In this document: positions 1-64,000 of the stretch, one piece after another | Layout of the letters: each line of letters opens with the position of its first letter | Numbering within the stretch: position 1 is the first letter of the stretch | From: a virus | Taxonomy: Duplodnaviria > Caudoviricetes | Length of the DNA stretch: 64,000 nt | Virus record (IMG/VR): IMGVR_UViG_3300012018_000002 | Location: 1-64,000 of that record | Strand: one strand, 5' to 3' | Translations under genes and position numbers: made by a program | Notes under the pieces: generated by a model | Told to the model about the DNA's origin: nothing | Databases searched by the model: none | Seen by the model: the letters and a program-made list of their open reading frames with translations, nothing else

Positions 1-320
1 TGCTAGATAAACTTTCTAGGACTAGTTCATATAAGGAGCTACCTTATTAAGCTATTGTTTTTATTTTCTCCCAGACTCGACTGAGATTACAGGCTGCGCC
101 ATTCTACGCAGTGGACTTCATTATAATTAACCTAAACTAAACACACCTTAGAAATGTGTTATAATATTTCGTGCGACCTTATTTTAGCAAGTTCTATCCG
201 TATTATTGTTTAGTATTAATCAGTAGTTATTTATTGAGCACCCTCTTGTCTTATACTGGACGGTCAGCTAGTGTAAAAACTGTCGTCAGCCGTAACTTTC
301 ATATAAGAGTAGGGTCACGT

Positions 321-476
321 TTATTGAGCAATATTATTATCTTTAATATATTTATCTCTAGCAGCTTTACATTTTTCAATAGTTTCAAAGTAACCCAATG
401 ATGTGTTTTTACCATTGACTTTTATTTGTTGCCTGTATTTACTAGCTCTTTTTTCTTTAATGTGTTGTTGTGTCAT
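321..476 (-). CDS. Small standalone AP2-like DNA-binding protein (51 aa, not in ORF track)
   Basis: Translates MTQQHIKEKRASKYRQQIKVNGKNTSLGYFETIEKCKAARDKYIKDNNIAQ; the Y.xQI.VNGK...LGYF.T.E....ARD pattern is typical of AP2 domains; start overlaps the stop of the upstream ORF. Confidence 0.6.
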   Translation of the reverse strand: MTQQHIKEKRASKYRQQIKVNGKNTSLGYFETIEKCKAARDKYIKDNNIAQ

Positions 477-1111
477 AATATCTTTGTTATTTTTATTTGG
501 TTGTTTATTACTTTAGGAAACCATTTAGAACCAGAGACATCATTTTTCTCATGAGTATAACTTGAACTATCTTCTTCTAAGAAAAGTTCTTCCATTTCAA
601 CTTCAATATCAAAAACCTTGGGTTGAGATAAGAATTTATTTATAAAGGTAATATAATCATCTTCAGTTACTTTATACCTACCATACTTTTCTCCAGCTTT
701 AAAAGCTGTTTCAATATCTTTTAAAGTAAAATGTTTGAAAAGTTCATTTTGAGCTGCTTTAAAACCTTTAATAAAAGCTTTCCTTTTTCTTGGAGCATTT
801 AAATCAGTATTATATTTATTTGGATTATCTCTATAAGTTTCTAAAGCTAATTTTTCAACATCAATAATACCTAACTGTTCTTCAAATCCATTGAAGTTTA
901 TTGAAGGTAGTTCTGGTAATCCCGATATAATTTTTTTCCACTCAGAAGGACTACCTAAATTAAATCTTTCTAAATTAATACATTTAGAGATATTAGTATG
1001 AGGCATATCAGGTAAATGTTCCTTAGTGTAAATTAAATCTCCTTCTTTTATCTCCTCATCATTTACTATAATAGGAGTTTCGAGCATTATTAGTTGTAGT
1101 TTCATCTCCAT
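473..1111 (-). CDS. Hypothetical phage protein
   Basis: 212-aa ORF in a tightly packed minus-strand run. Confidence 0.7.
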   Translation of the reverse strand: MEMKLQLIMLETPIIVNDEEIKEGDLIYTKEHLPDMPHTNISKCINLERFNLGSPSEWKKIISGLPELPSINFNGFEEQLGIIDVEKLALETYRDNPNKYNTDLNAPRKRKAFIKGFKAAQNELFKHFTLKDIETAFKAGEKYGRYKVTEDDYITFINKFLSQPKVFDIEVEMEELFLEEDSSSYTHEKNDVSGSKWFPKVINNQIKITKIL

Positions 1112-1521
1112 CTTGATTTTTGATACATAACAACTCTAACAACTTCTTCTTGAGTAGCAAATCTATACTCATCTGAAAGTTCTGAATTATTTAACCAATT
1201 AACTAATTTTTGTTTACCGCTACCCTCTTCTCCTTGCCAAATTACTTGTTCATAATTATTAATTTTTGCATCTCTTGCAGTAAAATTACCTAACATTGTA
1301 AAACCATCTGACATATCAGTAAGAGTATAAATTTGATTACCATCACCAATTTTATAATTATTAATAATATAACCTACTTTTTTCATTATGGTAGACAAAT
1401 AACCAGTATCAGAATATCCACTAAAAGGTTTATTGTTCTTTTTTGCATGTAATTCTTCAGGAGACATTCTAACTAAATATTGTCCTGCCCCAGAAAAATC
1501 TTCTATTGTAAAATTTCTCAT
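1102..1521 (-). CDS. Hypothetical phage protein
   Basis: 139-aa ORF overlapping its neighbours. Confidence 0.7.
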   Translation of the reverse strand: MRNFTIEDFSGAGQYLVRMSPEELHAKKNNKPFSGYSDTGYLSTIMKKVGYIINNYKIGDGNQIYTLTDMSDGFTMLGNFTARDAKINNYEQVIWQGEEGSGKQKLVNWLNNSELSDEYRFATQEEVVRVVMYQKSRWR

Positions 1522-1802
1522 ATTTCCAGTTTTAGATTTTCAATGTATGTTGGTTTATTCCATGTTATAAATTTATAATCTTGTCCATGTTCTTTTCCTG
1601 CATCAAATGCTTTCTCAACTACAGGAATTAAAGGAGTTGATTTAGATATTACTTCTTGTATCATTCTGATTTTCCCACTATCTTCTCCAATTATTCTTTG
1701 TAATGGAAAAAAAGAACCACTCTCTTCAGAAAGTTTAGTTTTTAATTCAGTAAGCTTTTTTTCAAGCTCTGTTTTGTTTATAATTATGTATTCGTCTTTC
1801 AT
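1518..1802 (-). CDS. Hypothetical phage protein
   Basis: 94-aa ORF with 4-nt start/stop overlaps. Confidence 0.7.
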   Translation of the reverse strand: MKDEYIIINKTELEKKLTELKTKLSEESGSFFPLQRIIGEDSGKIRMIQEVISKSTPLIPVVEKAFDAGKEHGQDYKFITWNKPTYIENLKLEI

Positions 1803-2200
1803 TGTTTTGATTTTACAAGTTCAATTAATGCTCTTAAACAAGCTAGTTCAGCTTTTTCTTTATTATCTGATATTCTGGTAAATTGATAGGTTTTATAAGC
1901 ATCTCCGGACATTAAAGTATAAATCTCAATATCATAATAAACACTATTAATTCCCTCAATTTTATTAGTTTTAGATTCAGGAAAAGTTACATGTCCATCT
2001 AGTCTATACTTCTCTCTAAACCATCTAAATGCTTGTGAGTATGTTGGGGACATACATATTTGATTATAATACTGGTTGTATTTATTTGTTTGTTGGATTA
2101 TAAAAGACCTGTCATTAAGAAATAAGCCCAAACAAGGTTCATCAAAACCTAATTCTTTTAAAGCTAATGCTTCATCGTATAATATAAAGTCTTTGTTCAT
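1799..2200 (-). CDS. Hypothetical phage protein
   Basis: 133-aa ORF with 4-nt overlaps. Confidence 0.7.
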   Translation of the reverse strand: MNKDFILYDEALALKELGFDEPCLGLFLNDRSFIIQQTNKYNQYYNQICMSPTYSQAFRWFREKYRLDGHVTFPESKTNKIEGINSVYYDIEIYTLMSGDAYKTYQFTRISDNKEKAELACLRALIELVKSKQ

Positions 2201-2508
2201 AATAAATTATTTAAAACATGTTCAATACCTGCTCCTAAAGCTTTCTCTGGAGAATCATAAATAGTCCAGTCTGCTTGAGAAAAGTGATTACTTATTGACC
2301 ATATAAATCCCTTTTTTCCTTCTTTACTGGCATTAAAGATTTTCACCCAGAAGCCGTATTTTTGGTCTATCCAAAATACTACAAGAGCAAATTCTTGAAT
2401 CAAATCTGCTTGTTTAGTTTCTGCACTTGTATAGTCAGGTTTACCTAATACTCTTTTGTTGTGGACAGTATATCCTAATTTCTGAAGTTTTTCAAATAGT
2501 GCTTTCAT
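2197..2508 (-). CDS. Hypothetical phage protein
   Basis: 103-aa ORF in operon. Confidence 0.7.
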   Translation of the reverse strand: MKALFEKLQKLGYTVHNKRVLGKPDYTSAETKQADLIQEFALVVFWIDQKYGFWVKIFNASKEGKKGFIWSISNHFSQADWTIYDSPEKALGAGIEHVLNNLL

Positions 2509-2521
2509 ATTGTTTTATTTT

Positions 2522-3268
2522 TTACCAGTCCCATTTTCTTGGAACTGAAAGATTATAAATATCTTCTATTTCTCCTTTTAAGAATTTAGAAATCTGGTCT
2601 CTTGTATACATTCTATAATTTGAAGCTGGAAAAGAACTTCCATAATTCCAATTTTTTCCTTTAGGTGTCCAACCTTTTTCACGATAATACTGTATATTAA
2701 ATTCTACTTCTGATAATTCAGATATTAAATCAGGTCTTAAAATTCTCTCATGAGTTACCATATGAGGTTTAACTCTAAGTTGAATCCAATAATCAGGAAT
2801 ATCTAATGAAGTATAAAATCTACAATTTTCATTATTACCTAAATAAAATACATCTTTTCTTATTTGAAAATGTTTTTTAACTTGTTCAGGTAAACTATGA
2901 TAAAATTCTAAATTGTATGTTTTATATTGAAAAAGTTGAGGGATACGTAATGATTTATTTTTTCTAGCTTCCTTCCATAAATCTTCTTTAATTGCACTCC
3001 ATGATTTAATCTTTCTACATAATCTAACAAGTCTAATATTATCAGTATGTTCAGGTTTAGTATGATTATCTATTAAATATTTAATTAAAGGATAGTCTTT
3101 TCTATTTTTAATATCATCTCTAACATCTACATAAATATCCCAACCTGATTGATATGGAACTTTAAGTTTTTGAAGAGGTGATTTTCTAATTTTATCAAAA
3201 AGAAAATCTCTTCTTCTACAAAGAGATAAAAACTCTTTTTCCCTTTTTATTTGTTTTTTTAAATTCAT
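2522..3268 (-). CDS. Hypothetical basic protein
   Basis: 248-aa K/R-rich ORF. Confidence 0.7.
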   Translation of the reverse strand: MNLKKQIKREKEFLSLCRRRDFLFDKIRKSPLQKLKVPYQSGWDIYVDVRDDIKNRKDYPLIKYLIDNHTKPEHTDNIRLVRLCRKIKSWSAIKEDLWKEARKNKSLRIPQLFQYKTYNLEFYHSLPEQVKKHFQIRKDVFYLGNNENCRFYTSLDIPDYWIQLRVKPHMVTHERILRPDLISELSEVEFNIQYYREKGWTPKGKNWNYGSSFPASNYRMYTRDQISKFLKGEIEDIYNLSVPRKWDW

Positions 3269-3280
3269 AAGACTAAATTA

Positions 3281-3310
3281 AAAAACCTGCCAGATTACTC
3301 TGACAGGTTT
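3281..3310 (-). terminator. Intrinsic terminator after nrdJ
   Basis: Minus strand AAACCTGTCAG-AGTAAT-CTGGCAGGTTTTTT: hairpin plus U tract. Confidence 0.7.
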
Positions 3311-3337
3311 AACCCAAAAAATGGATTTATTAAAATG

Positions 3338-5278
3338 CTACTTTATAGGACATGCACCTGAATCACAATCTTGTAAATCAAAGTCTTTCTCTTTAATTTC
3401 TACAGAAGTAATAGGTGTTACTTTACTCGCTAATTCAATATACCTTTCTTCAGTTATATCTTCATAAGGAGCTTGTATAAAACCATGTCCTGAATACAAC
3501 ATAAAAGATACAGTTTTAATCTCATCTTTCATGTGTTTTCTTAAATATTCTTTTATTTCTGGTAAATCTTCCAGTTTATAATAAACACTACAGCTTACAG
3601 AGTTATCACTCCAATCAGATTGTAGTTTTCTAACCATGTCCAACTGTTCCTTCCATGTAAAATTAGCAGCTACAGGAGTATCTGATGGAACTCTACAAGG
3701 AAATTCTACTACCATAGTAGTTTTATCTTCTTGTCCATCAAATCCTTTTACTGGTTCCATATAATAACCATGTGTTTTACACACTTCTATTAGTGGAGAA
3801 TTAGATGCAATTCTAACTCTTCTAATGTAAAATGGTCCTGCAGGATTAGGATGAACACCAGGAGTTACTTCTGCTAATAAGGAAAGTGTTCCTGATGGTT
3901 TAACTGTGGTTAATTTAATACTTACAGGAAAATTGTTTTCATGACTATAAGAATCATCATAATCTCTCAACCATTCATAAGCAGGAGATAACCAACTTCT
4001 TTGTTCATCAGTAGCCTGGAGAATACCAGTCATACCTATACCCATTCTCATATTCTTGTTTACAATAGCTTCTGTATCTTTTAAATGACAGTGTAAAGCT
4101 AATGAATGTTTACATATTCTATAAGCATACTCAATACATTCAAGTAATTCATCATAACTTTTTATGTTAGGAAGATATACTTCTGCTAAACAACAAGTTT
4201 CTTTATCTGCTAATCCTTGTTCTGCACATGGATTAAATCCTTCTACATCAGGGTCAGGATAAAAGGTTTGTCCTGTTCTACCTACTTTTTTAGCCAAATC
4301 TAGGTTAATAATTCCATAAGCTTCACCTTTCTCATAAGTTTCCCAATATTCTTTAGGTAAGTCATCCCAGTTATCAGGTATAACTATAGAGTTATTACTC
4401 ATAGCTCTCCAGTTAGGAATACCACCTAAATCCCATCTTTTTGCTCTTAGGAATTCAATATCATCATAATCACCAATAGCTATCTGAGCACTTCTCCTAA
4501 CATTACCAGAAACTACAATAGAACCTATGATATTCATAATATCAAGACAATCTATTGGTCTAAGCTTCTTTCCTGCTCTTAGGTTCAAAATTTCATGTAT
4601 TTGGTTAATACCCTCACACAATTCTTCTGGACCAGAAGCTACCCCACCAAATCCTTTTATAGGAGCACCCTTGCTACGAATGACCATAGTTGAATAAGTA
4701 AATCCTTCTCCATCATAAAAGTGAGCCTTGAGTATCTTATCAAGTAATTTAACCCATCCTTCTCTGTTATCTGGAACTACAAAGTCTACATCAGCTTCGT
4801 CTAATCTTTCAATTTTAATCTTTCTTTTTAGTTTTGGTAGCTGGTAAACATTATGTTTTTGAATGTTATAACCAACTCCAGAGCCTAACATAAGCATTTC
4901 AAATGCCCAGGTAAAAGCTTTAAGGTCGTTTACAACAGTAAAAGCACAATTCTGCAAACTAGGTAATCCTAATTTATCTACTGTTTTTGTGCCCAATTGC
5001 CACATAAATCTACCTGCAACAGAGAATTTTAACTCCTGTCTTAGTGCAGCATACCTAAACTTTTCTTCTTCTGTAAAACCAACACCAAGTTGTTTATCAG
5101 AGGCTTCAATTTCACGTTCAATAACTTGCCAAAACTCTTCAGTTTTAGAGTTTTTGTCTTCTTCTTTTAACCTACGAGCATATGTTCTCTTGAACACAAG
5201 ATACCCAATAGGACCCCAAGGTGTTTTAAATTCGGGGTTTGTATATTTCGCATTTATAACCATAGACACAAGGAACAA
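3338..5278 (-). CDS. nrdJ: Class II (adenosylcobalamin-dependent) ribonucleotide reductase, monomeric RTPR type; true start probably ATG at 5263
   Basis: GRFMW, LQNCAF, GSGVG, NVRRSA, FNPCAE (thiyl-radical Cys), TTVKPSGT, C-terminal CDSGACPIK. Confidence 0.93.
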   Translation of the reverse strand: MFLVSMVINAKYTNPEFKTPWGPIGYLVFKRTYARRLKEEDKNSKTEEFWQVIEREIEASDKQLGVGFTEEEKFRYAALRQELKFSVAGRFMWQLGTKTVDKLGLPSLQNCAFTVVNDLKAFTWAFEMLMLGSGVGYNIQKHNVYQLPKLKRKIKIERLDEADVDFVVPDNREGWVKLLDKILKAHFYDGEGFTYSTMVIRSKGAPIKGFGGVASGPEELCEGINQIHEILNLRAGKKLRPIDCLDIMNIIGSIVVSGNVRRSAQIAIGDYDDIEFLRAKRWDLGGIPNWRAMSNNSIVIPDNWDDLPKEYWETYEKGEAYGIINLDLAKKVGRTGQTFYPDPDVEGFNPCAEQGLADKETCCLAEVYLPNIKSYDELLECIEYAYRICKHSLALHCHLKDTEAIVNKNMRMGIGMTGILQATDEQRSWLSPAYEWLRDYDDSYSHENNFPVSIKLTTVKPSGTLSLLAEVTPGVHPNPAGPFYIRRVRIASNSPLIEVCKTHGYYMEPVKGFDGQEDKTTMVVEFPCRVPSDTPVAANFTWKEQLDMVRKLQSDWSDNSVSCSVYYKLEDLPEIKEYLRKHMKDEIKTVSFMLYSGHGFIQAPYEDITEERYIELASKVTPITSVEIKEKDFDLQDCDSGACPIK

Positions 5279-5374
5279 TTCTAATTAAAGAAAAGTTCCC
5301 TATGTTATAGAGATTAAAAAGCCATCTGGTCAAAGGTTCACCAGGTCACTTAAAGTCAGGAGAGGAACCTCTCT

Positions 5375-5767
5375 TTATCCCTTCTGTTCTCTATAAAAAC
5401 CTGGTCTGTCATCCAGTTTTTTGTCTAGGTTTTCTTGTGTATCTATTAACATCATTAAACAACAACCAGCATGATATAAGTGAGATTTACCACTTTCGGG
5501 GTCATTTTCTTCACCTGAATACCAAGCAGTTAAGTGTCTAAGCATAGCTCCATATAATCTGGAATACTGAATACCATTAGCCCAATTCCAACTTGCATAT
5601 TTCTTAGCTCCAAAAGTGAATATACTTGCTATTCCTCTTAATGCATCAACAGGCAAAAGTTCCATTCTAATCTTATCAGCATCAAACTTTGTTCCACCAG
5701 ATTCTACAAGTTGTTTTTTAGTTTCTTCAATAGAATTAGAAACTTTATAGTCATATGACATTTTCAA
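5375..5767 (-). CDS. dATP/dGTP diphosphohydrolase-like (DUF5664-type) protein
   Basis: GTKFDADK.R..LLP, FGAKKY..WNW, RHL.AW..GE.NDPESG.SHL.HA pattern. Confidence 0.8.
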   Translation of the reverse strand: MKMSYDYKVSNSIEETKKQLVESGGTKFDADKIRMELLPVDALRGIASIFTFGAKKYASWNWANGIQYSRLYGAMLRHLTAWYSGEENDPESGKSHLYHAGCCLMMLIDTQENLDKKLDDRPGFYREQKG

Positions 5768-6314
5768 TAAGTTTATAAAATTTCTTCAAAAATAAATCTT
5801 TAGCTTGTTCTGGTGTATACCCAACAATAGGAGCAGCAGTTAATCTTTGCATATCCCATCCCCAATCATGAGGTTTTAAAAGAACATCTTTCTCATTAAA
5901 TAATATCCTTCCATCAACACTTTTTACTTCTTCTGGCATTTCTTCTGGTAATCCAAACTTTTTACAAATAGCTTTCATTATAACAGCTTCCATTTCTTTA
6001 TAATTAGAAAGAAAAGCTTTAACTGGTGAACTAATATCTGTTATATATGCTTCAGAAGCATCATGTAAAAGTCCATATAATGCATTCTTTTTACTACAAT
6101 TCATTGACACTAAATAAGAGTGTTCTGCAACTGAATAAAAAAATTTTACATGTCCTGTAAATCTACATGAGTTAGATAAAGCATGAGCAATATCTATTAT
6201 ATCAATTTCATCTTCTTGAGGGTCAAGAAAATGAAATGTTTTACCTGTGTAAGTTTGTATATAAGGAGATTTTGCATAAAATTCCTTAGTATCCTTACGT
6301 TTCTCGTAACTCAT
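5751..6314 (-). CDS. HD-domain phosphohydrolase (YfbR/YfdR-like deoxynucleotidase)
   Basis: DIAHALS..CRF.GH...YSVAEHS, LLHDASEAY..D. Confidence 0.85.
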   Translation of the reverse strand: MSYEKRKDTKEFYAKSPYIQTYTGKTFHFLDPQEDEIDIIDIAHALSNSCRFTGHVKFFYSVAEHSYLVSMNCSKKNALYGLLHDASEAYITDISSPVKAFLSNYKEMEAVIMKAICKKFGLPEEMPEEVKSVDGRILFNEKDVLLKPHDWGWDMQRLTAAPIVGYTPEQAKDLFLKKFYKLIENVI

Positions 6315-6684
6315 CTAATAATGGATATTCTTTTTTTGGAATATTGTATTTATCTGCTGCTATTATTTTTAAACTTTCGTGAAACAATTGTGTGCAATAA
6401 TCTTCATGCATATCATCAGCTATAGCTTCCATTGTTCCATCATCTACATTGTCTCCATCTAATCCTACGTTTTCCAAATCATCTCTGTGAACTCTACTTA
6501 CTATAAAGAAACCTTCATTATCATAAAATAATTGTCCTAAGTCTGATATATAATCGTTGTTAAAAGCAATACATAAATCCTCAATAGAATTATATGCATG
6601 TATTTTTTTATCTCTAAGAAGAAAAGCTTTTTTAGCTTGTTCTAAAGATGAACATAAACCATCAGGTTCTACATAATATATCAT
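6295..6684 (-). CDS. Hypothetical phage protein
   Basis: 129-aa ORF in operon. Confidence 0.65.
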   Translation of the reverse strand: MIYYVEPDGLCSSLEQAKKAFLLRDKKIHAYNSIEDLCIAFNNDYISDLGQLFYDNEGFFIVSRVHRDDLENVGLDGDNVDDGTMEAIADDMHEDYCTQLFHESLKIIAADKYNIPKKEYPLLDELRET

Positions 6685-7010
6685 TCTTGTTCATTTATAA
6701 ATTCACAATGTTCTCCACATTCTGGACATATACCATAATCTTCTCCACCTTTTGAAGATGCACCACAGCAATTAGAGAGTAATTCTAACTTAGGAAGATA
6801 CCCTTTAAAGTATCTTTCTAAGTTTTTATGTCCTATATCACTAAGGTCTTTGTAAACTAGATTTAACTGATTATCAGTTAACTCTTCTAAAAGAAGTTTA
6901 ATTTCTCCTTTCTTTACTTGACCTCTGTCAAATACTTCATTAGAATCACTCATTTCATATCCCCAGTCAAACTTATTAAGCTGCTGGACTATTTTTTGTA
7001 TTTTCTCCAT
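6681..7010 (-). CDS. Hypothetical protein with C-terminal Zn ribbon
   Basis: SNCCGA...ICPECGEHCEF. Confidence 0.65.
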   Translation of the reverse strand: MEKIQKIVQQLNKFDWGYEMSDSNEVFDRGQVKKGEIKLLLEELTDNQLNLVYKDLSDIGHKNLERYFKGYLPKLELLSNCCGASSKGGEDYGICPECGEHCEFINEQE

Positions 7011-7437
7011 CTACGTTAGTTGAACCAAATCCACCTTCACCTCTTACTGTAGCAGATAATTCTTCTACTTCAATTGGTTGTATTGTAGGATATGACATAA
7101 TAATTAATTGTCCAACTCTATCTCCTATATTATAATGATTACTAAAGAAATCATCTGTTTTTCTAAACTTAAACATAATCTCTCCTCTATAACCAGAATC
7201 AATAACACCTACACAATTAGTAAGTGCTAAATCATATTTATAAATAGAGCTTCTTGGAAATATTAAACCAACATAACCAAAAGGTATTTCTACAGCCAAA
7301 GATGTTCCATAAGTAACTACAGTATCATTCATACTTATTTCTTTAGATGTAGCTGTTAAATCTAAACCAGCATCTCCAGGTTTAGCATAACTTGGTATTA
7401 CTGCAGAAGGATGAAGTTTTTTAAATCTTAATTCCAT
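6976..7437 (-). CDS. dut: Trimeric dUTPase
   Basis: AGLDL, PRSS, GVIDSGYRGE, DRVGQ, RGEGGFGST motifs. Confidence 0.95.
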   Translation of the reverse strand: MELRFKKLHPSAVIPSYAKPGDAGLDLTATSKEISMNDTVVTYGTSLAVEIPFGYVGLIFPRSSIYKYDLALTNCVGVIDSGYRGEIMFKFRKTDDFFSNHYNIGDRVGQLIIMSYPTIQPIEVEELSATVRGEGGFGSTNVDGENTKNSPAA

Positions 7438-7981
7438 ATAAATATTTTAAATAATCAATCATTGGTTTATATTGTGTCATATAATAATCATCAAGTTTAG
7501 TTAATAACAAATCAAAATCTTCTCTTTTTTCTTGTAACCTTTCTTCGTTAAAAGTAAGTATAGAGTAATTTGTATTTGCTATTATATCACATAACTTAAC
7601 ATAGACACTTGCTTTGTTAGCTAATAATCGCTTATAATAAGCTTCGTCTTTTCTTTCTTTTCTTGTTCTACCAGTGCTTTCAGTGCATCCAAATATACCT
7701 TCTGCTACAAAAATACCAAACTTATCTCTAATTTGATTAAAAGTAATTCTAGCATCTTCTATGGAATCATGTCCAGCAGCTATAACCATATGTTCAATAT
7801 ATAAAGTAGCTTTAGCTAAATTATCAACTATTTCTGGTAAAGGTATGCATTCTTTAAAATATTCTGCTGTATTTACTGTAGCTTTTAAATGAAAACTATA
7901 TGGTAGATTATCTCCATATTTCTGATTACAATCTATATCGTGTAAATTGTAAAAAAATTCTTTTGCTTCTCTTGAAATCAT
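7421..7981 (-). CDS. RelA/SpoT-type HD hydrolase (small alarmone hydrolase/Mesh1-like)
   Basis: H...Q.Y...PY..HL, HDSIED, VKLCDIIAN. Confidence 0.7.
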   Translation of the reverse strand: MISREAKEFFYNLHDIDCNQKYGDNLPYSFHLKATVNTAEYFKECIPLPEIVDNLAKATLYIEHMVIAAGHDSIEDARITFNQIRDKFGIFVAEGIFGCTESTGRTRKERKDEAYYKRLLANKASVYVKLCDIIANTNYSILTFNEERLQEKREDFDLLLTKLDDYYMTQYKPMIDYLKYLYGIKI

Positions 7982-7991
7982 AATAAAAATT

Positions 7992-8579
7992 TTAAGGTAT
8001 ATATAAAATTGTTGGATTGTTCTTATGAACTTCTATGTCAGGATATTTTTGTTTAAACTCAGATAAATTAAATGGTTTCGTTATTAAATGAAAACCATTT
8101 TTAGTAGGTATAGTAGATATATATTTATTACCTATAGGTTGACATTCTCTTTCAATATATAGTAAAATATCATTTACTTTTCTACCAATAGTATCAATAT
8201 CTAATATCCAAAGTTTATCGCTTTCTTGTGAATATTCACCACATACTGAATTATAAGCTGCTCTTACAGATTTAAAATCTTTGTTCATAATCTGGTCTGC
8301 TACTTTTCTCATAGTATGAAAAGCCATTCTTTCAAATGACCTTCTATTAAGATTAATACAAACCCTAGCATCATGAAAATTAGCTAAACATATCATTTCT
8401 CCTTTATAGAATTCTAAATCATCTAATGATTTAATATAATATGTTTTTACTACGTATGAATTACTACCTAATTCAGGATGTTCTTTTTTTCTCTTTAAAA
8501 TTTGAGCGAAGTAAAATACATCTTCGTTATCATTATCAAATTTTAGTAATTTATTAATTGTATTAAAGTTATCAACCAT
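7992..8579 (-). CDS. Hypothetical protein, possible AEP (primase-polymerase)-like fold
   Basis: ILDID and TKNGFH resemble AEP motifs I and II. Confidence 0.4.
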   Translation of the reverse strand: MVDNFNTINKLLKFDNDNEDVFYFAQILKRKKEHPELGSNSYVVKTYYIKSLDDLEFYKGEMICLANFHDARVCINLNRRSFERMAFHTMRKVADQIMNKDFKSVRAAYNSVCGEYSQESDKLWILDIDTIGRKVNDILLYIERECQPIGNKYISTIPTKNGFHLITKPFNLSEFKQKYPDIEVHKNNPTILYIP

Positions 8580-8590
8580 TTAAATTATTT

Positions 8591-8812
8591 TTATAATCCA
8601 TCAAAAAATCCTTTTTTCTTTGTTATTTTTTTATACTTATTTGATTTATAATCAAAATAGGTTATTGAATCAGTATTTTTTCTAATCCATGACTGTAGTA
8701 ATATTACAGTAGATAAAATAACAGCATCTATTTTTAACCATAATTCAGAATCTGTAAAAATAGTTATTAATATAGAGATAATAACTAAAATAATAATAGT
8801 TAAATTTTTCAT
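8591..8812 (-). CDS. Small membrane protein
   Basis: Two hydrophobic segments, basic C-terminus. Confidence 0.6.
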   Translation of the reverse strand: MKNLTIIILVIISILITIFTDSELWLKIDAVILSTVILLQSWIRKNTDSITYFDYKSNKYKKITKKKGFFDGL

Positions 8813-8818
8813 TTTTTT

Positions 8819-9535
8819 TTAATTTTCTTGACCATGATGGTCAATGTTAAACAAAATTTCTTTTTTATTCATTATTTCTTTAATTTCAGTTAAAGAATAA
8901 GGTTGTAAATTATTAGTATCAACTCCCACATCCATAGTTTTGTAGTTTTTGATAAAATAATCATCTCCAATCCAAGTAGGAGAAGTGAACTCTGGTCTAA
9001 GTTCATCAAGTGAACCATGAGAATGACCATATAACATAACAGAACCTCTATGAGATTTATTCCACACTCTCATAGCATAATGAGATAAAATAATGTGTAA
9101 ACCATTTATTTTAAGTTCTTTATAATGTTGACAAGAAGAAAATAAATCTTGCATTCCAATCCTAATAGGAAGAGAACTTACTTTGAGATATTGGAAAGCC
9201 CAATCACGTATTTCTTTTTCTTGTGAACTAGGAACATCATGATTTAATTCAATATGATGGTCATGATTTCCATAAATTAAGTGTATATCTTTACAATGTA
9301 ATCTTTTTCTAAATTCCCAAATTTGTTCAATACCACCAAAAGACCAATCTCCTAAATGATATAATGTATCATTTTCTTTTACACGATTATTAATTCTTTG
9401 AATTAACTTTATATCATGCTGTTCTAATGTTACAAAATTTCTAGTTTTTCTGTTTTTGTTTCTGGATTCCCAGTCTGATACTCCACTTACAATGTTCTTA
9501 TGATGAAAATGAGTATCACTTGTAAAGTAAATCAT
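8819..9535 (-). CDS. Calcineurin-like metallophosphoesterase
   Basis: SDTHF, HLGD, GNHD, SHY, GHSH. Confidence 0.9.
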   Translation of the reverse strand: MIYFTSDTHFHHKNIVSGVSDWESRNKNRKTRNFVTLEQHDIKLIQRINNRVKENDTLYHLGDWSFGGIEQIWEFRKRLHCKDIHLIYGNHDHHIELNHDVPSSQEKEIRDWAFQYLKVSSLPIRIGMQDLFSSCQHYKELKINGLHIILSHYAMRVWNKSHRGSVMLYGHSHGSLDELRPEFTSPTWIGDDYFIKNYKTMDVGVDTNNLQPYSLTEIKEIMNKKEILFNIDHHGQEN

Positions 9536-9767
9536 TGTGTATTTGTTTTAAAAATTCTTTATATTGTTTTTTATCACCATAAGTAGTATGACAAGACCTA
9601 CATAGAGCTTGTAAATTCTCTATGTAGTCCTTATCTTTACTTCCACCCATTTTTCTACTTTCAATATGGTGAATATCTACAGCTTGTTGACCACATACTT
9701 CACATGGTATCCAACTAGATTCATCATATCCAAAATGAGCAAAATAAACTTTAGTGTGATTCTTCAT
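9516..9767 (-). CDS. Small HNH endonuclease
   Basis: CEVC...DIHH...NLQALCRSCH. Confidence 0.85.
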   Translation of the reverse strand: MKNHTKVYFAHFGYDESSWIPCEVCGQQAVDIHHIESRKMGGSKDKDYIENLQALCRSCHTTYGDKKQYKEFLKQIHNDLLYK

Positions 9768-10005
9768 TTGCTAACTCACCATTTCCAAGTTCATCAGTAA
9801 TAACATTATTTATTACAGAGGAAGGAGCTAATATCATTGTAGTTTCTTGTTCTCTTAATGCATAAGCAGTTGCCATGTCATCAGCACTTCCATTGAGTAT
9901 GTCAATAGATAATCTTATTGTTCCATCAGCCATAGTATTAATCTTAGCTATGGTTACTTGTTTATTTATAATCATATGTAGTTCTGTCAAAAGTTTCCCT
10001 GTCAT
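9751..10005 (-). CDS. Hypothetical phage protein
   Basis: 84-aa ORF in operon. Confidence 0.6.
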   Translation of the reverse strand: MTGKLLTELHMIINKQVTIAKINTMADGTIRLSIDILNGSADDMATAYALREQETTMILAPSSVINNVITDELGNGELANEESH

Positions 10006-10498
10006 CTATTATACTATCATATTCATCTGCTAACTGTTCTTGTTGTATCCAATCTCTTAAAAATTTTGCTCTTTCTTCTGTTTTAGCTAACACACCATAT
10101 GTTTCTTTTGTAGCAGAAGTATTGAGATATTTATTCAAAAATTCTTGACTATACATTTTAGAATACTTAGAATTTCTAAAATTCCTATAAGTCTCTGTAT
10201 ATTCATCAGGAACTTGTGCTACTACCATATGATACCTATCATCTACTTCATAATCAAAAACAAAACACTGTTGTTTATTAAACCAATTTAATAATACATC
10301 AAAGTTTTTAGCCTTTGATTTATCAAATAATATGAATATAGAAAAAGGTGTATCTACTTGATTCACATCTCCTATAAACATATTAACTATTAATCCACTT
10401 GCCTTTTTCATAAAATCAGACATAGTAGATTGAAACTCAACACCATATCCAAAGTGTATACTTGGATATAAATATCTATATGTTTTTGTTTTACTCAT
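9962..10498 (-). CDS. Hypothetical phage protein
   Basis: 178-aa ORF in replication operon. Confidence 0.7.
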   Translation of the reverse strand: MSKTKTYRYLYPSIHFGYGVEFQSTMSDFMKKASGLIVNMFIGDVNQVDTPFSIFILFDKSKAKNFDVLLNWFNKQQCFVFDYEVDDRYHMVVAQVPDEYTETYRNFRNSKYSKMYSQEFLNKYLNTSATKETYGVLAKTEERAKFLRDWIQQEQLADEYDSIIDDRETFDRTTYDYK

Positions 10499-11199
10499 TT
10501 TCTCACCTCTGGTATTTTAAACCCTTCATAATCATCCAAAATCTTTAAACACATATAGTTCTTATAAAATTCCTGTATGCCTTTATATTCGCCAAAATGA
10601 TTTATATACTCCCATTTTACTATTAACCATAGAGGAATAGGAAATTTAAAATCTATTGGGTATTTTTCAAAAACATTTTCGGCAAATTTAGGTCCTTTCC
10701 CAGGAATTCCTTTTATATTATCAGTAGTATCTCCAGCTATCATTGATGTCCAGAAATACCTTTCAGCTTCTTCTTTTGTTGTTTCTTTCCACTCTTGTTT
10801 TTGTGGATTATAATGTCTACCTTCAAGATTTAACAAATCTTTATCATTAGACACTATAAATGAACCTTTTATCTTATTCTTACATATATTCACACAATCA
10901 TCTGCTTCTAAAGGTTCTATTAAGTTGAACTTATTGAGAACATATTCTTTAAGTTCACTAAAGTAAAGAGGTTTTTCACCTTTTCTATTACTTTTATATT
11001 CAGGATTAATTTCCTTACGAAAATTCTTACCTGTTAAAAATCCTATATAACCATCAGCTTCACTGTTAGCTAAAATATTTTCAAGATAACTTTCAAAATT
11101 ATCTTTCATTTGTGAAAAATCCTTAATATCCTCTCCAGCTTTATTGTGGCATGTTACATATAACATGTAATCTCCGTCAATTAGTGCTGTTGATTTCAT
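10495..11199 (-). CDS. 5'-3' exonuclease/flap endonuclease (T5/T7 type)
   Basis: LIDGD, NFRK.I..EYK.NR, EADD, DKDL, GDTTDNIKGIPGKGPK. Confidence 0.9.
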   Translation of the reverse strand: MKSTALIDGDYMLYVTCHNKAGEDIKDFSQMKDNFESYLENILANSEADGYIGFLTGKNFRKEINPEYKSNRKGEKPLYFSELKEYVLNKFNLIEPLEADDCVNICKNKIKGSFIVSNDKDLLNLEGRHYNPQKQEWKETTKEEAERYFWTSMIAGDTTDNIKGIPGKGPKFAENVFEKYPIDFKFPIPLWLIVKWEYINHFGEYKGIQEFYKNYMCLKILDDYEGFKIPEVRK

Positions 11200-11557
11200 T
11201 TGCTTCTAGTTTTTTCCATTTAAAATAGTCTTCTAAAGTCATTTCTATGAAGACTTTTATTTCTTTGTTTTGTTTATGTATTACTACAAACGGCTTATGT
11301 AATCTTTTTTCTACAGGTTCTAGCTTTTCCATAATTAAAGCTTTCATTTGTCTAATAATTGTTAAAGGATTTAATGAAGCCTTTACATTTTTAGCTTGTG
11401 TATTATCTGGTATTCCCCAGAAATCAAGTTTACAATCATCGTATAGTTTACTAGCTTGTCGAGAAGTCAGGGCATTTTTAAACCCTGCTTCTCGATACAA
11501 TCTAGCTAACTCTCTTTCAAAATTATGACCTTTTCTTCGATTTGTTAAACCATTCAT
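11177..11557 (-). CDS. Holliday junction resolvase-like PD-(D/E)xK nuclease
   Basis: NRRKGHNFERELA, D...D, QAK. Confidence 0.7.
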   Translation of the reverse strand: MNGLTNRRKGHNFERELARLYREAGFKNALTSRQASKLYDDCKLDFWGIPDNTQAKNVKASLNPLTIIRQMKALIMEKLEPVEKRLHKPFVVIHKQNKEIKVFIEMTLEDYFKWKKLEANEINSTN

Positions 11558-12252
11558 AATGTTTTGATAAAAGATTCAAATTTGTCTTTTATAAATAATT
11601 CTTTTTCTTCTTGACTATTAAATACAGGAAGTTGATTTACTTTAACTAAATCATAAAAATCCTTTTTTATTACTAATTTTAAATTTAAGTTTTTAGCTCT
11701 TCCCATGTGAGCTTTTCTTTCTGGTAAGTCTTTTGTCCAAAATTCTAATATTGAAATAGAAGGTTGCTGTCCTAATAATAATGTTGAATATAAATAAGGT
11801 ATATATTTCTTATGAATTACTAGAACACTTTTTATTGCTTTTTCTAAATCAGCATTACGCTCATTCATATTAATATTTGTAAAACCTGTATTATCGTTTC
11901 CAGTTAGATAGAGTAAAGAAAAAATAGAATAATTCAATAAACTTCCAGCTATATAGCTATCAACAAAATTAACTTGATAACCAAGACTATGTGGTTTCTC
12001 AAATAACTGAGAAAGTGCATTTTTTTGGTGATTTCTAACAATTCCAGGTAGAATATCGTCATAATGACTTGCTCCTATCAAAAAAGGTTTTAAATTATAT
12101 AATACATTAGACAATAATAAATAGTCAGAATCTTTAAATATAAGTTTTCTGGCAGCACCAGAAAGAAATAAACTATCACCACTAGCAAAAGAAGTGGTAG
12201 AGTTTCCCATGCGTCTAATTAAGTCATTGATATTACAAGTAAGCTGTTTCAT
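11554..12252 (-). CDS. Hypothetical protein directly downstream of E1-like gene
   Basis: 232-aa ORF overlapping the ThiF gene end. Confidence 0.65.
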   Translation of the reverse strand: MKQLTCNINDLIRRMGNSTTSFASGDSLFLSGAARKLIFKDSDYLLLSNVLYNLKPFLIGASHYDDILPGIVRNHQKNALSQLFEKPHSLGYQVNFVDSYIAGSLLNYSIFSLLYLTGNDNTGFTNINMNERNADLEKAIKSVLVIHKKYIPYLYSTLLLGQQPSISILEFWTKDLPERKAHMGRAKNLNLKLVIKKDFYDLVKVNQLPVFNSQEEKELFIKDKFESFIKTL

Positions 12253-12907
12253 ATTTCATTAAACTTATCTCCATAAAAATAGAAAAAGGTAATTCTCTTA
12301 TATCTATTCCTAGATTTTTGTTAGTTAAATAGTTTGTAAATAATGCAACCATGTTAGAGCTTATCATTGCCCCACAATGAGAAGTTGCTTTATACGAACA
12401 CATTAATTCAGCAACTTCTTTGTCATCAAATAATGTTTTTTCATATGCTTCAATTCTATCAGGTGTTACACAATAGACTTGAAAACTTTCTGCTAACATT
12501 CTGCCATCAATGAATAATTCCTTATTTGGTAAATTTTTCCATTTATCAAACAGTAATTTTCTGGCTTCCATGTTATCAAAACAAGAAAAAGATATTGGTG
12601 TTGCAAAATTATTTTCAGTAAAAAGTCCAGACAATTGAATTTTAGAAAAACCTGAAAACTCTCTAACTATTTTTAGAACAGTTTCATCTTTTCTTTGTCC
12701 AATAGAGTTTATGTCATATAATTGACCACCCATATTAGTTTCATCAATTGAATCATTTTCATAAATGAACATAGGAACTCCAATTCTACCTAAATAAAAT
12801 GCTAACCATGAACCTATTCCACCAACACCTCCTACTGTCACAGTAGGTAAAATATTTAATAACCATTTTGCACCACTAAATCTTACTCTTTTGTTATCAT
12901 TCTCCAT
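12233..12907 (-). CDS. ThiF/E1-like adenylyltransferase
   Basis: VGGVGGIGS nucleotide-binding loop, D.IDETN..Q, CFDNMEAR, FIDGRM, candidate catalytic Cys in LMCSYK. Confidence 0.88.
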   Translation of the reverse strand: MENDNKRVRFSGAKWLLNILPTVTVGGVGGIGSWLAFYLGRIGVPMFIYENDSIDETNMGGQLYDINSIGQRKDETVLKIVREFSGFSKIQLSGLFTENNFATPISFSCFDNMEARKLLFDKWKNLPNKELFIDGRMLAESFQVYCVTPDRIEAYEKTLFDDKEVAELMCSYKATSHCGAMISSNMVALFTNYLTNKNLGIDIRELPFSIFMEISLMKYETAYL

Positions 12908-14048
12908 ATGAAGCAGTTTGTTTTACTAAATAATGAGAAAGTCCTAATTTTATAGAAGACATAATATCTTCAGCATCCTCAAACTTATAAGAATTTAGTA
13001 TAGAAATTGCTCTTTCAGCATATTCATCCATTTCAAAAACACCTGGTTTTCTACCTTTAAATGCTTCACAAACAACTTTAAAATTAGTAGTTACTCTCTG
13101 TCTCAAAGAATATAAATAATTAGCTTTTGTAAACTTATCTTTATTTTCTTTATACTGAGAATTTACTCTTTTTATTACATTGTAAATGTCAGAAAACTCA
13201 TACATGTTTCCAGATATAGTTTTACATAAATGACTTACTGTAACAAAGTCTGTTTCACCTGTATTTTTTGAAAGTAGTTTATCAGTGCTTTTATGAATTT
13301 CATCAAAAAGAGAAGTTTCTTTAACTTTTTTACTAGCTCTGTTCTTCTTATCAATACTAAAGTTTTCAAAATATGAATCATTACCCATATAACCTTTTGT
13401 ATAAATGGGTGTCTTTTTCTTTTTCTCAACTTCTGCAAATCTTTCATTAAACCATTCTGGTAATTCAAATAATATATTACAATCATATACTAATAATACA
13501 CCAGGTAATTCTGCTGTTCTTTCATAATCTCCAGAGCTTCCTTTGAATTTCATAACTCGTTCTATAGGAGGAGAATAACATGCTATTTTAGCAATATAAT
13601 TACAACTAAAATTAACAATTAAACTTAAATAAAAATTATGATGAGGTGAATTTGTATGAAGTTCTCCAGTGTCTGTTCCTGAAAAGAAAGTATCCATTGA
13701 ATGATGAGTGTGAATAGTCCCTATTTTATATTTTCTAACACCATTCTCAACAATAGGTAATCTAGTGTGCATATCTACGTATGCTTCATCATAATCAAAT
13801 TCAGTATATGCAGAACTACCTATATCCATTGGATATATATAATCTGCTTGTAAAACTAAATCTTTTGGATTCTCAATATCCCCGCTTATAATTTTATATA
13901 AGAGTATACCACTCCATTCGTCTTTCTTAACTCTGTTGTGTAAGAAGTTTACTTGATTCATTAGTTCTTGTGATAGAATTAATGAAGGTTTGTCTTTTTG
14001 TAATAGTGCAGTATGCACATGATTACTTGTGTTATTGTCAAGACTCAT
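12897..14048 (-). CDS. JAB/MPN+ (JAMM) metalloprotease with C-terminal extension
   Basis: EWSG plus HTHHSMDTFFSGTD (HxH-x7-S-x2-D). Confidence 0.85.
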   Translation of the reverse strand: MSLDNNTSNHVHTALLQKDKPSLILSQELMNQVNFLHNRVKKDEWSGILLYKIISGDIENPKDLVLQADYIYPMDIGSSAYTEFDYDEAYVDMHTRLPIVENGVRKYKIGTIHTHHSMDTFFSGTDTGELHTNSPHHNFYLSLIVNFSCNYIAKIACYSPPIERVMKFKGSSGDYERTAELPGVLLVYDCNILFELPEWFNERFAEVEKKKKTPIYTKGYMGNDSYFENFSIDKKNRASKKVKETSLFDEIHKSTDKLLSKNTGETDFVTVSHLCKTISGNMYEFSDIYNVIKRVNSQYKENKDKFTKANYLYSLRQRVTTNFKVVCEAFKGRKPGVFEMDEYAERAISILNSYKFEDAEDIMSSIKLGLSHYLVKQTASYGE

Positions 14049-14991
14049 AATATATATAACGTGTAAATTTATGTGATATTTCTCTAATTGCCTGTTCTAT
14101 TAAATGTAAAGGAACTTTTTTTTCTGCAATTGATTCTGTATTTACAGAAGATAACAATTCTACTCTTTTAGTTTGTTCTTTAAATTCAAAATGAGGAATT
14201 GTTTTATTTGTTGTATTACTGTTTATTATCTCTTCTCCTTTTGAATTTATATTTACTATAAACCTACTAAACGCTGGTAAACTAGATATTGCTTTTCTTA
14301 TACTTCCTACGTCAATTATAAACATGTTATCATAATTTTGAAGAATTAATAAACTTTTAGAATTTAATTTCATATAATCTGTTAATTCTCTTGTAAATAA
14401 CTGTATTTCTGCACTACTAAATACTCTTTGTTGAGCATTTGAACCTATTGATGATATTCTTTGATATGGTCCACCTTCAATAGATTCACATTTTAAATAA
14501 GAAAAGAAACCAACAACAACTTTTTCAAATAAAACAAATAATGTTTTATCAAAATTATCAAAATCGTATAACGTAAATTTACTTATTAATTCAGAAAATG
14601 TGCCTGAACCATAACAAAAATGACCTCCTTGTGATGATAAATGAGAAAAATAGTAATCAGAATTTAATTCATCATACGTCATTTTTCCTCTTTGACCTGA
14701 AATATAACCAAAATAAATTTTATCATTAGCAACTTTTAATCTTATTGAAACAATTGTATCATAAATAGTATGAGTAGCATTTTTAGAATCTGATTCAACT
14801 GTTAATACAGGAAAGAGAAATTGAACCGTAATATGATTTTGATTATAATATATATAATAATCTTCTTCATTAAACCAAGAACTAACTACTTTTTTAAAGC
14901 CTTCAGCTATTTCACTTAGTTTTTCCAAAACTGTTTTATTTTTAACTTCAGAAGACACATCAGTAGTTGTTATTTGAACAATATCACTCAT
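14038..14991 (-). CDS. Putative prokaryotic E2-like conjugating enzyme
   Basis: YYFSHL.....FCYG (His...Cys spacing of E2 active sites); lies between Ubl and JAB genes. Confidence 0.5.
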   Translation of the reverse strand: MSDIVQITTTDVSSEVKNKTVLEKLSEIAEGFKKVVSSWFNEEDYYIYYNQNHITVQFLFPVLTVESDSKNATHTIYDTIVSIRLKVANDKIYFGYISGQRGKMTYDELNSDYYFSHLSSQGGHFCYGSGTFSELISKFTLYDFDNFDKTLFVLFEKVVVGFFSYLKCESIEGGPYQRISSIGSNAQQRVFSSAEIQLFTRELTDYMKLNSKSLLILQNYDNMFIIDVGSIRKAISSLPAFSRFIVNINSKGEEIINSNTTNKTIPHFEFKEQTKRVELLSSVNTESIAEKKVPLHLIEQAIREISHKFTRYIYYES

Positions 14992-15271
14992 ACATTATTT
15001 GTTTAGCTTCGTTTAATAAATCTAATTTATTCTTTTCAATTTGTCTCTGCTTTTCTATAATTTGTTTCTTTTTTTCTTCTTCTTCTTTTATGCGTAATAA
15101 TTGCTCTTCTTGTTCTTTTTGTATTTTTTTAATTCTTTCTTCATCTCTTCTTCTTTTTTCCTCTAGTTCCATCTGAAGAGCAGATTCATGAAGAGCTATA
15201 CGTTCCCATATAGCTCTCATGTTATCCTCAGTCCTCTTATTTATATCTGTAAAAACGAGGAATCTTTCCAT
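14984..15271 (-). CDS. Charged coiled-coil protein
   Basis: E/K/Q/R-rich helix. Confidence 0.6.
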   Translation of the reverse strand: MERFLVFTDINKRTEDNMRAIWERIALHESALQMELEEKRRRDEERIKKIQKEQEEQLLRIKEEEEKKKQIIEKQRQIEKNKLDLLNEAKQIMYE

Positions 15272-15275
15272 ATTT

Positions 15276-15743
15276 TTATTTCATTAATTCTCTAGCTTCT
15301 CTTAATAATCTATCTTTGTCTGGAGATGCGCTTACTAAGCCACTAGAAGTTATAGGAAAACCTTTTTCTTCAGCAACTCCTGCTTGAGTTACATTAACTG
15401 AAGAACCATTTTTCAATCTTTTCATAAAACGAACAAGATGTGTAGTATTATTATTATCTTCTAATATTTCAATGATTTCTTCAATATCAGAAATATCTTC
15501 ACTAGAAAAACCTGATTTTACTTTAGATGGAGATAAATACAAAGTAAAATCTCCTTGTGGTAAAATAGCTTGTTCATTTTCTAAAGTATTTCTATTTTCT
15601 TTAATCATTGCTCTCATTCCTTTAGCTCCGCCTAATTTATCATGGCGGGATAATTCACCCCAAGTTTCTGCACTTGACTCTATTTCAAAAACGTCATCTG
15701 TGCTAGTAGAAACAACTGTAATTTTTCTCATTGTTATAACCAA
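15276..15743 (-). CDS. Putative ubiquitin-like (beta-grasp) precursor with C-terminal extension
   Basis: ~74-aa N-terminal domain with beta-beta-alpha-beta pattern ending FTLYLSPSKVKSG, followed by an acidic tail; upstream of E2/JAB/E1. Confidence 0.55.
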   Translation of the reverse strand: MVITMRKITVVSTSTDDVFEIESSAETWGELSRHDKLGGAKGMRAMIKENRNTLENEQAILPQGDFTLYLSPSKVKSGFSSEDISDIEEIIEILEDNNNTTHLVRFMKRLKNGSSVNVTQAGVAEEKGFPITSSGLVSASPDKDRLLREARELMK

Positions 15744-16414
15744 TTAATTTTGTGTCCATATAAACTATGAACAATGTTATCAATTTTGTTGAATATTTTA
15801 CTTCCTCTAAATATTCTTTCGTTTCTATAAGTATCTGCTGCTGGATGAGCAGCTTTTAAAATATAGTTTGTATTTTGCCTTATAAATGGTTCAAAAGATT
15901 GAGCCACTTTACCTAAAAGAACATATACAATAGCTGTATTTTTAATACTTAATTCTCTGAGCAATCCTTCAATAAAGTATTTCCATACTTTTTGATGACT
16001 CCCAGGCAAATTTAATTCTACTGATAATGCAGAATTTAATAATAAAACTCCTTGGTTTGCCCAATGCTCTAAGCTTTGTTTATCAAGGAAAAGCCATTCA
16101 TTATATTCTTCAATATTTTCTGAAAGCTCTTCCAAGATAATCTGCAGAGATGCAGGTGTTTTATCACCTACATATCCAAAAGCCAATCCTGTAGCAACAT
16201 TTTGTTGAGGATATGGGTCTTGACCCAATATAACAACTTTTAAATCATCGTAAGGACAAGCCTTAAATGCTTTAAAAAGATTTGCTATATTAGGTTCAAA
16301 ACCCTTAGAGCTTACAATAGTTGATAAAATAGTTTCAAACCTACTATCTTCAATTAATGGAGTTAGTATTGGAATCCATTTTTCATCTAGCTGCTTTTTA
16401 AAATGCTCTATCAT
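15734..16414 (-). CDS. ung: Uracil-DNA glycosylase family 1
   Basis: VVILGQDPY, GLAF, SL, GVLLLNSAL, GSH, HPA. Confidence 0.93.
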   Translation of the reverse strand: MIEHFKKQLDEKWIPILTPLIEDSRFETILSTIVSSKGFEPNIANLFKAFKACPYDDLKVVILGQDPYPQQNVATGLAFGYVGDKTPASLQIILEELSENIEEYNEWLFLDKQSLEHWANQGVLLLNSALSVELNLPGSHQKVWKYFIEGLLRELSIKNTAIVYVLLGKVAQSFEPFIRQNTNYILKAAHPAADTYRNERIFRGSKIFNKIDNIVHSLYGHKINWL

Positions 16415-16417
16415 TTT

Positions 16418-17161
16418 CTAAAAATTTTCATAAGTTGTTCTGCTTACTGTGTAATACTTACCGCAATTACTACATTTCATCTGAAATCTTAAAATACCAG
16501 TTGTTGTAGTTCTCTTTTTTGAAAGAGTAGCTTCTTTACTACCACATTCAGGACAACTACATTTACCATTACCTAATTTAACTCCATGATGAACCTTGTT
16601 TACAATGTAAGGAGCCATTTTCTTATATACTTCTTTTAGAATTTTTACATCATTCTTACAATACTTAACCATTCTAGCTAAAGCACCTCTATCATTTTTA
16701 CAAACCTTAGTCCATAAACCAGGTTCAGTTTGCATTTTAGAGCCTACATTTAAAATTCTACTAATATAGTCAAGTCTGTTTGAATTGAATCTAAAGCCAG
16801 ACCTTGCTTTTTTTAAAGTATCCACAGATACATAAGATGGAAACATTGGAACACCATGAATAAGACATCTTGTTCTTAACCATTTAAGGTCAAAAGAATC
16901 ACCATTATGACCCACTAATTCATCAGCCTCATTAGCTACAGCAATAAATTGCTTTAGCATCTGTTTGTCATTACGATTTGCATCCCAAGTTAACTCACTA
17001 ACAGTTTTATCTCCTTCCCACATCCAACATATACATATTACTGCTCTTTCTTCAAGAATATCTTGATATGCAACATTAGTTTTATGACCAACATTCCATG
17101 TAGCAACAATATTAGGACTTACTTCAATATCAAAATAAAGTCTTTTAATTTTATTAGCCAT
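16418..17161 (-). CDS. DnaQ/RNase H-like 3'-5' exonuclease with C-terminal Zn ribbon
   Basis: FDIE, GHNGDSFD, YCKND, CPEC...CSNC. Confidence 0.85.
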   Translation of the reverse strand: MANKIKRLYFDIEVSPNIVATWNVGHKTNVAYQDILEERAVICICWMWEGDKTVSELTWDANRNDKQMLKQFIAVANEADELVGHNGDSFDLKWLRTRCLIHGVPMFPSYVSVDTLKKARSGFRFNSNRLDYISRILNVGSKMQTEPGLWTKVCKNDRGALARMVKYCKNDVKILKEVYKKMAPYIVNKVHHGVKLGNGKCSCPECGSKEATLSKKRTTTTGILRFQMKCSNCGKYYTVSRTTYENF

Positions 17162-18143
17162 CTATTTTTTGTTTAATTAAATGAAGCAATGTTACTTCAT
17201 CATAAGCTTCGACAAATTCTGATGGGTCTTTCTCATTAAATTCTTCAGGTATATTAAAACTATCTAAATTATACAACAGTGATAATCTATTTGCATTTTT
17301 TATACCTGGTTCATCATTATCAAAAAATATTATTATTTTTTTAAATCTTTTTTTTATATCTATTAGAATATTATCTGGTATATAATTACCTTCTGCTTGA
17401 ACAGCAATAGAAAGAAATCCTAATCTTTTTAAGACCATTCTATCTTTCCTGGATTTTGTTATAAATAACAAATCTCCTTTTTCAGGTAAATTGTAATACC
17501 CATCAATTTCTAATGAGTTCGTTCTCCATTTATCATTATAACCATAAGGTTTATAAATCTTGAACGTGTTTGTATGTTTAAACCAATAAGCAAAACATAA
17601 ATCTGTCTCCTGATAATGGTAGAATAAATCTCCATTAATCCACACAGCATCTGCTCTAAAAGTCTTAAAATCATCATCATTTAATATCTCTTCATCCACA
17701 TTTATTTTAGACCAGTATGCTAAATCATACTTAGAAAAAGGTCTTACTCTGACTTTTATATCAGAGTAAGTTATCTCTTTTTCTACTACCTCATGACAAG
17801 TAATTTCTTTTCTTTCTATTGGTTTATACGTAATTTCTTTACCATCATTTAAACCTAATTTAAAATCATTGTTTATATGACGACAAACTTCATAAAAATC
17901 TCCAGGTAATGAAAGTCCATAATAAAGAGATGTAATTTTAAAACAATCCCCGCTATATTCAGGTCTAGCATAATCAGTAAAAAATATATATTTATAACCT
18001 TTTCTAAACATACAATCTGCATGTTTATCTTTTCTAAAAGGATTACAATATTTTTTTCTATAGTCAATACTATACCCTGTATATCTTTGGAGTATTTCTT
18101 CCTGGGATATGTATTTTAAAATATTCTCTTTACTAAGAATCAT
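17154..18143 (-). CDS. DNA primase (TOPRIM)
   Basis: NPFRKD..ADC N-terminus, ITKSRKD, FFDNDEPG, KDPSE. Confidence 0.85.
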   Translation of the reverse strand: MILSKENILKYISQEEILQRYTGYSIDYRKKYCNPFRKDKHADCMFRKGYKYIFFTDYARPEYSGDCFKITSLYYGLSLPGDFYEVCRHINNDFKLGLNDGKEITYKPIERKEITCHEVVEKEITYSDIKVRVRPFSKYDLAYWSKINVDEEILNDDDFKTFRADAVWINGDLFYHYQETDLCFAYWFKHTNTFKIYKPYGYNDKWRTNSLEIDGYYNLPEKGDLLFITKSRKDRMVLKRLGFLSIAVQAEGNYIPDNILIDIKKRFKKIIIFFDNDEPGIKNANRLSLLYNLDSFNIPEEFNEKDPSEFVEAYDEVTLLHLIKQKIDG

Positions 18144-18922
18144 TACGCATTTTTAAGAAGCGCACTAATATCTGCTGGTGTAGTAGATATAGGTGTTATG
18201 CTTTCAGCAGGAGCAGTTTCTGGATTGTATTTTTGAAATGCTAAACTATTTTGATAGTTACCTTTGTAAGGAAAACCAGCAGCAGCATCTTTTGATAAAG
18301 TTTTTTCTAATGTTGAAGTATAATTACTTTCCATTGGAATAAATACTTTATTGTAGATGTCCTGATATTTTCCTTCTTTTACACCTAATAAAACTTTAAC
18401 AGTTCTATCTTTGAAAATAGTTAAATAATCTCTTAATTCATCAAGATTACCAGCCACAATGTCACTAAAAGAAGTTTCAAGAATACATTCAGATTCTTTA
18501 CTTCTTTGATTAATTCCAAACCATTTAGATAAGAAATTATACAAATCAGCTTCACCAACATAACCTTCTCTGTAATCTCTCATAGTAAACCAATCTTGAG
18601 TTGGTTGACCATTAGCCCAAGTAGACATACCTACAGCATTAATAAACTGTTTGTTACCTGCAGAACTTACAGCAGGTCTGTCTTCTAACCAAAACACTAA
18701 TTTACCATTAATGTTAAATTCTGTGTTTCTAAGATAGACATCTAATCTTAATTTCTTTTCTCCAGCGTCAGTAAGTCCCTCATACTGAGGTTCATTTACT
18801 TCTTCTTTACCTGTTAATTCTTTAATCTCATCAACACTTGGGTTAATGGCAATAACTTCCATAGGTGCAACACCTGTGTAGAGAACTCTTTCGCCCCCTC
18901 TTTCTCCTGGTTTAACGCTCAT
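18143..18922 (-). CDS. Replication-module protein (possible ssDNA-binding)
   Basis: 259-aa ORF between primase and AAA ATPase; function inferred from position only. Confidence 0.5.
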   Translation of the reverse strand: MSVKPGERGGERVLYTGVAPMEVIAINPSVDEIKELTGKEEVNEPQYEGLTDAGEKKLRLDVYLRNTEFNINGKLVFWLEDRPAVSSAGNKQFINAVGMSTWANGQPTQDWFTMRDYREGYVGEADLYNFLSKWFGINQRSKESECILETSFSDIVAGNLDELRDYLTIFKDRTVKVLLGVKEGKYQDIYNKVFIPMESNYTSTLEKTLSKDAAAGFPYKGNYQNSLAFQKYNPETAPAESITPISTTPADISALLKNA

Positions 18923-19410
18923 ACACTTACTACATTTTCTACTACAGGGGTTTCAGAATAAACTCCTGCTATTTTAAACATTGTTAAATTATTATTATCT
19001 ACTTCTTTTACATTTTCTTCTAATAATACATAATTATCTTTTGTATTATCAAAGGTAAATCTTTTAGATAAAAAATCATACATTCTTTTGTCACTAAAAC
19101 CACAGTTTGTTTTGTTAATGTTAATTTGAATAGTATCTGGAAACTTATTATCGTTTACAAATACAAAATATTCATCATTAATATCATCAAAAGCTAAACT
19201 GATTTTAGTTCCAGAAAATTCTGGTTGTTCTTCCAAACCATTAATTCTTTTGTATAATCCCATTTTTTCAATGGCACTACCACTAAATTCAAATTGTCTT
19301 CTTTTTCCTTCTAATGCTTTTAAAATAAGCACTAAAGCACCCTTAAAAGGGTCTTCATTCACAGGAGTTTGTTTTTTGTTATCTCCTGACCATCCAAATT
19401 TGATACTCAT
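18919..19410 (-). CDS. Hypothetical phage protein
   Basis: 163-aa ORF in operon. Confidence 0.65.
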   Translation of the reverse strand: MSIKFGWSGDNKKQTPVNEDPFKGALVLILKALEGKRRQFEFSGSAIEKMGLYKRINGLEEQPEFSGTKISLAFDDINDEYFVFVNDNKFPDTIQININKTNCGFSDKRMYDFLSKRFTFDNTKDNYVLLEENVKEVDNNNLTMFKIAGVYSETPVVENVVSV

Positions 19411-19411
19411 A

Positions 19412-20254
19412 TTATTTATTTATATCTGGGTATATTAAATCCCAGTGAACTTTAGAATAATCTTCTTTTGTTTTATCCCATTCTCCAATCAATATATCTT
19501 TACCTGATAATCCTCTTCTTCTAGTTCCTTCAGCTACTGATTCACCAGCTTGAAAACTTAAATAAGTATTTCCATCTTTACCTCTATGTAAGTAAGCTAT
19601 AGTATCAGCAAATGATGTAGTAATAGTTTTAAGTTTACCTGTTAAATCAATTTCTCTACCTAATACTTGTTCTCCGTTTTTAACTTCTAAAAATTTATCT
19701 TTAATATGACATACAAAAATTACTCTTTCTGCAGCCAATTTCATTTTTTCAAAATATCTTTGATAACAAGCCCTTGTCCATCTATAACCATAACCTTGAC
19801 CCATAGTAGTTACAGGTTCAAATAATGGAGAAGTATGTGGAATTTGTTGCCCTTTAGCAGGAGCTAACTGTGGCATTTTACTAATTAATTCATCATCAAT
19901 TACATTCCACTTTTTACCTTGAGCTGAATTCATAAAATCATATGTTCCACCAATTTCACATAATTCATCAAGTTCAGTCATAGTATCAAAAGCTACATAT
20001 TTATATGGTCTTTCTTTAATCAACCAATCTAAACAATTGTCTAAATTTTTGAGTGTCTTCATTGGGTCTCCACCAGGGTCTTTTACTGTATGTTTATATC
20101 CTTTAACATATTTTGAACCTGCTTCTATATCAATAATTCCACAATCTGGAAGTCTACTGATTAAGTCTGTCTTACCCATTTTTGGTTTAGAATAAATAAC
20201 CAAATGCTCTGGATAGTCTAAAATTGTTTCCTGTTTAATTTTTTCAAATTCCAT
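19412..20254 (-). CDS. AAA_24/Sak4-like P-loop ATPase (recombination)
   Basis: YSKPKMGKT, IDIEAGS, AFDT, FVCH, DLTGK. Confidence 0.8.
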   Translation of the reverse strand: MEFEKIKQETILDYPEHLVIYSKPKMGKTDLISRLPDCGIIDIEAGSKYVKGYKHTVKDPGGDPMKTLKNLDNCLDWLIKERPYKYVAFDTMTELDELCEIGGTYDFMNSAQGKKWNVIDDELISKMPQLAPAKGQQIPHTSPLFEPVTTMGQGYGYRWTRACYQRYFEKMKLAAERVIFVCHIKDKFLEVKNGEQVLGREIDLTGKLKTITTSFADTIAYLHRGKDGNTYLSFQAGESVAEGTRRRGLSGKDILIGEWDKTKEDYSKVHWDLIYPDINK

Positions 20255-21396
20255 TATATACTATTAGCTAATGTATAAATACCTTCCAAATAAGAAGGTG
20301 TTATATCCTTTTTTTTCAATTCATAAAAATGACCTACTATAGGGTCAATTAACATAGGAATTCTAATATTAGCACTCCCATATCTATTTTTTATTATATA
20401 TAAAGCTCTTAATTTATCGTTTAATCTTCCTGTATCATATATACCTATCTTAGCTACATCATACAGTGCAGGGTCTACTAAACCCATTACTACGTCTGCA
20501 TCTCTATAAGTATATTTACTATCACCAAAGTCTAATCTTTGAGGTGATATACTATGTTCTGACTGTTGTTTTCTGTAGGTAGATGATAGTTCAGTATTAA
20601 ATTGTTGAACAACAATTGCTGACATATTACATCTATTCCTAAAGTAAACTATATATTCTGATATTTTATCAATATTCTGCTTAGTTTCAAATCCTCTTTC
20701 TATGTGTGCTAATGCAATGTGGTCTATAACAGTTAATACTATTACAGAATTATCATTAGTCACATAACCAACAAGTTTATCCTTTTTGGTTTTTGTCACT
20801 CTATCTATATATTCTTCATACTGAAATTCTCCAAGTGATTCCATTAATTCAAACCATAATTTATACATCCCTGTAGGATTTAATGGTTCGTCTATAAAAT
20901 AAATATTTCTAAAGAATTCATCTACTTCTTCAGAAACATCAATTATCATTTGTAATTCTTCTTTTGTGAGTTTTTCATCTCCATCCTCTCCTAATATTTT
21001 ACTAGAAGATAATCTATATCCTTTTCTTTTATAAACTAGAAAAGAAGTAACTTTTGCTCTTTTTGGTGTTTTGGCTATCTCAAATGAGAAATAAGGTATT
21101 ATAAGTTTAATTCCTTTTTCTTTACAATAAAAATACAATTCTAAGACAAATACAAAATCTGCAAACGTTGTCTTTCCAGCACCACTTTCTGCTCCTATAA
21201 GATAATATCTACCTTTCTGGACACCTTTTAATACACTATTAAATTCTGGCAAATCCGCACACTTCATACCTGCATTTTTACCTTTAAGACCCTCTGTTAC
21301 ATCATATAAAATAGAATCTCTATTAGCTCTTATATTTACAAGTAATTCATCATAAATCTCATTTCCACTTATTAAATACTCCTGTGCTTGTTCCAT
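20254..21396 (-). CDS. DnaB-like replicative helicase
   Basis: GAESGAGKT, FSFE, VIDH, VQQFN, DADVV, KNRYG. Confidence 0.88.
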   Translation of the reverse strand: MEQAQEYLISGNEIYDELLVNIRANRDSILYDVTEGLKGKNAGMKCADLPEFNSVLKGVQKGRYYLIGAESGAGKTTFADFVFVLELYFYCKEKGIKLIIPYFSFEIAKTPKRAKVTSFLVYKRKGYRLSSSKILGEDGDEKLTKEELQMIIDVSEEVDEFFRNIYFIDEPLNPTGMYKLWFELMESLGEFQYEEYIDRVTKTKKDKLVGYVTNDNSVIVLTVIDHIALAHIERGFETKQNIDKISEYIVYFRNRCNMSAIVVQQFNTELSSTYRKQQSEHSISPQRLDFGDSKYTYRDADVVMGLVDPALYDVAKIGIYDTGRLNDKLRALYIIKNRYGSANIRIPMLIDPIVGHFYELKKKDITPSYLEGIYTLANSI

Positions 21397-21862
21397 TTTT
21401 TAAATTTTCACATTCAGTGGCTAAATCAGAACCTCTATCTTTCTTATAAATAAAATAATGAGCTTGAGGTATCCAATCTTTTTTACCTTTAGCAATATGT
21501 CTTTCAATCATGTTTTTAGTAGCTTGAAGTATTTCTTCATTAGTAAATTTAAATTCCTTTTTAAATTTATTCATATTATGAATACATTGCTTCAAATTAC
21601 CTCTAAAATTTTTTTCATAAATTTCACTCTCTCCTTCAGGAAAAAGTAATCTATAATCAGTAATAAAATCATTACCAATTACATTATTAACTAGTTTATC
21701 AATATCTGTTATTATCTTAAACACAACTTGTTTAGTGCAAATAGAAAGACCTCCTTCACTTAAAACATTACCGCTTGTTATATTATAACCTTCTAAGTGT
21801 TGGAAGTCTTCTTTCTCACCTTCAATTATTAATTGATTATTTTCAAATTTAAGAACTATCAT
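21359..21862 (-). CDS. Hypothetical protein upstream of helicase (possible loader/initiator)
   Basis: 167-aa ORF overlapping the helicase start; function inferred from position only. Confidence 0.5.
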   Translation of the reverse strand: MIVLKFENNQLIIEGEKEDFQHLEGYNITSGNVLSEGGLSICTKQVVFKIITDIDKLVNNVIGNDFITDYRLLFPEGESEIYEKNFRGNLKQCIHNMNKFKKEFKFTNEEILQATKNMIERHIAKGKKDWIPQAHYFIYKKDRGSDLATECENLKNGTSTGVFNKWK

Positions 21863-23130
21863 AACTTTTGTAACCTATCTTTAGACAGAGAATATGACCT
21901 ATCTATTTTATCTCCAAGAAATTTATATTCTTGAAATTGTGTATCTTTTGACTTATCTACTTTATAACAAAAGCTTCCTTCATATAAATATAGTTCTTTA
22001 TCAGGATGTTGATTTTTGATATAAGTTATTTTATCAACAATTACATCCTTAAATACATAACTTATCTTTTTTTGGTTTAGTGATTTACAAGCTTCTTCAG
22101 TCCAATTTTCACTCATTGTATTAATAATACAAATAAGATGAACATTACACTTTTCATCATCTACATCACCAAGCTGTAAACCTCTTCCTAATTTTTGTTG
22201 AAAATCTTCTGTATTTGAAGTAATAGTATGACAAACAATATTATTTAAATGATTGATTGTAATACCTTCATTTATAACATTTACTGTAGACAAATGTCCT
22301 TTATCAGCTAGTTTAAACTCTTCTAATACATTAGTATTTTTCTTTGATTTAGAGTGAAATGATTTCTCAGATAATTCATCTGCAACTTCAGTTCTTAATG
22401 CAAATATAAGCACTTTTTCATCTTTTAAAGACTCTATAAGCTTTTTAGCATATTCCTTGGTTACATTTGTATTATAAAGTAAATTAGTTCTTAATCCAAT
22501 ATACTTTGTTTTTATCATTTCATACTTCTTTACTTCCAATTTATTATTTGGTATTTCCTGAGCTATTAACTTGTTGGTTTCTGCCCAATCAATAGTAGAA
22601 GTATATTTATCATAGTTTATTCTATCAATAGTATCTAAAGATACTCGATGAATATAAATATGATAATCTTTAACTAATTTATCATTAATAGCATTTTCTA
22701 AATCATATTCAACTACAATAGGAATACCTTTGTTTCTCCAATATCTTTTCTTGGTAAACTTTAGTGTTCCTGTAATTAAAAGTAATCTTTTATCTACTAT
22801 TTTAAATAAACTTTCAATGTTTTTTGCGCTAAGTTTGTGCATCTCATCTACGATGATATAATCAAACTTCTCATTGATTTTATGTAATGAAGCAAATGTA
22901 GAATAAGAGATATTATTACTTTTTACTCCAAACTTTTTAATATCTCTTAACCAACTATCTTTTATAACTACTCTAGGATAACAAATTAATACTTTGTCAT
23001 TTTCTTGAATAGTCATAAGACCTACTTTAGTTTTTCCAAACCTTATAGAGCTTCTTAAAATTGCTTTCGGATACTTTTTAAGTTTTTCTGAAAAGTCTTC
23101 TTGTTTTCTACCTCTTATTTCGTTGTTCAT
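21859..23130 (-). CDS. Superfamily 2 (DExH) helicase
   Basis: RFGKT, DEMH, TGT, NEGI, QKLGR. Confidence 0.85.
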   Translation of the reverse strand: MNNEIRGRKQEDFSEKLKKYPKAILRSSIRFGKTKVGLMTIQENDKVLICYPRVVIKDSWLRDIKKFGVKSNNISYSTFASLHKINEKFDYIIVDEMHKLSAKNIESLFKIVDKRLLLITGTLKFTKKRYWRNKGIPIVVEYDLENAINDKLVKDYHIYIHRVSLDTIDRINYDKYTSTIDWAETNKLIAQEIPNNKLEVKKYEMIKTKYIGLRTNLLYNTNVTKEYAKKLIESLKDEKVLIFALRTEVADELSEKSFHSKSKKNTNVLEEFKLADKGHLSTVNVINEGITINHLNNIVCHTITSNTEDFQQKLGRGLQLGDVDDEKCNVHLICIINTMSENWTEEACKSLNQKKISYVFKDVIVDKITYIKNQHPDKELYLYEGSFCYKVDKSKDTQFQEYKFLGDKIDRSYSLSKDRLQKL

Positions 23131-23140
23131 ATTTTGTTTT

Positions 23141-23560
23141 TTACCAAAGATAATTTATACCGACACCTATTGAAGATGTAATTGGACTATTTGATGCAAA
23201 ATTGAGTGTCCATGATACTTGTGGATAAAAATGTTCCCATTTTGTATAATATACTACAGGTCCTGTTTCAGCAGAAAGCATTGTAGTAAAAACATTTACT
23301 TTCATTGCAGCGTATTCATAGATACTAAAATCACCAAAACTAACTATCCAACCATACATCTTAAAAGATACAAGGTTTGAACTGTCAATACCTGGAGTAA
23401 ATTCATCTCCAAGACCTAAAGCTATAGTTTGATTATAATAACCAACTTCAGCTCCATAAGTAAAGTCACCCTGACAAACAGAGCTTCCTGCACCCACATA
23501 AACCTGTGAGCTACATGCTAATCCTAATGCCATAAGGCAAGTAAATAAATATTTTCTCAT
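23141..23560 (-). CDS. Secreted small outer-membrane beta-barrel-like protein
   Basis: Signal peptide followed by Q (ACSS-Q), alternating amphipathic strands, C-terminal GVGINYLW beta-signal. Confidence 0.55.
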   Translation of the reverse strand: MRKYLFTCLMALGLACSSQVYVGAGSSVCQGDFTYGAEVGYYNQTIALGLGDEFTPGIDSSNLVSFKMYGWIVSFGDFSIYEYAAMKVNVFTTMLSAETGPVVYYTKWEHFYPQVSWTLNFASNSPITSSIGVGINYLW

Positions 23561-24375
23561 ATTGTTTTAAATAATTGTTTTATATCCCCTACGAGATTGT
23601 TAAATAATAAGTTATTACCTAATCCTGGTTGCCAAGCTAAACCCATTTCTGCTAAGTTATACTGCTTAATAATTACAGCACCTTCAATTTGTTCAAGTTC
23701 TCCAGCTTCTTCAATTTTATCAGAGTTTAAACCAAATTCATGTCCTATAATCCAAGCAGAATCACTTACTAATAAACTAGATTCTATATCATGTGAAATA
23801 ATGATAATAGTATTAAGTTCATTAAAATTAGCTACTTTTGTAATGATTTCACAAAGTTTCTGTTTATTAACATAATCAAGCCCTGAGAATGGTTCATCCA
23901 TAAGGATAATTTTACCACTAGAAGAAGTTGTTAATAATTGTTGAATAATTGCAACTCTCTGTCTTTGTCCACCTGAAAGTTCATTAGGAAACTTGTTTTT
24001 ATGCTCAGTTAAACCAAATTCTTGGAGGTAATATTCTATATGTGCTTTATCATTTGTTACAGCTTTAAGATTTCCTAATAAAGTTCTGTGTGGTAACAAA
24101 GGATAATTTTGAGCAACTACACCTATTTCACCAGGTTTTACTGGTTTACCAAATGCTGTAACTTGCCCACTTGTAGGTTGTTGTAATCCTGCAATTATTT
24201 TAAATAATTGAGTTTTACCAACACCTGACTTGCCTATTACTGAACAAACTTGTCCAGTAGTAGAACCTTCTCTGACAATATCTTTGATTTCAAAATTAAT
24301 ATCACGAAGAATTAATCTATTATATCTTATTGATATGTGTTCAGCTTTTAGTATTGTTTCTCCTAATTTCATCAA
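23557..24375 (-). CDS. ABC transporter ATP-binding protein (NitT/TauT-like)
   Basis: GKSGVGKT, Q-loop, LSGGQRQR, ILMDEPFS.LD, SHD. Confidence 0.93.
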   Translation of the reverse strand: MMKLGETILKAEHISIRYNRLILRDINFEIKDIVREGSTTGQVCSVIGKSGVGKTQLFKIIAGLQQPTSGQVTAFGKPVKPGEIGVVAQNYPLLPHRTLLGNLKAVTNDKAHIEYYLQEFGLTEHKNKFPNELSGGQRQRVAIIQQLLTTSSSGKIILMDEPFSGLDYVNKQKLCEIITKVANFNELNTIIIISHDIESSLLVSDSAWIIGHEFGLNSDKIEEAGELEQIEGAVIIKQYNLAEMGLAWQPGLGNNLLFNNLVGDIKQLFKTI

Positions 24376-24826
24376 TTGCTAATTTTAAAGCTTTTATCCT
24401 TGGTCTTAATGCTCCTGGTTTCCACCAATAATTTGTTCCTTTAAACATAATTTGAGGTTTTTGTTTGTATAAATAAGGTAAGTTTTCTTTAATATTAGTA
24501 TTAAAGTAATTACAAAAACCCAGATTTACATAAAGACTTTTTCTTATTAAAGGATTAAAAAAAGCTCTTCGATAATCAGATAAAGCTTTTTTATATATTT
24601 CCAATTCAGTTTTAGTAATATTTCTTGTGATTTTATATCTTTTATTTATTTCATCACAAATAGCTATAATAAGAACACCTGGTAAGAATGTTACTGTAAG
24701 ACCAACAAATATAGACCAAGCAACATTATCTCCAGATACTAAACTAAAATACAATAAGCCAAAATAAAGACCCAATATAATAATAGAATATAACATTATT
24801 TGAAAATTTTTCATAAAATTTCTCAT
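24341..24826 (-). CDS. Membrane protein, phage-type hypothetical inserted in the ABC operon
   Basis: Two N-terminal TM helices. Confidence 0.6.
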   Translation of the reverse strand: MRNFMKNFQIMLYSIIILGLYFGLLYFSLVSGDNVAWSIFVGLTVTFLPGVLIIAICDEINKRYKITRNITKTELEIYKKALSDYRRAFFNPLIRKSLYVNLGFCNYFNTNIKENLPYLYKQKPQIMFKGTNYWWKPGALRPRIKALKLAIDEIRRNNTKS

Positions 24827-25584
24827 TTGTATAAACTTGAATATGTGAATATAAATTTACCAGTTACTTTAAATAACCAATCTACAAATATTCCTGTTAA
24901 TAAAATAATAAATTGAATTGACCAAAGCCAATCCATTCTTTTGTATTTGTCAGCTTCTGTAAGTAATACACCTATTCCACCAGATGATTTAGCTAAAAAT
25001 TCTATTGCTGGAAGCATTACCCATGCTATAGCAAATGTTTGTTTCATGATTTCCCATATCTTATCAGTTCTTGACAATAAGTTAATTTCAAGACTAGTTT
25101 TCCATACGTTAAAACCTAATGTTTTAGCATAATCTAGTTCTTCTTGTTTAGGTGAGGTAATTTCTGCTTCGATGGCTGTAATAAGAAATGTAGATATAGC
25201 GAAAACCATTAATACTAATTTTTGTGTATCAACTCCATCTACTAAAATTAATATATAAAATGAAAGACCTAATATACCTAAAAATCTAAACTTTATTATT
25301 GTTTTTATAATAGGTTTAAATAAAGGTATAAGAGATAAATAAGATATAAATATACTAATTAAAGTGGCAATGAATAAACATTTTAAAATAAAAGCCAAAG
25401 AAACCAAAAAATGAAATACTAAATTATTGTTCTTGTATAGATATACAATTCCTTCTAATAACCCAATTGGACTTGATATTAAATTAAATCCAAATAAAAC
25501 CCAATAAGATAAAAATAAAAATAACTGAGCTACTATCAACCACTTTGTAGTTGAACTAGTAATTTTTTGGTTTGGATATATCAT
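24823..25584 (-). CDS. ABC transporter permease (NitT/TauT-like)
   Basis: About 6 TM segments, EAA-like loop LDYAKTLG, E....GGIG.L. Confidence 0.85.
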   Translation of the reverse strand: MIYPNQKITSSTTKWLIVAQLFLFLSYWVLFGFNLISSPIGLLEGIVYLYKNNNLVFHFLVSLAFILKCLFIATLISIFISYLSLIPLFKPIIKTIIKFRFLGILGLSFYILILVDGVDTQKLVLMVFAISTFLITAIEAEITSPKQEELDYAKTLGFNVWKTSLEINLLSRTDKIWEIMKQTFAIAWVMLPAIEFLAKSSGGIGVLLTEADKYKRMDWLWSIQFIILLTGIFVDWLFKVTGKFIFTYSSLYK

Positions 25585-25679
25585 TTAAAAATATTTTTCA
25601 TCATATCAACAAAGTCTTGGATGTTTTTGTGGAAAAAATAACCAACAAAAAATCCTATAAATAACATTATAATAGACAT
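25581..25679 (-). CDS. Tiny membrane peptide (32 aa)
   Basis: MSIIMLFIGFFVGYFFHKNIQDFVDMMKNIFK; stop overlaps the permease start. Confidence 0.45.
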   Translation of the reverse strand: MSIIMLFIGFFVGYFFHKNIQDFVDMMKNIFK

Positions 25680-25828
25680 AACTATTTTTTAAAGATTTTA
25701 ATTAAAATTGTTTTAAAATTCTTACTAAGATAAGAAAATATAATAGGTATCATAACACCAAAAATACTTTCTTCAATAATAGAATTTATAATTTCTTTTA
25801 GTGTCATAATATAAAAATTAAAGGAAGA

Positions 25829-25862
25829 TTTAAAGGAGTATATATTTCAATACTCCTTTAAA
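25829..25862. terminator. Perfect hairpin, possible terminator or processing site inside the ABC module
   Basis: TTTAAAGGAGTAT...ATACTCCTTTAAA inverted repeat. Confidence 0.5.
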
Positions 25863-25961
25863 TATCACTAGAGGTAGATTCAAACTCCTCTTCCGTGTTA
25901 TTAGGTAGAGCCTCCCATTGGAGCTTTATAATAACCGATAGGAAACTTCAGTTAGTAATAT

Positions 25962-27761
25962 TTATCTTCCTAGTTTTATTTCCACTCTTCTATTCAATGC
26001 TCTAACTGTAGCATTATCTTGATTTGCAGTTGGGTCTAAAGGCTTTTTAGAACCATAACCATAAAAAGAAATTCTTGATGATAAATCAGGATTTCTATTA
26101 GTAAGATAATTAACAACAGCTTCAGCTCTTGCTTTTGATAGTGGAATATTTACATCATCAGAACCTATATTATCTGTATGTCCTGAGATTTCAACCATTA
26201 AGTTTTCAGATATAGTTAACTGGTCAGCTAAATCATTTAATAATTTAAAGGATTCAGGCTTAATAGTTGCACTACCTGTAGAAAACTCAATAGAATAAGA
26301 TGCTTTAGCAAAGGTTTCTGTAATTCTATCACCTTTTGTAAAAGTAGGTGTAGATACACTACCTGCAGTTGCTTTATTTTTTGTATAAGCTACTCTTAGA
26401 TATTCAAAGTTTACACTTTCTTCATAAGTAGCTACTGTAGGAAATAATTCAGGATAAGTTTCAAGTAATATATTACCAAAAGTTTCAAATACTGATTTAT
26501 ATTTATCACCACCCCCAGTAATTCCTACATAATTAGCAGCATCAGCTAAATTAAATACTCTTGAACCACCTATTTCAACTTCATTACCTAAATCATCAGT
26601 ATAAGAATAACCTTTGTATCCATTATACCAATCTTTAGCTGTTAAATTAGGGTCAGCAAATACAATTTCAGCTATTTCAGTAGCAAATGTAAGAGCTCTA
26701 TCATGAGATTTAACCTGATTACCACCTTCACCAACTATTTCACAGAATTTAATCATTAAATCTTTATTCTGTTCTGCCCAAAATTTATTAAATATAAAAG
26801 CAGTAGCCATTTGTGAACTGTAATCTTTAGTAGAAGCTGCAGTAACTAAACCACCTCTTCCTTCAACAGCAATTTTATCTGCTGGAAACCAAGTAGCTAC
26901 ACCAGTAATTGCAATTGTAGTATCTCTACCAGTATCTTTACCATTTTTAACAAGTCTTAATGTTACTTTTTTACCAGCTACATATTGACTTGAAGATTGC
27001 ATATAATCACTATTTGGAGCTTCTATAAAGTTAGCTGCATCAGGGTCATAAGTTCCTTCATCATTATTAACAGGAATTCCTTTTTGTTTACAGTTTAAGA
27101 TAGCAATATTCCAATCACCATCTCTTTTAACTGTTACAGTAAGTGAACCTCTTGGGTCTTTCTTATACTTAGGAGTAAGTAACCACTTATCTTCACCAAA
27201 TGAAGCACCACCAAACATCATTACCTGGAAAGTATATTCAGGTCCTAATTCTTTAGTAATTAATTCATTTAATGGGTCAAGATAACCGTGAACACCATCT
27301 CCCATCCAAGCAGTAAAATGTATACCCGATGTAGGATTATTATTACCTTCAGCTAATGCTTGTGCAAATTCATATAATCTATTAGATTGAATCATACATG
27401 AATTCTGAACATCTAATTTGATATTTAAATTAGCAGCTTCAGCAAGTGAGCCTACTGATGTATTTTTACCACCTACTGCATATAATAAACCTAATTGACC
27501 ATTCCAACCCATAATTTCACCACGAATTTCTTTTGAATCTACTTTATCAGAAGGTTCATTAAATTCAGGAATTTCTTTATAGACAGCATTAGCATCTTTA
27601 TCATACGCTAATGGTGGAACATTAATTTCTGATTTAATTTCTGCACTCTTTTTTATCTTTCTAGGCATCAAATCTTTTAATAAAAAGATTCCGCCTACAA
27701 GTAATGAGAAAAAGAGAATAAACATTACAATTCTACCTTTTTTTGTTAAATTCTTAAACAT
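25962..27761 (-). CDS. Membrane-anchored substrate-binding-like domain fused to a C-terminal OmpA-like peptidoglycan-binding domain
   Basis: N-terminal TM; C-terminal IEF.TGSA.I, ISGHTDN.G...N..LS..RA.AV, GYG...P, NRRVEI. Confidence 0.8.
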   Translation of the reverse strand: MFKNLTKKGRIVMFILFFSLLVGGIFLLKDLMPRKIKKSAEIKSEINVPPLAYDKDANAVYKEIPEFNEPSDKVDSKEIRGEIMGWNGQLGLLYAVGGKNTSVGSLAEAANLNIKLDVQNSCMIQSNRLYEFAQALAEGNNNPTSGIHFTAWMGDGVHGYLDPLNELITKELGPEYTFQVMMFGGASFGEDKWLLTPKYKKDPRGSLTVTVKRDGDWNIAILNCKQKGIPVNNDEGTYDPDAANFIEAPNSDYMQSSSQYVAGKKVTLRLVKNGKDTGRDTTIAITGVATWFPADKIAVEGRGGLVTAASTKDYSSQMATAFIFNKFWAEQNKDLMIKFCEIVGEGGNQVKSHDRALTFATEIAEIVFADPNLTAKDWYNGYKGYSYTDDLGNEVEIGGSRVFNLADAANYVGITGGGDKYKSVFETFGNILLETYPELFPTVATYEESVNFEYLRVAYTKNKATAGSVSTPTFTKGDRITETFAKASYSIEFSTGSATIKPESFKLLNDLADQLTISENLMVEISGHTDNIGSDDVNIPLSKARAEAVVNYLTNRNPDLSSRISFYGYGSKKPLDPTANQDNATVRALNRRVEIKLGR

Positions 27762-27769
27762 GTTTTTTC

Positions 27770-28705
27770 TTATTTTAATAAATGACTATATTGTATTTGT
27801 TTTTCAATAATTTGTGGTTTAGTAATCCAATCACTAGGTAATAAAAGATTATCACCTAATGCACTTTGTAAAGCATCTAAACCATCAGTTCTATTTGCTG
27901 CTTTTTCAACATCAATAGCTTCCATGATATTTTTAGAATTCTTTTCAAATTCATTAATAAAAGCAATCTTTTCACTAACATTTGCTTCTAAAGCAACGAT
28001 AGATTCTTTATAAATTCTACCTTCTTCGGTATTACCATTTATAAATTCAGTTGCTTGATTAAGAGCTTTAGCAGCATCTCTTAAAGCTTCATACTCAGTT
28101 CTTTTTCTTTGAATAGTAGATTCTAACTTACGAATACTATATTCCCAGTTTTCAGATACTTTATCGAGAAATGAAAGATTATATGACATTTTGTCATATA
28201 TAGGTTTATAAAGTTCTAAAGATTCTTTATTACCAACTAATAATTCACCATAATAAGAAGCTTGTTCCTTATTATTTATATTAATAGCTCCCTTACCAAG
28301 CCTGGTATTTTCTTCTAATTCATCTTTTGTTTGCTCTATTCTTCTTTCTAAAGCAACTTTCTTAGCCTGTAAATTAGTTTTAATCTTATCAAGATTTTCC
28401 TTTTTCTCTTTTAAAATATCTACATATCTTTCCATAAAAGATAAAGGGTCTAACTTAATAAAAAATCCTGTTATTTTTCGAGATATGTTTTTAAAACCCA
28501 TCCACAAAAACATTGGATTAATGAGAGCAAATGTTATAATACCAGCAAGTGGAACACCTACTCCTAAAAGATACCACATGTTATCAAGAAACTTATTAAT
28601 ATTAGGAGCAATTGCATTATATGCAAGTATGCCACCATAAGCTATACCAGCAATCATTAGAATTCTAATAATTTTTTCTGTATTTGTTGTTTTTTCAACT
28701 GACAT
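27770..28705 (-). CDS. Two-TM coiled-coil protein (PspA/IM30-like architecture)
   Basis: Two TM helices, DP motif, long heptad region. Confidence 0.5.
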   Translation of the reverse strand: MSVEKTTNTEKIIRILMIAGIAYGGILAYNAIAPNINKFLDNMWYLLGVGVPLAGIITFALINPMFLWMGFKNISRKITGFFIKLDPLSFMERYVDILKEKKENLDKIKTNLQAKKVALERRIEQTKDELEENTRLGKGAININNKEQASYYGELLVGNKESLELYKPIYDKMSYNLSFLDKVSENWEYSIRKLESTIQRKRTEYEALRDAAKALNQATEFINGNTEEGRIYKESIVALEANVSEKIAFINEFEKNSKNIMEAIDVEKAANRTDGLDALQSALGDNLLLPSDWITKPQIIEKQIQYSHLLK

Positions 28706-29315
28706 ACTGTTCTATTTTTTGAATGTTTTGATTAATTGATTGTTTAAATTGCTCCAATGTGCTATTAAAAGTAACTTCTTTTGTAGAAATTTCTTGTTTG
28801 TGTTGATTAATTTCAGCATTTAATACAATACTTCTTTGAGCATTATTATTAAGTTTTTCATTTAATTCACTAATAGCTTTTTGAATATCTTGATTATTTT
28901 TTGTAATATCATTTAATTCTTCCATTCTACTATCAACTTCCTGTTTTGTTAACTCAGAAATAGAAGCTTTAAAACCTGTAGCATGTTCATCAAGCTTAGT
29001 AATATAAAATCTAGCACTTTCAATAAGAGAAGCTTTAGTAACTCCTTGTGCTGCAAAACCTGCAAATACTGCTGCAAATTTTGAGTTTTCAGGAAGAGGC
29101 TGAGTTTCCATTGATTGAATTGCCTGGACAAATTCATAATAATCTGGTCCTTTTATATTATTTTGTTCTATTACAGATTTAAAAAATTCTGTAAATTTAT
29201 TATTATCTACTGGAAGTATTACAGTAGTATTAGAAACCTGCTCTTTTACAACAGGTTTCTTAACTTCTTCTTTTTTATTGTCTTCAACAAGACCAAGTTT
29301 TTTAAATAAACTCAT
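28695..29315 (-). CDS. Coiled-coil protein, first gene of the envelope module
   Basis: Amphipathic N-terminus, GPDYYEF, long coiled coil. Confidence 0.6.
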   Translation of the reverse strand: MSLFKKLGLVEDNKKEEVKKPVVKEQVSNTTVILPVDNNKFTEFFKSVIEQNNIKGPDYYEFVQAIQSMETQPLPENSKFAAVFAGFAAQGVTKASLIESARFYITKLDEHATGFKASISELTKQEVDSRMEELNDITKNNQDIQKAISELNEKLNNNAQRSIVLNAEINQHKQEISTKEVTFNSTLEQFKQSINQNIQKIEQYVS

Positions 29316-29839
29316 TTTGTTTTTTCTTTTGATAAATTATATAATTCAATAACTGTAACAAGTATAGTTTTACCTACTATTTTTAAATCGGTAATTTTAA
29401 ATGTTTTATTAATATAATCACCAACTGAATATATTACATCATCAGACTTTCTTTTTACTGAAAGAATTTTTGTTATAGCTTTATGTTTAATAAATTCATC
29501 AATAATATCAGAATGTGATTTATAATAATAAGAAGGATAAATTATACGACCACTTGATTTTGATTCAAAAAATATTTTATTTCCATTAATGGTAAAAATT
29601 CCTTTATTAGATTGATGTAAACCTTCTACTTTTAATAATTCAAAATCATATTCTTTTTCTACTACTTTTTCCCAATATTCAGGATGGTCAGTAGGACTAA
29701 AATCTGAATCACATTTCCAAAAATATTCTATATTTCTTTTATTTAAAAAATCAGAACTCCAATAAATTCCATTTTTATGTATCTCCAATCCTAATCTAGG
29801 AGAACCAGGATACGCTTTAATTAATTTGTATTTTTCCAT
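29312..29839 (-). CDS. Hypothetical phage protein
   Basis: 175-aa ORF. Confidence 0.65.
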   Translation of the reverse strand: MEKYKLIKAYPGSPRLGLEIHKNGIYWSSDFLNKRNIEYFWKCDSDFSPTDHPEYWEKVVEKEYDFELLKVEGLHQSNKGIFTINGNKIFFESKSSGRIIYPSYYYKSHSDIIDEFIKHKAITKILSVKRKSDDVIYSVGDYINKTFKITDLKIVGKTILVTVIELYNLSKEKTK

Positions 29840-29854
29840 ATTTTAATTTTTAAG

Positions 29855-29926
29855 TTTCCCCACGTAGAATCGAACTACGATATTCTCATTAAAAGTGAGA
29901 AGCTCTAGCCGTTGAGCTATAGGGAA
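29855..29926 (-). tRNA. tRNA-Lys(UUU)
   Basis: TTCCCTA/TGGGGAA acceptor, TCTCA-CTTTTAA-TGAGA anticodon arm, TTCGATT T-loop. Confidence 0.9.
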
Positions 29927-29937
29927 ATTAGAATTCA

Positions 29938-30660
29938 TTAGTCATTACTAAAGAATCCTATGTTATTATTTTCACCTGTATTTGCATAATTAACAGTTGC
30001 AGCACTTCTTGATAATGACATTTTAGACATAACTTTTTTAACACCTGCATTATCCGCAAAATAATTAACTATGTTACTAGCAAATATACCAATATTCTGA
30101 GCAGAAGCTTGAATATCAAGAAAATCACCAGCACCAATATAATTTATAGTAAAATTATAAGGTTGAGATTTAGCTCTTTCAACCAAAGTTTTAATTTTTC
30201 CTATATTACTTTTTGGATATTGTTTTGACCAATTCTCTTCACCATCTGTTATTACAGTAATAACTACTTGTTGTCCTTCAGTAAAAACTGACATAGCATG
30301 ATTAATAGCTGTTGCTAATGCATCATATAAAGCAGTCATACCATCAGGTCTATAGTCTACACCATTAACCCAAGGTTTTAAATCATTATTACGTATAGGA
30401 GAAACAAATGAATCAAACAATATAGTATTAGATTCAATATTTACAGTTTCAGATAATTTCTTTAAATTATCAAAGTATTCATTGATACTAGATACTGTTT
30501 GAGTTGATATTTTTCTCATACTAGCACTTTGGTCTATTACTAAATAATCTCTCGATAAAAGATTTTTCTTTTTTCTTTTAACAAGGTTATTTCTTTTTCT
30601 TGAACCTTCAGCAGATTTAGTAAATCTACCAAATTGGTCTCTTACATTATAGAAACTCAT
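29938..30660 (-). CDS. von Willebrand factor A domain protein
   Basis: DQSASM MIDAS, TALYDA, ITDGEEN. Confidence 0.85.
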   Translation of the reverse strand: MSFYNVRDQFGRFTKSAEGSRKRNNLVKRKKKNLLSRDYLVIDQSASMRKISTQTVSSINEYFDNLKKLSETVNIESNTILFDSFVSPIRNNDLKPWVNGVDYRPDGMTALYDALATAINHAMSVFTEGQQVVITVITDGEENWSKQYPKSNIGKIKTLVERAKSQPYNFTINYIGAGDFLDIQASAQNIGIFASNIVNYFADNAGVKKVMSKMSLSRSAATVNYANTGENNNIGFFSND

Positions 30661-31085
30661 TTTATAACATATTTAGTATTACCAACAATAAGACTTTTTA
30701 ATGTTCTATGGTCTACTTGACGAATAGCATGTCTTTTAGTTATCATTAAATCTCTTACATTACTTCTACCCATTTGATTTTCTGTTTCTAATAAATGACC
30801 TACTAAAATTCTTTCTTCACCATTAACTTTATTAAAAACTACGGTAAATACTTTGTCTCCAACATTAGTCAATATATTAGCCATCTCAGTTCTACTAACT
30901 TTTGTAGTTACAGCAAACTGGTTTGCACTGTTCATACCTTCGATTAAATCTTTACCTCTTATAGTAAATTTTTGACCTTTGATATTTGTTACATCTACAG
31001 AGCTTTCTCTTGAATTTACAGATACCACAGTTAAGTAATCTGTATAGGAGATAACTTCTCCAGCTCTTATTTTACTAAAATCCAT
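30657..31085 (-). CDS. Hypothetical phage protein
   Basis: 142-aa ORF. Confidence 0.7.
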   Translation of the reverse strand: MDFSKIRAGEVISYTDYLTVVSVNSRESSVDVTNIKGQKFTIRGKDLIEGMNSANQFAVTTKVSRTEMANILTNVGDKVFTVVFNKVNGEERILVGHLLETENQMGRSNVRDLMITKRHAIRQVDHRTLKSLIVGNTKYVIK

Positions 31086-31086
31086 G

Positions 31087-31166
31087 TAAGGAGAGAGAGA
31101 CTCGAACTCCCATGTTTTACCCTAGATTAAACGCATAATGCCTGTCTACCATTCCAGCATCTCCTT
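31087..31166 (-). ncRNA. tRNA-Leu-like RNA with non-canonical anticodon arm
   Basis: AAGGAGA/TCTCCTT acceptor, TGCTGGAATGGTAGACAG D-arm, GGGAG-TTCGAGT-CTCTC T-arm; no clean 5-bp/7-nt anticodon arm. Confidence 0.7.
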
Positions 31167-31170
31167 ATGT

Positions 31171-31204
31171 GCCACCCCACTTCAATATCCTTCGTTGGGG
31201 TGGC
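31171..31204. other. GC-rich hairpin closing the 31.2-31.6 kb RNA
   Basis: GCCACCCCA...TGGGGTGGC inverted repeat. Confidence 0.65.
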
Positions 31205-31214
31205 TTTTAATTTT

Positions 31215-31625
31215 TTTACAAATCAAAGTTGTAAATAAACTTTTTAGAACTTTATCATAAACTATAGCTAACTTAAACAGGTGCTCTGCCGACTGAGCTA
31301 ACTCGCCATAAAACCTTACAATCCTCATTCAAGGCAATGTAAGGTAGTAAATATTAAAAGTAAAGATTTGATTCTCAAATCTTGAGGTGAGTAAGGGAAT
31401 TGAACCCTTGACCTTCTGTCTTTTATTTTATGATGTTCTAATGGCTGAATATAAACCTAAAGCTTCTGATACAACACTAACTCCTGTCTAGGGCAGTTTA
31501 AATGCTAATTATCAGTCTGACGCTAAGGCTTTATCAGTAATTTTAAAACAAAGACCTGGTGAAATCAGTCACCATTAAGACTCTCCCATCGAACTCTAAG
31601 AGTTCTTATTGCACAGTCTTTGTTT
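31215..31625 (-). ncRNA. Structured RNA containing a circularly permuted tRNA module
   Basis: tRNA 3' half (31385-31420) is transcribed before the 5' half (31276-31307); linker hairpins; 5' multi-stem domain closed by AAACAAAGAC/GTCTTTGTTT. Confidence 0.7.
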
Positions 31626-31631
31626 AATCAT

Positions 31632-32420
31632 TTATCCATGAAGGTATCTAAAAATTCTATCAGCCGTTAATTCTGAATTAACTGCTTCAACATCATTTGC
31701 TACCTTCAGTGCTTCAGTTATTGCTGTAAGCAATACTTGTCTTCTTCTTAAAAGTTCTGCTTTTTGTCTATGTGACCATTCACCAGAGTATTTCTGGAAA
31801 CTGTAATCACCTAATTCAATAGTAGTATCTTTTTGTGCTAATTGAGGAGTATATCTTGCACCATCTATTTTATCAATATTTGGGTCATTTAAAATATAAC
31901 TCTCTTTCATTGTAGATTTTTTAACACCTGTTTGTAAAGGTGATTCAAAAACACCAGTTCTACCAGAATAAGATTCTGCTGAAGATGGGTTCCAAATTTC
32001 AGAATCACTTCTTACAGGTATATTGGTATACATTTTTTCAAAATCACCATTTTCTACTAAGCTTTTTAATCTTAATAACTCAAGTGAACTAAATGTTCCC
32101 CAACTAATAGTATCTACAACTAATTCTGCTCTAGCTATACCACATGCATTAGTTGCTTCTAAAGCAAATAAAGAATCAATGTAATCATGTGACCCTTGTA
32201 ATAACCAGGTTAGTTTTTCATCTACAGTTGTAACAATTCTTTTTTCTCCTCTATCTCCAGGAACATCAATAGTTCCAGGTCTAGGTTCATAAGTCTTTCT
32301 TTCTCCTTTAAAATCACCTTGATTGCTTCTAAAATAAGAAACATAGTCTGAAATCATTGCTCTGAAAGATGCTGCTAACAAATCTGTTTTAGCTAACAGC
32401 GTGTTTAATTTAATGCTCAT
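31632..32420 (-). CDS. Uncharacterised helical protein, candidate partner of the downstream RNA
   Basis: 262-aa ORF (KLNTLLA...FKGERKTYEP...ELL.LK...LK.AND); the structured RNA starts a few nt after its stop. Confidence 0.75.
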   Translation of the reverse strand: MSIKLNTLLAKTDLLAASFRAMISDYVSYFRSNQGDFKGERKTYEPRPGTIDVPGDRGEKRIVTTVDEKLTWLLQGSHDYIDSLFALEATNACGIARAELVVDTISWGTFSSLELLRLKSLVENGDFEKMYTNIPVRSDSEIWNPSSAESYSGRTGVFESPLQTGVKKSTMKESYILNDPNIDKIDGARYTPQLAQKDTTIELGDYSFQKYSGEWSHRQKAELLRRRQVLLTAITEALKVANDVEAVNSELTADRIFRYLHG

Positions 32421-34381
32421 AATTTTATTTGGTTTAATTCAATTTTTTCTATTTGATTTAGTATTCTATATGCTTTTTCTATATAATAATTATAATCAAT
32501 ATTATAATCATCTTTCTTAACATATCTATTAAATACTTCTATATTCCAACCTGCTTCTATTTGTGATTGTCTAGTTCCATCTTCGATGTTACCAAATATA
32601 TCTATTTGAAAAGTAGGTTTCTTTTTATTCAACGGTTTCATTCTTTTTAACAAAACTTTATCAGTATTAGATATATAATATCTTACTGTTCTTTGTTCTG
32701 TATATTCATCTTGTGTCATTATATCTCTAACTACAAGATTATCTTCTTTATTTGCTCTAACAGCACAACAGAAATCATATATATTCTTATGATTTCTAAT
32801 TGTATCTTCTAAAGGAATATTATTTTTAAAATACTCCTGAAGTGCAATAGCAACTACTTTTCTACTTTTATTTTTATGTAATTCTAACTCTGATACAAAA
32901 TCACCTTTAGTTTTAGCTTTACCATCTGGTTTTATAGCTATATAATCATTCACTGATGTTTGTGCAAACATAGTAAAATCTTGATATTCAAGATTACCCA
33001 TTGTATCATTCCCTACTTTCTTCTCCCAATCACTACATATTTTATTATAGAGTTCTTCTTTTTCTCTGTCAAGATAACATAATACACCATCTGTATTAGC
33101 AGATACTACATATATGTCATTTAACATTAAGTCCTCAATTAACATTAATAAGTCAATTTGAGAACCAATAGTAACACAATTCATACTAAAAGGGTCATAC
33201 TGCCAATTAAAGGTTTCACCCATTTTACCAAATGAGCCACCATTTAAAGCTAATTTAAAAGCTTCATCAATTGCCTTGTATTTACCATCTTTAGTTTCTT
33301 TAAATTTCTTTTTAGCACCTATTCTTTTTTGAATAATCGAAGAATAAATACCTAACCAAGGTTCACCTAAATGTCTTGGAAATAATCTTCTTTTTCTAAT
33401 AGCATTTGGATACATTGAACCAACATCTGCATCTCTTAGTAAATATCTGTTATTAGATATAAACCATCTTGGACTATCTTCACTATGTAATCCACCTTTT
33501 GCTATAGTTAATGTTAAGTAATCTACTTTAAAAGTAAATACTTGTTTTTCATCTAATTCTACCTTAACATGTTTTAGCTTATCAAAATAGTCGTTAAAAT
33601 GTTTTGTTTTAAAACTATAATAATCAGGAAAACAATCACCAAAAGTAAAATCATTACTTTCTTTTGTTAAGTTTTTTAGTTCTTGCTTTTCAACATTTGT
33701 TGTAGCAATATAATTTGTTTTTATTATTTCTTCACCTATTTTAACATCATTATAGTTAAAACAGTCTATCTTAAATTCTTCATAAATATCACCTCTTAAT
33801 GATAACTTGTTTATTCCTTTATACAAAGGATGGTCAGTTCTACCCATTGTATATTCATACAAAGCTTCAGTAGAATCAACATCATTCATACAATAATAAA
33901 TAATATCATCTACTTGTTGTTTAGTTTCAATAACAGTATCATGACTTATAGGCATCTCTCTTAAATCTTCCCAATCAATAGAAAATTGAATCCATTTAAG
34001 AGAAGTTCTTTTTGCATCATTATCAAAATGCCATATCTTAAATAAATCAAGATTAGTTACCTTTAAATCATTATAATTAGGATATTTAGATTGATTTGTT
34101 ATAATGGATTGAGCAACTTTATATATTTGATTAGCTGATAATTTTTTATCAAACATTTTTCTAATAACCTGGGCATCAAAACCTAAATTATTAAAACCGA
34201 TTAATAGAGTTACTTTGTTTTTTAAAAAATCTATTAACTCATTATAATCATCAACATCCTTCCATATAACAAATACCTTTCTTTCTTTTGTAGAAACATT
34301 TTTAAAACATACTACAAAACAATTAATTAAAGTTTCAATATCATATATCCACATCATCAAACTTTTTATCATCATATTCAA
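32417..34381 (-). CDS. polB: Family B DNA polymerase (crAss-like)
   Basis: Exo YDIE, GFN..FD, YC.ND; Pol DVGSMYPN, KLALNG.SFGK, NTDG. Confidence 0.92.
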   Translation of the reverse strand: MNMMIKSLMMWIYDIETLINCFVVCFKNVSTKERKVFVIWKDVDDYNELIDFLKNKVTLLIGFNNLGFDAQVIRKMFDKKLSANQIYKVAQSIITNQSKYPNYNDLKVTNLDLFKIWHFDNDAKRTSLKWIQFSIDWEDLREMPISHDTVIETKQQVDDIIYYCMNDVDSTEALYEYTMGRTDHPLYKGINKLSLRGDIYEEFKIDCFNYNDVKIGEEIIKTNYIATTNVEKQELKNLTKESNDFTFGDCFPDYYSFKTKHFNDYFDKLKHVKVELDEKQVFTFKVDYLTLTIAKGGLHSEDSPRWFISNNRYLLRDADVGSMYPNAIRKRRLFPRHLGEPWLGIYSSIIQKRIGAKKKFKETKDGKYKAIDEAFKLALNGGSFGKMGETFNWQYDPFSMNCVTIGSQIDLLMLIEDLMLNDIYVVSANTDGVLCYLDREKEELYNKICSDWEKKVGNDTMGNLEYQDFTMFAQTSVNDYIAIKPDGKAKTKGDFVSELELHKNKSRKVVAIALQEYFKNNIPLEDTIRNHKNIYDFCCAVRANKEDNLVVRDIMTQDEYTEQRTVRYYISNTDKVLLKRMKPLNKKKPTFQIDIFGNIEDGTRQSQIEAGWNIEVFNRYVKKDDYNIDYNYYIEKAYRILNQIEKIELNQIKL

Positions 34382-34784
34382 GTTTTATCGGATGAAAAAA
34401 CTTATTTATATGAGGGTCTACGTTTTCATTTATTTCATGCTCATCAAAATGTTGATAAGTAGTATATTTAATTACTTTTCTTTTATCTTTTCCTGCATAT
34501 AATACTTTCCTTATGTTCATAACTTTCTGAAAACCAATAGGATATACTTTACTTTCTACAAATTCTATTAGCCATTTTTCACTAGAATATATAGTAGGTT
34601 GATAATCAATCATTTCATTTGGATTCTGTTCATTGTATTTATCAACATTAGATAAAAGATGAAGGTCATCATCACTATAAAAACTTAAACCTTCACCTTT
34701 GTATTTAAGCAATTTAGCTTTACCAACATAATTTTTATTATTTTGATAATCTAAATAAATATCTTCTACTTTATTTTTTTTCAT
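34341..34784 (-). CDS. Hypothetical phage protein
   Basis: 147-aa ORF. Confidence 0.65.
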   Translation of the reverse strand: MKKNKVEDIYLDYQNNKNYVGKAKLLKYKGEGLSFYSDDDLHLLSNVDKYNEQNPNEMIDYQPTIYSSEKWLIEFVESKVYPIGFQKVMNIRKVLYAGKDKRKVIKYTTYQHFDEHEINENVDPHINKFFHPIKLEYDDKKFDDVDI

Positions 34785-35049
34785 TTACAATACAGAAATT
34801 ATCATTATAAATACCAGTTTTAAAATTATGTTGTTTAAAACTTTCTTTATTATTTAAGTAATTAATTAAGTATTCCTTTGCCACATTCAAACTAATAATA
34901 TTAAAACCAGCATCATATTGTTGCATTACATTTAAAAATATAATGTTTGGAACACTTACAATATTAATTTCAGGAAATATTATTAGTTGTTGAATTGCAT
35001 TATACAGAACGTCTTTTATTGGTTCCCAAGGATATATTTTTTCTTCCAT
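34771..35049 (-). CDS. Hypothetical phage protein
   Basis: 92-aa ORF. Confidence 0.6.
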   Translation of the reverse strand: MEEKIYPWEPIKDVLYNAIQQLIIFPEINIVSVPNIIFLNVMQQYDAGFNIISLNVAKEYLINYLNNKESFKQHNFKTGIYNDNFCIVNEKK

Positions 35050-35413
35050 GAACTGCTTTTTTTAATTCTTGAAAAGTATTTTCTTTTAATTTTCTTACTA
35101 ACATTGACATTAAACCTCTTGGTTCATAACCTGAATTAATTAAAGCCAAAAACGCAGCTTTTTTTGCATTAATACTTAATCTTTCAAAGTGTCTATTATA
35201 ATTAATACCATAACTTAACATACTATTAACCTTAGCTACACCTAATTCAGTTAATGGGTCTACAATAGCATAAGCATCTATTAATTTCTTTTCTGCTAGA
35301 GAAATTAATGCATTTTGAGTATTATAATCATCAGGTTCTACATTGATAAAATCTAATGAACCTTCATGTAATCTCAATAAAGTAATTGCTTCGTTTATAT
35401 TTAATTTTTCCAT
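35000..35413 (-). CDS. Hypothetical phage protein
   Basis: 137-aa ORF. Confidence 0.6.
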   Translation of the reverse strand: MEKLNINEAITLLRLHEGSLDFINVEPDDYNTQNALISLAEKKLIDAYAIVDPLTELGVAKVNSMLSYGINYNRHFERLSINAKKAAFLALINSGYEPRGLMSMLVRKLKENTFQELKKAVHGRKNISLGTNKRRSV

Positions 35414-35415
35414 AA

Positions 35416-35452
35416 TAAAAAAATATTGGGAGAGCCATATACCCTCCCAATA
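35416..35452 (-). terminator. Intrinsic terminator
   Basis: Minus strand TATTGGGAG-GGTATATGGCT-CTCCCAATA followed by a T tract. Confidence 0.7.
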
Positions 35453-35460
35453 AACTAAAT

Positions 35461-35877
35461 TTAATCAGCCAATACTGGAGCTGATAATCTTCTGCTTAAA
35501 GTTCTTTCAACAAGAACCTCAAAGTCAGGAGCATCTGTATCACCTAATACAATAGCTGTATAGGTATTAACAGTTCTTACTTCACCTGAATTGGTATCAG
35601 TGATACTATAAGGTTCTACTGTTCTTGTAACAATATCACCTGTAACATATTCACCTACCGGCAAACTATAACCAAATTCTTCTTTTCCATTAAGATATGA
35701 TTCCTCATATACATTCATAGAAGAAGTTTTTGTTGGAACGCTCACACGAACATTTCCCACACCAGGAACATTTTGCATCTGTGTGCCAATTGTCTGGAAA
35801 GTGATAGTTTTGTAATTTTTGCCATTTTTGTCTTGTTTAACGGCAGATTCGGCTACTTTTTTCAAAAGTTTTCCCAT
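35461..35877 (-). CDS. Beta-rich protein, possible OB-fold/SSB-like
   Basis: 138-aa ORF (DKNGKNYKTITF...); has its own terminator. Confidence 0.5.
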   Translation of the reverse strand: MGKLLKKVAESAVKQDKNGKNYKTITFQTIGTQMQNVPGVGNVRVSVPTKTSSMNVYEESYLNGKEEFGYSLPVGEYVTGDIVTRTVEPYSITDTNSGEVRTVNTYTAIVLGDTDAPDFEVLVERTLSRRLSAPVLAD

Positions 35878-36102
35878 TTTTTCTAATTTTTAATTGTTTT
35901 TTGACTGATGAGCAGTTCCACCCTGTAGATTACTACAATTTTAAAAGGCTTCTAAGATTATTGAAATGAAATACTTCATGGAATCTTGTAATTCCAGGGT
36001 TTCCATCTTTCAAAGAATCATAAACTTTTTTGTTTTGGAAAGCAGGAGTCTTTTTTTTGGCTAGACTAAGTGCTTGTTTTTTGTTGATTGTTGATGTAAT
36101 TA

Positions 36103-36408
36103 TCATATAGCTGATTTTAAATGAAAAATCTTCCTTCTTACTATCAATAAAGTTTCAGGTTTACCATTGATTGATGCTTCATGAGAAGACATAATAGTAT
36201 CACCTTTCTGTTCTTTATATTTAGATTCAATTATTCTAAAACGTATAAATTGAGCAACTTTGTTTTTATTAGTTAATCTGTAATTTCTTTGAAATCTATT
36301 TGGATAGAATATCGGTGTTCCATCTTCTTCAACTCCAAGCTGTGTTCTGGTTATATGATAACCAAGCGGTAGAGATTTTACTTGTTCTCTTGTATACGGT
36401 TTATTCAT
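36103..36408 (-). CDS. Hypothetical phage protein
   Basis: 101-aa ORF. Confidence 0.6.
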   Translation of the reverse strand: MNKPYTREQVKSLPLGYHITRTQLGVEEDGTPIFYPNRFQRNYRLTNKNKVAQFIRFRIIESKYKEQKGDTIMSSHEASINGKPETLLIVRRKIFHLKSAI

Positions 36409-37931
36409 AATTTATTAATTAATATTACTTTATCATCTGTTTGACAAATAATACCTGCTTTTGATGTTGTTAATATTGAATTTTCTGTGATATAATCACA
36501 TGAAATTTCTGCTACCTTTGTAGAAAAAGAATATACATCTAATCTTTTATCTTCAGGAACAAATGTTAAGTTATTTAATACACAAAATCTTCGCATATCA
36601 TCTAACTCTGGTCCTAATTCAAGAGACATTCCATCAACTGTAGCCAAATAAGTTTTAATTCTATTTCCTTCTTTTATTTTAATACATAACATTTTATCTC
36701 TCTTATAAGCATCTCTTATATCATATTTTGTTCTTAATGTGAACAAACCTGATGGATGTGCCCATAATAACCATTTCTGACCACTTATACTTTGAATTAA
36801 TACTTCATCTCCTTTAACTAAAGAAGGTATATAAATATTATTCTTATATAATTGTTTTATATTTAAATCAAATATGGTATAACTATCAGCTAAATTACTT
36901 AATCCAATAAAATAATCACCAGATTTAAATAATAAAGGATGTGGAGACCAAGGTTTAAATGTAGTAGTAAATGTTGAATGAACAGATATATCATATTGTG
37001 ACATTACATTGTTCTTATCAAAAGTTATCAACATGTTGTTAATTACTTCATAATATTTTACATTATCTTGTATCTGTTTGATACTTAAAGAGTTAACAAT
37101 AGATGTAACAATTTTAGGAGTTGATTTTTGAATGATTTTTAAGTCATCTAAATCAATTATAAATCTTCTGTCATATTGAAATATATCTAAAAATTGATTA
37201 TGAATACGAGAATTAGTAATCGGTTCATAAAACGAAGGAATAATAATATCAGTATTTTTTGATAATATTGACAAATGTTTTAATACTCTCTCTTCTATTG
37301 TCTTATATTTTTTGTGAACACCCTTATATGGATGCATAAATGTAGAAGCATTAAAAGTGAGAATACTAAGGCTGAAATAATCAGAGTATTTGTCTATTTT
37401 ATCATGTAACCAATCTCTAATATCATTTAACATAATACCAGAATGTGGTTTACTGTTTGTTTGATAACTATCAGTATCAATAAAATAAACATCTCCATTA
37501 TTTGTAAAAAGTAAATTATAAGGATTTAAATCACCTATAACTACATCATGACTATGTGCTTCTTTTAAGCCTTTAATAAGAGAGTCAAATACTTTCTTTT
37601 TAAAATCAGAATCATAGTTGTTTTTATTACATTCAGCTTTACTAAATAAATTTGTAAATGGAAACATACTTCCCATATCTAAATAAGGCATAGAAAAACC
37701 TACGATTTGCTTACGTATATTGTAATACAAATCAATAGGTTTAATAAATTGCGAACTTAATTTAGATAATTCATTTAGAAAAGTTTGATTAATAGTTGGT
37801 TTTATATGAGAGTGATATATTTTTACTACTCTGTCTTTTGACATTTTATAAATAATACCTTCACCTCCACTACCAAGTTCTTTTGAAGTGTCTATTGTTA
37901 CTTCGTTTCCTTTGTTATCAAATATTTTCAT
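36405..37931 (-). CDS. Ser/Thr protein kinase (TerY-P type) with beta-rich C-terminus
   Basis: LGSGGEG.IY, VKIY, IGDLNPYN, IDTDS, D.FS, HPYKG. Confidence 0.88.
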   Translation of the reverse strand: MKIFDNKGNEVTIDTSKELGSGGEGIIYKMSKDRVVKIYHSHIKPTINQTFLNELSKLSSQFIKPIDLYYNIRKQIVGFSMPYLDMGSMFPFTNLFSKAECNKNNYDSDFKKKVFDSLIKGLKEAHSHDVVIGDLNPYNLLFTNNGDVYFIDTDSYQTNSKPHSGIMLNDIRDWLHDKIDKYSDYFSLSILTFNASTFMHPYKGVHKKYKTIEERVLKHLSILSKNTDIIIPSFYEPITNSRIHNQFLDIFQYDRRFIIDLDDLKIIQKSTPKIVTSIVNSLSIKQIQDNVKYYEVINNMLITFDKNNVMSQYDISVHSTFTTTFKPWSPHPLLFKSGDYFIGLSNLADSYTIFDLNIKQLYKNNIYIPSLVKGDEVLIQSISGQKWLLWAHPSGLFTLRTKYDIRDAYKRDKMLCIKIKEGNRIKTYLATVDGMSLELGPELDDMRRFCVLNNLTFVPEDKRLDVYSFSTKVAEISCDYITENSILTTSKAGIICQTDDKVILINKL

Positions 37932-38628
37932 ATCGAATTATAGATATATCATCTTCATATCTATGTGTATTAGAAATTATATTTAATTTTCTATCCAACA
38001 TAGCATGAGAATGATGTAGTGATAAATCATCCAATAAATAATCTATTGGATTTATTTCTGTTTGTTTTATAAGTCTGATTGCTTCAATACCATCAGTGCA
38101 AATGCTAAACTTCTCAACATCTTTATAAACAGCAGTATTTTTTTCTATATAATTATCCAAGTCTTTAAAATTATAAACTAGATAATCAGGTGCATTATTT
38201 GGAGATATAATATTAATCATTACATTGTTAATATAAATACTACCATCACCAAATGAATATACCACTAATACCTTTTTATATGGATTATATATAAAAATTA
38301 AAGCTGTTGATAAACATTCCATTTCTTTAAAATTTAAAACAGCTACTGCTGCTTTAAATGTTTTTATTGCATCATTAATAGGAGTTAATAACTCCTTATG
38401 AGTAATTACATCTAAATATTTAAAGAAATCTCTAACGTATGGATACCAATTATCAAATGCATTTTTAAAACATGTAGATAATAATCCAGAAGCTAAATGG
38501 CTTCTAATTCCACTACTACATCCATCAAAAACACCACCAATAATCAATGAATCAAACTCAAGAACAAAGAGGGAATCCTCACAATAATTCTTGTGAGAAT
38601 CCCCTTTTCTTATTCCTGTCCAAATCAT
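37918..38628 (-). CDS. PP2C-family protein phosphatase
   Basis: G.SH...CED, FDGCSSG, GDG, CTDG, DD. Confidence 0.85.
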   Translation of the reverse strand: MIWTGIRKGDSHKNYCEDSLFVLEFDSLIIGGVFDGCSSGIRSHLASGLLSTCFKNAFDNWYPYVRDFFKYLDVITHKELLTPINDAIKTFKAAVAVLNFKEMECLSTALIFIYNPYKKVLVVYSFGDGSIYINNVMINIISPNNAPDYLVYNFKDLDNYIEKNTAVYKDVEKFSICTDGIEAIRLIKQTEINPIDYLLDDLSLHHSHAMLDRKLNIISNTHRYEDDISIIRYENI

Positions 38629-38631
38629 TTT

Positions 38632-39312
38632 TTAAAATTGAATAGGCTGATTAGTTGAGCTTTTACTTACAGAAGCAGAGATAAAGCCAATAAGCTTTCT
38701 TACTTCTTTACCTGTATTACCTACTACAGCCAAATGTTTAAATCCTGATGAATTAAAAGAACTTTCATAATATTGTCTGTTACCAATACCAAAGAAAATA
38801 GTTTCAAATGAAAAAACATTTCTTTCTTCTTTCATTAAATCCTGTAATTGTCTTTTAACATCAGTAAGGTCTCTACCTGTATTAGATTCTCCATCAGTAA
38901 TTACAAAAACCAATGATTTACAGTTAACACCTGTTTTTTCAAGGTCTTCTCTGTATTTAACAGTGGCTTCTACTGCTTTAAAAGCAGCATCACCTAATGC
39001 AGTGCTACTACCTTTTGGTATAAATGTTACATGTGAAGCATCAATATTAACAATAGGCTGAAAACCTGTGCGGTCAACAACATTTTCATTAAACTCAATG
39101 ATTTTAACCATTAATTTGCTTGATACATGACTTCTTTGCATTTCTGCAATAAATTCACTAAAAGCAGAATTTAAATCATCTACTTTATCTTCCATTGAAG
39201 GAGAAATATCACATGCAATAGTTACCAAAATTACTTCATCTGTTTGTATTTCAGTTGGGTCAAAGTTGTCAAAACCAAACCCTGGAGTTATTAAATTAAA
39301 TTGATTTTCCAT
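38632..39312 (-). CDS. TerY-like vWA domain protein
   Basis: DISPSM MIDAS, STALGDA, ITDGE, FGIG, FISASV. Confidence 0.85.
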   Translation of the reverse strand: MENQFNLITPGFGFDNFDPTEIQTDEVILVTIACDISPSMEDKVDDLNSAFSEFIAEMQRSHVSSKLMVKIIEFNENVVDRTGFQPIVNIDASHVTFIPKGSSTALGDAAFKAVEATVKYREDLEKTGVNCKSLVFVITDGESNTGRDLTDVKRQLQDLMKEERNVFSFETIFFGIGNRQYYESSFNSSGFKHLAVVGNTGKEVRKLIGFISASVSKSSTNQPIQF

Positions 39313-40115
39313 TATAATAAATTATTTGTAGATTTAGAAACTCTAACACCTTTACTGATACAATCAGTATAAATGTCATTTACTTGTTGATAAAAAGCTG
39401 GTGGTAAATCAGGAACATCGCTCATACAATCTTCAAGAATAATAATCTTAGAAGCTAATGCAGGAACTTCATTTACTGCTTGGCGTAAACTATTAGCCAC
39501 ACAATGACTACGAGCTTCACCAACCAAATAAACATCATCATATTCCATTAGTGTTTTAACCAAATCCTGATTAAATTGAGTTTTTGGGTCTTCAGGCATT
39601 TCAATATTTGCCCTGAATGCACCAAAATGCTCAGTATAAGGATTATCACCTTTTGTTACAAATTTCACAGGAATTTTTCTTGTAGCTTCCCATTCATTAA
39701 TTGCCGCATGAAGAGGTTCATACAATGAAGCACCTTTACTACCAATCAAACAATGATAAGTCCAGATAAAATGAGAGAACTCACCTTGTTCTTCTAATCG
39801 TTTTACATAATCTATACTCCAAGTAGGAGCAAATAAAGGTGTATATTTACCATCCAATAAATCCTGATAGGAAATTGGTGTAAATGGTAAAACATTTACT
39901 CCATCTTTATCTACCCACCATGAAGGATGAGAAATATCAATAGTTCTATGTGAGTCCAAGGTGCAAGATATAGAACTAATTTCTGCACCATGTTTTTTAA
40001 TAAATGCAGCAACTCTGTCCATGTCATTAGTTGCACCTTTAACAGGTAAAGCACTTCCTGGTAAATCCATGAAATCTACCTGTCCATCAATAATTAATAA
40101 TGCTATTTTTTTCAT
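39312..40115 (-). CDS. Nicotinamidase/isochorismatase-family hydrolase
   Basis: IIDGQVDF, GSAL.V.GA, LDSH...I.H..W, HC, KG, GEARSHCV. Confidence 0.85.
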   Translation of the reverse strand: MKKIALLIIDGQVDFMDLPGSALPVKGATNDMDRVAAFIKKHGAEISSISCTLDSHRTIDISHPSWWVDKDGVNVLPFTPISYQDLLDGKYTPLFAPTWSIDYVKRLEEQGEFSHFIWTYHCLIGSKGASLYEPLHAAINEWEATRKIPVKFVTKGDNPYTEHFGAFRANIEMPEDPKTQFNQDLVKTLMEYDDVYLVGEARSHCVANSLRQAVNEVPALASKIIILEDCMSDVPDLPPAFYQQVNDIYTDCISKGVRVSKSTNNLL

Positions 40116-40651
40116 AATGTTTCTTTTGATTCTTCAATTTGTTTTAAATCTTTTGGTGGTATAATAGGTAAGTAAACTTCTTCTCCAACCTCTAAACCAA
40201 TTTCAATAAAGTCAGGAATATTTTTTAAATCTTCTTCTGTAATAAAATGTTTTCTCAAACCTAATACTTCAATGTCTGAAGATTTTTTTCTACTAAAATA
40301 AGCATTCCATACTAATGTGCGAAATTGTTTAGAATGAATAAATGGAAATAATAAATTAGCAATTTGCTCATTATTCATTTTAATAAAATTTCTAACATCC
40401 ATTACTACTGGAAATGTAGCTTCAATATTTCTTTTATACAATACCTTGTTTAAAGATTCCATTCTTGCTACTTCTTTGTTTTGAACATCTTCATAGTATT
40501 TAGATACTGATTCAGATGCTACAGTTTTTCTTTCTTCTCCTATCATCTTTTCGATGATGCAGGTTGTTTTTGTGGTTACTTTACCTTCTTCTACAGTAGT
40601 TGTATACTGCCAACGAATATAATAGTCTTCACCATTGTAGTTAATTTTCAT
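40112..40651 (-). CDS. Hypothetical phage protein
   Basis: 179-aa ORF. Confidence 0.65.
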   Translation of the reverse strand: MKINYNGEDYYIRWQYTTTVEEGKVTTKTTCIIEKMIGEERKTVASESVSKYYEDVQNKEVARMESLNKVLYKRNIEATFPVVMDVRNFIKMNNEQIANLLFPFIHSKQFRTLVWNAYFSRKKSSDIEVLGLRKHFITEEDLKNIPDFIEIGLEVGEEVYLPIIPPKDLKQIEESKETL

Positions 40652-40777
40652 AATATATTATTTTTAAATTAAATTATTAAAAAAGTAAAGCACGGAAAAA
40701 CACTTTACTCGATTTTTAACTAAACTATTTATTATCCCTTTTTAAATGTTTAAATAATTAATTAATATTCCGTTCAG

Positions 40778-41082
40778 TGGACCTGGTGAGATTTGAACTC
40801 ACGTCCAGACAAATTTTCATAAATAGATTTATTCATAGGCTTAGTTTATTCAGGGATAAACTGGGGTTTTTAAGGAATACTCCACCATCTTATTTTTAAT
40901 AGAATAAGAAAACTATTTTGTTAGACTAATTCAGCTTCCACTGCTAAGTTAGCATCAATATATGCTAACACATCGTCTGATGTTGTTGATGATAATTCGT
41001 CATCTAAAAGTTTGCTATTTTAAAGCATAGCTGCTCTACCTAATCTATTTACTGCTATATGCTGTCAATACCTGTCAAGCCC
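40778..41082 (-). ncRNA. ssrA: tmRNA; tag ORF 41001-40921 encodes (A)DELSSTTSDDVLAYIDANLAVEAELV*
   Basis: 5' GGGCTTGACAGGTATTGACAG; 3' GACGTGAGTTCAAATCTCACCAGGTCCA; G3.U70 Ala identity pair; resume codon after TTAGAT. Confidence 0.9.
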
Positions 41083-41092
41083 ATAATTAAAA

Positions 41093-41169
41093 GGTGGAAG
41101 AGGGATAGAATTGAACTACCAAGAAAAATCGCTATGATATTTCCAATTTTAAAAAACCTTTCCTCTTCC
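41093..41169 (-). ncRNA. tRNA-like RNA with 8-bp acceptor stem and no canonical D or anticodon arm
   Basis: GGAAGAGG/CCTCTTCC-ACC, T-arm GGTAG-TTCAATT-CTATC. Confidence 0.6.
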
Positions 41170-41181
41170 ATGTAAATAAAA

Positions 41182-41249
41182 ATAGTAAGGAAAAATCTTC
41201 AGAGTTTTATTTCACCAAAAGAAGTAACTCTAAACAACACCATTACTAT
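41182..41249 (-). ncRNA. Short Y RNA-like element (copy 1)
   Basis: TAGTAATGGTG..AGAGTTACTTC...AACTCT..TTTTCCTTACTA; same motif as the termini of the YrlA-like RNA. Confidence 0.7.
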
Positions 41250-41251
41250 AG

Positions 41252-41324
41252 TATCAGGTATGGGATTTGAACCCATGTGTTTACCGTGAAAGGGCAAAAT
41301 CCTGGACCACTAGATGAACCTGAC
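41252..41324 (-). tRNA. tRNA-Glu(UUC)
   Basis: GTCAGGT/ACCTGAT acceptor, TTGCC-CTTTCAC-GGTAA, ATGGG-TTCAAAT-CCCAT. Confidence 0.9.
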
Positions 41325-41326
41325 AT

Positions 41327-41803
41327 TTATAAATTTAATATTTTTCTGATTTCTGTAGAACTTTCAGGAACTATTACATCAGGTATAACAACTAATTGAC
41401 AACCAAATGTAACCACTTCTTTACCATATACTTTATTAGAGTTTTTAAACATCTTTATTGTGTTTTTATAAACAAAAGGATGCACAAAATCAGCAATACT
41501 TAAATAATTATACATAGTAACTGTTGAATCAACAGAAGTAAGAGATTCAATCATATATGCTCTATCTCTTTCATTAAAAATAGGATTTCTATTCTTATTA
41601 GTATTGATTAAATCATCAGAATCAACAAATACTACAAGAAAATCACATTCTCTTTTACATTTTTCAAGAAATAAAACATGTAATGGATGTAATAAATCAA
41701 AACATCCACTTGTTATACCTATTCTCATATTAGAATCAATTTTGAGCAGTGCTTGTAAACGTGCTCTCAGTATAATCATATCTTCTTGGTTTCTACAAAT
41801 CAT
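41327..41803 (-). CDS. Cytidylyltransferase-like (HxGH family, RfaE/TagD-like) nucleotidyltransferase
   Basis: TSGCFDLLHPLH, L.V.VDSD, RNPIF...R, SSTEIR. Confidence 0.82.
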   Translation of the reverse strand: MICRNQEDMIILRARLQALLKIDSNMRIGITSGCFDLLHPLHVLFLEKCKRECDFLVVFVDSDDLINTNKNRNPIFNERDRAYMIESLTSVDSTVTMYNYLSIADFVHPFVYKNTIKMFKNSNKVYGKEVVTFGCQLVVIPDVIVPESSTEIRKILNL

Positions 41804-41829
41804 AATAAATAGTTTTTTGTTAATAAAAA

Positions 41830-41909
41830 AATAGAAGGAAAAGTAAATATAGCTTGTTTGAGCGAATTTATGAAATTTGCGAAGTAACTATATTAAACAC
41901 CATTCTATT
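41830..41909 (-). ncRNA. Short Y RNA-like element (copy 2)
   Basis: ATAGAATGGTG..ATATAGTTACTTC...AGCTATAT..TTTTCCTTCTAT with compensatory stem changes. Confidence 0.7.
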
Positions 41910-41911
41910 AG

Positions 41912-42037
41912 TAGCGTGTGAAGGATTCGAACCTCCATTTCTCGTTTAAGATACGAAGTAACTTTTCAAATCACCATCATTACTGAGGAAAAGTTAGAAA
42001 AGAAATTTTTAGCGTTCTGCCATTAAACTAACACGCT
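41912..42037 (-). ncRNA. tRNA scaffold whose anticodon arm is replaced by the permuted Y-motif stem (copy 3)
   Basis: AGCGTGT/ACACGCT acceptor, TAGTTTAATGGCAGAAC D-arm, GGAGG-TTCGAAT-CCTTC T-arm; insert CTTTTC..TTTTCCTCA-GTAA-TGATGGTG..GAAAAGTTACTTC. Confidence 0.75.
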
Positions 42038-42040
42038 ATA

Positions 42041-42194
42041 TGAATAAGGAAAGTTAAAAAGAGGCTTTTTTATAAACGTGTTTACCATTTCACCACCTGC
42101 CTCATTGTATTGAAGCAGGACAAGACTCGAACTTGTAAACTCTTACGAGTATTTATTCCGATTTAGAAGTAACTCTTCTTTACACCATTATTCA
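42041..42194 (-). ncRNA. YrlA-like Y RNA (copy 4)
   Basis: Terminal stem TGAATAATGG/CCTTATTCA; internal T-arm ACAAG-TTCGAGT-CTTGT, closed acceptor-like stem CCTGCTTCA/TGAGGCAGG, D-arm TGGTGAAATGGTAAACAC; begins about 5 nt after the Ro60 stop. Confidence 0.85.
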
Positions 42195-42199
42195 AATCT

Positions 42200-43603
42200 T
42201 TATTCCTGTTCTTCAAAGGTATTTGTAATACCTTCATAAACAGAAATATAAGTTAAGAAGTGTTCTGACCAACCTGAAATTTCAGCAGTCCAAACACCTT
42301 CATAATTAATACCATTTTTATGTGCTGACACATCAATAATATAATTAGCAATACCAAATGGATTAGGTTTTGTTTTTACACTATCCATATCCTGAGAATC
42401 ACTAAATACAATAATTCTATCAGGAGTATAATCAATATGTGATTTTATATACTCAAGACATTGGCGAGTAAATATACCACCTCCACCTAATTGAACTCTT
42501 TGTTTTTCAACTTGTTTAATTAAATCAAAACCAGAAGAAGGATTATCAATTCTTGATGTATTGTGTTTTTTGTTAAAACCACTACCTGCAGTGCACCACA
42601 CATCAATCCATTCACACTGATTAACACCTAATAAACACATTGCTTGAGCTACTTTTAATCTAGTATTAGTAGATTTAGAACTAATACCTGAACCCATACT
42701 ACCACTAACGTCAACCACAAAAAGTGTTTTACCAGGTAATTTTTTGAGATAAGAATAAGAAGTAATCATTCCTTGTTCTATTTCTCTCATATACTCTGGT
42801 GCATTTTCAGCAGCACTAAGAAAATTTAAAGGTAAAATCATATTACCTTTCATTTCTTTTAATGCCTTTTTAATTACATTTGAATCAACAAAGACATTTT
42901 TCATATTACGTAAATTACGTAATAATGCAAGTGCTCCAAGTTTATCATTACTAATTAATCTTTCCCAAGTAGCTTTTTTATCTTTACCTGCAGACAATGC
43001 AACTTCCCAAGTATCAGGAACTTTTAATTGTCTTTTTGCAATTCTATCAAATAGACTATATTCTTGAGGATTTCTTGCTTTTGGATGAACCAAAAATAAT
43101 ACATCTCTCAATTTATACTCACCATCTCTATCATATTTTGCAAACTGATATTCATCAAAATTGTGAAATGATTGAGCTAATCCTTTTTTAGCTGCAGCAG
43201 CCATTGGTCTTGCTTTCTTATTAGTGTCTTTCCAATAAATAGCACAGAAATCAGCTAACATATCTGCTCTTGTTATTACTTTTGGTAATAAATCTTTAAC
43301 ATATAATCTATGTGTATCATATTTACACATTTCAGATATGATAAACAAAGGCACATGTCTAAGCTTTTGAACAATTCTACATTCTTCTGCAATTTCTGCA
43401 ACTTTTTTTGCTTCTACTAATGGTATTAACTTAGCAATATTATCAGAGCTACCTGATTCATAAGCTAAATTTTCCCACAATAAACAAGCTAAGACTGCAC
43501 GTCTTAACTGATTTTCAGCAGTTTGTATTGCTGCTTTTGCACCATAACCACCTGCCAGTGTTTCAGCAGGTTTAGGTTTTACGTTAGGGTTTACTTTACT
43601 CAT
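42200..43603 (-). CDS. rsr: Ro60/TROVE-domain RNA-binding protein with vWA domain
   Basis: LR+ P motif, F.EYQFAKY, LRDVLFLVHPK, TWE..LS, ALLRNLRN, VDVSGSM MIDAS, FSD.Q, GWSE. Confidence 0.9.
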   Translation of the reverse strand: MSKVNPNVKPKPAETLAGGYGAKAAIQTAENQLRRAVLACLLWENLAYESGSSDNIAKLIPLVEAKKVAEIAEECRIVQKLRHVPLFIISEMCKYDTHRLYVKDLLPKVITRADMLADFCAIYWKDTNKKARPMAAAAKKGLAQSFHNFDEYQFAKYDRDGEYKLRDVLFLVHPKARNPQEYSLFDRIAKRQLKVPDTWEVALSAGKDKKATWERLISNDKLGALALLRNLRNMKNVFVDSNVIKKALKEMKGNMILPLNFLSAAENAPEYMREIEQGMITSYSYLKKLPGKTLFVVDVSGSMGSGISSKSTNTRLKVAQAMCLLGVNQCEWIDVWCTAGSGFNKKHNTSRIDNPSSGFDLIKQVEKQRVQLGGGGIFTRQCLEYIKSHIDYTPDRIIVFSDSQDMDSVKTKPNPFGIANYIIDVSAHKNGINYEGVWTAEISGWSEHFLTYISVYEGITNTFEEQE

Positions 43604-43890
43604 TTTACTTTCTTTTTAAATCTATCAGTAATGTATTTTTTTACGTGAATTGGATTTCTCATGTAATTGTATAATTGTGTTAACAATTGTCTATCCTGTT
43701 CAAAAGACATTTCTTCTAAAGAAACATCATTTTGTTTTGACCAGATATAAAGACATACACCTCTATGGTCTGATAATCCAGGAACATAACTACATATACC
43801 TATTGAACTATTAGGAATATGTTGTGACACATCATTAGCAAATAATACTGTTTCATGAATGTTTTTTTGTTTAAAAGTAATTCTTACCAT
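43600..43890 (-). CDS. Hypothetical protein coupled to Ro60
   Basis: 96-aa ORF with a 4-nt overlap on the Ro60 start. Confidence 0.6.
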   Translation of the reverse strand: MVRITFKQKNIHETVLFANDVSQHIPNSSIGICSYVPGLSDHRGVCLYIWSKQNDVSLEEMSFEQDRQLLTQLYNYMRNPIHVKKYITDRFKKKVK

Positions 43891-43948
43891 GTTATTTGTT
43901 GTTGATTTGTAGTCACTACAAGACTCGAACTTGTAACCTACTGTTTAG

Positions 43949-44547
43949 CTTACCACTATAATTTTCATTACTATATATTATTCATCTTAATGAATAAATG
44001 GATAGATTTATCATTTCTATCCTATATTTGTGGTCTGGACTGTCTCTTCATCTTCAACTTAATGGTCAGATGTTTAACATACAGTCTCTGCATTTACTTA
44101 TGAATAATATAAATAAACTCACGATTACCAATCATACTAAAGTTTGCAAAAAATGCAATTTAGAAAAATCAATTAATGAATTTTATAAACAAAAAGATAG
44201 AAAAAATAATTCTTCTTTCTGTAAATCTTGTTTTAACAAATATTGTATACAAAGATGGACCAATAAAAAAATTAAAGCCATTGAATACAAAGGAAGTCAT
44301 TGTATTGATTGTAAATTACATATAAATAATACACATTATTCCGTATTTGAATTTCATCATCTTAATCCAAATGAAAAAGATTATGATTGGACAAAATTAA
44401 GATTACGTTCTCAAAATTCTATAAATTTAGAACTTGATAAATGTATATTATTATGTGCTAATTGTCATAGAATTAGACATAGTATAATAAGGATTTCCTG
44501 AACAGTTAAAATTCATATATATATTTCTATATATATGCTCCTATTTA
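43949..44547 (-). mobile_element. Group I self-splicing intron
   Basis: Exon ends in U, intron ends in G; P7 halves GCAGAGACTG and GAAGAGACAGTCC; IGS-like AGGAGCA near the 5' splice site. Confidence 0.85.
44100..44501 (+). CDS. Intron-embedded HNH homing endonuclease, antisense to the intron
   Basis: CKKC...EF...CKSC, CIDC...EFHH...CILLCANCHR; ATG 44100 avoids the intron core. Confidence 0.85.
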   Translation: MNNINKLTITNHTKVCKKCNLEKSINEFYKQKDRKNNSSFCKSCFNKYCIQRWTNKKIKAIEYKGSHCIDCKLHINNTHYSVFEFHHLNPNEKDYDWTKLRLRSQNSINLELDKCILLCANCHRIRHSIIRIS

Positions 44548-44586
44548 AAGACAGTTGCTCTATCCAATTGAGCTAAGTGACCAATA

Positions 44587-44778
44587 TTATTTAAAATTTT
44601 GAGGATTAAATACTTCATTAAAAGGAAGTGTTTGTCCTACTGGGTGAGTATGAGTTTTTAATTTCTTTTCAGGAATAACTATTCCTTTTTCTTCTAAATA
44701 ATGCGATGGATTGTTTAAATTAGGTCTTTCATAACCAACTGGATGAAGACCAAAAAAAATTAATATTTTCTTTTTCAT
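44587..44778 (-). CDS. Small hypothetical protein
   Basis: 63-aa ORF. Confidence 0.5.
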   Translation of the reverse strand: MKKKILIFFGLHPVGYERPNLNNPSHYLEEKGIVIPEKKLKTHTHPVGQTLPFNEVFNPQNFK

Positions 44779-44790
44779 AATAAAAAAATT

Positions 44791-44823
44791 AAAAAAGGGT
44801 TAATCAAATTAACTAACCCTTTT
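44791..44823 (-). terminator. Intrinsic terminator
   Basis: Minus strand AAAAGGGTTA...TAACCCTTTTTT. Confidence 0.65.
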
Positions 44824-44829
44824 GTAAAT

Positions 44830-45180
44830 TTAACCTGGTATTACAGTATCAAAATAATCTGCTCTTAAAGCTGAATAGAAAGATAAATCTGAAAGAACAT
44901 CTTCCAAATCTTTTTCTGCTCTAATTACTGATGCTCTTGCACTTGCAATAGAATTCATGTAAGCAATTCTATCACTGATGGTTACAGATGGAGTTATAGC
45001 ATTAGTAAATGCAGCTTTTGCACTTTCTAAAGCTAATTCTCTATCTACTTTTAGGTTTTCCAAACCACTAATCTGACTGCGAAAAGCTGCAGTCGCCAAT
45101 CTCTCGTTTTGAGAGATAATTTCCTCTGCCTTACCTTTGTTACCAATGATAGTAGCAGACACTGTGGAAAATTTACTCAT
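44830..45180 (-). CDS. Helical hypothetical protein
   Basis: 116-aa Ala/Ser-rich ORF. Confidence 0.65.
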   Translation of the reverse strand: MSKFSTVSATIIGNKGKAEEIISQNERLATAAFRSQISGLENLKVDRELALESAKAAFTNAITPSVTISDRIAYMNSIASARASVIRAEKDLEDVLSDLSFYSALRADYFDTVIPG

Positions 45181-45439
45181 GATTTTAAATGCACAATAAC
45201 TTGTTCTTCAATAGAACTTATTTGTGTTTTTAGTCTTTCTTCTTCTAATACTAATTCTACATAACACTTATCAGATGCGTTATATTTAGCTATTCGCATT
45301 AGGTTTAATACAGAACATACAGTTTTGTATTTGTATTTTATTTCAGGTAAGTTCATATTATTTAATTAATTCAATTAATAATGCTATTCCTGTTGGTATT
45401 GCTATAACACCAGCAAGACAAATAAAAAATATTCCCATT

Positions 45440-45943
45440 TTAGTGGATTTTTGTTTTTTCGTGTAAATAATCTACAATTGATAATATAATAGCAGAAAAT
45501 AAAAATACTATATGAACAAATGCTAATTTATATAAAGTATCCCAGTCTACACCTTTAATTTCAATTGATTCTTCAAGTATAGTAATACTCGTAATACCAA
45601 TTAAAGATGTAGCCATTTTAACTTTAAGCATACCACTGCTCATATTTTCAGTAGATGATTCATTACTTTTATTTACAAATGAATTATAACTACCTGTAAT
45701 AATCATTTTAGCTAAACCAGCAACCATTGCTATGTCAATCAATTCAATTAACATTAGCATTGCTGAAGATTTATCAACATGTTTTAAGTCCATTAAATAA
45801 CTAATAAAATAGGTTATATCAAAATATGCATATAAACCTAATGCTATTACTAATATTAAATAAAATGGTATTAGTAACCATTTAGAGGAAAACAGTAGCT
45901 CTTCTACTATTAATCTCATTAATTGTCTTTTTTGATTTGCCAT
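45440..45943 (-). CDS. YqhA/UPF0114-family membrane protein
   Basis: E..LF.SKWLL.PFY..L, L..ID..MV, GSY..FV, LKVK...S.IGI.SI..L. Confidence 0.8.
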   Translation of the reverse strand: MANQKRQLMRLIVEELLFSSKWLLIPFYLILVIALGLYAYFDITYFISYLMDLKHVDKSSAMLMLIELIDIAMVAGLAKMIITGSYNSFVNKSNESSTENMSSGMLKVKMATSLIGITSITILEESIEIKGVDWDTLYKLAFVHIVFLFSAIILSIVDYLHEKTKIH

Positions 45944-46055
45944 ATGTATTCTGTTTCCCCTCCTTTTTTCTCAATATTTTTATCATTGTGTATTGATATA
46001 AATGTTATTGCTGCTGCAACTAATGTAATAAATGCAAATGCTACTAATATATCTT

Positions 46056-46499
46056 TCATAAATGATTATTTAATGTGTTAACATAATTTAAATCTTTAAT
46101 TTCAGGATAAGTTTGATGTAAATATTGATTATTACCTAAATGAGATTTACTAATATATACTGCAGGAAGTCTACTTTCAAATTGTTTTAATGTAAGGTCT
46201 ATATAATAATCCTTATATTTAACAAATGAATGATGTAAATATCTTGCTAAATCATTTTCTGCATAACTCTTATCAATCCAAAATCCTCTACAACATACTA
46301 CAATAGCTGAATTAGGTTCAACTTTATTGATTTCATCACATAAATAACGTGATATTTCTACACATCTACCTTTTAAATTAGACATGTTATTATCCATAAT
46401 TGTAATATATATAGCACCTATTATACCTCTAGGTAAATTACCAAGATTATATGCACTTTTTGTTTTTAAATGGTTATAGTATAATTTATCGAGTATCAT
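46056..46499 (-). CDS. Hypothetical protein, possible transglutaminase/papain-like C-H-D triad
   Basis: GRCVEIS, HHSFV, YIDLT..QF. Confidence 0.45.
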   Translation of the reverse strand: MILDKLYYNHLKTKSAYNLGNLPRGIIGAIYITIMDNNMSNLKGRCVEISRYLCDEINKVEPNSAIVVCCRGFWIDKSYAENDLARYLHHSFVKYKDYYIDLTLKQFESRLPAVYISKSHLGNNQYLHQTYPEIKDLNYVNTLNNHL

Positions 46500-47812
46500 A
46501 ATAATAATTTTTAAAAAGAGGTTAAATCTTTACTGACAACATACGCTGTAAAGATATAAAGAACGTATTTTATACCTCTTTATGTTATTTAAAGATTTTG
46601 GTTTTAAATTCTTAAATTATCTTTTCATTGGTAAGTTATCATCTTACCCGCACAATGTTGTTATTACTTCTTGCAAAGTAAAGTGAGCATATATCCCTCA
46701 TTAACAACTACTACAACAATATTACTATTGTTGAGGCTAACCTGTTACAGGATTCTGACCTGTCTAAACTCTCAACTGAGAAACACGATAGCTGCCACCA
46801 CATACTTTACTTAGATTATATATATACTACACAATTTTTCAGTGCCTATCAGTATATTTTCAAGTATGCTTTACACTCTCTACCACTGTAGATAGTTGCT
46901 GTAAGGTTATCTACTCCCATAGCATTGTAAGTGGTATGAAATATTACTAAAACCTTTTTCTAATTAAAAGTAACCAGCTATGTTTGGTTGTGGATTAGAT
47001 TAACATTTAGTCCTTCTCTGTTTATAAAAGAAATTAGTCTCACCATTCCTCTTTAACTATGTCATTCAATCTACCTTCCCAGGTTGTTTACAATTAAGTA
47101 AACTTTACAATGAGGAATCCCACCTCTTTCCACTTGACCCCCATTTCTGGCTTTTTAAAGTCTTGTATGTGTTGCTGTTCATAAACGTAGCTTAATTAGT
47201 ATCTTTAAAAAATATTATTCATATAATCCATTCTGAGCAATCTCCTTCTGTTAATAATTGCAGAGATTTGTTTTTCTGTTGGAGCATTCATATAATAAGT
47301 TTAATTATTAAATAAGGAGTTACACCTTTTCTATTACCTTGCGAGTAAAAGCCTTGTCACCTAAGCCTCATATAGGGGTGCTTACGAAGTTTTGTATTTC
47401 TACAATAAATTAAAAAACTAAGAATTTGTAATAGCATCCAACCAATCTATTTGATACCAACATTTCTGTTAGGGCTAAACTTATATCTAATCCATTGTGC
47501 ACATTTCATAGAATTTCATATTAGCTCTAGGCTCAACGGGCTTATCATGTTTACCGCCTTTTTGCCTTATATTCCCCCAGCAGTCACTGAGTCTTCATTC
47601 TTAGTTTTTAATATCTTTAACAGCCTAAGCTGTGCATCCTATTTCAGAGAGATGTTGGATATACCTTCAACTCAAATTCATAGAATGACTAACTAGTTTC
47701 TTACCCTAACTTGGTATTTCACGTTGCTTAGACGATAAAAATAATTTAGCGCATAAGTAAACCCATAAAGGTTAAACCTAAGCCAATTACAAATACAATT
47801 GTTACTATCATT

Positions 47813-48169
47813 TTATTTGAGTTTTTTAATAATAAAATATTTTGTTGCATATGGGTCATTGTTATCTATCCATAATGAATCCATATTTACCCATTCATAA
47901 TGAGTAGTATTATTCTGATAAGTATAAATAGTATCCAATTGATTGTCTTCAAGATTACGAGCTAAATACATTTTAACTTGATGATTATCAACTGATATAC
48001 TCATAAATACTATTCCAGAGATAACAAATAATAATCCCATAATAGTAATAAATGTCCATATAACGTTTAATAAAATACTACGTATCATTATAATAACACC
48101 TATAAGTGCTATAATTATTCCAAATATAAACATATAATTAAATTTAAAAGTGAAAAAACTCCCTATCAA
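47813..48169 (-). CDS. Membrane protein (start probably ATG near 48133)
   Basis: Two TM helices. Confidence 0.6.
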   Translation of the reverse strand: MIGSFFTFKFNYMFIFGIIIALIGVIIMIRSILLNVIWTFITIMGLLFVISGIVFMSISVDNHQVKMYLARNLEDNQLDTIYTYQNNTTHYEWVNMDSLWIDNNDPYATKYFIIKKLK

Positions 48170-48238
48170 ATCATCTATTTACACAGATTATTGAATCGGG
48201 AGTAAGGAGGCTACGGAAACAGCCATATCTTGTATTAT

Positions 48239-48643
48239 TTAAAAATCTTGTTCTATTGCTACCGCATCTTTAAGAAAATGTATTACACGGTCTTTGGTTT
48301 CGGGTTCATTATATTTATTAAATAAAAAATTGTTAATAACACTAATATCAGCAAAATAAGGAGCACTCGGATATAATATTTTTAACGCTTCTTTACTTGC
48401 ATTTCTTAAAGGTAACGAAACAACTGGCATTTGTTTATTTTCAGGTATTATATTTCCATCTGAATCAACTATTAATGCAGAAATACTAAAATAAGGTTTT
48501 GGAGAACCTTTGGCATAACTATAATGACCTAATGCACAAAAACAATCAGTTTTAGGAGAATAATACATTCCTTCTCCCCATTTATTTGCTGGAATAGGCT
48601 CTAATATATTAAGAGCATCCTGTAAAATTTCTTTGTTTATCAT
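48239..48643 (-). CDS. Hypothetical phage protein
   Basis: 134-aa ORF. Confidence 0.65.
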   Translation of the reverse strand: MINKEILQDALNILEPIPANKWGEGMYYSPKTDCFCALGHYSYAKGSPKPYFSISALIVDSDGNIIPENKQMPVVSLPLRNASKEALKILYPSAPYFADISVINNFLFNKYNEPETKDRVIHFLKDAVAIEQDF

Positions 48644-49239
48644 GTTATTACTTTATAATTTTTTAGTTCATCAATTGTAAACAAACCTAATTCATTTACA
48701 CGAGTAGAAACAATATGACCTTTATTAGTAGCTATTTCATCATGAATGCGTTGTAACAATATCCATTCATCATTTGTTAATATACCAACAACTTCAGGTT
48801 TAAATAAATCTTGTTGTGTATTAGATAGGAATAAGTAAAGTAAACTTTTTTCATAATTTTCAGGATGTATCATATTTTTACCTGCAACACACATTTTTCC
48901 ATCTTCTGTAAGATAACTACATTGAGTGCCATCATATCCACAAAGTTCAGAGTTATGATAATAAGGTGCTATTTGTGCTAAAGCAAATTCTTTCTTGTTC
49001 ATTTGAATTATAAATCCTGGTTGCATTTCTCTTATATCAGAGTGCATTTCAATAGGATATGCTGATTCACCACAAGAAAATAAATCTTGTTGATAGAAAT
49101 ATGTAGTAGCTTTATCACAAGTATTTTCAATTCCTTCAGGAAGAATAAACTTCCTAAAAGATATTTTACTATAATCTTCTGTATATACTTGAACTACATA
49201 TGTTCTAGTTGGAGAAGGTTGTAATGGAGTTTTTGTCAT
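48640..49239 (-). CDS. Hypothetical phage protein
   Basis: 199-aa ORF (CSY...DG.MC..G, LQ.IHD). Confidence 0.65.
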   Translation of the reverse strand: MTKTPLQPSPTRTYVVQVYTEDYSKISFRKFILPEGIENTCDKATTYFYQQDLFSCGESAYPIEMHSDIREMQPGFIIQMNKKEFALAQIAPYYHNSELCGYDGTQCSYLTEDGKMCVAGKNMIHPENYEKSLLYLFLSNTQQDLFKPEVVGILTNDEWILLQRIHDEIATNKGHIVSTRVNELGLFTIDELKNYKVIT

Positions 49240-49253
49240 AATAATAAGTTTTT

Positions 49254-49301
49254 GAGTTAGACATTTATATGTTTCATCTATTTAAGGCTCATCAGTAACT
49301 C
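49254..49301 (-). ncRNA. Type I hammerhead ribozyme
   Basis: GAGTTA-CTGATGA-[GCCT TAAAT AGAT]-GAAA-CAT ATAA ATG-TC|TAACTC: full core, perfect stems I and III, weak stem II. Confidence 0.7.
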
Positions 49302-50237
49302 TTGTAATAAAAAACTTTGATACTACTCCCATTTAATAGTAGTTCTCACCTCATTGGGATTATTACAGGTCACAGACGGATTTACCGTCTCACTGCATAA
49401 CATCAAAGTTTTTATAATTGTAATAAAAAGGTCTATTGTAATACTAAAAGGAGTTGATGAAAATCCTCTACCACATTTTACAGCATAACATGATATGTTG
49501 TGTATTGGTATTACAACTGCTCACCCTTGGGAGACTGATTAAATCTAAACATGTAGTTACTCAGGACAGTTTTTCCAATTAGAGGTTGCAATCTCTACAG
49601 GAAGTTTGAGGGCAAACTGACAAACCTTATTCACTCTTTCATCCGAGTTTAGGCATCTATTGTAATAATTATCCAATGACTACATGGACTGTCTGTTTAC
49701 TATTTCTAGTTACAATTATTACAATAGACCTAAACCTGATAATACTCTTAGCTATTATACCCCTATTTCAGGATAGCTTATCGGAGATATATCAGACCCA
49801 ATAGAATAGCTAATCTTTAATAGCGTGTATTGTTACATCTACTGTATTAGCTATTTATTGTGCACTCTTTAAAGAATAAATTAAAATAAGAACCTTCATT
49901 TTTCTCGACTAATAGCTATTCTTAATTCGCTAAGTCTCCCAACTATGAGTAAAGGATACTCTCACGTCGTGGAATTTAAAAATACATATTACATATAAAA
50001 ATGAATATTCATGTGGCATTCCTATAAGGAAGTGCAATACCACACCACTTAGGAGACAGCAGATTTTTTAATAATCCTGTTTTCGTGATTTATATTTATC
50101 CCTTTCGGGTCTCCACTTGTCTACACCATTGCAATGGCTGAATTAATAGTTCATAATAATAAAAGGTAAAAACGAATATAGCAAAACACCTATCTATCAT
50201 CCTTTTAGCAAGGTTGAGTCATTGATAGGCGTTTATG

Positions 50238-50660
50238 TCAATATAATACGATGTTGTTTATTGTGTATAAATGAGTTGAAAATGTATCATCAGTTATAAC
50301 CCAAAGAGCAATAGTCTCTTCATTTGTATCATCTTTTTGTCTAAATGATACTTCGTTATTAATTATTTGATTATTAAATTTTCTTGTAAGTTCATGCCTA
50401 ATGATACCTTTTATTAGATTACATTCTTCATCCAACACAACACATGGTTTATTATGAAAGTTATTAAATATGAAAGAGGTAAGTTTATATTCAATATCAC
50501 ATTGTTTATTAACAAATGTAAATCTATCTTTACTAGTTAACTTTTTAAATAACTTATTACAATCAGGATTATCATAAAGAAACCTGTTAAATTTCATGTT
50601 GGTATTAAACTCTTCTATGATATTATCAATAGACTGAGGTATTATTTCACTTATGAACAT
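50238..50660 (-). CDS. Hypothetical phage protein
   Basis: 140-aa ORF. Confidence 0.6.
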   Translation of the reverse strand: MFISEIIPQSIDNIIEEFNTNMKFNRFLYDNPDCNKLFKKLTSKDRFTFVNKQCDIEYKLTSFIFNNFHNKPCVVLDEECNLIKGIIRHELTRKFNNQIINNEVSFRQKDDTNEETIALWVITDDTFSTHLYTINNIVLY

Positions 50661-51249
50661 AATGCTATATTTATATGGTTAATTGAATTTGATGTTAAAT
50701 GAAATATGAGTAAAAATGATAGTAGAGAAAACTGCTCTTCATTTCTACTCATAATCTCCTGACTATCATTTACTTAAATAATAATCATACAAGTCATACT
50801 CTGACTTATAAAAGCTTAATTTATTCATGATAATATATTGAGGTGAATTAATTCAGATACAAAGTAAGCAGATATACTATAAAAGAGTAGTAATAATACA
50901 ATGCTTTCTTTCTAGGACATTATACTTCTTACTACTCTACACATAGAATAACAACTTTAGCAATGTTACCAACTAAAGCAAGTTCAGAGTTAAACTCTTA
51001 ATAATGTATTCGAGAATTTCTATACTAGTCTAATTTATATAGCATAAACTGGAATACATTATTAAAAGTAGAGCATGAATAACATACTCTACTAACCCTA
51101 ACCATATAACAACCAATTAGTTAGCTGTAGCTCATGACCTGAAGGTGGGAAACTACAGCACACAAGGCACAACCCTTGTATTAATATCTTAAAAGCTAGT
51201 GTAGACTTGAGGAGTTAGTCTACATCTAGCAATATGCGCTTTCTGGTTG

Positions 51250-51582
51250 TTAAGCCAGAAGTCCTGTAAGGTTTTTAACCACGTTTGTTTCTCTGTGGTT
51301 GATGAGACAAGCATCTTCCATTTTGTCATCTTCCCAAAGAAAGTCAAGAGGTTTGTCATAGTCGATGTTGTTTTCAACTTTGAACTTACCAACGTTGGTT
51401 GCGAGAAACAGTTTGCCATTTTGCGGGTTCTTAACAACTTCCATTGTGTTAATCCCAAGCTTAGCGGCGAAGCTTTTGTAGTTCATTGAATTTTTTGCCA
51501 TAAGATAAAGCGGGGTGTTCCCCGCTAGTTTTTCAACGTAGTCCCCTTGATTGAGATGGTCTATACCCTCACAAATTTTCAA
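51250..51582 (-). CDS. Hypothetical early protein (true start probably internal ATG)
   Basis: First minus-strand ORF after the strand switch; V.KNP.NGKLF. Confidence 0.55.
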   Translation of the reverse strand: MKICEGIDHLNQGDYVEKLAGNTPLYLMAKNSMNYKSFAAKLGINTMEVVKNPQNGKLFLATNVGKFKVENNIDYDKPLDFLWEDDKMEDACLINHRETNVVKNLTGLLA

Positions 51583-51730
51583 AAAAATTTTTTAGTAGAA
51601 AATATTTATCATATTAACTATTTTTAACATTTATAATGGAAAATATTTTTACCAGGATTTACTACTTTGTTCATGATATTTACCAAATGCTATATTGTAT
51701 ACAAAAGCTAACATTCTATACATTTATACT

Positions 51731-51740
51731 TGTAAAGGTA
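51731..51740 (-). promoter_or_regulatory. Bacteroidota-type -7 promoter box (leftward)
   Basis: Minus strand TACCTTTACA. Confidence 0.4.
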
Positions 51741-51879
51741 TAACCTTACTTTAATAAAGAATTGTCAGGTCATAACCTTATTCTGTATACTCTATTAGAC
51801 ACTTTGAATTACAAAGGTTAAAAAGTGTTAAAGTTTTCCTAATAAGACCAAAACATGCAAAAGTGTCAAAAACTTTTTG

Positions 51880-51889
51880 TATGTTTGCA
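51880..51889 (+). promoter_or_regulatory. Bacteroidota sigma-A -7 promoter box (rightward)
   Basis: TATGTTTGCA matches TAnnTTTG. Confidence 0.5.
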
Positions 51890-52212
51890 ATCGAAAGACA
51901 TGAACCCATGTATCCCCTCCGAGGGCGTAAGTAATTAGGAGGGCAGACAGAGGATTGGGTGGTTTAAGAATTTAAGAATGAAAAAGTGTCAACATTGTAA
52001 AGCTTTAAAAGCTGCTATTTTATACTTAAATGCTCATATTGACTGAGACATACTTACCATTGTTTTCTCCTCTACTTTCAAAAGTGAGAATATAGGGATT
52101 TGGGGTGGAATAAAGCTTAAAGGGTGATAGGCTCCACAGAGGGTGTAATCGAACAGCAAGTCCTGAAAGTTCAAATGAAAAAGTAAACTGTAAAAACGGT
52201 AGGGGATTTTCT

Positions 52213-52599
52213 ATGGTAAAAAGAAACATAATTCAAATCCCTCTTTTCCAAGGGGAAGTTGAAGTTTATACTAACAAGAAGAAAATGTTAGATAGACTAT
52301 TGGAAATAGGTTTGGTTAGAAAACTGAAAAAAGAAAAGACTGAAAAGTTCTTAGAATTGTTAGAGGGGGTAGTTTATTATGAGACAAAAACAGACCTTAT
52401 AATAATAGTATATTTACCTTCAAAATATAATGATATAACAACTTCTCATGAGGTTATTCATATCATTACTACTTTTTATAAGTATTATGATTTACCTGCT
52501 CCAAAGGAAGGTAAAGATGAAATATTTGCAAGATACCATGATTACTTCATGAGTGAAATAAAAAGTAAGATATATCGTATTCAGGATAAAACTGAATAA
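52213..52599 (+). CDS. Hypothetical protein with HExxH motif
   Basis: SHEVIH...E. Confidence 0.6.
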   Translation: MVKRNIIQIPLFQGEVEVYTNKKKMLDRLLEIGLVRKLKKEKTEKFLELLEGVVYYETKTDLIIIVYLPSKYNDITTSHEVIHIITTFYKYYDLPAPKEGKDEIFARYHDYFMSEIKSKIYRIQDKTE

Positions 52600-52624
52600 A
52601 TCATTCATTAAATAAATTAATTAA

Positions 52625-52634
52625 TATCTTTACA
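52625..52634 (+). promoter_or_regulatory. -7 box-like motif
   Basis: TATCTTTACA, identical to 63260-63269. Confidence 0.4.
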
Positions 52635-52637
52635 TCA

Positions 52638-53045
52638 ATGATTCCAGTAATAAAAGATGAATATAAAGTAGAGGAAAAAGAGTTCTATAGAATTTACTTT
52701 AACATCTTCAATATAAAATTAGATAAAAAGTTAACCCCACAAGAGATAGAGGTTTTAGCAATATTATGTAGTAAACCAATGAATTTCTATTTAGACAGTA
52801 AAAGGGCAGCAAATCACAAAAGTAGAAAATATGAGATAGCTGAAGAATTAGGAGTTAACAAAACAGTAATTTATGGGTTCTTAAATGGACTAGTTTCAAA
52901 AGGATTACTGATAAAAAAATCAGACGACTTTATGGAGTTACCACAAGGTATACAAACATTAAGGTCAGCAATAAAAAGTAATATAAAACAAAATCCTAAA
53001 AAAGAGTTTGTTTTTGATTATACATTTAATTTCACAGTAAAATGA
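52638..53045 (+). CDS. Winged HTH DNA-binding protein
   Basis: LTPQEIEVL...EIAEELGVNKTVIY..LN.LV.KGLL. Confidence 0.7.
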   Translation: MIPVIKDEYKVEEKEFYRIYFNIFNIKLDKKLTPQEIEVLAILCSKPMNFYLDSKRAANHKSRKYEIAEELGVNKTVIYGFLNGLVSKGLLIKKSDDFMELPQGIQTLRSAIKSNIKQNPKKEFVFDYTFNFTVK

Positions 53046-53257
53046 TAATTGATAAAATAGATGAAGCTATAAAAGGATGGAGAAAAAAAGTTAATGCAGA
53101 CACTACTGATTTAACACCATCTTTTTTAATCCTTGACAGAGTATCTTACGCAGCCTTGCTTGATGCAAGAGGAATGGAAGAAGAAGACATTACTGAATAT
53201 GCAGGAATGATAATTCATATAGAACCTAAAGATGAAGGAAAAGTCGAGTGCATTTAA
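53042..53257 (+). CDS. Hypothetical phage protein
   Basis: 71-aa ORF with overlaps. Confidence 0.6.
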   Translation: MIIDKIDEAIKGWRKKVNADTTDLTPSFLILDRVSYAALLDARGMEEEDITEYAGMIIHIEPKDEGKVECI

Positions 53258-53735
53258 AGTAGAACATATGAATCCCTGGATGATGGGTGCAGTAGATACA
53301 AATAGGTGTGGAGAGTTAAAGTTTTTTGAAGGAAGTAAAGAACTAGACCCTGATGATGTTAACTTGTGGGATAAGGTAGATTCTAGTGTTTGGATTGAAG
53401 CTTATGATAAATCTGGTGAAAATATGCCTAATTATATGAAAGATTTATATCAAGCAGGTCTACCTAAAATAGCAATGACAGGAAAAAAAGCAGGTAAAGT
53501 TATCGTTTATGGAACTAGTGGAGACATGGACAAACATTCAAACTTTAAAGACCTATTTTACAATCCAGGACTAAGACAACAATTAAATAACAATGGCTAT
53601 TTTATTTCAGGAGCTAGTAGAAAAGGTAAGCAAGAAAACAGGTTATTCAGAACAATTAGTAAAGCTTTGTATAAGGCACAAGTTTTCCTGGTTAAGACAA
53701 CAAATGACATCTTCAGAAGAAGTCGCAATCTTTGA
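53232..53735 (+). CDS. Small protein resembling a fragment of the terminase ATPase domain
   Basis: GKVIVYGTSGDM...FKDLFYNP versus TerL GIAIIYGTGGDM...FSEMFYNP. Confidence 0.55.
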   Translation: MKEKSSAFKVEHMNPWMMGAVDTNRCGELKFFEGSKELDPDDVNLWDKVDSSVWIEAYDKSGENMPNYMKDLYQAGLPKIAMTGKKAGKVIVYGTSGDMDKHSNFKDLFYNPGLRQQLNNNGYFISGASRKGKQENRLFRTISKALYKAQVFLVKTTNDIFRRSRNL

Positions 53736-53865
53736 CCAGTTTTGGGGAACTTATCAACTATCTGAAAAAAGAATTTACAACTATCTTAAAAGACATCCAG
53801 AGGATGAATATTTTAAAGAATTATTCCAGAAAATAAAACAACACAATAAATCACGAAAAAAATGA
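53593..53865 (+). CDS. HU/IHF-like DNA-binding protein
   Basis: ELVEKVSKKTGYSEQLVK, E.V....WGTY. Confidence 0.65.
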   Translation: MAILFQELVEKVSKKTGYSEQLVKLCIRHKFSWLRQQMTSSEEVAIFDQFWGTYQLSEKRIYNYLKRHPEDEYFKELFQKIKQHNKSRKK

Positions 53866-54431
53866 GTGAAATAATGAATGAAGATATTTCTTCAAAAAAC
53901 TATGATGAATTCGACTTTCCAGAAGGGTCAGAAAAAGAGCAAGAATATTTAAGAAAAAAACAAGAAGAAGTAGATACTTACAATCGAGAAATTACTAATT
54001 TCCATCCTTTTCTGAAAGAAAGAAAGTTTGTAGAAGGGAATATAATCGTAAGGTTATTTAAAATGGACATGGTAAAAGAGATAGAAGTAATGGGACAAAC
54101 ATCTCTTATTAGAGCTTACTCTAAAATGAAAGTTCCTAATGGTCATGATGAACATGGTAAAGAAAAATTCAAACATGTAGAAAATTTATTACCATATAAA
54201 TTTGAAGGTGTAATTGCAGGATTTGATACTAGTTTAGACAAACCATTCTTAAAAAAAGATTTAAAGGTTCAGTTATCTCCTTTTAACATTTTGGATTATA
54301 TTTATTATCCTGATAGAGAAAAAGAAGATGAACCTTGGACTGCTGAAGATGTAAAAAGAGGAAAAAATGTTTTACCTAATTTTGAAGGTTATGTTAAGAT
54401 TAGAGCAAACATGATAGAGAGTTATGAATAA
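53862..54431 (+). CDS. Possible enlarged GroES-like co-chaperonin
   Basis: NIIVR, G.IAG...LK...KV pattern; overlaps the GroEL start. Confidence 0.4.
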   Translation: MSEIMNEDISSKNYDEFDFPEGSEKEQEYLRKKQEEVDTYNREITNFHPFLKERKFVEGNIIVRLFKMDMVKEIEVMGQTSLIRAYSKMKVPNGHDEHGKEKFKHVENLLPYKFEGVIAGFDTSLDKPFLKKDLKVQLSPFNILDYIYYPDREKEDEPWTAEDVKRGKNVLPNFEGYVKIRANMIESYE

Positions 54432-55953
54432 AATAATCGTATTCAATCAAGAAGCAAAACAAGCTTTAAAAAGAGGAATAGACAGTCTTGCTAATGCAGT
54501 AAGAGTTACTCTTGGACCAGAAGGTAAGACTGTCATTCTTGCTTCTTATAAAGATAATAAAGCCACTATTACTAAAGATGGTGTGTCAGTAGCAAGACAA
54601 GTGTTCTTAAAAGACCCAGTAGAAAATGCAGCAGCTCAAATAGTTAAAGAGGTAGCTAATAAAACAGCAGAAGATGCTGGAGATGGAACTACCACAGCTA
54701 CTGTTTTAGCACAAGCTTTAATAACTAATTGTATTGATAAGAATTTAACAAGTAAGTTTTTTAAGCAGCTTTTAGAAGATAAAGATGCAGTAATTGAAAA
54801 TATTAAATCTCAATCTAAAAAAATATCTTCTGAAGATACTGTTTCACTGATTAATGTTGCTTCTATATCTGCTAACAATGATAAAGAGATTGGTAAGCTA
54901 GTAGCAGAAGCAATACAAAAAACAGGTAAACATGGAATAGTAACTGCAGAAGAAGGAGATTCTTTTGAGACAAAAATAGTTCTTAAAAAAGGTTTGAATT
55001 TTGAATCTGGTTTTATATCTCCATTATTTATTAATGATACAGATAAGTTAGAATGTGAACTAAGTAACTGTTGTATCTTTATGTATGATGAAGAGTTAAC
55101 TAGAATTGAAGATGTATTACCTCAAATTAGATTTGCAAATGCAAGAAAAAAATCACTGCTGGTAGTTGCACCAGATATACACGGTGATGCATTAAGTGTT
55201 CTTTTAAGTCAGAAAAACCAAGGTTTTAAATGTGCTGCAGTTAAATCACCTAGTTTTGGTGAATATAGAAAATCATTAATGGTAGACATAGCAACATTAA
55301 CTGGTGGTGTAGTTGTTGAATCTCAAAAAAGAGTTAACTTTACTGAACTTTTAGAATCTCATTATGGTTTTGCTGAAAGAGTAATAATCACTAAAGATGA
55401 AACTACAATAGTTGAAGGTAAAGGAAAAACAGAAAAAATAGAGCAAAGAGTAAATCAACTAGAAAAGCAAATTGAGAATACTGGTAATGAATATGAAGTA
55501 AGAATAATGAAAGAAAGAATAGCTAAACTTCAAGGTGGTATTGCTGTAATTAAAGTTGGTGGTTATTCTGAAATTGAGATAAAAGAAAAGAAAGATAGAA
55601 TAGAAGATGCTATCTTTGCAGTTAAAGCAGCTTTATTAGAAGGTATTGTAGAAGGTGGTGGTATTGCTTATTTAAGAGCAAAAGACCTTTGTAAGACAAA
55701 AGAATTACAAGAAGCTCTTTCTACACCATTTGTTCAAATAATGACAAATGCTGGTACATTAGATATTCCTGCTTTACAAAACAATATAGTTCAAAAATAT
55801 ATTCCTGGTATTAATGCTAAAACAGGAAAGATAGTAAACATGTATGATGAAGGAATCATAGACCCATTAAAAGTAACAAGAGTAGCCTTAGAGAATGCAG
55901 TAAGTATTGCTGTAACTTTCTTAACTACTGAATGTATAATTGTAGATGAATAA
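54424..55953 (+). CDS. groEL: Phage chaperonin GroEL
   Basis: VTLGP.G, ITKDGVSVA, AGDGTTTATVLA, ERIAKL.GG.AVIKVG, GIIDP.KVTR.ALENA.S. Confidence 0.96.
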   Translation: MNKIIVFNQEAKQALKRGIDSLANAVRVTLGPEGKTVILASYKDNKATITKDGVSVARQVFLKDPVENAAAQIVKEVANKTAEDAGDGTTTATVLAQALITNCIDKNLTSKFFKQLLEDKDAVIENIKSQSKKISSEDTVSLINVASISANNDKEIGKLVAEAIQKTGKHGIVTAEEGDSFETKIVLKKGLNFESGFISPLFINDTDKLECELSNCCIFMYDEELTRIEDVLPQIRFANARKKSLLVVAPDIHGDALSVLLSQKNQGFKCAAVKSPSFGEYRKSLMVDIATLTGGVVVESQKRVNFTELLESHYGFAERVIITKDETTIVEGKGKTEKIEQRVNQLEKQIENTGNEYEVRIMKERIAKLQGGIAVIKVGGYSEIEIKEKKDRIEDAIFAVKAALLEGIVEGGGIAYLRAKDLCKTKELQEALSTPFVQIMTNAGTLDIPALQNNIVQKYIPGINAKTGKIVNMYDEGIIDPLKVTRVALENAVSIAVTFLTTECIIVDE

Positions 55954-55969
55954 AGAAGAATTTTAATAT

Positions 55970-56045
55970 TGCGAGTGGGTGAAATGGATTAATCATTCTA
56001 GGCTCATAACCTACGAGATAATGGGTTCGATTCCCATACTCGCTA
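55970..56045 (+). tRNA. tRNA-Met(CAU)
   Basis: TAGG-CTCATAA-CCTA, ATGGG-TTCGATT-CCCAT; 1:72 mismatch. Confidence 0.85.
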
Positions 56046-56049
56046 CATT

Positions 56050-56194
56050 GCAAAGAGATAGCTAACAAATAGACATTGGAGGTTTCCAGTTATTGATAAA
56101 ATTTGGAATCTGCTATCTCACATACATTGACTCATTGGCGTGATAAGTGGTCTCCAAAACCATGATTTGCAGGTTCGACTCCTGCTCTCTGTGC
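56050..56194 (+). tRNA. tRNA-Trp(CCA)-like gene with ~65-nt insertion in the 5' half (pseudo or non-canonical)
   Basis: GTGGT-CTCCAAA-ACCAT, GCAGG-TTCGACT-CCTGC; partner acceptor strand GCAAAGAGA lies about 80 nt upstream of the D-loop. Confidence 0.55.
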
Positions 56195-56208
56195 TAAATT
56201 AAAAAACT

Positions 56209-56364
56209 ATGGATGAAATAAAAACAAAACTATTGCAACAATTACATCGTGCAATAGAAAGTCTTGAAGGTCAAGATATTAACAATATTGAAGATGTAAA
56301 AAATTTTATGTTTATTATACAACAATCTAGTCAAATTATTAGTGTAATAAATAATTTAAACTAA
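56209..56364 (+). CDS. Small hypothetical protein (51 aa)
   Basis: MDEIKTKLLQQLHRAIESLEGQ...; fills a gap in the tRNA cluster. Confidence 0.5.
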   Translation: MDEIKTKLLQQLHRAIESLEGQDINNIEDVKNFMFIIQQSSQIISVINNLN

Positions 56365-56438
56365 GTGGTGTTTGAAAGAGTTACTTCAACTTTTCTGAAC
56401 AGAGTTACCAAATAAACTCTTTCTATTTTTCCCTTAGT
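56360..56438 (+). ncRNA. Short Y RNA-like element (copy 5) in the late tRNA cluster
   Basis: ACTAAGTGGTG..GAAAGAGTTACTTC...AACTCTTTC..TTTTCCCTTAGT. Confidence 0.7.
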
Positions 56439-56442
56439 ATTT

Positions 56443-56515
56443 AGTTCTGTAGCCCAACGGAAGAGGCACATGCCTTAGGAGCATGATAGTAAGAGTTCGA
56501 GTCTCTTTAGAACTA
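56443..56515 (+). tRNA. tRNA-Leu(UAG) with short variable loop
   Basis: CATGC-CTTAGGA-GCATG, AAGAG-TTCGAGT-CTCTT. Confidence 0.85.
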
Positions 56516-56520
56516 CAATT

Positions 56521-56591
56521 ATCCTTTTAGTTCAATGGAAGAACGCCATCTTTACATGGTGGTTAAAGAGGTTCGATTCCTTTAAAGGATA
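56521..56591 (+). tRNA. tRNA-Val(UAC)
   Basis: ATCCTTT/AAAGGAT, CCATC-TTTACAT-GGTGG. Confidence 0.88.
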
Positions 56592-56597
56592 CTAAAT

Positions 56598-56679
56598 TGA
56601 GTGGTAGACAAGCTGGAAAAATCAAGTGTCTGTAAAACATGCGTCTTTGACTATGGGGGTTCGAGTCCCTCTCACTCAA
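56598..56679 (+). tRNA. tRNA-Tyr(GUA)
   Basis: GTGT-CTGTAAA-ACAT, long variable arm, TTCGAGT T-loop. Confidence 0.82.
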
Positions 56680-56764
56680 CAAATAAAACTCACGCTACTG
56701 AAGCCTCCTATATGGTGCTCTTAAGTGAAAGTAAATAGCTGTAGAATAGCGGAGTTTTTTATCA

Positions 56765-56837
56765 GCCAATTAAGCTTTGCTCGGTGAAGTCCTCACTTGT
56801 AATGAGGAGGAAGTGGGTTCAAATCCTACAATTGGCA
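56765..56837 (+). tRNA. tRNA-Thr(UGU)
   Basis: GCCAATT/AATTGGC, CCTCA-CTTGTAA-TGAGG. Confidence 0.85.
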
Positions 56838-56842
56838 CAATT

Positions 56843-57232
56843 ATGATAAAACAATGTAAAATATGTGGAAAAGAATATGGTAAACTTAAATCTTATGAAA
56901 GAAAAAGAAATAAGTGTTCATCTTGTCATACAAAAATTAGAAGGTTTATAAATAAAGAAAGAGCGGTAGCTTATTTAGGAGGAAAATGTAATAGATGTGG
57001 ATATACTAATCAAGAAGCTCTTGAATTTCACCATATAGACAAGACTACAAAAGATTTTAATATAGGATGTGTTGCAAATAAATCATGGGACTCTATATTA
57101 AAAGAAATAAAAAAGTGTGAATTATTATGTTCAAACTGTCATAGAATTGAACATACAAATAGAAACTCTAAAGAATTTATAGAAGCAGTAATTGAATATA
57201 AGAAAAATATGGAAACAGGGCAGGTCTGGTGA
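56843..57232 (+). CDS. Free-standing HNH endonuclease between tRNA-Thr and tRNA-Phe
   Basis: CKIC, CSSC, CNRCG..LEFHH...CELLCSNCHR; ATG at 56843 just after tRNA-Thr. Confidence 0.85.
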   Translation: MIKQCKICGKEYGKLKSYERKRNKCSSCHTKIRRFINKERAVAYLGGKCNRCGYTNQEALEFHHIDKTTKDFNIGCVANKSWDSILKEIKKCELLCSNCHRIEHTNRNSKEFIEAVIEYKKNMETGQVW

Positions 57233-57285
57233 TATTGCGCTTGTTTGAAGAACAAGATAACTCTGTTCAATTCAGAGTGTTTCCA
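57211..57285 (+). tRNA. tRNA-Phe(GAA)
   Basis: GGAAACA/TGTTTCC, CTTGT-TTGAAGA-ACAAG, CTCTG-TTCAATT-CAGAG. Confidence 0.85.
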
Positions 57286-57352
57286 CAAAAGGGTTCATCA
57301 TTGCGATAGCAAATGGACAAGAGTTCTGACCTTCCTCTGATAAGGTCAACTA

Positions 57353-57423
57353 GCAAGTGTCGTATAATGGTAATACACTAGCCTTCCAAGCCTGTGATAT
57401 AGGTTCGATTCCTATTATTTGCT
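57353..57423 (+). tRNA. tRNA-Gly(UCC)
   Basis: GCAAGTG/TATTTGC, CTTCCAA loop, U73; weak anticodon stem. Confidence 0.8.
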
Positions 57424-57539
57424 CATGATTAAAATAGTTCCAATAGAAGAAGAATTAGAAAACAATATTTCTCGACCATACACTAAAAAACAATGGCAGA
57501 AATTTGAAGAAGAAGCTAAAAGTTATATAGATAATATAT

Positions 57540-57611
57540 TTTCGGGTAACTCAGTGGTAGAGTGCATTCCTGATAAGAATGTGGTCGTAGGTTCAACTCC
57601 TACCCTGAAAA
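57540..57611 (+). tRNA. tRNA-Ile(GAU)
   Basis: CATTC-CTGATAA-GAATG, GTAGG-TTCAACT-CCTAC. Confidence 0.9.
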
Positions 57612-57623
57612 CAAACATAAACT

Positions 57624-57812
57624 ATGAAAATTAAAATTATTATTGAAGGAGAAGAGCTTTCAGAAGTAATAGAATTTACTCATAAAGCATTAATGAATTA
57701 CATTAATCATCCTCCAAATCCACCAATTTTATCAAGTATGGTAAATATGGTATTGTTAGATAAATTTGAAAAACTAACAGAGGACGAGAAAAAAATATTC
57801 AATTTATTATAA
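57624..57812 (+). CDS. Small hypothetical protein
   Basis: 62-aa ORF upstream of the terminase genes. Confidence 0.55.
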   Translation: MKIKIIIEGEELSEVIEFTHKALMNYINHPPNPPILSSMVNMVLLDKFEKLTEDEKKIFNLL

Positions 57813-57815
57813 ACT

Positions 57816-58352
57816 ATGGAAATTTTTAATATTATAAACGATGCTCCAGTCGTAACTCCAGAAGGACTATATATTCCAGAATTAAGAAATATCTGGAATA
57901 GAGATAAAAGTCCACACAAAATAAAAGCACAAGGAGAACTTGCTGCTATTTATCATTTAATTGACCCAAGAAGTTCTTATGCAAAACAACCTGAAGAAGA
58001 AAGACAGAAGTTAGTTGCAATAGATTATATTGGTGATGAAAATTGGATTCCTGACGAAGATATAACACTAGCAATGGAAAAATACAGGATACTTATTATA
58101 GGTCCTGCTATGAGATTTTATTTATCATTAAAAAAGTTACTTGATTCTATATCTGATTATGCTAACAACACAACAGTAAGAGGAGGAAAAGATGGTAACT
58201 TAACACAAGCTTTAGCTGCTATTGAAAAAGGAGAAAAAATTATGTCATCTCTTGAAAAAGCTGAAAAGATTGCCAACAGAGAAATACAAGCTACTGTTGC
58301 AAAACTTAAAGGTAATGCTAAGTTTGGATTTATTCAAGGAGAAAAATTATGA
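57816..58352 (+). CDS. Putative terminase small subunit
   Basis: Helical ORF overlapping the TerL start (RDKS..K..A..EL, DPRS.Y). Confidence 0.6.
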   Translation: MEIFNIINDAPVVTPEGLYIPELRNIWNRDKSPHKIKAQGELAAIYHLIDPRSSYAKQPEEERQKLVAIDYIGDENWIPDEDITLAMEKYRILIIGPAMRFYLSLKKLLDSISDYANNTTVRGGKDGNLTQALAAIEKGEKIMSSLEKAEKIANREIQATVAKLKGNAKFGFIQGEKL

Positions 58353-60589
58353 GGTCAGTAATAGAAGGTATAAGTCCAAAAGTAGCACTAAGATGGAATA
58401 GTATATTAGACGAAATTCCTGACAGTGTAAGACCTAGAGTTTCTGACTTAACAACTAGAAATTCTGTTAGTAATACAGGAATTCCTTATTTTTATTTTAC
58501 AGATAGTTCAGTTTTTACTCCTGCTGCTAATGCATTTAGAGAAAGTGAGAAAAATGCACCTAAAGGAACTACTCCTACATACACACATTATTTAGAAGGA
58601 ACCATTGCCTGGAAACAGTTTTGGAGACAAGAATATGAAAGATGTATTAATGGATATGAACCTGAAATAGATGGTGTTCCTTGTGGTGTTAGAATTACAG
58701 GAGAACACTATTTTTATTTGAATTATTGTAGGATAGTTCAAAAATACGAGGATGAAAAATCAGGTAAGGTAACTAAAAGAGAGGATTTTCCTGAGTTTTT
58801 ATCTATGGACTTTTACTGGTTTCACATGCTTGAAAGAGCAGAAAACCCAGAAAGATTTGGTAGAAGCACATTTGAAAAAAGACATTTAATTATGGCTAAG
58901 GCTCGTAGAAAGGGTTGGTCATATAAAAATGCTGCAGGTGCTGTTTATGTATATTCATTTGTTCCTAATGGTAAGGTAGTAATAGGTTCTCAGTTTGGAG
59001 ATAAAGGTAAGATTACATTTAACATGGCTATGACCATGATTGACTTTATCAACAAACATACAGAATTTGCTCAACCTTGGGTTCAAAGAAGACAAACTAA
59101 AAACGATTGTTTTATTTTATCTGGTGCTGAAGAAGATATAGATGGTGTTAAAACTTATAAAGGTATTAGAACATCTATAGAAACTGTATCCTTTAAAGAT
59201 AGACCAGATGCTGCTGCAGGTCTTTATGCAACTAGATTCTTATTTGAAGAAGCTGGTCAAATTGAACAATTAAAAGCTGCATTTGAGTTTTCTGAACCTA
59301 CACTTAGAGATGGTGATTATCTTACTGGTATAGCTATTATCTATGGAACTGGTGGTGATATGGAGAAGGGTGCTAAAGAATTTAGTGAAATGTTCTACAA
59401 TCCAAAAGACTATGGTTTAATGGAATTTGACAATATCTATGAAGATATAGAGTTATCAGGTAAGTGTGGATGGTTTGTAGATGATATGTGGTTTAGACCT
59501 GGTGAAATTACTATTGAAGATAAATTATACAAAGCTGTAGATGAGAATGGTAATGCACATAGATGGGTAGCTGAATTAACACTAGAAGCAGAAAGAGAAG
59601 TAAAAAGAAAATCATCAAGAGAAACTTACTCTACTTTTGTTACTCAGCGTTGTAAAACTCCTGCAGAAGCTTTCTTAGTAGTTCAAGGTAACGTATTTCC
59701 AGTTGCTGAATTACAGAGTATTTATGCTAGAAAAAGAGCATTAAATGAATTTACATTGTTAGGAAGAAATGGAAAACTAGTAGATACATTAGGTATTCCA
59801 AGATTTGTTCCAGATTTAAGGAATGAATTATATCCTATGGATACTTATCCTTTAAGGTCTCAAGAACATAGTAAAGAAGGATGTGTTGTGCAATATGAAG
59901 CACCAAGAGAAATAGAGGGTTATGTGCAACCAGGTGCTTATGTAGTTTGTATGGACCCTATTGATATTGATAATGAAGGTGCAGAATCTTTGTGTGCTAT
60001 CTATGTTATTAAAACTATGAAGTTTGCTCCTATTATTGGTGGAGATGAAATAGTAATGGAATACGTAGGAAGACCAAAAGAAGATACAATTGATACATGT
60101 AGTAGAATAGCATATTTAATGTGTAAATATTATAATGCTAAATTATCACATGAAAATGATAGAGGTGGTAAATCTGTAGCAGATTACTTTACTAAAAATA
60201 AAGCATATCATATGTTACTTAAACCACCAGCAAGAATGGTTTCTGGACATATTCAAAACTCCAGAACACTGTTAAGAAAAGTAGGTCACTCAATGTCTTC
60301 TCCTCAAATGAAAGAATTAGGAGAAATATATTTAAAGAGATGGTTACTTGCAATTAGAGCAAAAGATAGAGAAGGAAAAGAAATTCGTAACATGGATTTA
60401 ATACCTTCTAAAGGTTTGTTTGAAGAATTAATTATGTATAACAGAGATGGTAATTTTGACCGAGTATCTGCTTTAATGGGAGGAGTTTTACAATTACAAG
60501 AGTTGTTTAACGAGTTCAAAGAAGAGAACGAAGATGAAGAATCAGTAGGTTCTTGGTTTTCAAAAAGAACATCTTATTTTAGAAATTAA
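58349..60589 (+). CDS. terL: Terminase large subunit (crAss-like)
   Basis: ITGEHYFYLNY, KARRKGWSY (Walker A), FEEAG (Walker B), YGTGG, nuclease DP, E.D, GNFDRVSA. Confidence 0.92.
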   Translation: MRSVIEGISPKVALRWNSILDEIPDSVRPRVSDLTTRNSVSNTGIPYFYFTDSSVFTPAANAFRESEKNAPKGTTPTYTHYLEGTIAWKQFWRQEYERCINGYEPEIDGVPCGVRITGEHYFYLNYCRIVQKYEDEKSGKVTKREDFPEFLSMDFYWFHMLERAENPERFGRSTFEKRHLIMAKARRKGWSYKNAAGAVYVYSFVPNGKVVIGSQFGDKGKITFNMAMTMIDFINKHTEFAQPWVQRRQTKNDCFILSGAEEDIDGVKTYKGIRTSIETVSFKDRPDAAAGLYATRFLFEEAGQIEQLKAAFEFSEPTLRDGDYLTGIAIIYGTGGDMEKGAKEFSEMFYNPKDYGLMEFDNIYEDIELSGKCGWFVDDMWFRPGEITIEDKLYKAVDENGNAHRWVAELTLEAEREVKRKSSRETYSTFVTQRCKTPAEAFLVVQGNVFPVAELQSIYARKRALNEFTLLGRNGKLVDTLGIPRFVPDLRNELYPMDTYPLRSQEHSKEGCVVQYEAPREIEGYVQPGAYVVCMDPIDIDNEGAESLCAIYVIKTMKFAPIIGGDEIVMEYVGRPKEDTIDTCSRIAYLMCKYYNAKLSHENDRGGKSVADYFTKNKAYHMLLKPPARMVSGHIQNSRTLLRKVGHSMSSPQMKELGEIYLKRWLLAIRAKDREGKEIRNMDLIPSKGLFEELIMYNRDGNFDRVSALMGGVLQLQELFNEFKEENEDEESVGSWFSKRTSYFRN

Positions 60590-60599
60590 AAAAAATTAA

Positions 60600-63182
60600 A
60601 TGATATTTAACTCATTACCACCGCAGAGAATATCTTTCGCTGCAAAAAATAAACAATGGAGAATTAATTGCATGGATTTTTTATGCACCCAGGCAAATCA
60701 CCATTATCTGCATGATTTTAAAAGAATGTTAGATAATTACAATCTCCATAATAATATTATAAACCAAGAAGAATTCCAAAAGTATTGTGACCCTTTAGGT
60801 TTAGATGCAGGACAAGGTAAAGACTTTGTTCAAGCATTTAATAAAACACACAATAAAATTCAAGTATTAAGAGGTGAAGAATTAAGAAGACCTTGGAATT
60901 TTCATGTAAAAGATTTTTCTCACAATGCAACTAACGAAGTAATAAGAGAAAAACAAAGAGAATATAAGAATTATTTCAAAACTCATATTGAGTTAGAGAT
61001 ACAAAAGCAACAAGCTATTATTGATATTGAAGCTAAATTACAAGCTGGAAAAGTAAATAAAACAGAAGCACAAAGAGCTTATGAGCAAATTTCCCAGTCT
61101 TTAATGGCTAAAGAAAAAGAAGTATTAAATCCTGAAGAAATAGAAAGGAAGTTTAAAAGTTACAAAACATCAAAAGAAAAATTGATGAGTAAACTTCTTA
61201 GAAGTAAAACAGGTGAACTTGCTGTAAAACATAAGAAAAATGAAGCTTTCTTTGATTTAAATGTAGCAGGTATTGAAGCTGTTATGACTACAATTATCAA
61301 TGGTGAACCACAAATAGAAATATTAAATCCATTAGGTGTAGCTTATCATAAATCACCAGAAATACAGTTTTTCCAAGATGGTGATTATGTAGTTTATAAG
61401 AGAGAAATGTCATTAGGACAAATATTAGATTTATATGGTGATGATTTAAGTGATAGAGATTTAAGAGATATTAATGAGAGACTAACTAATATATTTGGAA
61501 CTAATGCTAAAATGATGTCTGCAGATGGAGAATCTCCTTCTCACTGGGACCAATTAAACAGAAGAAGAGGACATGATTATTACTCTATTCAAAGTGTTCC
61601 TTTTACTGGTGGTTATGGACAAGGTAATACAAAAAATAGCTTTTTAGTTGTATATACAGGATTTTGGAAGAGTTATACTCAAGTAGGGTTTTTATCCTAT
61701 ACAGATGATAGAGGTGAAAAACAATCAACTATTGTTCCTGAAGAATTTCCTGTTCCAAAAGAAGCAAGAAAGATAACTTTAAAAGGTGATTTCTATAATA
61801 AGAAAACCAAATATGTATGGGTAGATGAAATAACAGGTTCTACAATGGAACTTATATGGGAATTTATTCCTCAAGTTTGGGAAGGAACTAGAATTGGTCA
61901 AGATAAGTATTTGAATATCAGACCTTATCCTTATTCTAAAATGTCATTAGAAAATCCTTTTAGATGTAAACTTCCTATTTTTGGAACTGCTTTAAATAAT
62001 AGAAACTCTGTTATTACTTCTACAATGGATAGAATGAAACCTTGGCAAAGACTTTACTTATTAGTAATGACTAAGTGGTTAAAGTTAATTGCACAAGATA
62101 AAGGTATCATTCAACTATTAAACTTGTTAATGTTAGATAAGGATATAGGACCAGAGAAAACAATGCAATATGCAATGGACTTAGGTTATTTACCTTATAA
62201 TCCATTAAGTAATACTGAAGCATCAGGTATAGTTCAAAATATGAAAGTATCTGAATCTGTAAATCTTTCTAACATTGCTAACATTAGATATTATACAGAA
62301 ATACTTTCTTTCCTGGAAGCACAGATTGGAGAAGCTGCTGGTATATCTAAACCAAGAGAAGGACAAACAGGCAGTAATACAAACGTAGGTGATAACAGAC
62401 AAGATTTACTACAAAGTGCTGTTATTACAGAACCTCAGTTTGCTGTGCATGACCTTATTTGGGAAGACATATTAAATGAATTAGTATATCTTACTCAAAG
62501 AAATATTGCAGAAAAAGGAGGACAATACTCAAGAGAAATACTTTCAGATGAAGAAATTGCCATAATTGAAATGGATGGTATTGATTTTGTAAATTCTGAT
62601 TTAGGAGTTAGAGTAGCTAATAACGGTGCTGCTAATACAGTGTTAGACCAAATAAAAGCTAATGCACAAGCTCTTATTCAAAATGATAAGATTAATCTTT
62701 CTACATTAATGGAACTATTATCTACTGAAGACTTAGCAGAATGTAAGATGATTGTAAAAGACATAGAAGCAAATATAGCAGCTAGAGAAGAAGCTATGAA
62801 CAATTCTAATCTTGAAAATCAAAGAGCAATTGAAAAAATGAGAGTTGAAGCAAGAGAAGATGAGCAATTACATGAAAAAGAATTACAAGAAATGAAAGAT
62901 GCTGCTGCTCTTGAAAGAGAGTATGTTAAGGCTATAGGAACTGCAACTGCTGCTACTGGTGATATTGATACTGATGATAACACTGTTCCTGATGTGCTTG
63001 AAATAGAAAGATTTAAACAAGAAGCAGAAATATCAAGAAAAGAACATGATTTGAATGAAAGAAAACAAAGACATCAAGAAAAAATAGACACAGAAAAACT
63101 AAGATTAGAAAAAGAAAAAATAGCTTCTCAAGAGAGAATAGCTAAAACTAAAGCAGCTCAAGCAAAAAAGAAAACTACATAA
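60600..63182 (+). CDS. Portal protein (crAss-like)
   Basis: 860 aa directly after TerL; LPPQR, L.GEE..RP, WEGTRIG, G.S..REG, coiled-coil tail. Confidence 0.85.
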   Translation: MIFNSLPPQRISFAAKNKQWRINCMDFLCTQANHHYLHDFKRMLDNYNLHNNIINQEEFQKYCDPLGLDAGQGKDFVQAFNKTHNKIQVLRGEELRRPWNFHVKDFSHNATNEVIREKQREYKNYFKTHIELEIQKQQAIIDIEAKLQAGKVNKTEAQRAYEQISQSLMAKEKEVLNPEEIERKFKSYKTSKEKLMSKLLRSKTGELAVKHKKNEAFFDLNVAGIEAVMTTIINGEPQIEILNPLGVAYHKSPEIQFFQDGDYVVYKREMSLGQILDLYGDDLSDRDLRDINERLTNIFGTNAKMMSADGESPSHWDQLNRRRGHDYYSIQSVPFTGGYGQGNTKNSFLVVYTGFWKSYTQVGFLSYTDDRGEKQSTIVPEEFPVPKEARKITLKGDFYNKKTKYVWVDEITGSTMELIWEFIPQVWEGTRIGQDKYLNIRPYPYSKMSLENPFRCKLPIFGTALNNRNSVITSTMDRMKPWQRLYLLVMTKWLKLIAQDKGIIQLLNLLMLDKDIGPEKTMQYAMDLGYLPYNPLSNTEASGIVQNMKVSESVNLSNIANIRYYTEILSFLEAQIGEAAGISKPREGQTGSNTNVGDNRQDLLQSAVITEPQFAVHDLIWEDILNELVYLTQRNIAEKGGQYSREILSDEEIAIIEMDGIDFVNSDLGVRVANNGAANTVLDQIKANAQALIQNDKINLSTLMELLSTEDLAECKMIVKDIEANIAAREEAMNNSNLENQRAIEKMRVEAREDEQLHEKELQEMKDAAALEREYVKAIGTATAATGDIDTDDNTVPDVLEIERFKQEAEISRKEHDLNERKQRHQEKIDTEKLRLEKEKIASQERIAKTKAAQAKKKTT

Positions 63183-63259
63183 TGCTATAATAAGTTAATG
63201 TGTATTATGAAAACTAGTCGTTTTTGTATAAAAGTTGCAAAAATATCAAAATAATTACA

Positions 63260-63269
63260 TATCTTTACA
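63260..63269 (+). promoter_or_regulatory. -7 box-like late promoter
   Basis: TTGCA about 25 nt upstream, then TATCTTTACA, in the portal/scaffold intergenic region. Confidence 0.5.
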
Positions 63270-63279
63270 ATTCCAAACT

Positions 63280-64000
63280 ATGAGTGAAATAATGAAACTT
63301 CCAGAAATTCCTACATTTAAGGAAACTGAGAACATGAAACTAACAGGCATAATTACTCCAGAGCCTATTGAAGAAACTGCAGAAGAAGTTGCAGCTAGAG
63401 AACAAGAAGAACAAGAAGCAGCTAGATTAGCCGAGGAAGCTGAAAAGCAAAAAACTCCTGGTTATTTAGATGACAATCAAGAGGATAATCAAGATGAACC
63501 AAAAGCTGAAGCTAATTCTATTATTAGTTATGTAAAAGGGTTAATTGATTTAGGTGTTCTAAATACTCCTGAGAATTTTGAAATCAAAAAAGACTTTACA
63601 GAAGCACAACTTCAGGAGTTACTTGATTATGATGCTAAAGCAAGAGATGAAGAATCACAATCTTCTTTTTTATCCAAAATTAAAGACCCAAGAGTTCTCG
63701 AACTTGCAGAGTTTAGTATTAAAGGTGGAGAGTTTGCAGATGCAGAAAGCTTCTTTAAACTACAAAAACAAGAAGAATCATTTGAAAAAATTGATTTGAC
63801 AGTTAGAGAAAATCAAGAACTAATTGTATTAGAAGCATTAAAAAGAAAAGGTATTAACCCTAAAAGGGCTAAAGACATGCTTGATTTAATTGTTGTTAAT
63901 GATGAACTTGAAAGTGAAGCTACTGCCTTAAAAAATGAATTTATAGAAGCTACAAAGCTAGAAAAACAAAAACTTGCTGAAATTGCAGAAAGGTCTAATA
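63280..64000 (+). CDS. Acidic scaffold-like structural protein (partial, runs off the window)
   Basis: Open frame MSEIMKLPEIPTFKETEN...; E/A-rich; follows the portal gene. Confidence 0.65.
   Translation, partial: MSEIMKLPEIPTFKETENMKLTGIITPEPIEETAEEVAAREQEEQEAARLAEEAEKQKTPGYLDDNQEDNQDEPKAEANSIISYVKGLIDLGVLNTPENFEIKKDFTEAQLQELLDYDAKARDEESQSSFLSKIKDPRVLELAEFSIKGGEFADAESFFKLQKQEESFEKIDLTVRENQELIVLEALKRKGINPKRAKDMLDLIVVNDELESEATALKNEFIEATKLEKQKLAEIAERSN

Follow-up and report, generated by a model that had tools for sequence, protein, structure and literature searches.

A wastewater crAss-like phage carries a gene cassette that probably encodes a minimal, phage-run pathway of ubiquitin-like activation and conjugation, transcribed with the replication genes. 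In the window, the 64,000-nucleotide stretch of its DNA that we analysed, six minus-strand genes (g1 to g6) are closely packed between the uracil-DNA glycosylase (UDG) and resolvase/FEN genes, with overlaps of 4-20 nt or gaps of a few nucleotides. They encode the precursor of a ubiquitin-like protein, Ubl (g1, 15276..15743), a charged coiled-coil protein of 95 residues (g2, 14984..15271), an E2-like (UBC-fold) protein (g3, 14038..14991), a JAB/JAMM metallopeptidase (g4, 12897..14048), a minimal E1-like adenylating enzyme of the ThiF family (g5, 12233..12907), and an accessory protein (g6, 11554..12252) whose gene overlaps the end of g5. The neighbours of the cassette are replication genes for a Toprim primase, 3'-5' exonuclease, UDG, 5'-3' exonuclease, and HNH endonuclease. 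The co-oriented, overlapping or abutting genes described in an earlier note on this DNA are all present on the minus strand, and the motifs quoted there were all found: g1 has KVKSG, g3 has FSHL-x5-FCYG, g4 has HTHH..S..D, and g5 has LMCSYK. The motifs are far from chance features, and key residues within them are 93-100% conserved in 65-74 distinct homologues per gene.

Ubl precursor and JAMM peptidase

The g1 reading frame opens at TTG 15743; translation probably begins at ATG 15731, in line with the homologues. In the AlphaFold2 model, the core (about 15510-15731, minus strand) has a pLDDT of about 94 and is predicted to be a ubiquitin-type beta-grasp. Foldseek comparison with the PDB matched it to ubiquitin, NEDD8, ISG15, and UBX with a probability of 1.0, TM up to 0.71, and rmsd of 2.4-3 Å over about 77 columns, in agreement with the beta-grasp that the earlier note expected of 15276-15743. 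The Gly that the same note proposed as the cleavage site (codon 15510-15512; Gly78 counted from the TTG, Gly74 from the ATG) belongs to a K-x-K-S/A-G motif and is invariant in all 65 g1 sequences. The terminal motif of the Ubl is Ser/Ala-Gly, not Gly-Gly, which speaks against conjugation. An acidic, helical tail of 77 residues (15279-15509) follows the Gly, and its length varies among the homologues, from 1-5 residues in 19 of the 65 sequences to 21-217 in the remainder.

The JAMM half of g4 is N-terminal, and the C-terminal half is helical and poorly conserved. The motif H113-x-H115-x7-S123-x2-D126 lies at codons about 13671-13712, with Glu44 further N-terminal, and conservation of the JAMM residues, Glu44 included, is complete or at least 90%. 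His113, His115, Ser123, and Asp126 are 93-100% conserved, and all four are invariant in alignment A4. The window's own g4 matches Pfam Prok-JAB weakly (E 0.056), and 32 of 51 family members match it, the best with an E of 2.5e-5. The JAB of a diverged cassette (L099) also aligns with g4 in hhalign (P 1.1e-4). The Prok-JAB matches in the family and the retained JAMM residues confirm the JAB identity given to g4 in the earlier note.

The E2-like protein

The E2-like g3 is the weakest link among the four cassette proteins. Its core (14422-14952, roughly residues 14-190) is followed by a variable C-terminal domain (14041-14421, residues 191-317). The model of g3 (pLDDT 86.7) consists of a helix, a four-strand meander, an H..C loop, and then helices. 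In this model, His117 (codon 14641-14643) and Cys126 (codon 14614-14616) are placed between strand 4 and helix 2, matching the E2 active-site position. VIA-align matched the model to FTS (Z 7.0, rmsd 4.1, 147 aligned) and to the E2 1yrv (Z 6.5, rmsd 4.2, 134 aligned), and many E2, UEV, and RWD chains as well as Cap2 and BubB align with it at Z 4.8-5.8. Such chains make up about half of the best 50 VIA-align rows (Z 4.8-7.0), interspersed with actin-capping, THO, and Mediator chains, and Z values of 5-7 are in the range where the tool warns of a merely common arrangement. The best Foldseek match of g3 to the PDB had an E no better than 0.1, and no Pfam, NCBIfam, or PADLOC model matched. The ESM Atlas neighbours of g3 bear Prok-E2_D or UQ_con.

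The interspersed chains, the Z values of only 5-7, the missing match to any curated E2 model, and a weak g3-g1 complex prediction would all fit an activation/processing module without E2-type transfer. In such a module, the Ubl, JAB, and E1 would cooperate, the activated Ubl would be used otherwise, for example by direct E1-mediated transfer, and g3 would be a non-catalytic UBC/RWD/UEV look-alike or an unrelated Cys/His enzyme. We consider this unlikely, as complete cassettes are never without g3 and its His117 and Cys126 occupy the E2 active-site position in the model. Moreover, His117, Cys126, Gly128, and the E-S-x-x-G-x-P motif (Glu169, Ser170, Gly173, Pro175) are invariant in 58-70 g3 sequences despite an identity of 13-26% elsewhere, and this points to catalysis. 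The trimmed g3 profile is also linked by hhalign (probability 74%, P 2.7e-5) to a large HPH..C family, some members of which match Pfam UQ_con, and the link overlaps the UQ_con active-site region. In hhalign, His117 and Cys126 align with the HPH..C of two E2-like proteins in L099, one of which matches UQ_con (E 0.0038).

The complex prediction of g3(1-190) with g1(1-74) scored 0.35, compared with 0.13 for the best control, with at least 73% of contacts agreeing between runs and a partner pLDDT of at least 79. In the calibration, 58 of 80 solved complexes attained the same mark, as did 2 of 110 mismatched pairs; at scores of 0.60 or below, it was attained by only 7 of the 80 solved complexes and by both mismatches. 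The prediction thus weakly favours conjugation. The model, VIA-align, Atlas, and hhalign results point to the UBC-like fold with a Cys in an E2-type loop that the earlier note had looked for in g3, and this Cys is conserved in 100% of the homologues.

Conservation and accessory genes

The four proteins encoded by g1, g3, g4, and g5 are strictly co-inherited. We compared 80 IMG/VR loci with an E1 identity of 38-65%, out of 447 confirmed E1 relatives. The order g1-g3-g4-g5, whose conservation in related phages the earlier note had proposed to check, is kept in 74 of them, and four of the six deviating loci are cut by contig ends. The same order is present in Flavobacterium phage FpV4, in cr106_1, in Gp79 to Gp76 of Bacteroides phage crAss001 (HMM E 1e-35 to 5e-82), and in 11 phage-like contigs binned into MAGs. 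In a near-identical strain from other metagenomes, g1 and g5 are unchanged and the changes in g4 are synonymous only, and near-identical strains differ strongly in the C-terminal domain of g3.

Such sharp variation is what an arms race would be expected to produce, and the cassette might serve counter-defence by interference instead of tagging. In that case, the JAB would act like Cap3 in removing host Ubl or cGAS-type conjugates (Bil, type II CBASS), and the Ubl, E2-like protein, and E1 would be decoys or competitors of the host machinery. Both Bil and type II CBASS turn E1/E2/JAB/Ubl chemistry against phages (PMC11601596), and a 2026 preprint (10.64898/2026.03.05.709809) noted possible homology between a phage UBA5-like family and defence proteins. 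However, a decoy needs no intact adenylation, JAMM, and Cys/His sites over such deep divergence, PADLOC defence models match g5 weakly and in its nucleotide-binding part alone, and the cassette is always part of the replication block rather than of a variable anti-defence island. We therefore regard interference as improbable.

The g2 gene is specific to this lineage. Its sole counterpart, an ORF of equal length (95 residues) at the corresponding place in locus L003, is weakly similar (phmmer E 0.39), and family profile searches matched no family. Most relatives are without a separate g2 gene, and their g3 is extended at the N-terminus by up to about 260 residues. The earlier suggestion that ORF 11554-12252 (g6) is an E3 or substrate adaptor was not supported. 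In 46 of the 80 loci, a g6 homologue immediately follows the E1 gene, the start Met is the sole invariant residue in an alignment with a mean identity of 15%, and g6 has no match to any family and no usable ESM Atlas match. Neither an E3 nor a target was identifiable for the cassette.

The E1-like enzyme

The 224-residue g5 contains G27-x-G29-x-x-G32, R41, D52, N58, Q62, K73, D111, R116, and D134. Its nucleotide-site residues are invariant, and Cys170 (codon 12398-12400, minus strand) is 100% conserved among the homologues. It matches Pfam ThiF (E 1.2e-11) and phrog_15670 (E 6e-51). Among PDB sequences, the family profile found UBA5 first (2.9e-11), followed by MccB, TcdA, ThiF, the NEDD8/SUMO/Ub E1s, and Cap2. 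The ThiF match and these profile matches confirm the E1 identity proposed in the earlier note. A ThiS/MoaD- or TtuB-type sulfur-carrier pathway, in which the E1 would thiocarboxylate the Ubl and provide sulfur for a cofactor or for tRNA/DNA modification during infection, is very unlikely. In its favour, g5 matches ThiF models best in NCBIfam (E about 1e-11), public records label the g5-type gene 'thiamine biosynthesis protein', and bacteria are known to trim sulfur carriers with a JAB (Iyer et al., 2006, PMC1779556). Against it, the ThiF-model scores (45 bits) are far under the cut-offs of 152-159 bits, UBA5 outscores ThiF and MoeB with the g5 profile, an invariant-Cys E2-like protein would be superfluous, and the conserved neighbourhood lacks a rhodanese domain, cysteine desulfurase, ThiG/ThiH, MoaE, or thiolating enzyme. 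In 8.8-19.4 kb of the window, we saw no genes for thiamine, Moco, or rhodanese, consistent with the absence of thiamine, Moco, and sulfur-relay genes noticed earlier.

Comparison with known systems

The cassette is outside the Bil, Bub, type II CBASS, and PRTRC families. Like Bil (BilA-BilB-BilC-BilD, PMC11601596), it has four separate genes, for the Ubl, an E2 with a catalytic Cys (predicted in the case of g3), a JAB/JAMM, and an E1, and no recognisable E3, and its Ubl would need an exposed C-terminal Gly. Bil is a bacterial anti-phage defence, whereas the cassette is phage-borne and within replication genes; g1 and g3 matched no defence-system model. Type I Bub (6E.1/DUF6527, BubAB-BubCD-BubE, PMC11601596) shares with the cassette a minimal homodimer-type UBA5-like E1 and a JAB that frees the Ubl from a C-terminal extension, as predicted for g4, and the BubB chain 9eav_D is among the g3 structural matches (Z 4.8, rmsd 3.6, 107 aligned). 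However, the E1 and E2 of Bub have no catalytic Cys and use Ser/oxyester chemistry, whereas both Cys are invariant in the cassette. Bub also fuses its Ubl to the E2 and its JAB to the E1, and its DUF6527 serine protease is obligatory; the cassette genes are separate, and the window's cassette proteins gave no Pfam match to DUF6527.

Operon type 6d (Iyer, Burroughs and Aravind, 2006, PMC1779556)/PRTRC resembles the cassette in its location on mobile DNA and in having a small stand-alone Ubl whose C-terminal Gly is conserved, a conserved-Cys E2-like protein, a JAB that carries an additional N-terminal region, an E1 lacking a rhodanese domain, and an extra uncharacterised protein. The conserved His of the type 6d E2 is downstream of the Cys, whereas that of g3 is 9 residues upstream, like in classical E2 enzymes. 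The match of g5 to PRTRC_ThiF was weak (E 1.7e-6, 27.6 bits, far under the cut-off of 144.75), PRTRC models did not match g1, g3, or g4, and the neighbouring genes that were checked included no ParB gene. Type II CBASS (Cap2 E2-E1 fusion, Cap3 JAB) has E1/E2/JAB chemistry and a phage-bacterium context in common with the cassette; the Cap2 E2 domain (7to3_A residues 7-154) aligns with the g3 model (Z 5.5, rmsd 3.9, 120 aligned), and the g5 profile found the Cap2 E1 (E 2.5e-6). Unlike the cassette, CBASS has no free Ubl, the conjugated part being the cyclase C-terminus, and its fused E2-E1 and obligatory CD-NTase and effector have no counterpart in the cassette. In the literature searched, a phage-borne pairing of a Ubl with a JAB is described only for Lambda/T1 tail assembly, as TAPI (Ubl) with TAPK (JAB) (Iyer et al., 2006). 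TAPI is a Gly-ended beta-grasp with a C-terminal extension, like g1, but the pair is unrelated in sequence, belongs to the tail module, and has no E1 or E2, whereas the cassette is complete and in the replication module.

Proposed pathway

The literature searched contained no description of this cassette and no biochemical or proteomic evidence of cleavage, a thioester, or a conjugate. The earlier note read the genes as a Ubl-E2-JAB-E1 conjugation pathway; the folds, invariant residues, and gene order agree with this reading, and from them we infer the chemical steps, targets, and biological purpose, including the roles proposed there. The JAMM peptidase g4 would cut the Ubl precursor encoded by g1 after the invariant Gly, removing a tail of 1 to more than 200 residues depending on the phage. 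The small ThiF-type E1 g5 would adenylate the exposed Gly, possibly with a thioester on Cys170, and the Ubl would then be handed to Cys126 of g3, whose fast-changing C-terminal domain may select the target. The final acceptors of the Ubl would be proteins of the phage or the host, from which g4 may also detach it again. With a Ubl precursor, an E2-like protein, a protease, and an E1 located by the replication genes in the window phage, crAss001, and FpV4, it is probable that these phages have a protein-tagging pathway of their own.

Organization and conservation of the cassette

The minus strand of the window carries six tightly packed genes, separated by gaps of a few nucleotides or overlapping by 4-20 nt. 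These are g1 for a ubiquitin-like (Ubl) protein precursor (15276-15743; 155 residues from TTG, homologue starts aligning with an ATG at 15731), g2 for a charged coiled coil (14984-15271; 95 residues), g3 for an E2-like protein (14038-14991; 317 residues), g4 for a JAB peptidase (12897-14048; 383 residues), g5 for an E1 (12233-12907; 224 residues), and the accessory gene g6 (11554-12252; 232 residues). A uracil-DNA glycosylase (UDG) gene (15734-16414) borders the cassette on the g1 side and a resolvase-like gene (11177-11557) on the g6 side, where a gene for a FEN-type 5'-3' exonuclease (10495-11199) also lies. The replication genes around the cassette encode a Toprim primase, a PolB-type 3'-5' exonuclease, the UDG, the FEN-type exonuclease, and an HNH endonuclease, and a calcineurin-like phosphoesterase is also among the neighbours. 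The G+C content is ~28% throughout. Metagenomes of wastewater, activated sludge, wetland, and soil, produced by several studies, contain DNA near-identical to the window; the near-identical DNA in a single 'transcriptomic' run is probably DNA rather than RNA.

The earlier note had proposed a cassette here and asked whether its gene order is kept in related phages. The cassette is real and strongly conserved, both in gene order and in the motifs of its products across relatives. A related-loci search of IMG/VR with the g5 protein as a single query returned no relatives, and a scan with a three-sequence E1 alignment gave 447 confirmed relatives, 80 of which were analysed as loci. In an iterated HMM search of all ORFs in 82 loci (these 80 plus the phages FpV4 and cr106_1), g5 was found in 82, g4 in 81, g3 in 79, and g1 in 76, and in every occurrence the order was g1-g3-g4-g5 on a single strand. 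The full order is complete in 74 of the 80 IMG/VR loci, and a contig end cuts four of the six exceptions. In crAss001, the HMMs match Gp79 (g1, E 1e-35), Gp78 (g3, 3e-53), Gp77 (g4, 4e-81), and Gp76 (g5, 5e-82).

E1 relatives at 34-44% identity occur in 29 Flavobacterium psychrophilum phage records (the FpV4 group) and ~45 Crassvirales records, including the cultured Bacteroides phages crAss001 and DAC15 and isolates of Kehishuvirus and Kolpuevirus. Among prokaryotes (185,579 species, one genome each), an E1 relative was found in just 22 loci. All 22 are on MAG contigs, and 11 of these contigs evidently belong to crAss-like phages, hold the cassette in full or in part, and were assigned to unrelated taxa, so the module is essentially phage-restricted. 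The MAGs that contain the crAss-like contigs (L085-L095) bear labels such as Thermotogaceae, Promethearchaeia, Nitrososphaerota, Bacilli, and Clostridium; this placement is probably an artefact of binning and could lead host assignment astray.

Two jumbo phages, the 228-kb Xanthomonas phage PhiXhv-12 (L084:4905-5588) and Erwinia phage Ep032, also have an E1 from this subfamily (HMM E 1e-34), adjoining topoisomerase genes and with an 892-residue gene directly upstream. The cassette HMMs detected no g1, g3, or g4 among the E1 neighbours in the Xanthomonas and Erwinia phages.

The Ubl precursor

An AlphaFold2 model of g1 from the family alignment has a pLDDT of ~94 over residues 1-70, with strands and helix in the order beta-beta-alpha-beta-beta. 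In a Foldseek search of the PDB, the model matched ubiquitin, NEDD8, ISG15, SUMO, UBX domains, and MoaD/TtuB with probabilities of 0.97-1.0 (1.0 for the first four), a TM-score of up to 0.71, and an rmsd of 2.4-3 Å over ~77 columns. The model and these matches agree with a beta-grasp fold of ~75 residues, as had been anticipated for this gene. The only invariant column of the family (54-65 sequences) is a Gly within K-x-K-S/A-G, located in an exposed segment after the beta-grasp core in the model. This residue (Gly78 counted from the TTG, Gly74 from the ATG) is kept in 65 of 65 distinct sequences, so that the C-terminal Gly predicted by the earlier note withstands comparison across the family. 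No named family was assigned to g1 by Pfam, NCBIfam, or PADLOC beyond chance-level matches, and PHROGs placed it in families of unknown function.

The region after the Gly is variable. The shortest homologues have 75-83 residues, 19 of the 65 sequences stop 1-5 residues past the Gly, and the longest tails extend for 217 residues. The tail in the window is acidic and helical. Pfam matched SAP, a DNA-tethering domain, in the tails of 2 of 54 family members scanned; by eye, SAP-like tails are seen in L004:3608-4342, L012:4127-4804, and L015:3719-4375, and a helical region containing F-G-N-Y recurs in tails of other relatives. With such long regions after the Gly, the part of the precursor that would be cleaved off may itself be functional.

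The E2-like protein

The g3 family has an overall identity of just 13-26%, with His117, Cys126, Gly128, Glu169, Ser170, Gly173, and Pro175 invariant. The AlphaFold2 model (pLDDT 86.7) comprises an N-terminal helix (14-37), a four-strand antiparallel meander (45-105), a loop with His117 and Cys126, C-terminal helices (131-139 and 149-166), and a separate domain of residues 190-317. His117 and Cys126 sit between strand 4 (91-105) and helix 131-139, which matches the E2 arrangement of an HPN-type His ahead of the catalytic Cys in the loop that follows strand 4. The predicted topology is that of the UBC fold, with the Cys placed as in E2 enzymes, and the model thus agrees with the fold and Cys position that the earlier note expected for 14038-14991.

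Structural comparison points in the same direction at low significance. Foldseek found nothing in the PDB at E <= 0.001; its top matches (E 0.1-0.3) included FTS, Ube2K, and two parasite E2 enzymes. In a VIA-align comparison with 48,161 chains, FTS ranked first (Z 7.0, rmsd 4.1, 147 aligned) and the E2 enzyme 1yrv third (Z 6.5, rmsd 4.2, 134 aligned). Roughly half of the 50 highest-ranked matches were E2, UEV, or RWD proteins, the Cap2 E2 domain, or BubB (Z 4.8-7.0), in a range where Z < 8 may mean a mere common arrangement and where unrelated chains are interleaved among the E2 matches. In the ESM Atlas, residues 1-190 adjoin viral clusters (score 0.93) with Prok-E2_D in 14-33% of their members, and the structural neighbours of this placement include a bacterial UQ_con cluster and an RWD cluster.

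The curated E2 models (UQ_con, Prok-E2_A to E) in Pfam and NCBIfam gave no match to the window g3 or to 58 family members, and the link to E2 enzymes runs through the Atlas neighbours and the HPH..C family described below. PADLOC yielded chance-level matches, PHROGs families of unknown function, and a search of PDB sequences with the g3 profile chance matches.

A diverged cassette (L099:3553-7663; QMTU01000001.1) on a contig binned in a Thermoplasmata MAG provides a sequence bridge. Upstream of its E1, which is 29% identical to g5, are genes for a Prok-JAB protein, a 76-residue protein, and two E2-like proteins; genes for a nucleotidyltransferase and a trypsin-like protease come after the E1. 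The 76-residue Ubl ends T-P-T-K-V-Q-G-A, and hhalign of the g1 family with it was not significant (P 0.14). Both E2-like proteins carry H-P-H-V-x5-6-C-x-G motifs and multi-CxxC zinc-finger C-termini, and Pfam UQ_con matches the active-site region of one of them (E 0.0038). A phmmer search of a 1.84-billion protein library with the L099 domain found 1466 representatives at E <= 1e-3, constituting an E2-plus-zinc-finger family. In 76 members scanned of this HPH..C family, the H-P-H, the Cys, and the Gly are invariant, and UQ_con matches 3 of the 76 at E < 0.01 (best 1.3e-4).

By hhalign, His117 and Cys126 of g3 fall on the HPH..C of both L099 proteins (P 0.004 and 0.0016). When g3 and the HPH..C family alignment were both trimmed to the domain, the probability was 74% (P 2.7e-5) over 60 columns, which cover the His, the Cys, the following helix, and a common P-Y motif; global mode gave P 2.8e-4 over 121 columns. 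Untrimmed comparisons of g3 with L099 or the family reached a probability of 8-16%, and the g3 HMM does not directly detect the family, the link coming from profile-profile comparison only. Homologue searches returned at least four proteins for the g3 alignment and at least two for the E2 region of L099.

A predicted complex of g3 (residues 1-190) with the processed Ubl (1-74) weakly supports a direct interaction. It scored 0.35 against 0.13 for the best control. Of 80 solved complexes, 58 attain the mark applied here, as do 2 of 110 mismatched pairs; at 0.60 or under, just 7 of those 80 and both mismatches do so. Contact agreement between runs was at least 73% and the partner pLDDT at least 79. 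Considering all of this evidence, we think it likely that g3 belongs to the E2 superfamily and is catalytic.

The C-terminal domain of g3 varies among strains. A 28.6-kb contig from another wastewater run contains the whole cassette (4.19 kb) with 27 substitutions and no indels. None of these is in g1 or g5, three are in g4 (all synonymous), and 18 are in g3, where 16 fall in residues 181-300 and cause 10 amino-acid changes (segment 14041-14451, residues 181-317). Most of these changes are common to other runs (wastewater, sludge, wetland), and one run has further variants in the C-terminal segment. The clustering of substitutions therefore makes this domain a local hot spot of protein change. 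Such a hot spot, seen in few haplotypes, could arise by recombination or selection and fits a recognition role. The domain also has weak winged-helix-like matches in VIA-align to TopoVI-A (Z 5.3, 60 residues) and ScpB (Z 4.7, 54 residues).

The activating enzyme and the peptidase

The g5 protein matches Pfam ThiF at 44.7 bits (cut-off 28.1). Its profile matches UBA5 first in the PDB (2.9e-11), followed by MccB, PaaA, TcdA, and ThiF, and further matches include the NEDD8, SUMO, and ubiquitin E1 enzymes, MoeB, and Cap2. It has a ThiF-type Rossmann domain with a Gly-rich loop, and the adenylation-site residues G27, G29, G32, R41, D52, N58, Q62, K73, D111, R116, and D134 are fully or almost fully conserved. 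Cys170, within C-S-x-K-x-T, is 100% conserved. Sequence alignments to solved E1 enzymes end near residue 119, short of this Cys, and the C-terminal 105 residues as a profile found nothing useful among PDB sequences. Cys170, a candidate for the catalytic Cys of the crossover loop, may correspond in position to the ThiF Cys184 and UBA5 Cys250 regions. The protein is devoid of a rhodanese domain, zinc-binding Cys pairs, and a second adenylation domain. Public phage records label the E1 'thiamine biosynthesis protein' in nearly all relatives, which looks like a widespread mis-annotation. The E1 of Steigviridae-type crAss phages has ~80-180 extra N-terminal residues (L083:5557-6708, which is crAss001 Gp76; L002:5497-6708; L071-L081), an extension absent from the window phage and FpV4.

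The g4 sequence contains a predicted JAB/JAMM motif, E ... H-x-H-x7-S-x2-D, formed by Glu44 and H113-x-H115-x7-S123-x2-D126. In the family alignment, E44 is conserved at 91% and H113, H115, S123, and D126 are invariant. Pfam Prok-JAB matches the window g4 weakly (E 0.056) and 32 of 51 family members at E < 0.01. The C-terminal half is helical with little conservation. Among PDB sequences, the g4 profile found no JAMM chain and weak helical-repeat matches for the C-terminal half.

Accessory genes

The g6 gene directly follows the E1 in 46 of the 80 loci. Its proposed role as an E3 or substrate adaptor gained no support, as Pfam, NCBIfam, PADLOC, and PHROGs assigned no named family and the ESM Atlas gave no usable match. 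For g2, no named family was found in Pfam, NCBIfam, PADLOC, or PHROGs. A counterpart of g2 is present only in the closest relative, L003, so g2 may be an accessory confined to this lineage, or what is left of the N-terminal extensions that g3 has elsewhere. Sequence comparison gave no support for an origin of g2 by splitting from g1 or g3.

Comparison with known systems

The phage cassette is a member of none of Bil, Bub, type II CBASS, and PRTRC. PRTRC_ThiF scores 27.6 bits for g5 against a cut-off of 144.75, the other PRTRC models gave no match, and ParB was not seen among the neighbours checked. Bub (6E/DUF6527) is closest to the phage cassette in E1 size and precursor processing, but it has the BubE protease and an E1 and E2 without a catalytic Cys, whereas both Cys residues are invariant in the phage proteins. 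DUF6527 was not found in the cassette proteins of the window because their Pfam matches are limited to ThiF and the weak Prok-JAB. Bil is closest in gene content. However, in the Bil E1 an inactive adenylation domain accompanies the active one and the Cys domain is separate (PMC11601596), whereas g5 is made up of one ThiF domain (224 residues).

In the searchable literature, subscription-only papers excluded, we found no description of an E1/E2/JAB/Ubl cassette in crAss-like or Flavobacterium phages. The phage part of Iyer et al. 2006 (PMC1779556) concerns the lambda/T1 tail Ubl-JAB pair only. The nearest report is one sentence on a phage family with a UBA5-like fold in a 2026 preprint (10.64898/2026.03.05.709809).

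Proposed pathway and implications

The cassette is best read, with reasonable though not high confidence, as a phage-encoded Ubl conjugation pathway. The earlier claim of a conjugation cassette is partly upheld, by folds, motifs, and co-inheritance; all of its chemistry is what we infer from them. In the proposed sequence of events, the JAMM peptidase g4 would trim the g1 precursor after the Gly. The E1 g5 would adenylate the exposed Gly, with a thioester at Cys170 possible, and the Ubl would move from the E1 to Cys126 of the E2-like g3. The Ubl would then be joined to targets, perhaps picked by the variable C-terminal domain of g3, and g4 may also undo the tagging. The position among replication genes, the SAP tails, and the winged-helix-like matches of the g3 C-terminal domain hint, speculatively, at DNA-associated targets.

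A wider reading, which we put forward tentatively and rate at somewhat under an even chance, is that all crAss-like phages encode a complete and active pathway of E1, E2, deubiquitinase-type peptidase, and Ubl. During infection, such a pathway would covalently attach the Ubl to proteins of the replisome, to DNA-associated proteins, or to host defence proteins, with the g3 C-terminal domain serving as a built-in substrate selector in an E3-less system. This reading would cover the most abundant human gut viruses and their environmental relatives infecting Bacteroidota.

To date, studies of prokaryotic Ubl conjugation have dealt with it as an anti-phage weapon of bacteria (Bil, Bub, type II CBASS). 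In the phages described here, this chemistry would reside in a core module that a very large lineage conserves among its replication genes. Cultured model phages of the lineage include crAss001 and DAC15 (Bacteroides) as well as FpV4 (Flavobacterium psychrophilum). The cassette reading corrects the annotation of the E1 as a 'thiamine biosynthesis protein'. If active, the cassette would represent virus-run protein tagging in bacteria, with an E1 of unusually small size and an E2 family that Pfam does not contain, and would give a directly testable mechanism for crAss-like biology, where most genes are still unnamed.

What the first reader, a model, noticed from the sequence alone, without database searches (positions are those of the whole stretch)
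41182..43603. Phage Ro60 with a family of at least five Y-like RNAs sharing one stem motif in three architectures
Seen: the bipartite motif 5'-ATGGTG-n-AGTTACTTC ... (A)ACTCT/GCTAT-n-TTT(T)CC-3' recurs at 41182-41249, 41830-41909, 41912-42037, 42041-42194 and 56360-56438. Flanking stems differ in sequence but stay paired (TAGTAA/TTACTA, ATAGAA/TTCTAT, TGAATAA/TTATTCA, CTAAG/CTTAG). Copy 4 has the YrlA layout and abuts the Ro60 stop. Copies 1, 2 and 5 are minimal stems with variable loops. Known: Ro60/Y RNPs act in RNA quality control and stress, typically with one or a few Y RNAs. Inference: a modular phage system in which a constant Ro-binding handle carries different loop cargoes (guides, tethers or decoys).
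Basis: partly seen in the sequence, partly recalled or inferred. Interest (0 to 1): 0.85.

Follow-up and report, generated by a model that had tools for sequence, protein, structure and literature searches.

The report
Phage Ro60 with five Y RNAs
A crAss-like phage encodes the RNA-binding ring protein Ro60 and five small partner RNAs sharing the handle of bacterial Y RNAs; one is an unusual version built like an ordinary tRNA, with the handle where the anticodon arm should be.

Summary
TGGTG-N8-AGTTACTTC occurs five times in the window (0.1 expected). Each copy has the matching 3' strand and a closing stem of different sequence.

A covariance model of the module (R1) finds the same element in clusters beside Ro60 genes:
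- crAss001 and other crAss-like phages;
- Caulobacter phage CcrColossus (8 hits) and a Xanthomonas phage (5 hits);
- 80 bacterial Ro60 loci, with 211 hits, all on the Ro60 strand.

The handle matches the published YrlA features in degenerate form: GGYG for GNCGAA, and UUAC for YUAY. These are Y RNAs of the known YrlA/YrlB kind. Five copies is not exceptional.

Copy 4 has the YrlA layout and copies 1, 2 and 5 are YrlB-like hairpins set flush against tRNA genes. Copy 3 has normal tRNA order, with a free acceptor stem and the handle as a capped hairpin in the anticodon-arm position. This form recurs in at least five phage lineages, including cultured crAss001, and in none of the bacterial loci. 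I found no description of it.

Rfam's YrlA model does not match. Ro60 binding and expression are untested, and the "guide" idea found no support. This scan has already reported Ro60 with handle-sharing RNA arrays on other phage DNA.

The parts
42200..43603 (-). Ro60 (TROVE + vWA) gene, 467 aa
   Evidence: Pfam TROVE scores 63.3 bits against a cut-off of 23, with a weak VWA_2 match. PHROG 850 'RNA-binding protein'. Full-length match to Thermus phage phiLo Ro60, PDB 9KOP/9L5Y, E 1.6e-13. 53.7% identical to the crAss001 TROVE protein.
42041..42194 (-). Y RNA copy 4, YrlA layout. Order: handle 5' strand, V hairpin, T arm (UUCGAGU loop), closed 9-bp acceptor-like hairpin, D arm (AAUGGUA loop), A-rich tract, handle 3' strand.
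   Evidence: R1 scores 42.8 bits, E 1.9e-9; this copy was not a seed. MFE fold -37.2 kcal/mol, z -3.0. Sequence read.
41912..42037 (-). Y RNA copy 3, 'class T'. Order: 7-bp open acceptor stem, D arm, handle 3' strand, UCA-GUAA-UGA cap, handle 5' strand, UACUUC, V-like hairpin, T arm, acceptor 3' strand, discriminator A. No anticodon loop.
   Evidence: The Rfam tRNA model scores 43.7 bits with a 68-nt insert in place of the anticodon arm. ARAGORN calls no tRNA here. R2 scores 102 bits, though this copy was a seed. Pair counts on 11 class T RNAs: 92% of cells paired against 54% or less when slid, and all 7 acceptor pairs covary.
41830..41909 (-). Y RNA copy 2, a minimal hairpin (YrlB-like). It starts 2 nt (CU) after the discriminator of copy 3.
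   Evidence: R1 scores 55.9 bits; this copy was a seed. Fold z -2.9.
41182..41249 (-). Y RNA copy 1, a minimal hairpin. It starts 2 nt (CU) after tRNA-Glu.
   Evidence: R1 scores 61.1 bits; this copy was a seed. Fold z -2.6.
56360..56438 (+). Y RNA copy 5, a minimal hairpin. It lies 12.8 kb from Ro60 on the other strand and ends 4 nt before tRNA-Leu in the tRNA array.
   Evidence: R1 scores 63.1 bits; this copy was a seed. Fold z -2.2. tRNA-Leu is at 56443-56516.
41251..41324 (-). tRNA-Glu(UUC), which punctuates the operon directly 5' of copy 1.
   Evidence: ARAGORN. Rfam tRNA 52.5 bits.
56443..56516 (+). tRNA-Leu(UAG), directly 3' of copy 5.
   Evidence: ARAGORN. Rfam tRNA 56.1 bits.
41327..41803 (-). 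158-aa adenylyl/cytidylyltransferase-family ORF lying between copy 2 and tRNA-Glu. No role in the system is shown.
   Evidence: Pfam CTP_transf_like 42 bits. NCBIfam TIGR00125 51.6 bits. I saw no such ORF at the corresponding place after the arrays of L008 or crAss001.
43600..43890 (-). 96-aa ORF of unknown family. Its stop overlaps the Ro60 start by 4 nt, so it is probably co-translated.
   Evidence: ORF list. No Pfam, PHROG or NCBIfam hit.

Best explanation
The locus is a phage Ro60 ribonucleoprotein module. Ro60 and at least five Y RNAs are made from transcripts in which the RNAs are interleaved with tRNA genes, one tRNA-like Y RNA and a tmRNA.

Each Y RNA carries the same handle, in this order:
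- a closing stem of free sequence;
- a bulged U;
- a GG/CC pair;
- an internal loop starting YG on the 5' side and ending in a U run on the 3' side;
- a roughly 7-bp covarying helix;
- the invariant UACUUC, opposite an A-rich tract.

This handle is homologous to the Ro60-binding module of bacterial YrlA and YrlB. It is the part that the phage Ro60 ring binds (inferred).

The variable part differs by copy:
- a tRNA-like domain with a closed acceptor (copy 4);
- the same domain in normal tRNA order with a free acceptor end (copy 3);
- short AU-rich loops (copies 1, 2 and 5).

By analogy with Yrn1, YrlA and phiLo Yrl, the variable part would gate Ro60 or tether it to different host partners, such as PNPase or tRNA-binding enzymes (inferred).

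Every minimal copy sits 2-4 nt from a tRNA or from copy 3. Host RNase P and the tRNA 3'-end processing enzymes (such as RNase Z) probably cut the RNAs out of the precursor (inferred).

Shown here: the elements, their covarying structure, their homology to the YrlA handle, and their genomic tie to Ro60. Not shown: transcription, processing, Ro60 binding, partners.
For: Motif statistics: 5 matches against 0.1 expected, and none elsewhere in the 112-kb record.

Structure:
- Minimal elements from many phages keep the helices while changing sequence (table).
- On 88 distinct R1 matches, the outer stem plus GG/CC is 96% paired, with all four Watson-Crick types at each stem position. The first G:C switches to A:U in 17 sequences.
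- The covariation score is 0.77, against 0.22 for shuffles and 0.20 or less when slid.

Association with Ro60:
- All 28 R1 hits in 11 related phage loci cluster beside Ro60 on its strand.
- In the whole records of crAss001, G003 and G004, hits occur only at the Ro60 locus.
- There are 8 hits upstream of the CcrColossus Ro60 and 5 upstream of the Xanthomonas phage Olaya Ro60.
- There are 211 hits in 80 bacterial Ro60 loci, every one on the Ro60 strand.

Homology to YrlA:
- Relatives read GGCGAAG, an exact GNCGAAG, or GGUGAAG/GGCGUAG at the position of the window's GGUGUUN.
- UUAC fits the YUAY that starts the V loop (PMC4201824).
- The published M. smegmatis YrlA-5' probe implies UUACCACUUCUAAUGG, close to L013's GGUUACUUCCACUUAUAAUGG.
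- CcrColossus is named as a phage with published Y-like RNAs (PMC12135203).

tRNA features of copies 3 and 4: U8-A14, a GG D loop, a UUCGARU T loop, and an A15:U48 Levitt pair where other class T RNAs have G15:C48.

Precedents: D. radiodurans Yrn2-tRNA-Asp-Yrn1 is one precursor, and M. smegmatis YrlA is cut by RNase P and gains CCA. phiLo Ro60 binds two phage Yrl RNAs and host PNPase. The crAss001 TROVE gene is an early gene.
Against: - There are no expression, end-mapping or binding data for any of these RNAs.
- Rfam YrlA (RF02553) gives no match in this genome even at E 10.
- The strict GNCGAA motif is not present in the window's five copies.
- Copy 5 is 12.8 kb from Ro60 on the other strand.
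- Five phage fragments of 11-100 kb carry R1-type elements but no TROVE gene in the contig. All are only 12-35% complete.
- The two closest Ro60 relatives (L006, L012; 26% and 12% complete) have no R1 hit in the fragments held.
- The phage record (64% complete) has no PNPase/RNase PH, RtcB or CCA-adding enzyme, so any partner must come from the host.
Confidence: 0.78

Rival explanations
1. The repeats act at the DNA level, as promoters, terminators or operator sites of the phage transcription system, and are not stable RNAs.
For: They are intergenic, and the minimal copies are followed by U-rich runs. crAss-like phages use unusual promoters that the sigma-70 scan cannot see.
Against: Compensatory changes keep three helices paired across hundreds of copies, which is selection on RNA rather than DNA. 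The same element sits beside Ro60 in phages and bacteria with unrelated transcription systems, always on the Ro60 strand. Two of the forms carry complete tRNA-like domains.
Confidence: 0.03
2. They are structured RNAs, but their partner is not Ro60. They could be tRNA-operon spacers or processing signals, or tRNA mimics that work with another protein.
For: Every copy abuts a tRNA or a tRNA-like element. Copy 5 lies in the tRNA array, far from Ro60. Five phage fragments have the element without a TROVE gene. Earlier notes of this scan describe Ro60-independent tRNA-mimic RNAs with other partner proteins (untested here).
Against: In three whole phage records the element occurs only at the Ro60 locus and not at other tRNA genes. 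In the window's own record only copy 5 lies away from it. All 211 hits in bacterial Ro60 loci are on the Ro60 strand. The handle matches the experimentally defined Ro60-binding region of YrlA. The TROVE-less contigs are 12-35% complete.
Confidence: 0.1
3. Copy 3 is a real tRNA gene interrupted by an intron or an inserted minimal Y element, and it matures into a decoding tRNA.
For: The Rfam tRNA model scores it at 43.7 bits, with perfect acceptor, D and T arms.
Against: There is no anticodon stem-loop on either side of the insert; positions 27-31 and 39-43 give only 2 bp in the window copy. The insert has the handle strands in the order 3' strand, cap, 5' strand. That is the reverse of what insertion of a minimal element would give. 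No group I or bulge-helix-bulge features are present, and Rfam gives no intron hit. The same layout is conserved in 11 RNAs from at least 5 phage lineages, with covariation inside the 'insert'.
Confidence: 0.03

Closest known systems
Bacterial YrlA (Salmonella Typhimurium, Mycobacterium smegmatis; Chen et al. 2014, PMC4201824; structure in Wang et al. 2018, 10.1101/312249; Rfam RF02553)
   Same: It is encoded next to Ro60 on the same strand. The 5'/3' stem carries a Ro60-binding motif near the 5' end, with YUAY at the start of the V region. The tRNA-like domain runs T arm, closed acceptor hairpin, D arm. Copy 4 has all of this.
   Different: The window's handle reads GGUG(U/A)(U/A) rather than GNCGAA. 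The Rfam YrlA model does not match. The acceptor-like hairpin is 9 bp. The host is a crAss-like phage.
YrlB (Salmonella, M. smegmatis) and Yrn2 (D. radiodurans): hairpin Y RNAs without a full tRNA domain
   Same: Copies 1, 2 and 5 are simple hairpins that keep the Ro60 handle. They are co-encoded with a tRNA-like Y RNA and with tRNAs, as in the Yrn2-tRNA-Asp-Yrn1 precursor.
   Different: The phage copies keep the invariant UACUUC and an A-rich tract and have 14-27-nt AU-rich loops. The known ones are described as long hairpins with small pyrimidine-rich loops. One copy lies 12.8 kb away in the tRNA array.
D. radiodurans Yrn1
   Same: It is a Ro60-bound Y RNA with its tRNA-like elements in the order D-like, anticodon-like, T arm, which is the same order as copy 3.
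   Different: In Yrn1 the 5'/3' ends form the Ro60-binding stem in place of the acceptor stem. In copy 3 the ends form a true 7-bp acceptor stem, and the Ro60 handle is a capped hairpin in the anticodon-arm position.
Thermus phage phiLo Ro60 with Yrl1/Yrl2 and host PNPase (PMC12135203; PDB 9KOP, 9L5Y)
   Same: It is a phage-encoded Ro60 with more than one phage-encoded Y-like RNA beside the gene. The protein aligns full-length to the window's Ro60.
   Different: phiLo has two stem-bulge-stem RNAs found through a CGAA motif, with no tRNA-like forms reported. Binding is shown there and not here.
[quoted passage not shown]
   Same: They show that a Y RNA can present an open, CCA-bearing acceptor end, and that tRNA-shaped RNAs exist in permuted gene orders.
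   Different: Copy 3 has the open acceptor encoded directly in one continuous RNA. No cleavage inside the RNA and no ligation would be needed.

Membership tests
Ro60 / Rsr protein (TROVE + vWA) | A TROVE domain above Pfam's cut-off, followed by a vWA/MIDAS domain, with full-length similarity to a solved Ro60. | tested here: met
   TROVE scores 63.3 bits against a cut-off of 23. VWA_2 is weak at 19 bits, below its cut-off of 27. Residues 21-456 align to phiLo Ro60 (9KOP/9L5Y), E 1.6e-13.
YrlA-type Y RNA (criteria of Chen et al. 2014) | Encoded within 4 kb of the Ro60 gene on the same strand. | tested here: met
   Copies 1-4 lie 5-1020 nt downstream of the Ro60 stop on the minus strand. Copy 5 does not meet this: it is 12.8 kb away on the plus strand.
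YrlA-type Y RNA (criteria of Chen et al. 2014) | A GNCGAAN0-1G motif near the 5' end. | tested here: not met
   The window copies read GGUGUUG, GGUGUUU (twice), GGUGAUU and GGUGUAA at that position. A graded series links them to the motif: GGCGAAG in L013 and L060; GGUGAAG, GGCGUAG and GGUGUAG in other phage and bacterial loci.
YrlA-type Y RNA (criteria of Chen et al. 2014) | A conserved YUAY at the start of the V loop, about 10 nt after the Ro motif. | tested here: met
   UUAC is present in all five copies at a fixed distance, as UGGUG-N8-AG-UUAC-UUC.
YrlA-type Y RNA (criteria of Chen et al. 2014) | A tRNA-like domain in the order V, T arm, closed acceptor stem-loop, D arm. | tested here: met
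   Only copy 4 meets this. Copy 3 has the same parts in the order acceptor 5', D, handle, V, T, acceptor 3'. Copies 1, 2 and 5 lack the domain.
YrlA-type Y RNA (Rfam RF02553) | A score at or above the gathering threshold (69 bits) of the curated covariance model. | tested here: not met
   There is no match in the whole 112-kb record at E up to 10, and none in the region scan at E up to 10. Sixteen related Ro60 loci gave only tRNA and tmRNA hits at gathering.
Y RNA in general | Physical binding to Ro60, and Ro60-dependent accumulation. | not testable with these tools
   This needs RIP, EMSA or Northern blots. Only the genomic association was tested.
tRNA (for copy 3) | A cloverleaf with an anticodon stem and a 7-nt anticodon loop. 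| tested here: not met
   The acceptor, D and T arms are present (Rfam tRNA 43.7 bits), but 68 nt replace the anticodon arm. ARAGORN does not call it.

The most novel reading that the evidence does not exclude
The tRNA-order form (copy 3 and its relatives in crAss001 and other phages) may be matured like a tRNA: RNase P at the 5' end, 3' trimming and CCA addition. It would then present a free acceptor end while Ro60 sits on its 'anticodon arm'. That would make it a Ro60-tethered tRNA mimic. It could dock the Ro60 ring onto machinery that reads the CCA end or the tRNA elbow. Alternatively it could soak up host anti-phage toxins that attack tRNA acceptor ends. Y RNAs with a closed acceptor could do neither.
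Probability: 0.2. Interest if true: 0.8.

Novelty: new variant of a known kind. Interest (0 to 1): 0.55.

Why it matters
Ro60/Y RNA particles are a conserved RNA-surveillance system whose bacterial and phage roles are poorly understood. Four points follow from this work.

- CrAss-like phages are among the most abundant viruses of the human gut. They carry a full Ro60 module with four to six unannotated Y RNAs. In cultured crAss001 these lie in the roughly 900-nt "empty" gap after gp96, an early gene, so the system is open to experiment.
- The tRNA-order Y RNA is a natural counterpart to the closed-acceptor YrlA. It bears on two published ideas: that YrlA descends from tRNA dimers, and that an open CCA end can matter for Y RNA function.
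- One simple covariance model of the handle recovers hundreds of Y RNAs that Rfam's YrlA model misses, including arrays of 8 to 12. That would improve annotation and correct at least one mis-called tRNA.
- The practical stakes are modest. This extends a known system rather than revealing a new one.

Tried and rejected
- Rfam. No Y_RNA or YrlA hit at gathering or at E up to 10. The low-scoring snoRNA and Tymo-tRNA-like hits on copy 1 are chance.
- My first hand-written pairing detector was too lenient. It "found" a partner strand for 32 of 59 control hits without Ro60. I dropped it in favour of covariance models.
- Exact-pattern scan of IMG/VR. It returned 118 stretches, a mix of real elements and chance matches inside genes. 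It was useful only after Ro60 and R1 filtering.
- The class T model R2 gives 45-69-bit false positives at junctions of tandem YrlA arrays, for example L030, L083, L173 and L155. They lack acceptor pairing and have long spacers. Only hits with a short cap and a paired acceptor were accepted.
- Marginal R1 hit at 55695-55734(-), E 0.02. Its surroundings show no RNA features, so I treated it as chance.
- Guide hypothesis. The longest antisense matches of the three minimal loops to the phage genome are 11-12 nt, the same as for shuffled loops. An earlier run was invalid because each loop matched its own locus. The host genome is unknown, so host targets were not tested.
- tRNA-with-intron reading of copy 3: rejected (see the rival explanations).
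- Partner enzymes in the phage. No RtcB, CCA-adding enzyme or RNase PH/PNPase domain was found.
- Promoter and terminator scan: uninformative.
- The supplement of PMC4201824 (YrlA alignments and the phage table) is not held, and the 2020 Annual Review is not held. I therefore could not check which CcrColossus RNAs were already published.
Full report
WHAT IS THERE

The window is part of a 112,765-bp crAss-like phage record. Its TROVE gene is 53.7% identical in protein to that of Bacteroides phage crAss001. On the minus strand the order is:
- a 96-aa ORF (43890-43600);
- Ro60 (43603-42200; Pfam TROVE 63 bits; full-length match to Thermus phage phiLo Ro60);
- a 5-nt gap;
- copy 4 (42194-42041);
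- a 3-nt gap;
- copy 3 (42037-41912);
- a 2-nt gap;
- copy 2 (41909-41830);
- a 158-aa nucleotidyltransferase-family ORF (41803-41327);
- tRNA-Glu (41324-41251);
- a 2-nt gap;
- copy 1 (41249-41182);
- a tmRNA-like gene (41082-40775).

Copy 5 (56360-56438, plus strand) ends 4 nt before tRNA-Leu in the phage's tRNA array.

IS THE REPEAT REAL?

Yes. TGGTG-N8-AGTTAC(TTC) occurs five times, against 0.10 expected, and 0 of 100 shuffles reach five. It occurs nowhere else in the record.

Read on the transcribed strand, every copy has these parts in order:
- a closing stem of 5-7 bp of unrelated sequence;
- a bulged U;
- GG paired to CC;
- an internal loop (YG-N4 opposite N4-6 plus a U run);
- a 5-9-bp helix that covaries between copies;
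- the invariant UACUUC;
- an A-rich tract before the returning strand.

Minimum-free-energy folds of each copy on its own give this same architecture, with z-scores of -2.2 to -3.0.

COMPARATIVE EVIDENCE

Nine IMG/VR loci encoding relatives of this Ro60, plus crAss001, cr112_1 and cr106_1, were fetched. A relaxed form of the motif occurs in two to six copies next to Ro60 in ten of the twelve loci. In the three GenBank phages these copies lie in gaps of 520-900 nt that carry no annotation.

I aligned 28 diverse minimal elements (A1) and built covariance model R1. R1 gives the following results.
- It finds copy 4, which was not a seed, at E 1.9e-9. It finds nothing else credible in the 112-kb genome.
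- In 11 related loci all 28 hits cluster beside Ro60 on its strand.
- In the complete crAss001 record and two other long phage records, hits occur only at the Ro60 locus.
- On 88 distinct matches from a wider set of phage contigs, the outer stem plus GG/CC is 96% paired, with every Watson-Crick type at each stem position. G:C switches to A:U at the first GG/CC pair in 17 sequences. The covariation score is 0.77, against 0.22 for shuffles and 0.20 or less for slid controls.
- Helix 2 scores lower (69%). This is partly because the seed alignment was off by one column in some rows. The hand-inspected table shows it as a clean 7-bp helix.

HOW GENERAL IS IT?

R1 finds 8 elements upstream of Ro60 in Caulobacter phage CcrColossus and 5 in Xanthomonas phage Olaya. 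PMC12135203 names CcrColossus as a phage with published Y-like RNAs.

In 80 Ro60 loci from bacterial genomes, mostly Acidobacteriota and including Granulicella mallensis and Bryocella elongata, R1 finds 211 elements. Every one is on the Ro60 strand, and one locus has 12.

So the handle is the general Ro60-associated module of this large Ro60 clade, and multi-copy arrays are common.

RELATION TO KNOWN Y RNAS

Chen et al. 2014 define YrlA by four features: proximity to Ro60, a GNCGAAN0-1G motif near the 5' end, a YUAY that opens the V loop, and a tRNA-like domain ordered T arm, closed acceptor, D arm.
- The window's UUAC is that YUAY, at the right distance.
- GGUG(U/A)(U/A) occupies the place of GNCGAA. 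Relatives bridge the gap with GGCGAAG, GGUGAAG and GGCGUAG.
- The published Northern probe for M. smegmatis YrlA implies UUACCACUUCUAAUGG, close to the phage consensus after the handle.
- Copy 4 has the full YrlA layout.
- Copies 1, 2 and 5 correspond to the hairpin class (YrlB, Yrn2).
- Co-transcription with tRNAs is known for D. radiodurans.
- Rfam's YrlA model (RF02553) nevertheless gives no match here at E up to 10.

I therefore file these as homologues that work like YrlA/YrlB, not as members of the curated Rfam family.

THE TRNA-ORDER FORM

Copy 3 is hit by the Rfam tRNA model at 43.7 bits, with a 68-nt insert where the anticodon arm should be. Read through, its parts are:
- acceptor 5' strand;
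- D arm;
- A-rich linker;
- helix 2 3' strand (CUUUUC);
- UAAC;
- UUUUCC;
- a UCA-GUAA-UGA cap;
- UGGUG;
- helix 2 5' strand (GAAAAG);
- UUACUUC;
- a small V-like hairpin;
- T arm;
- acceptor 3' strand;
- discriminator A.

This is the YrlA fold opened at the acceptor and closed at the handle.

The same layout occurs in L008, L009, L014 (twice), crAss001, cr112_1, cr106_1 and L038. A model built on these (R2) also recovers a non-seed example, L158, at 90.9 bits.

On 11 such RNAs 92% of cells are paired, against 54% or less when slid. All seven acceptor pairs and three T-stem pairs covary. The caps covary too: UCA/UGA, ACA/UGU, GUU/GAC, CGG/CCG. The Levitt pair is A15:U48 in the window and G15:C48 elsewhere.

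None of the roughly 70 bacterial loci has a true example. The R2 hits of 45-69 bits there are junctions between neighbouring YrlA units, which naturally show the order D arm, handle 3', handle 5', T arm. This suggests that class T arose by a register shift in a tandem YrlA array (inference).

The literature I could search describes YrlA as resembling a circularly permuted tRNA with a closed acceptor. It notes that M. smegmatis YrlA is opened by RNase P and receives CCA. I found no description of a genetically encoded open-acceptor form.

FUNCTION

Nothing here is measured. The best-supported reading has three parts.
- The phage Ro60 binds the handle.
- The RNAs are released by host tRNA-processing enzymes, because each abuts a tRNA or copy 3.
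- The variable modules recruit host partners, as shown for Yrn1 with PNPase and for phiLo Ro60-Yrl with PNPase.

The phage record (64% complete) encodes no PNPase, RtcB or CCA-adding enzyme. In crAss001 the TROVE gene is an early gene, so the particle probably acts at the start of infection. A guide role finds no support within the phage genome.

CAVEATS

- Copy 5 is remote from Ro60.
- Five incomplete phage fragments have the element but no TROVE gene.
- The two closest Ro60 relatives are short fragments without hits.
- E-values from my models are rough, and seeds match by construction.
- Alignments fitted to a model lean towards its structure. The slid-partner controls and the independent tRNA-model hits mitigate this.

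EARLIER NOTES OF THIS SCAN

Notes on the same genome already flag the permuted copy 3, which I saw and tested independently. Other follow-ups report Ro60-like proteins with handle-sharing RNA arrays in other phages, including a crAss-related one. I did not test those. One of them supplied the accession RF02553, which I then ran.

VERDICT

The RNAs are Y RNAs of the YrlA/YrlB kind in a crAss-like phage, which makes them new members of a known kind. One architecture, recurrent and so far phage-specific, is a new variant. Interest is moderate.

Noticed in passing
window 40775-41082 (-): A tmRNA-like gene (Rfam RF00023, 52.9 bits against a gathering score of 47) lies about 100 nt downstream of Y RNA copy 1 on the same strand. 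ARAGORN did not call it. cr106_1 has an annotated tmRNA a few kb from its TROVE gene.
   Followed up: no
L015 (crAss001, MH675552.1) locus 4100-5008, record about 95,965-96,870: The roughly 900-nt unannotated gap downstream of the TROVE gene gp96 holds several unannotated elements. These are two minimal Y RNAs (R1, 60 and 53 bits) and one class T RNA (4591-4734). A probable second class T with an odd D arm (4341-4479; R2 43 bits) has its own CCC-GAA-GGG cap. One more handle-like 5' strand lies near the end. cr112_1 and cr106_1 have the same arrangement.
   Followed up: partly
L151 (Caulobacter phage CcrColossus, NC_019406.1) locus 3619-3686: The annotated 'tRNA-Gln' overlaps an R1 hit (3615-3779). 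It reads as the handle 5' strand plus V region plus T arm of a YrlA-type element, so it is probably a mis-called tRNA. Eight R1 hits fill the 1.2 kb upstream of the Ro60 gene.
   Followed up: partly
L164 (Acidobacteriota MAG 'Candidatus Angelobacter'), locus 235-3507: Twelve R1 hits lie in a row upstream of Ro60, on the same strand. Many other acidobacterial loci have 4-6. Arrays this long are larger than the 'at least two Y RNAs' described in the papers I could read.
   Followed up: no
L046, L088, L032, L092, L034 (IMG/VR fragments of 11-100 kb): These fragments hold R1-type or handle-bearing elements, yet no TROVE domain is detectable anywhere in the contig. All are only 12-35% complete. Either Ro60 lies far away, as for copy 5 here, or the element can exist without it.
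   Followed up: partly
window 41250-41251 and 41910-41911 (-): The junctions tRNA-Glu/copy 1 and copy 3/copy 2 are alike: discriminator A, then CU, then A(A)UAG(U/A)AAUGGUGUU. This suggests that the 'tRNA plus minimal Y RNA' pair was duplicated as a unit.
   Followed up: no
L153 (Rhizobium phage RHph_TM21B), Ro60 at 3887-5455: This Ro60 locus sits inside a tRNA array and gives no R1 hit at E up to 1, although R2 gives weak tRNA-like hits upstream (2879-3593). Its Y RNAs, if any, use a different handle.
   Followed up: no

What the first reader, a model, noticed from the sequence alone, without database searches (positions are those of the whole stretch)
41912..42037. Non-permuted tRNA whose anticodon arm is the Y-motif stem: an inside-out YrlA
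Seen: normal acceptor ends, D-arm and T-arm. Where the anticodon arm belongs, the two motif halves appear in reversed order (TTTTCC half first, ATGGTG/GTTACTTC half second), capped by TCA-GTAA-TGA. It is a circular permutant of the adjacent YrlA-like RNA, 3 nt away. Inference: RNase P/Z processing and CCA addition could give a Ro-bound RNA with a free, possibly chargeable acceptor end. It may also be an evolutionary intermediate between tRNA and Y RNA.
Basis: partly seen in the sequence, partly recalled or inferred. Interest (0 to 1): 0.8.

Follow-up and report, generated by a model that had tools for sequence, protein, structure and literature searches.

The report
Phage Ro60 partner RNA shaped like tRNA
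A crAss-like gut phage encodes, just after its Ro60-type gene, a small RNA built as a complete tRNA with normal free ends and the Ro60-binding "Y RNA" hairpin placed in its anticodon region; this layout recurs in many phages, including the lab phage crAss001, and I found no description of it in the papers I could search.

Summary
Window 41912-42037 (- strand) scores as a full-length tRNA (Rfam 43.7 bits, cut-off 29). It has a 7-bp acceptor stem, D arm and T arm. Between D and T arms lies the Y-RNA module in reversed order (..UUUUCC-UCA-GUAA-UGA-U-GGUG..GUUACUUC). It sits 163 nt downstream of a TROVE/Ro60 gene, 3 nt after a YrlA-type (permuted) RNA and 2 nt before a short Y-like RNA.

The layout is conserved. 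I found 25 such elements with 17 different acceptor sequences in 20 of 84 viral TROVE loci, including two unannotated copies in crAss001. In 21 aligned copies, 96.5% of pair cells are standard pairs, 22 of 27 pairs show compensatory changes, and the tertiary 15:48 pair covaries. In 20 of 21 copies a C follows the discriminator, and 6 encode full CCA, matching the local tRNA genes.

Best reading: a Ro60-bound Y RNA with a non-permuted tRNA body, matured by RNase P, 3' processing and CCA addition. Binding, processing and charging are all inferred. "Evolutionary intermediate" is not supported; the form looks derived and phage-restricted.

The scan read this stretch twice, and on other DNA it noted analogous handle-plus-whole-tRNA RNAs beside DUF2828-type Ro60-like genes. 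Verdict: new variant of a known kind.

The parts
42200..43603 (-). TROVE/Ro60-type gene (467 aa, with DxSGSM MIDAS motif)
   Evidence: Pfam TROVE 63.3 bits. A profile of it and 7 relatives matches Thermus phage phiLo Ro60 (9KOP/9L5Y, E 3.9e-37, residues 19-464) and Xenopus Ro60 1YVP (E 3.7e-4). crAss001 Gp96 is annotated as a TROVE protein.
42041..42194 (-). RNA A: YrlA-type (circularly permuted) Y RNA. Order: stem1, U, GGUG, stem2, UUACUUC, T arm, closed 9-bp acceptor hairpin, D arm, stem2', CC, stem1'
   Evidence: Read; fold; motif scan with a 7-bp closing stem 137 nt apart. It starts 5 nt after the TROVE stop codon.
41912..42037 (-). RNA B (the finding): tRNA-shaped Y RNA with free acceptor ends
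   Evidence: Rfam tRNA 43.7 bits; own model R1 119.9 bits, the only strong match in the 112.8-kb phage record; homologues covary.
42031..42037 (-). Acceptor stem, 5' strand AGCGUGU (pairs with 41913-41919)
   Evidence: 7/7 pairs here; 17 different acceptor sequences among homologues keep 6 or 7 of the 7 pairs (7/7 in nearly all); every acceptor pair shows compensatory change.
42014..42028 (-). D arm (GUUU-AAUGGCA-GAAC) with A14, A15, G18, G19, A21
   Evidence: A15 here goes with U48; the 15:48 pair is G:C in 13, A:U in 7 and G:U in 1 of the homologues.
41962..42002 (-). Y-module hairpin in reversed order: stem2' (CUUUUC), spacer UAACUUUU, CC, UCA-GUAA-UGA cap, bulged U, GG, UG AUUU, stem2 (GAAAAG)
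   Evidence: The CC/GG pairs covary (CG 16, UG 4, AU 1; CG 16, UA 5). The first cap pair covaries (CG 12, AU 4, UA 4, GC 1). Stem2 has 5 of 8 pairs with compensatory change.
41955..41961 (-). Conserved UUACUUC junction motif
   Evidence: Invariant UACUUC in alignment A3. The same motif is present in rsr-linked RNAs of Bradyrhizobium and other bacteria.
41941..41957 (-). Hairpin UUCGU-AUCUUAA-ACGAG in anticodon-arm register (the 'V arm' of YrlA nomenclature); loop reads like an anticodon loop with CUU
   Evidence: In the MFE structure; pair probabilities 0.4-0.67. The register to the T loop is 26-27 nt in 24 copies. In 34 sequences 91.8% of cells are paired, and the innermost pair is CG 19, UA 8, AU 4, GC 3.
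41920..41936 (-). T arm GGAGG-UUCGAAU-CCUUC
   Evidence: 4 of 5 pairs with compensatory change.
41911..41912 (-). Discriminator A (41912) and encoded C74 (41911); no full CCA
41830..41909 (-). RNA C: short Y-like RNA whose closing stem is followed by a U run
   Evidence: 7-bp closing stem, 1-nt bulge.
41182..41249 (-). RNA D: short Y-like RNA that starts 1-2 nt after tRNA-Glu (41251-41324)
56360..56438 (+). Fifth short Y-like RNA, ending 4 nt before tRNA-Leu (56443-56516)
   Evidence: Motif scan, (6-bp closing stem, 1-nt bulge); tRNA coordinates.

Best explanation
RNA B is a partner (Y) RNA of the phage's Ro60-type protein, and its tRNA-like effector domain is not circularly permuted. The gene is a complete cloverleaf: 7-bp acceptor stem with free ends, D arm, an anticodon-arm-sized hairpin, a short variable loop and a T arm. 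The Ro60-binding module (bulged U, GG/CC pairs, GGUG strand, second stem, UUACUUC) emerges as a closed hairpin between the D arm and that hairpin.

Proposed mechanism. The TROVE gene and RNAs A, B and C are transcribed together. Host RNase P cuts at B's 5' end, which also trims A's 3' end. tRNA 3' processing cuts at or after B's discriminator, which also frees C's 5' end. The host CCA-adding enzyme completes the encoded C74 to CCA. The Ro60 ring then binds the closed hairpin and so carries an L-shaped tRNA body with a free NCCA end. That body serves as a handle or decoy for tRNA-recognising factors.

Shown: sequence anatomy, conservation, covariation of all helices and of the 15:48 tertiary pair, linkage to TROVE genes on the same strand, and tRNA-gene-like 3' flanks. 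Inferred: co-transcription, processing, CCA addition, Ro60 binding and the effector role.
For: - tRNA model match.
- The TROVE gene lies 163 nt upstream on the same strand, and its profile matches phiLo Ro60, which binds Y-like RNAs experimentally (PMC12135203).
- The motif family GG[C/U]G(A/U)AG...UUACUUC is the one next to rsr genes in bacteria and includes exact GNCGAA-type versions (GGCGAAG) (PMC4201824). About 209 copies lie on the TROVE strand and 21 on the other.
- 25 true B-type elements occur in 20 of 84 viral TROVE loci, with 17 acceptor sequences. Two are in crAss001.
- Alignment of 21 copies: 96.5% of cells paired against about 45% when partners are slid, 22 of 27 pairs with compensatory change, 0 of 500 shuffles as good.
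- The 15:48 pair is G:C 13, A:U 7, G:U 1.
- C follows the discriminator in 20 of 21 copies and full CCA in 6 of 21. All 10 window tRNA genes also have C, and L047's tRNA genes encode CCA as its B-type does.
- At least 9 of 21 B-types are followed within 1-8 nt by the closing stem of another Y-like RNA. In the window every Y-like RNA abuts a tRNA-shaped element.
- Precedent: M. smegmatis YrlA is cut by RNase P in its acceptor loop and receives CCA in vivo (PMC4201824).
- Permuted (A) and non-permuted (B) forms rarely share a locus: 26 and 20 loci, 3 with both, about 6 expected if independent, so the trend is weak. It would fit one form replacing the other.
Against: - There is no transcript, end-mapping, binding or modification datum.
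- The strict YrlA motif GNCGAA is not met in this copy (GGUGAU), and Rfam's YrlA model RF02553 finds nothing in the phage at E<=10.
- Thermodynamic folding of this AU-rich copy prefers a different partner for the second stem and does not recover the D arm or the CC/GG pairs: homology structure -24.8 against MFE -30.1 kcal/mol.
- The cap stem is only 3 bp, and 1-2 bp in some relatives.
- Alignment A5 was fitted to my model's structure, which favours that structure.
- No promoter or terminator signal stood out.
- The phage record carries no CCA-adding enzyme or RtcB, so all maturation would depend on the host.
Confidence: 0.65

Rival explanations
1. Processing punctuation only. The tRNA shape exists to recruit RNase P and the 3' processing enzymes so that the neighbouring Y RNAs (A's 3' end, C's 5' end) are released, as with tRNA-linked small RNAs. 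The released B has no role of its own.
For: Gaps of 2-3 nt to both neighbours. The B-then-Y arrangement recurs in at least 9 of 21 relatives. Other Y-like RNAs in the window abut ordinary tRNAs (tRNA-Glu then D; fifth copy then tRNA-Leu).
Against: An ordinary tRNA would suffice, as it does for D and the fifth copy. The Y hairpin inside B keeps the bulged U, the covarying CC/GG pairs and UACUUC across distant phages, which implies selection on B's own Ro-type module. This idea is compatible with the best explanation as a second job.
Confidence: 0.15
2. A working, chargeable tRNA (here reading as tRNA-Lys CUU through the loop AUCUUAA) that carries an extra Ro60-binding arm, delivering Ro60 to synthetases, EF-Tu or ribosomes, or protected by Ro60.
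For: Complete cloverleaf register: 5-bp stem, 7-nt loop with U33 and A37-A38, 4-nt variable loop. tRNA-like 3' flank and encoded CCA in relatives. Tertiary 15:48 covariation.
Against: Near-identical relatives differ in the 'anticodon' (L016 CCU against L028 CUU) with the same acceptor stem, and others lack U33 or lack the hairpin altogether (L060, L091, crAss001). No isotype affinity of the body: best about 75% identity. No G3:U70. A roughly 45-nt helix at the 26/27 hinge would probably clash with the ribosome (inference). ARAGORN does not accept it.
Confidence: 0.07
3. A dead tRNA gene disrupted by insertion of a Y-RNA element, or an artefact of two tandem permuted Y RNAs read across their junction.
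For: Tandem permuted copies do mimic this order and gave false model hits (L080 2659-2794, Bradyrhizobium and L150 loci).
Against: In the window the acceptor strands pair 7/7 with each other, and the flanks are the closing stems of other RNAs, not halves of acceptor hairpins. 17 acceptor variants keep pairing, and all helices covary, which a pseudogene would not maintain.
Confidence: 0.03

Closest known systems
YrlA (Y RNA-like A) of bacteria and mycobacteriophages (Chen et al. 2014, PMC4201824; Wang et al. 2018, 10.1101/312249)
   Same: Encoded next to a Ro60 orthologue on the same strand. Same conserved strand (GG[C/U]G(A/U)AG, a relative of GNCGAAN0-1G), same UUACUUC junction, same hairpin plus AGGUC-type loop plus T arm register, and D and T arms with tRNA tertiary nucleotides.
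   Different: In YrlA the 5' and 3' ends lie in the Ro60-binding stem and the acceptor stem is a closed hairpin (a circularly permuted tRNA). Here the acceptor stem carries the ends and the Ro60-type stem is closed by a loop. Wang et al. state that all characterised Y RNAs have the Ro60 site in the stem formed by the two ends. Rfam RF02553 does not match.
[quoted passage not shown] 2014)
   Same: Ends up with a free tRNA-like acceptor end bearing CCA on a Ro60-bound RNA.
   Different: There it is a two-piece RNA produced by cutting a permuted precursor. Here the free ends are hard-wired in the gene and the RNA stays in one piece.
D. radiodurans Yrn1
   Same: Y RNA with partial tRNA likeness; Ro60-bound; tethers an effector (PNPase).
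   Different: In Yrn1 the Ro-binding stem takes the place of the acceptor stem and an anticodon-like arm is present (PMC4201824). Here the acceptor stem is genuine and free.
Thermus phage phiLo Ro60 with Yrl1/Yrl2 (PMC12135203)
   Same: Phage TROVE protein (closest solved relative) with Y-like RNAs encoded beside it.
   Different: Yrl1/2 are described as stem-bulge-stem RNAs closed by their ends, with no tRNA body.
tRNA-like processing signals (mascRNA of MALAT1, tRNA-linked small RNAs) and tmRNA
   Same: A tRNA shape used to recruit RNase P, 3' processing and CCA addition for a non-decoding RNA.
   Different: Those carry no Ro60 module. tmRNA is alanine-charged through G3:U70, which is absent here.
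Handle-tagged tRNA-mimic RNAs beside DUF2828-type Ro60-like phage genes
   Same: A shared protein-binding handle joined to anticodon arms or whole tRNA bodies, beside a Ro60-shaped phage protein.
   Different: Different protein family and different handle (stem plus ACAGCAA). I did not test those loci.

Membership tests
Y RNA / YrlA class (Chen et al. 2014) | Encoded within about 4 kb of a Ro60 orthologue, on the same strand | tested here: met
   163 nt downstream of the TROVE stop codon, same strand. The same holds for the homologues in 20 viral loci.
Y RNA / YrlA class (Chen et al. 2014) | [quoted passage not shown] | tested here: not met
   This copy reads GGUGAUUUG, and the motif is internal, not near the 5' end. 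Relatives grade from GGCGAAG (L060, L061, L091) through GGUGAAG and GGUGUAG to this form, so it is a diverged version of the motif.
Y RNA / YrlA class (Chen et al. 2014) | [quoted passage not shown] | tested here: not met
   The ends lie in a 7-bp acceptor stem; the Ro-type stem is closed by UCA-GUAA-UGA. This is the defining difference.
Y RNA / YrlA class (Chen et al. 2014) | tRNA-like domain with conserved T and D arms and tRNA tertiary pairs | tested here: met
   Rfam tRNA 43.7 bits; the 15:48 pair covaries.
Y RNA / YrlA class (Chen et al. 2014) | Physically bound by the Ro60 orthologue | not testable with these tools
   Needs immunoprecipitation or a gel-shift assay.
Rfam RF02553 (YrlA) | Covariance-model score at or above 69 bits | tested here: not met
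   No match at E<=10 anywhere in the 112.8-kb record. The model also misses the rsr-linked RNAs of Bradyrhizobium and others at its cut-off, so it is narrow.
tRNA (Rfam RF00005) | Covariance-model score at or above 29 bits over the whole model | tested here: met
   43.7 bits, model positions 1-71.
tRNA (functional, decoding) | Contiguous anticodon arm with a conserved anticodon; accepted by tRNA finders | tested here: not met
   ARAGORN gives no call. A 54-nt stretch (positions 27-80: spacer, Y hairpin, UUAC) separates the D arm from the anticodon-arm-sized hairpin. The 'anticodon' differs between near-identical relatives, and the hairpin is absent in others.
tRNA (functional, decoding) | Aminoacylation | not testable with these tools
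   Only G3:U70 could be checked, and it is absent in all 21 copies.
Ro60/TROVE protein (the partner) | TROVE domain plus vWA/MIDAS; similarity to solved Ro60 structures | tested here: met
   Pfam PF05731 63.3 bits; DxSGSM invariant; profile hit to 9KOP/9L5Y at E 3.9e-37 and to 1YVP at E 3.7e-4.

The most novel reading that the evidence does not exclude
The free NCCA end is used. The RNA would be CCA-tailed and either aminoacylated or captured by tRNA-binding host factors, such as synthetase, EF-Tu, CCA enzyme, anticodon nucleases or tRNA-targeting defence proteins. A Ro60 ring would then be delivered to, or act as a decoy or sensor for, the host's tRNA machinery during infection. This would be a Y RNA working as a true tRNA impostor rather than a closed mimic. 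The anticodon-like loops of this RNA family (C/A-U-NNN-A-A; here CUU, in relatives CCU, UCU, UUU) would then be baits for anticodon-directed enzymes.
Probability: 0.12. Interest if true: 0.85.

Novelty: new variant of a known kind. Interest (0 to 1): 0.6.

Why it matters
Y RNAs are defined as RNAs whose two ends pair to form the Ro60-binding stem. Bacterial YrlA is viewed as a closed, circularly permuted tRNA mimic whose effector is still unknown. A conserved form with the opposite connectivity has genuine tRNA ends, probably a CCA tail, and the Ro60 site on an internal hairpin.

This has three consequences:
- The closed end of the Ro stem would be dispensable for the module.
- The tRNA-maturation machinery becomes tied directly to Y-RNA biogenesis.
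- The question "what does the tRNA-like domain of Y RNAs do?" becomes testable in a culturable system, because crAss001 carries two unannotated copies next to Gp96, an early gene.

It also explains part of the unannotated 0.9-kb gap after the TROVE gene in crAss-like gut phages. Finally, it warns annotators that tandem permuted Y RNAs and these elements confuse tRNA finders.

Tried and rejected
- **Intron reading.** The extra sequence is about 55 nt, far below group I size. Removing it does not leave a normal anticodon arm in relatives such as L060, L091 and crAss001, and the insert covaries as a hairpin. Rejected.
- **Tandem-junction artefact.** This is real for L080, L150 and the Bradyrhizobium loci, where my model scored 30-71 bits across junctions of two permuted copies. 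I excluded it for the window and 24 other elements by requiring acceptor pairing and by reading the flanks.
- **Rfam YrlA (RF02553).** No hit in the phage. It is uninformative, because it also misses alphaproteobacterial rsr-linked RNAs.
- **Isotype assignment of the tRNA body.** The best match is only about 75% identity (the window's own tRNA-Val), with no consistent isotype among relatives.
- **Exact-pattern scan of viral contigs for the reversed-order hairpin.**
  - The pattern is too weak: 65 of 80 stretches have no TROVE gene and look like chance matches, only 2 of them with a T loop downstream.
  - Of 13 matches followed by a T loop, 11 lie in TROVE-bearing stretches. The TROVE gene is on the match's strand in 14 of the 15 TROVE-bearing stretches.
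- **Promoter/terminator scan.** Nothing above shuffles.
- **blastn of the RNA cluster against GenBank phages.** Only a 41-nt match in Rhizobium phages.
- **Phage-encoded CCA-adding enzyme or RtcB.** None found in the record, which is estimated 64% complete. The cytidylyltransferase-like ORF 41327-41803 is PF01467, not a CCA enzyme.
- **Reviews.** Two reviews (PMC10870794, PMC6047535) were not held, so the novelty claim rests on the papers I could read.

Full report
**Setting.** The window comes from a crAss-like phage. DNA around the finding matches Bacteroides phage crAss001 and its relatives (Steigviridae) at 66-75% identity, over a gene annotated as a TROVE-domain protein. The whole record is 112.8 kb.

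ORF 42200-43603 (- strand, 467 aa) has a Pfam TROVE domain (63.3 bits) and an invariant DxSGSM MIDAS motif. A profile of it and seven relatives matches the solved Ro60 of Thermus phage phiLo (9KOP/9L5Y, E 3.9e-37, nearly full length) and Xenopus Ro60 (1YVP, E 3.7e-4). The phiLo protein binds two Y-like RNAs encoded beside it (PMC12135203).

Downstream on the same strand lie, in order:
- RNA A (42194-42041)
- RNA B, the finding (42037-41912)
- RNA C (41909-41830)
- a cytidylyltransferase-like ORF
- tRNA-Glu
- RNA D (41249-41182)
- a tRNA-like element
- a tmRNA

**The observation.** Rfam's tRNA model matches 42037-41912 end to end at 43.7 bits (cut-off 29), with 68 nt where 13 positions of the anticodon arm belong. 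ARAGORN does not call it.

The sequence shows a perfect 7-bp acceptor stem, a D arm, a T arm and discriminator A. The insert reads UUUUCC / UCA-GUAA-UGA / U-GGUG / 9 nt / GUUACUUC. AUGGUG-N9-GUUACUUC occurs four times within 1 kb on this strand, with none expected.

In A, C and D the GGUG half comes first and the UUUCC half last, and a 7-bp stem joins the two ends with a 1-nt bulge. A additionally contains a T arm, a closed 9-bp acceptor-like hairpin and a D arm in that order, which is the YrlA layout of Chen et al. 2014 (PMC4201824). B has the same modules with the opposite connectivity. A ends 3 nt before B, and C begins 2 nt after B's discriminator.

**What the module is.**
- Across 84 viral TROVE loci the motif GG[C/U]G-N-[A/U]UAC[U/A]UC occurs about 209 times on the TROVE strand and 21 times on the other.
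- It nearly always comes with a single bulged nucleotide before GG and a CC partner.
- Many copies read GGCGAAG, an exact instance of the GNCGAAN0-1G motif that Chen et al. proposed as the Rsr recognition element. The window's GGUGAU is a diverged form.
- The same GGUGAAG...UUACUUC core sits next to chromosomal rsr genes of Bradyrhizobium, Caulobacterales, Acidobacteria and others.

So this is the canonical YrlA-type Ro60 module, although Rfam's own YrlA model (RF02553) matches neither the phage nor those bacterial loci at its cut-off.

**Is the non-permuted form real?** I built a covariance model from five such elements and searched the TROVE loci. One trap appeared. Two permuted copies in tandem contain the non-permuted order across their junction, and the model scored such junctions (L080 2659-2794; Bradyrhizobium and L150 loci).

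I therefore accepted only hits whose 5' and 3' strands pair with each other in at least 6 of 7 positions and that contain a T loop and the motif. This left 25 elements in 20 of the 84 loci, with 17 different acceptor sequences. They include two copies in crAss001 (MH675552 96453-96596 and 96203-96341), inside a 0.9-kb gap that carries no annotation.

In an alignment of 21 of them:
- 96.5% of pair cells are standard pairs, against about 45% when partners are slid.
- 22 of 27 pairs show changes on both sides, and no shuffle of 500 does as well.
- All five helices covary, including the CC/GG pairs (to CU/AG and AU/AU) and the first pair of the cap stem.
- The tertiary Levitt pair 15:48 is G:C in 13, A:U in 7 (the window among them) and G:U in 1, which argues for a true L-shaped fold.

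In the whole phage record there is one such element.

After UUAC, positions 81-97 of B form UUCGU-AUCUUAA-ACGAG. This hairpin is followed by a 4-nt variable loop and the T arm, which is exactly the register of a tRNA anticodon arm.
- The distance from UUAC to the T loop peaks at 26-27 nt in 24 copies.
- In 34 sequences from phages and bacteria the 5-bp stem is 91.8% paired, and its innermost pair is C-G 19, U-A 8, A-U 4, G-C 3.
- The loops read like anticodon loops: C/A-U-NNN-A-A, for example CUGUUAA, CUGAUAA and CUUGUAA.

I take this hairpin to be what the YrlA papers call the V arm. By size and by the AGGUC-type loop that follows, it looks like the anticodon arm of a class I tRNA, with the Ro60 stem attached at the 26/27 junction.

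B-types are not uniform here. The window, L016, L028, L011 and L061 have this hairpin beside the Y hairpin. L060, L091 and L026 instead keep a 4-5-bp anticodon stem that encloses the Y hairpin, and L011's other copy (3131-3267) can be read the same way (4 of 5 pairs).

**Evidence on maturation.**
- In 20 of 21 elements the base after the discriminator is C.
- Six elements (at least four lineages) encode full CCA. I estimate chance for that at below 1e-4.
- All ten ordinary tRNA genes of the window also have discriminator plus C, without full CCA.
- In L047 the ordinary tRNA genes encode CCA, as its B-type does.

The elements therefore follow the tRNA-gene convention of their own genome.

At least nine are followed within 1-8 nt by the closing stem of another Y-like RNA. 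In the window, D starts right after tRNA-Glu, and a fifth copy (56360-56438, + strand) ends 4 nt before tRNA-Leu. This points to tRNA-type punctuation of a Y-RNA/tRNA transcript. The phage record encodes no CCA-adding enzyme or RtcB, so host enzymes would act.

The precedent is M. smegmatis YrlA, which RNase P cuts in its acceptor loop and which then receives CCA in vivo (PMC4201824). Here the same end state is written into the gene.

**Distribution and origin.** On a TROVE protein tree the B-type occurs in both major, well-supported clades. It needs at least 6 changes on strongly supported branches. Absence is overestimated, because loci reach only 3 kb from the gene (one element is cut by a locus end).

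Permuted and non-permuted forms share a locus in only 3 cases (26 and 20 loci respectively; about 6 expected if independent).

Among 80 TROVE loci from prokaryotic genome assemblies, true B-types occur only on two short, phage-like MAG contigs. Chromosomal rsr loci have permuted copies, often in tandem.

The form thus looks phage-restricted and derived, not ancestral. A plausible route is duplication of a permuted copy followed by loss of the outer halves. In L150 the acceptor halves of neighbouring copies already pair 6/7 across the junction.

An exact-pattern scan for the reversed-order hairpin was too unspecific to add much. Still, 11 of the 13 matches followed by a T loop lie in TROVE-bearing stretches.

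**Mechanism.** The best-supported reading is a Ro60-partner RNA with a non-permuted tRNA body, released by RNase P and tRNA 3' processing and finished with CCA. Its processing also trims its Y-RNA neighbours.

What the tRNA body does is not known, for this RNA or for YrlA. A decoding role is unlikely, for these reasons:
- The anticodon-like triplet changes between near-identical relatives (CCU against CUU).
- Some relatives lack U33 or the hairpin.
- There is no isotype affinity.
- There is no G3:U70.

A role as handle, decoy or sensor for tRNA-recognising factors remains open.

**Weak points.**
- There are no expression or binding data.
- This AU-rich copy does not fold into the homology structure by energy alone (-24.8 against -30.1 kcal/mol).
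- The covariation alignment was fitted to my model.

[quoted passage not shown] I found no paper on Y RNAs of crAss-like phages. Two reviews were not available.

Earlier notes of this scan describe analogous handle-plus-whole-tRNA RNAs beside a different Ro60-like family on other phage DNA. The general theme has therefore been seen in the scan, but not this TROVE/YrlA-module form.

Noticed in passing
L001 2591-2734 and 2341-2479 (- strand) = MH675552 96453-96596 and 96203-96341: crAss001, a cultured model phage, carries two unannotated tRNA-shaped Y RNAs (acceptors GGAGGGA and GGGGAUG) in the 0.9-kb gap after its TROVE gene Gp96. A short Y-like RNA with AG/CU in place of GG/CC ends 3 nt before the first one.
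   Followed up: partly
window 41096-41169 (- strand): tRNA-like element with a long acceptor stem and a T arm but no normal D or anticodon arm (weak tRNA-Sec model hit, 25.7 bits, below cut-off), lying between RNA D and the tmRNA.
   Followed up: no
window 40775-41082 (- strand): Phage-encoded tmRNA (Rfam 52.9 bits) in the same RNA island. tmRNA hits also lie near the TROVE gene in L012, L013, L018 and L080.
   Followed up: no
window 41327-41803 (- strand): 158-aa cytidylyltransferase-like ORF (PF01467, 42.2 bits) between RNA C and tRNA-Glu. It is not a CCA-adding enzyme family, and its role is unknown.
   Followed up: partly
window 56360-56438 (+ strand): Fifth short Y-like RNA in the distant tRNA cluster, ending 4 nt before tRNA-Leu, so RNase P cleavage of the tRNA would set its 3' end.
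   Followed up: partly
L080 2577-2866; L164, L150 and other rsr loci: Tandem permuted YrlA-type RNAs are common. Their junctions imitate a tRNA with an insert and fool covariance models. In L150 the neighbouring acceptor halves pair 6/7 across the junction.
   Followed up: yes
A7 alignment (34 loci, e.g. L156 2633-2675, L075 1624-1666): The hairpin between UUAC and the T arm of YrlA-type RNAs has anticodon-arm dimensions and anticodon-loop-like loops (C/A-U-NNN-A-A) in phages and bacteria alike. A second loop class reads N-U-N-GGGA.
   Followed up: partly
L132, L133, L136, L156, L164 and others: Rfam RF02553 (YrlA) does not reach its cut-off on rsr-linked YrlA-type RNAs of Bradyrhizobium, Devosia and others, so the curated model covers only part of the class.
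   Followed up: partly
L023 5067-5127; L034 5701-5789: A Pistol ribozyme hit (57.9 bits) and a C4 antisense RNA hit (62.3 bits) lie within 1-1.5 kb of TROVE genes on two viral contigs.
   Followed up: no
window 31087-31307 (- strand): Weak hit of my model (24.5 bits, 221 nt) in a region that another reader flagged as holding a permuted tRNA module. Acceptor pairing is only 5/7.
   Followed up: no
window tRNA genes: All ten canonical tRNA genes of the window have C right after the discriminator but none has full CCA, a conserved partial 3' tail.
   Followed up: partly
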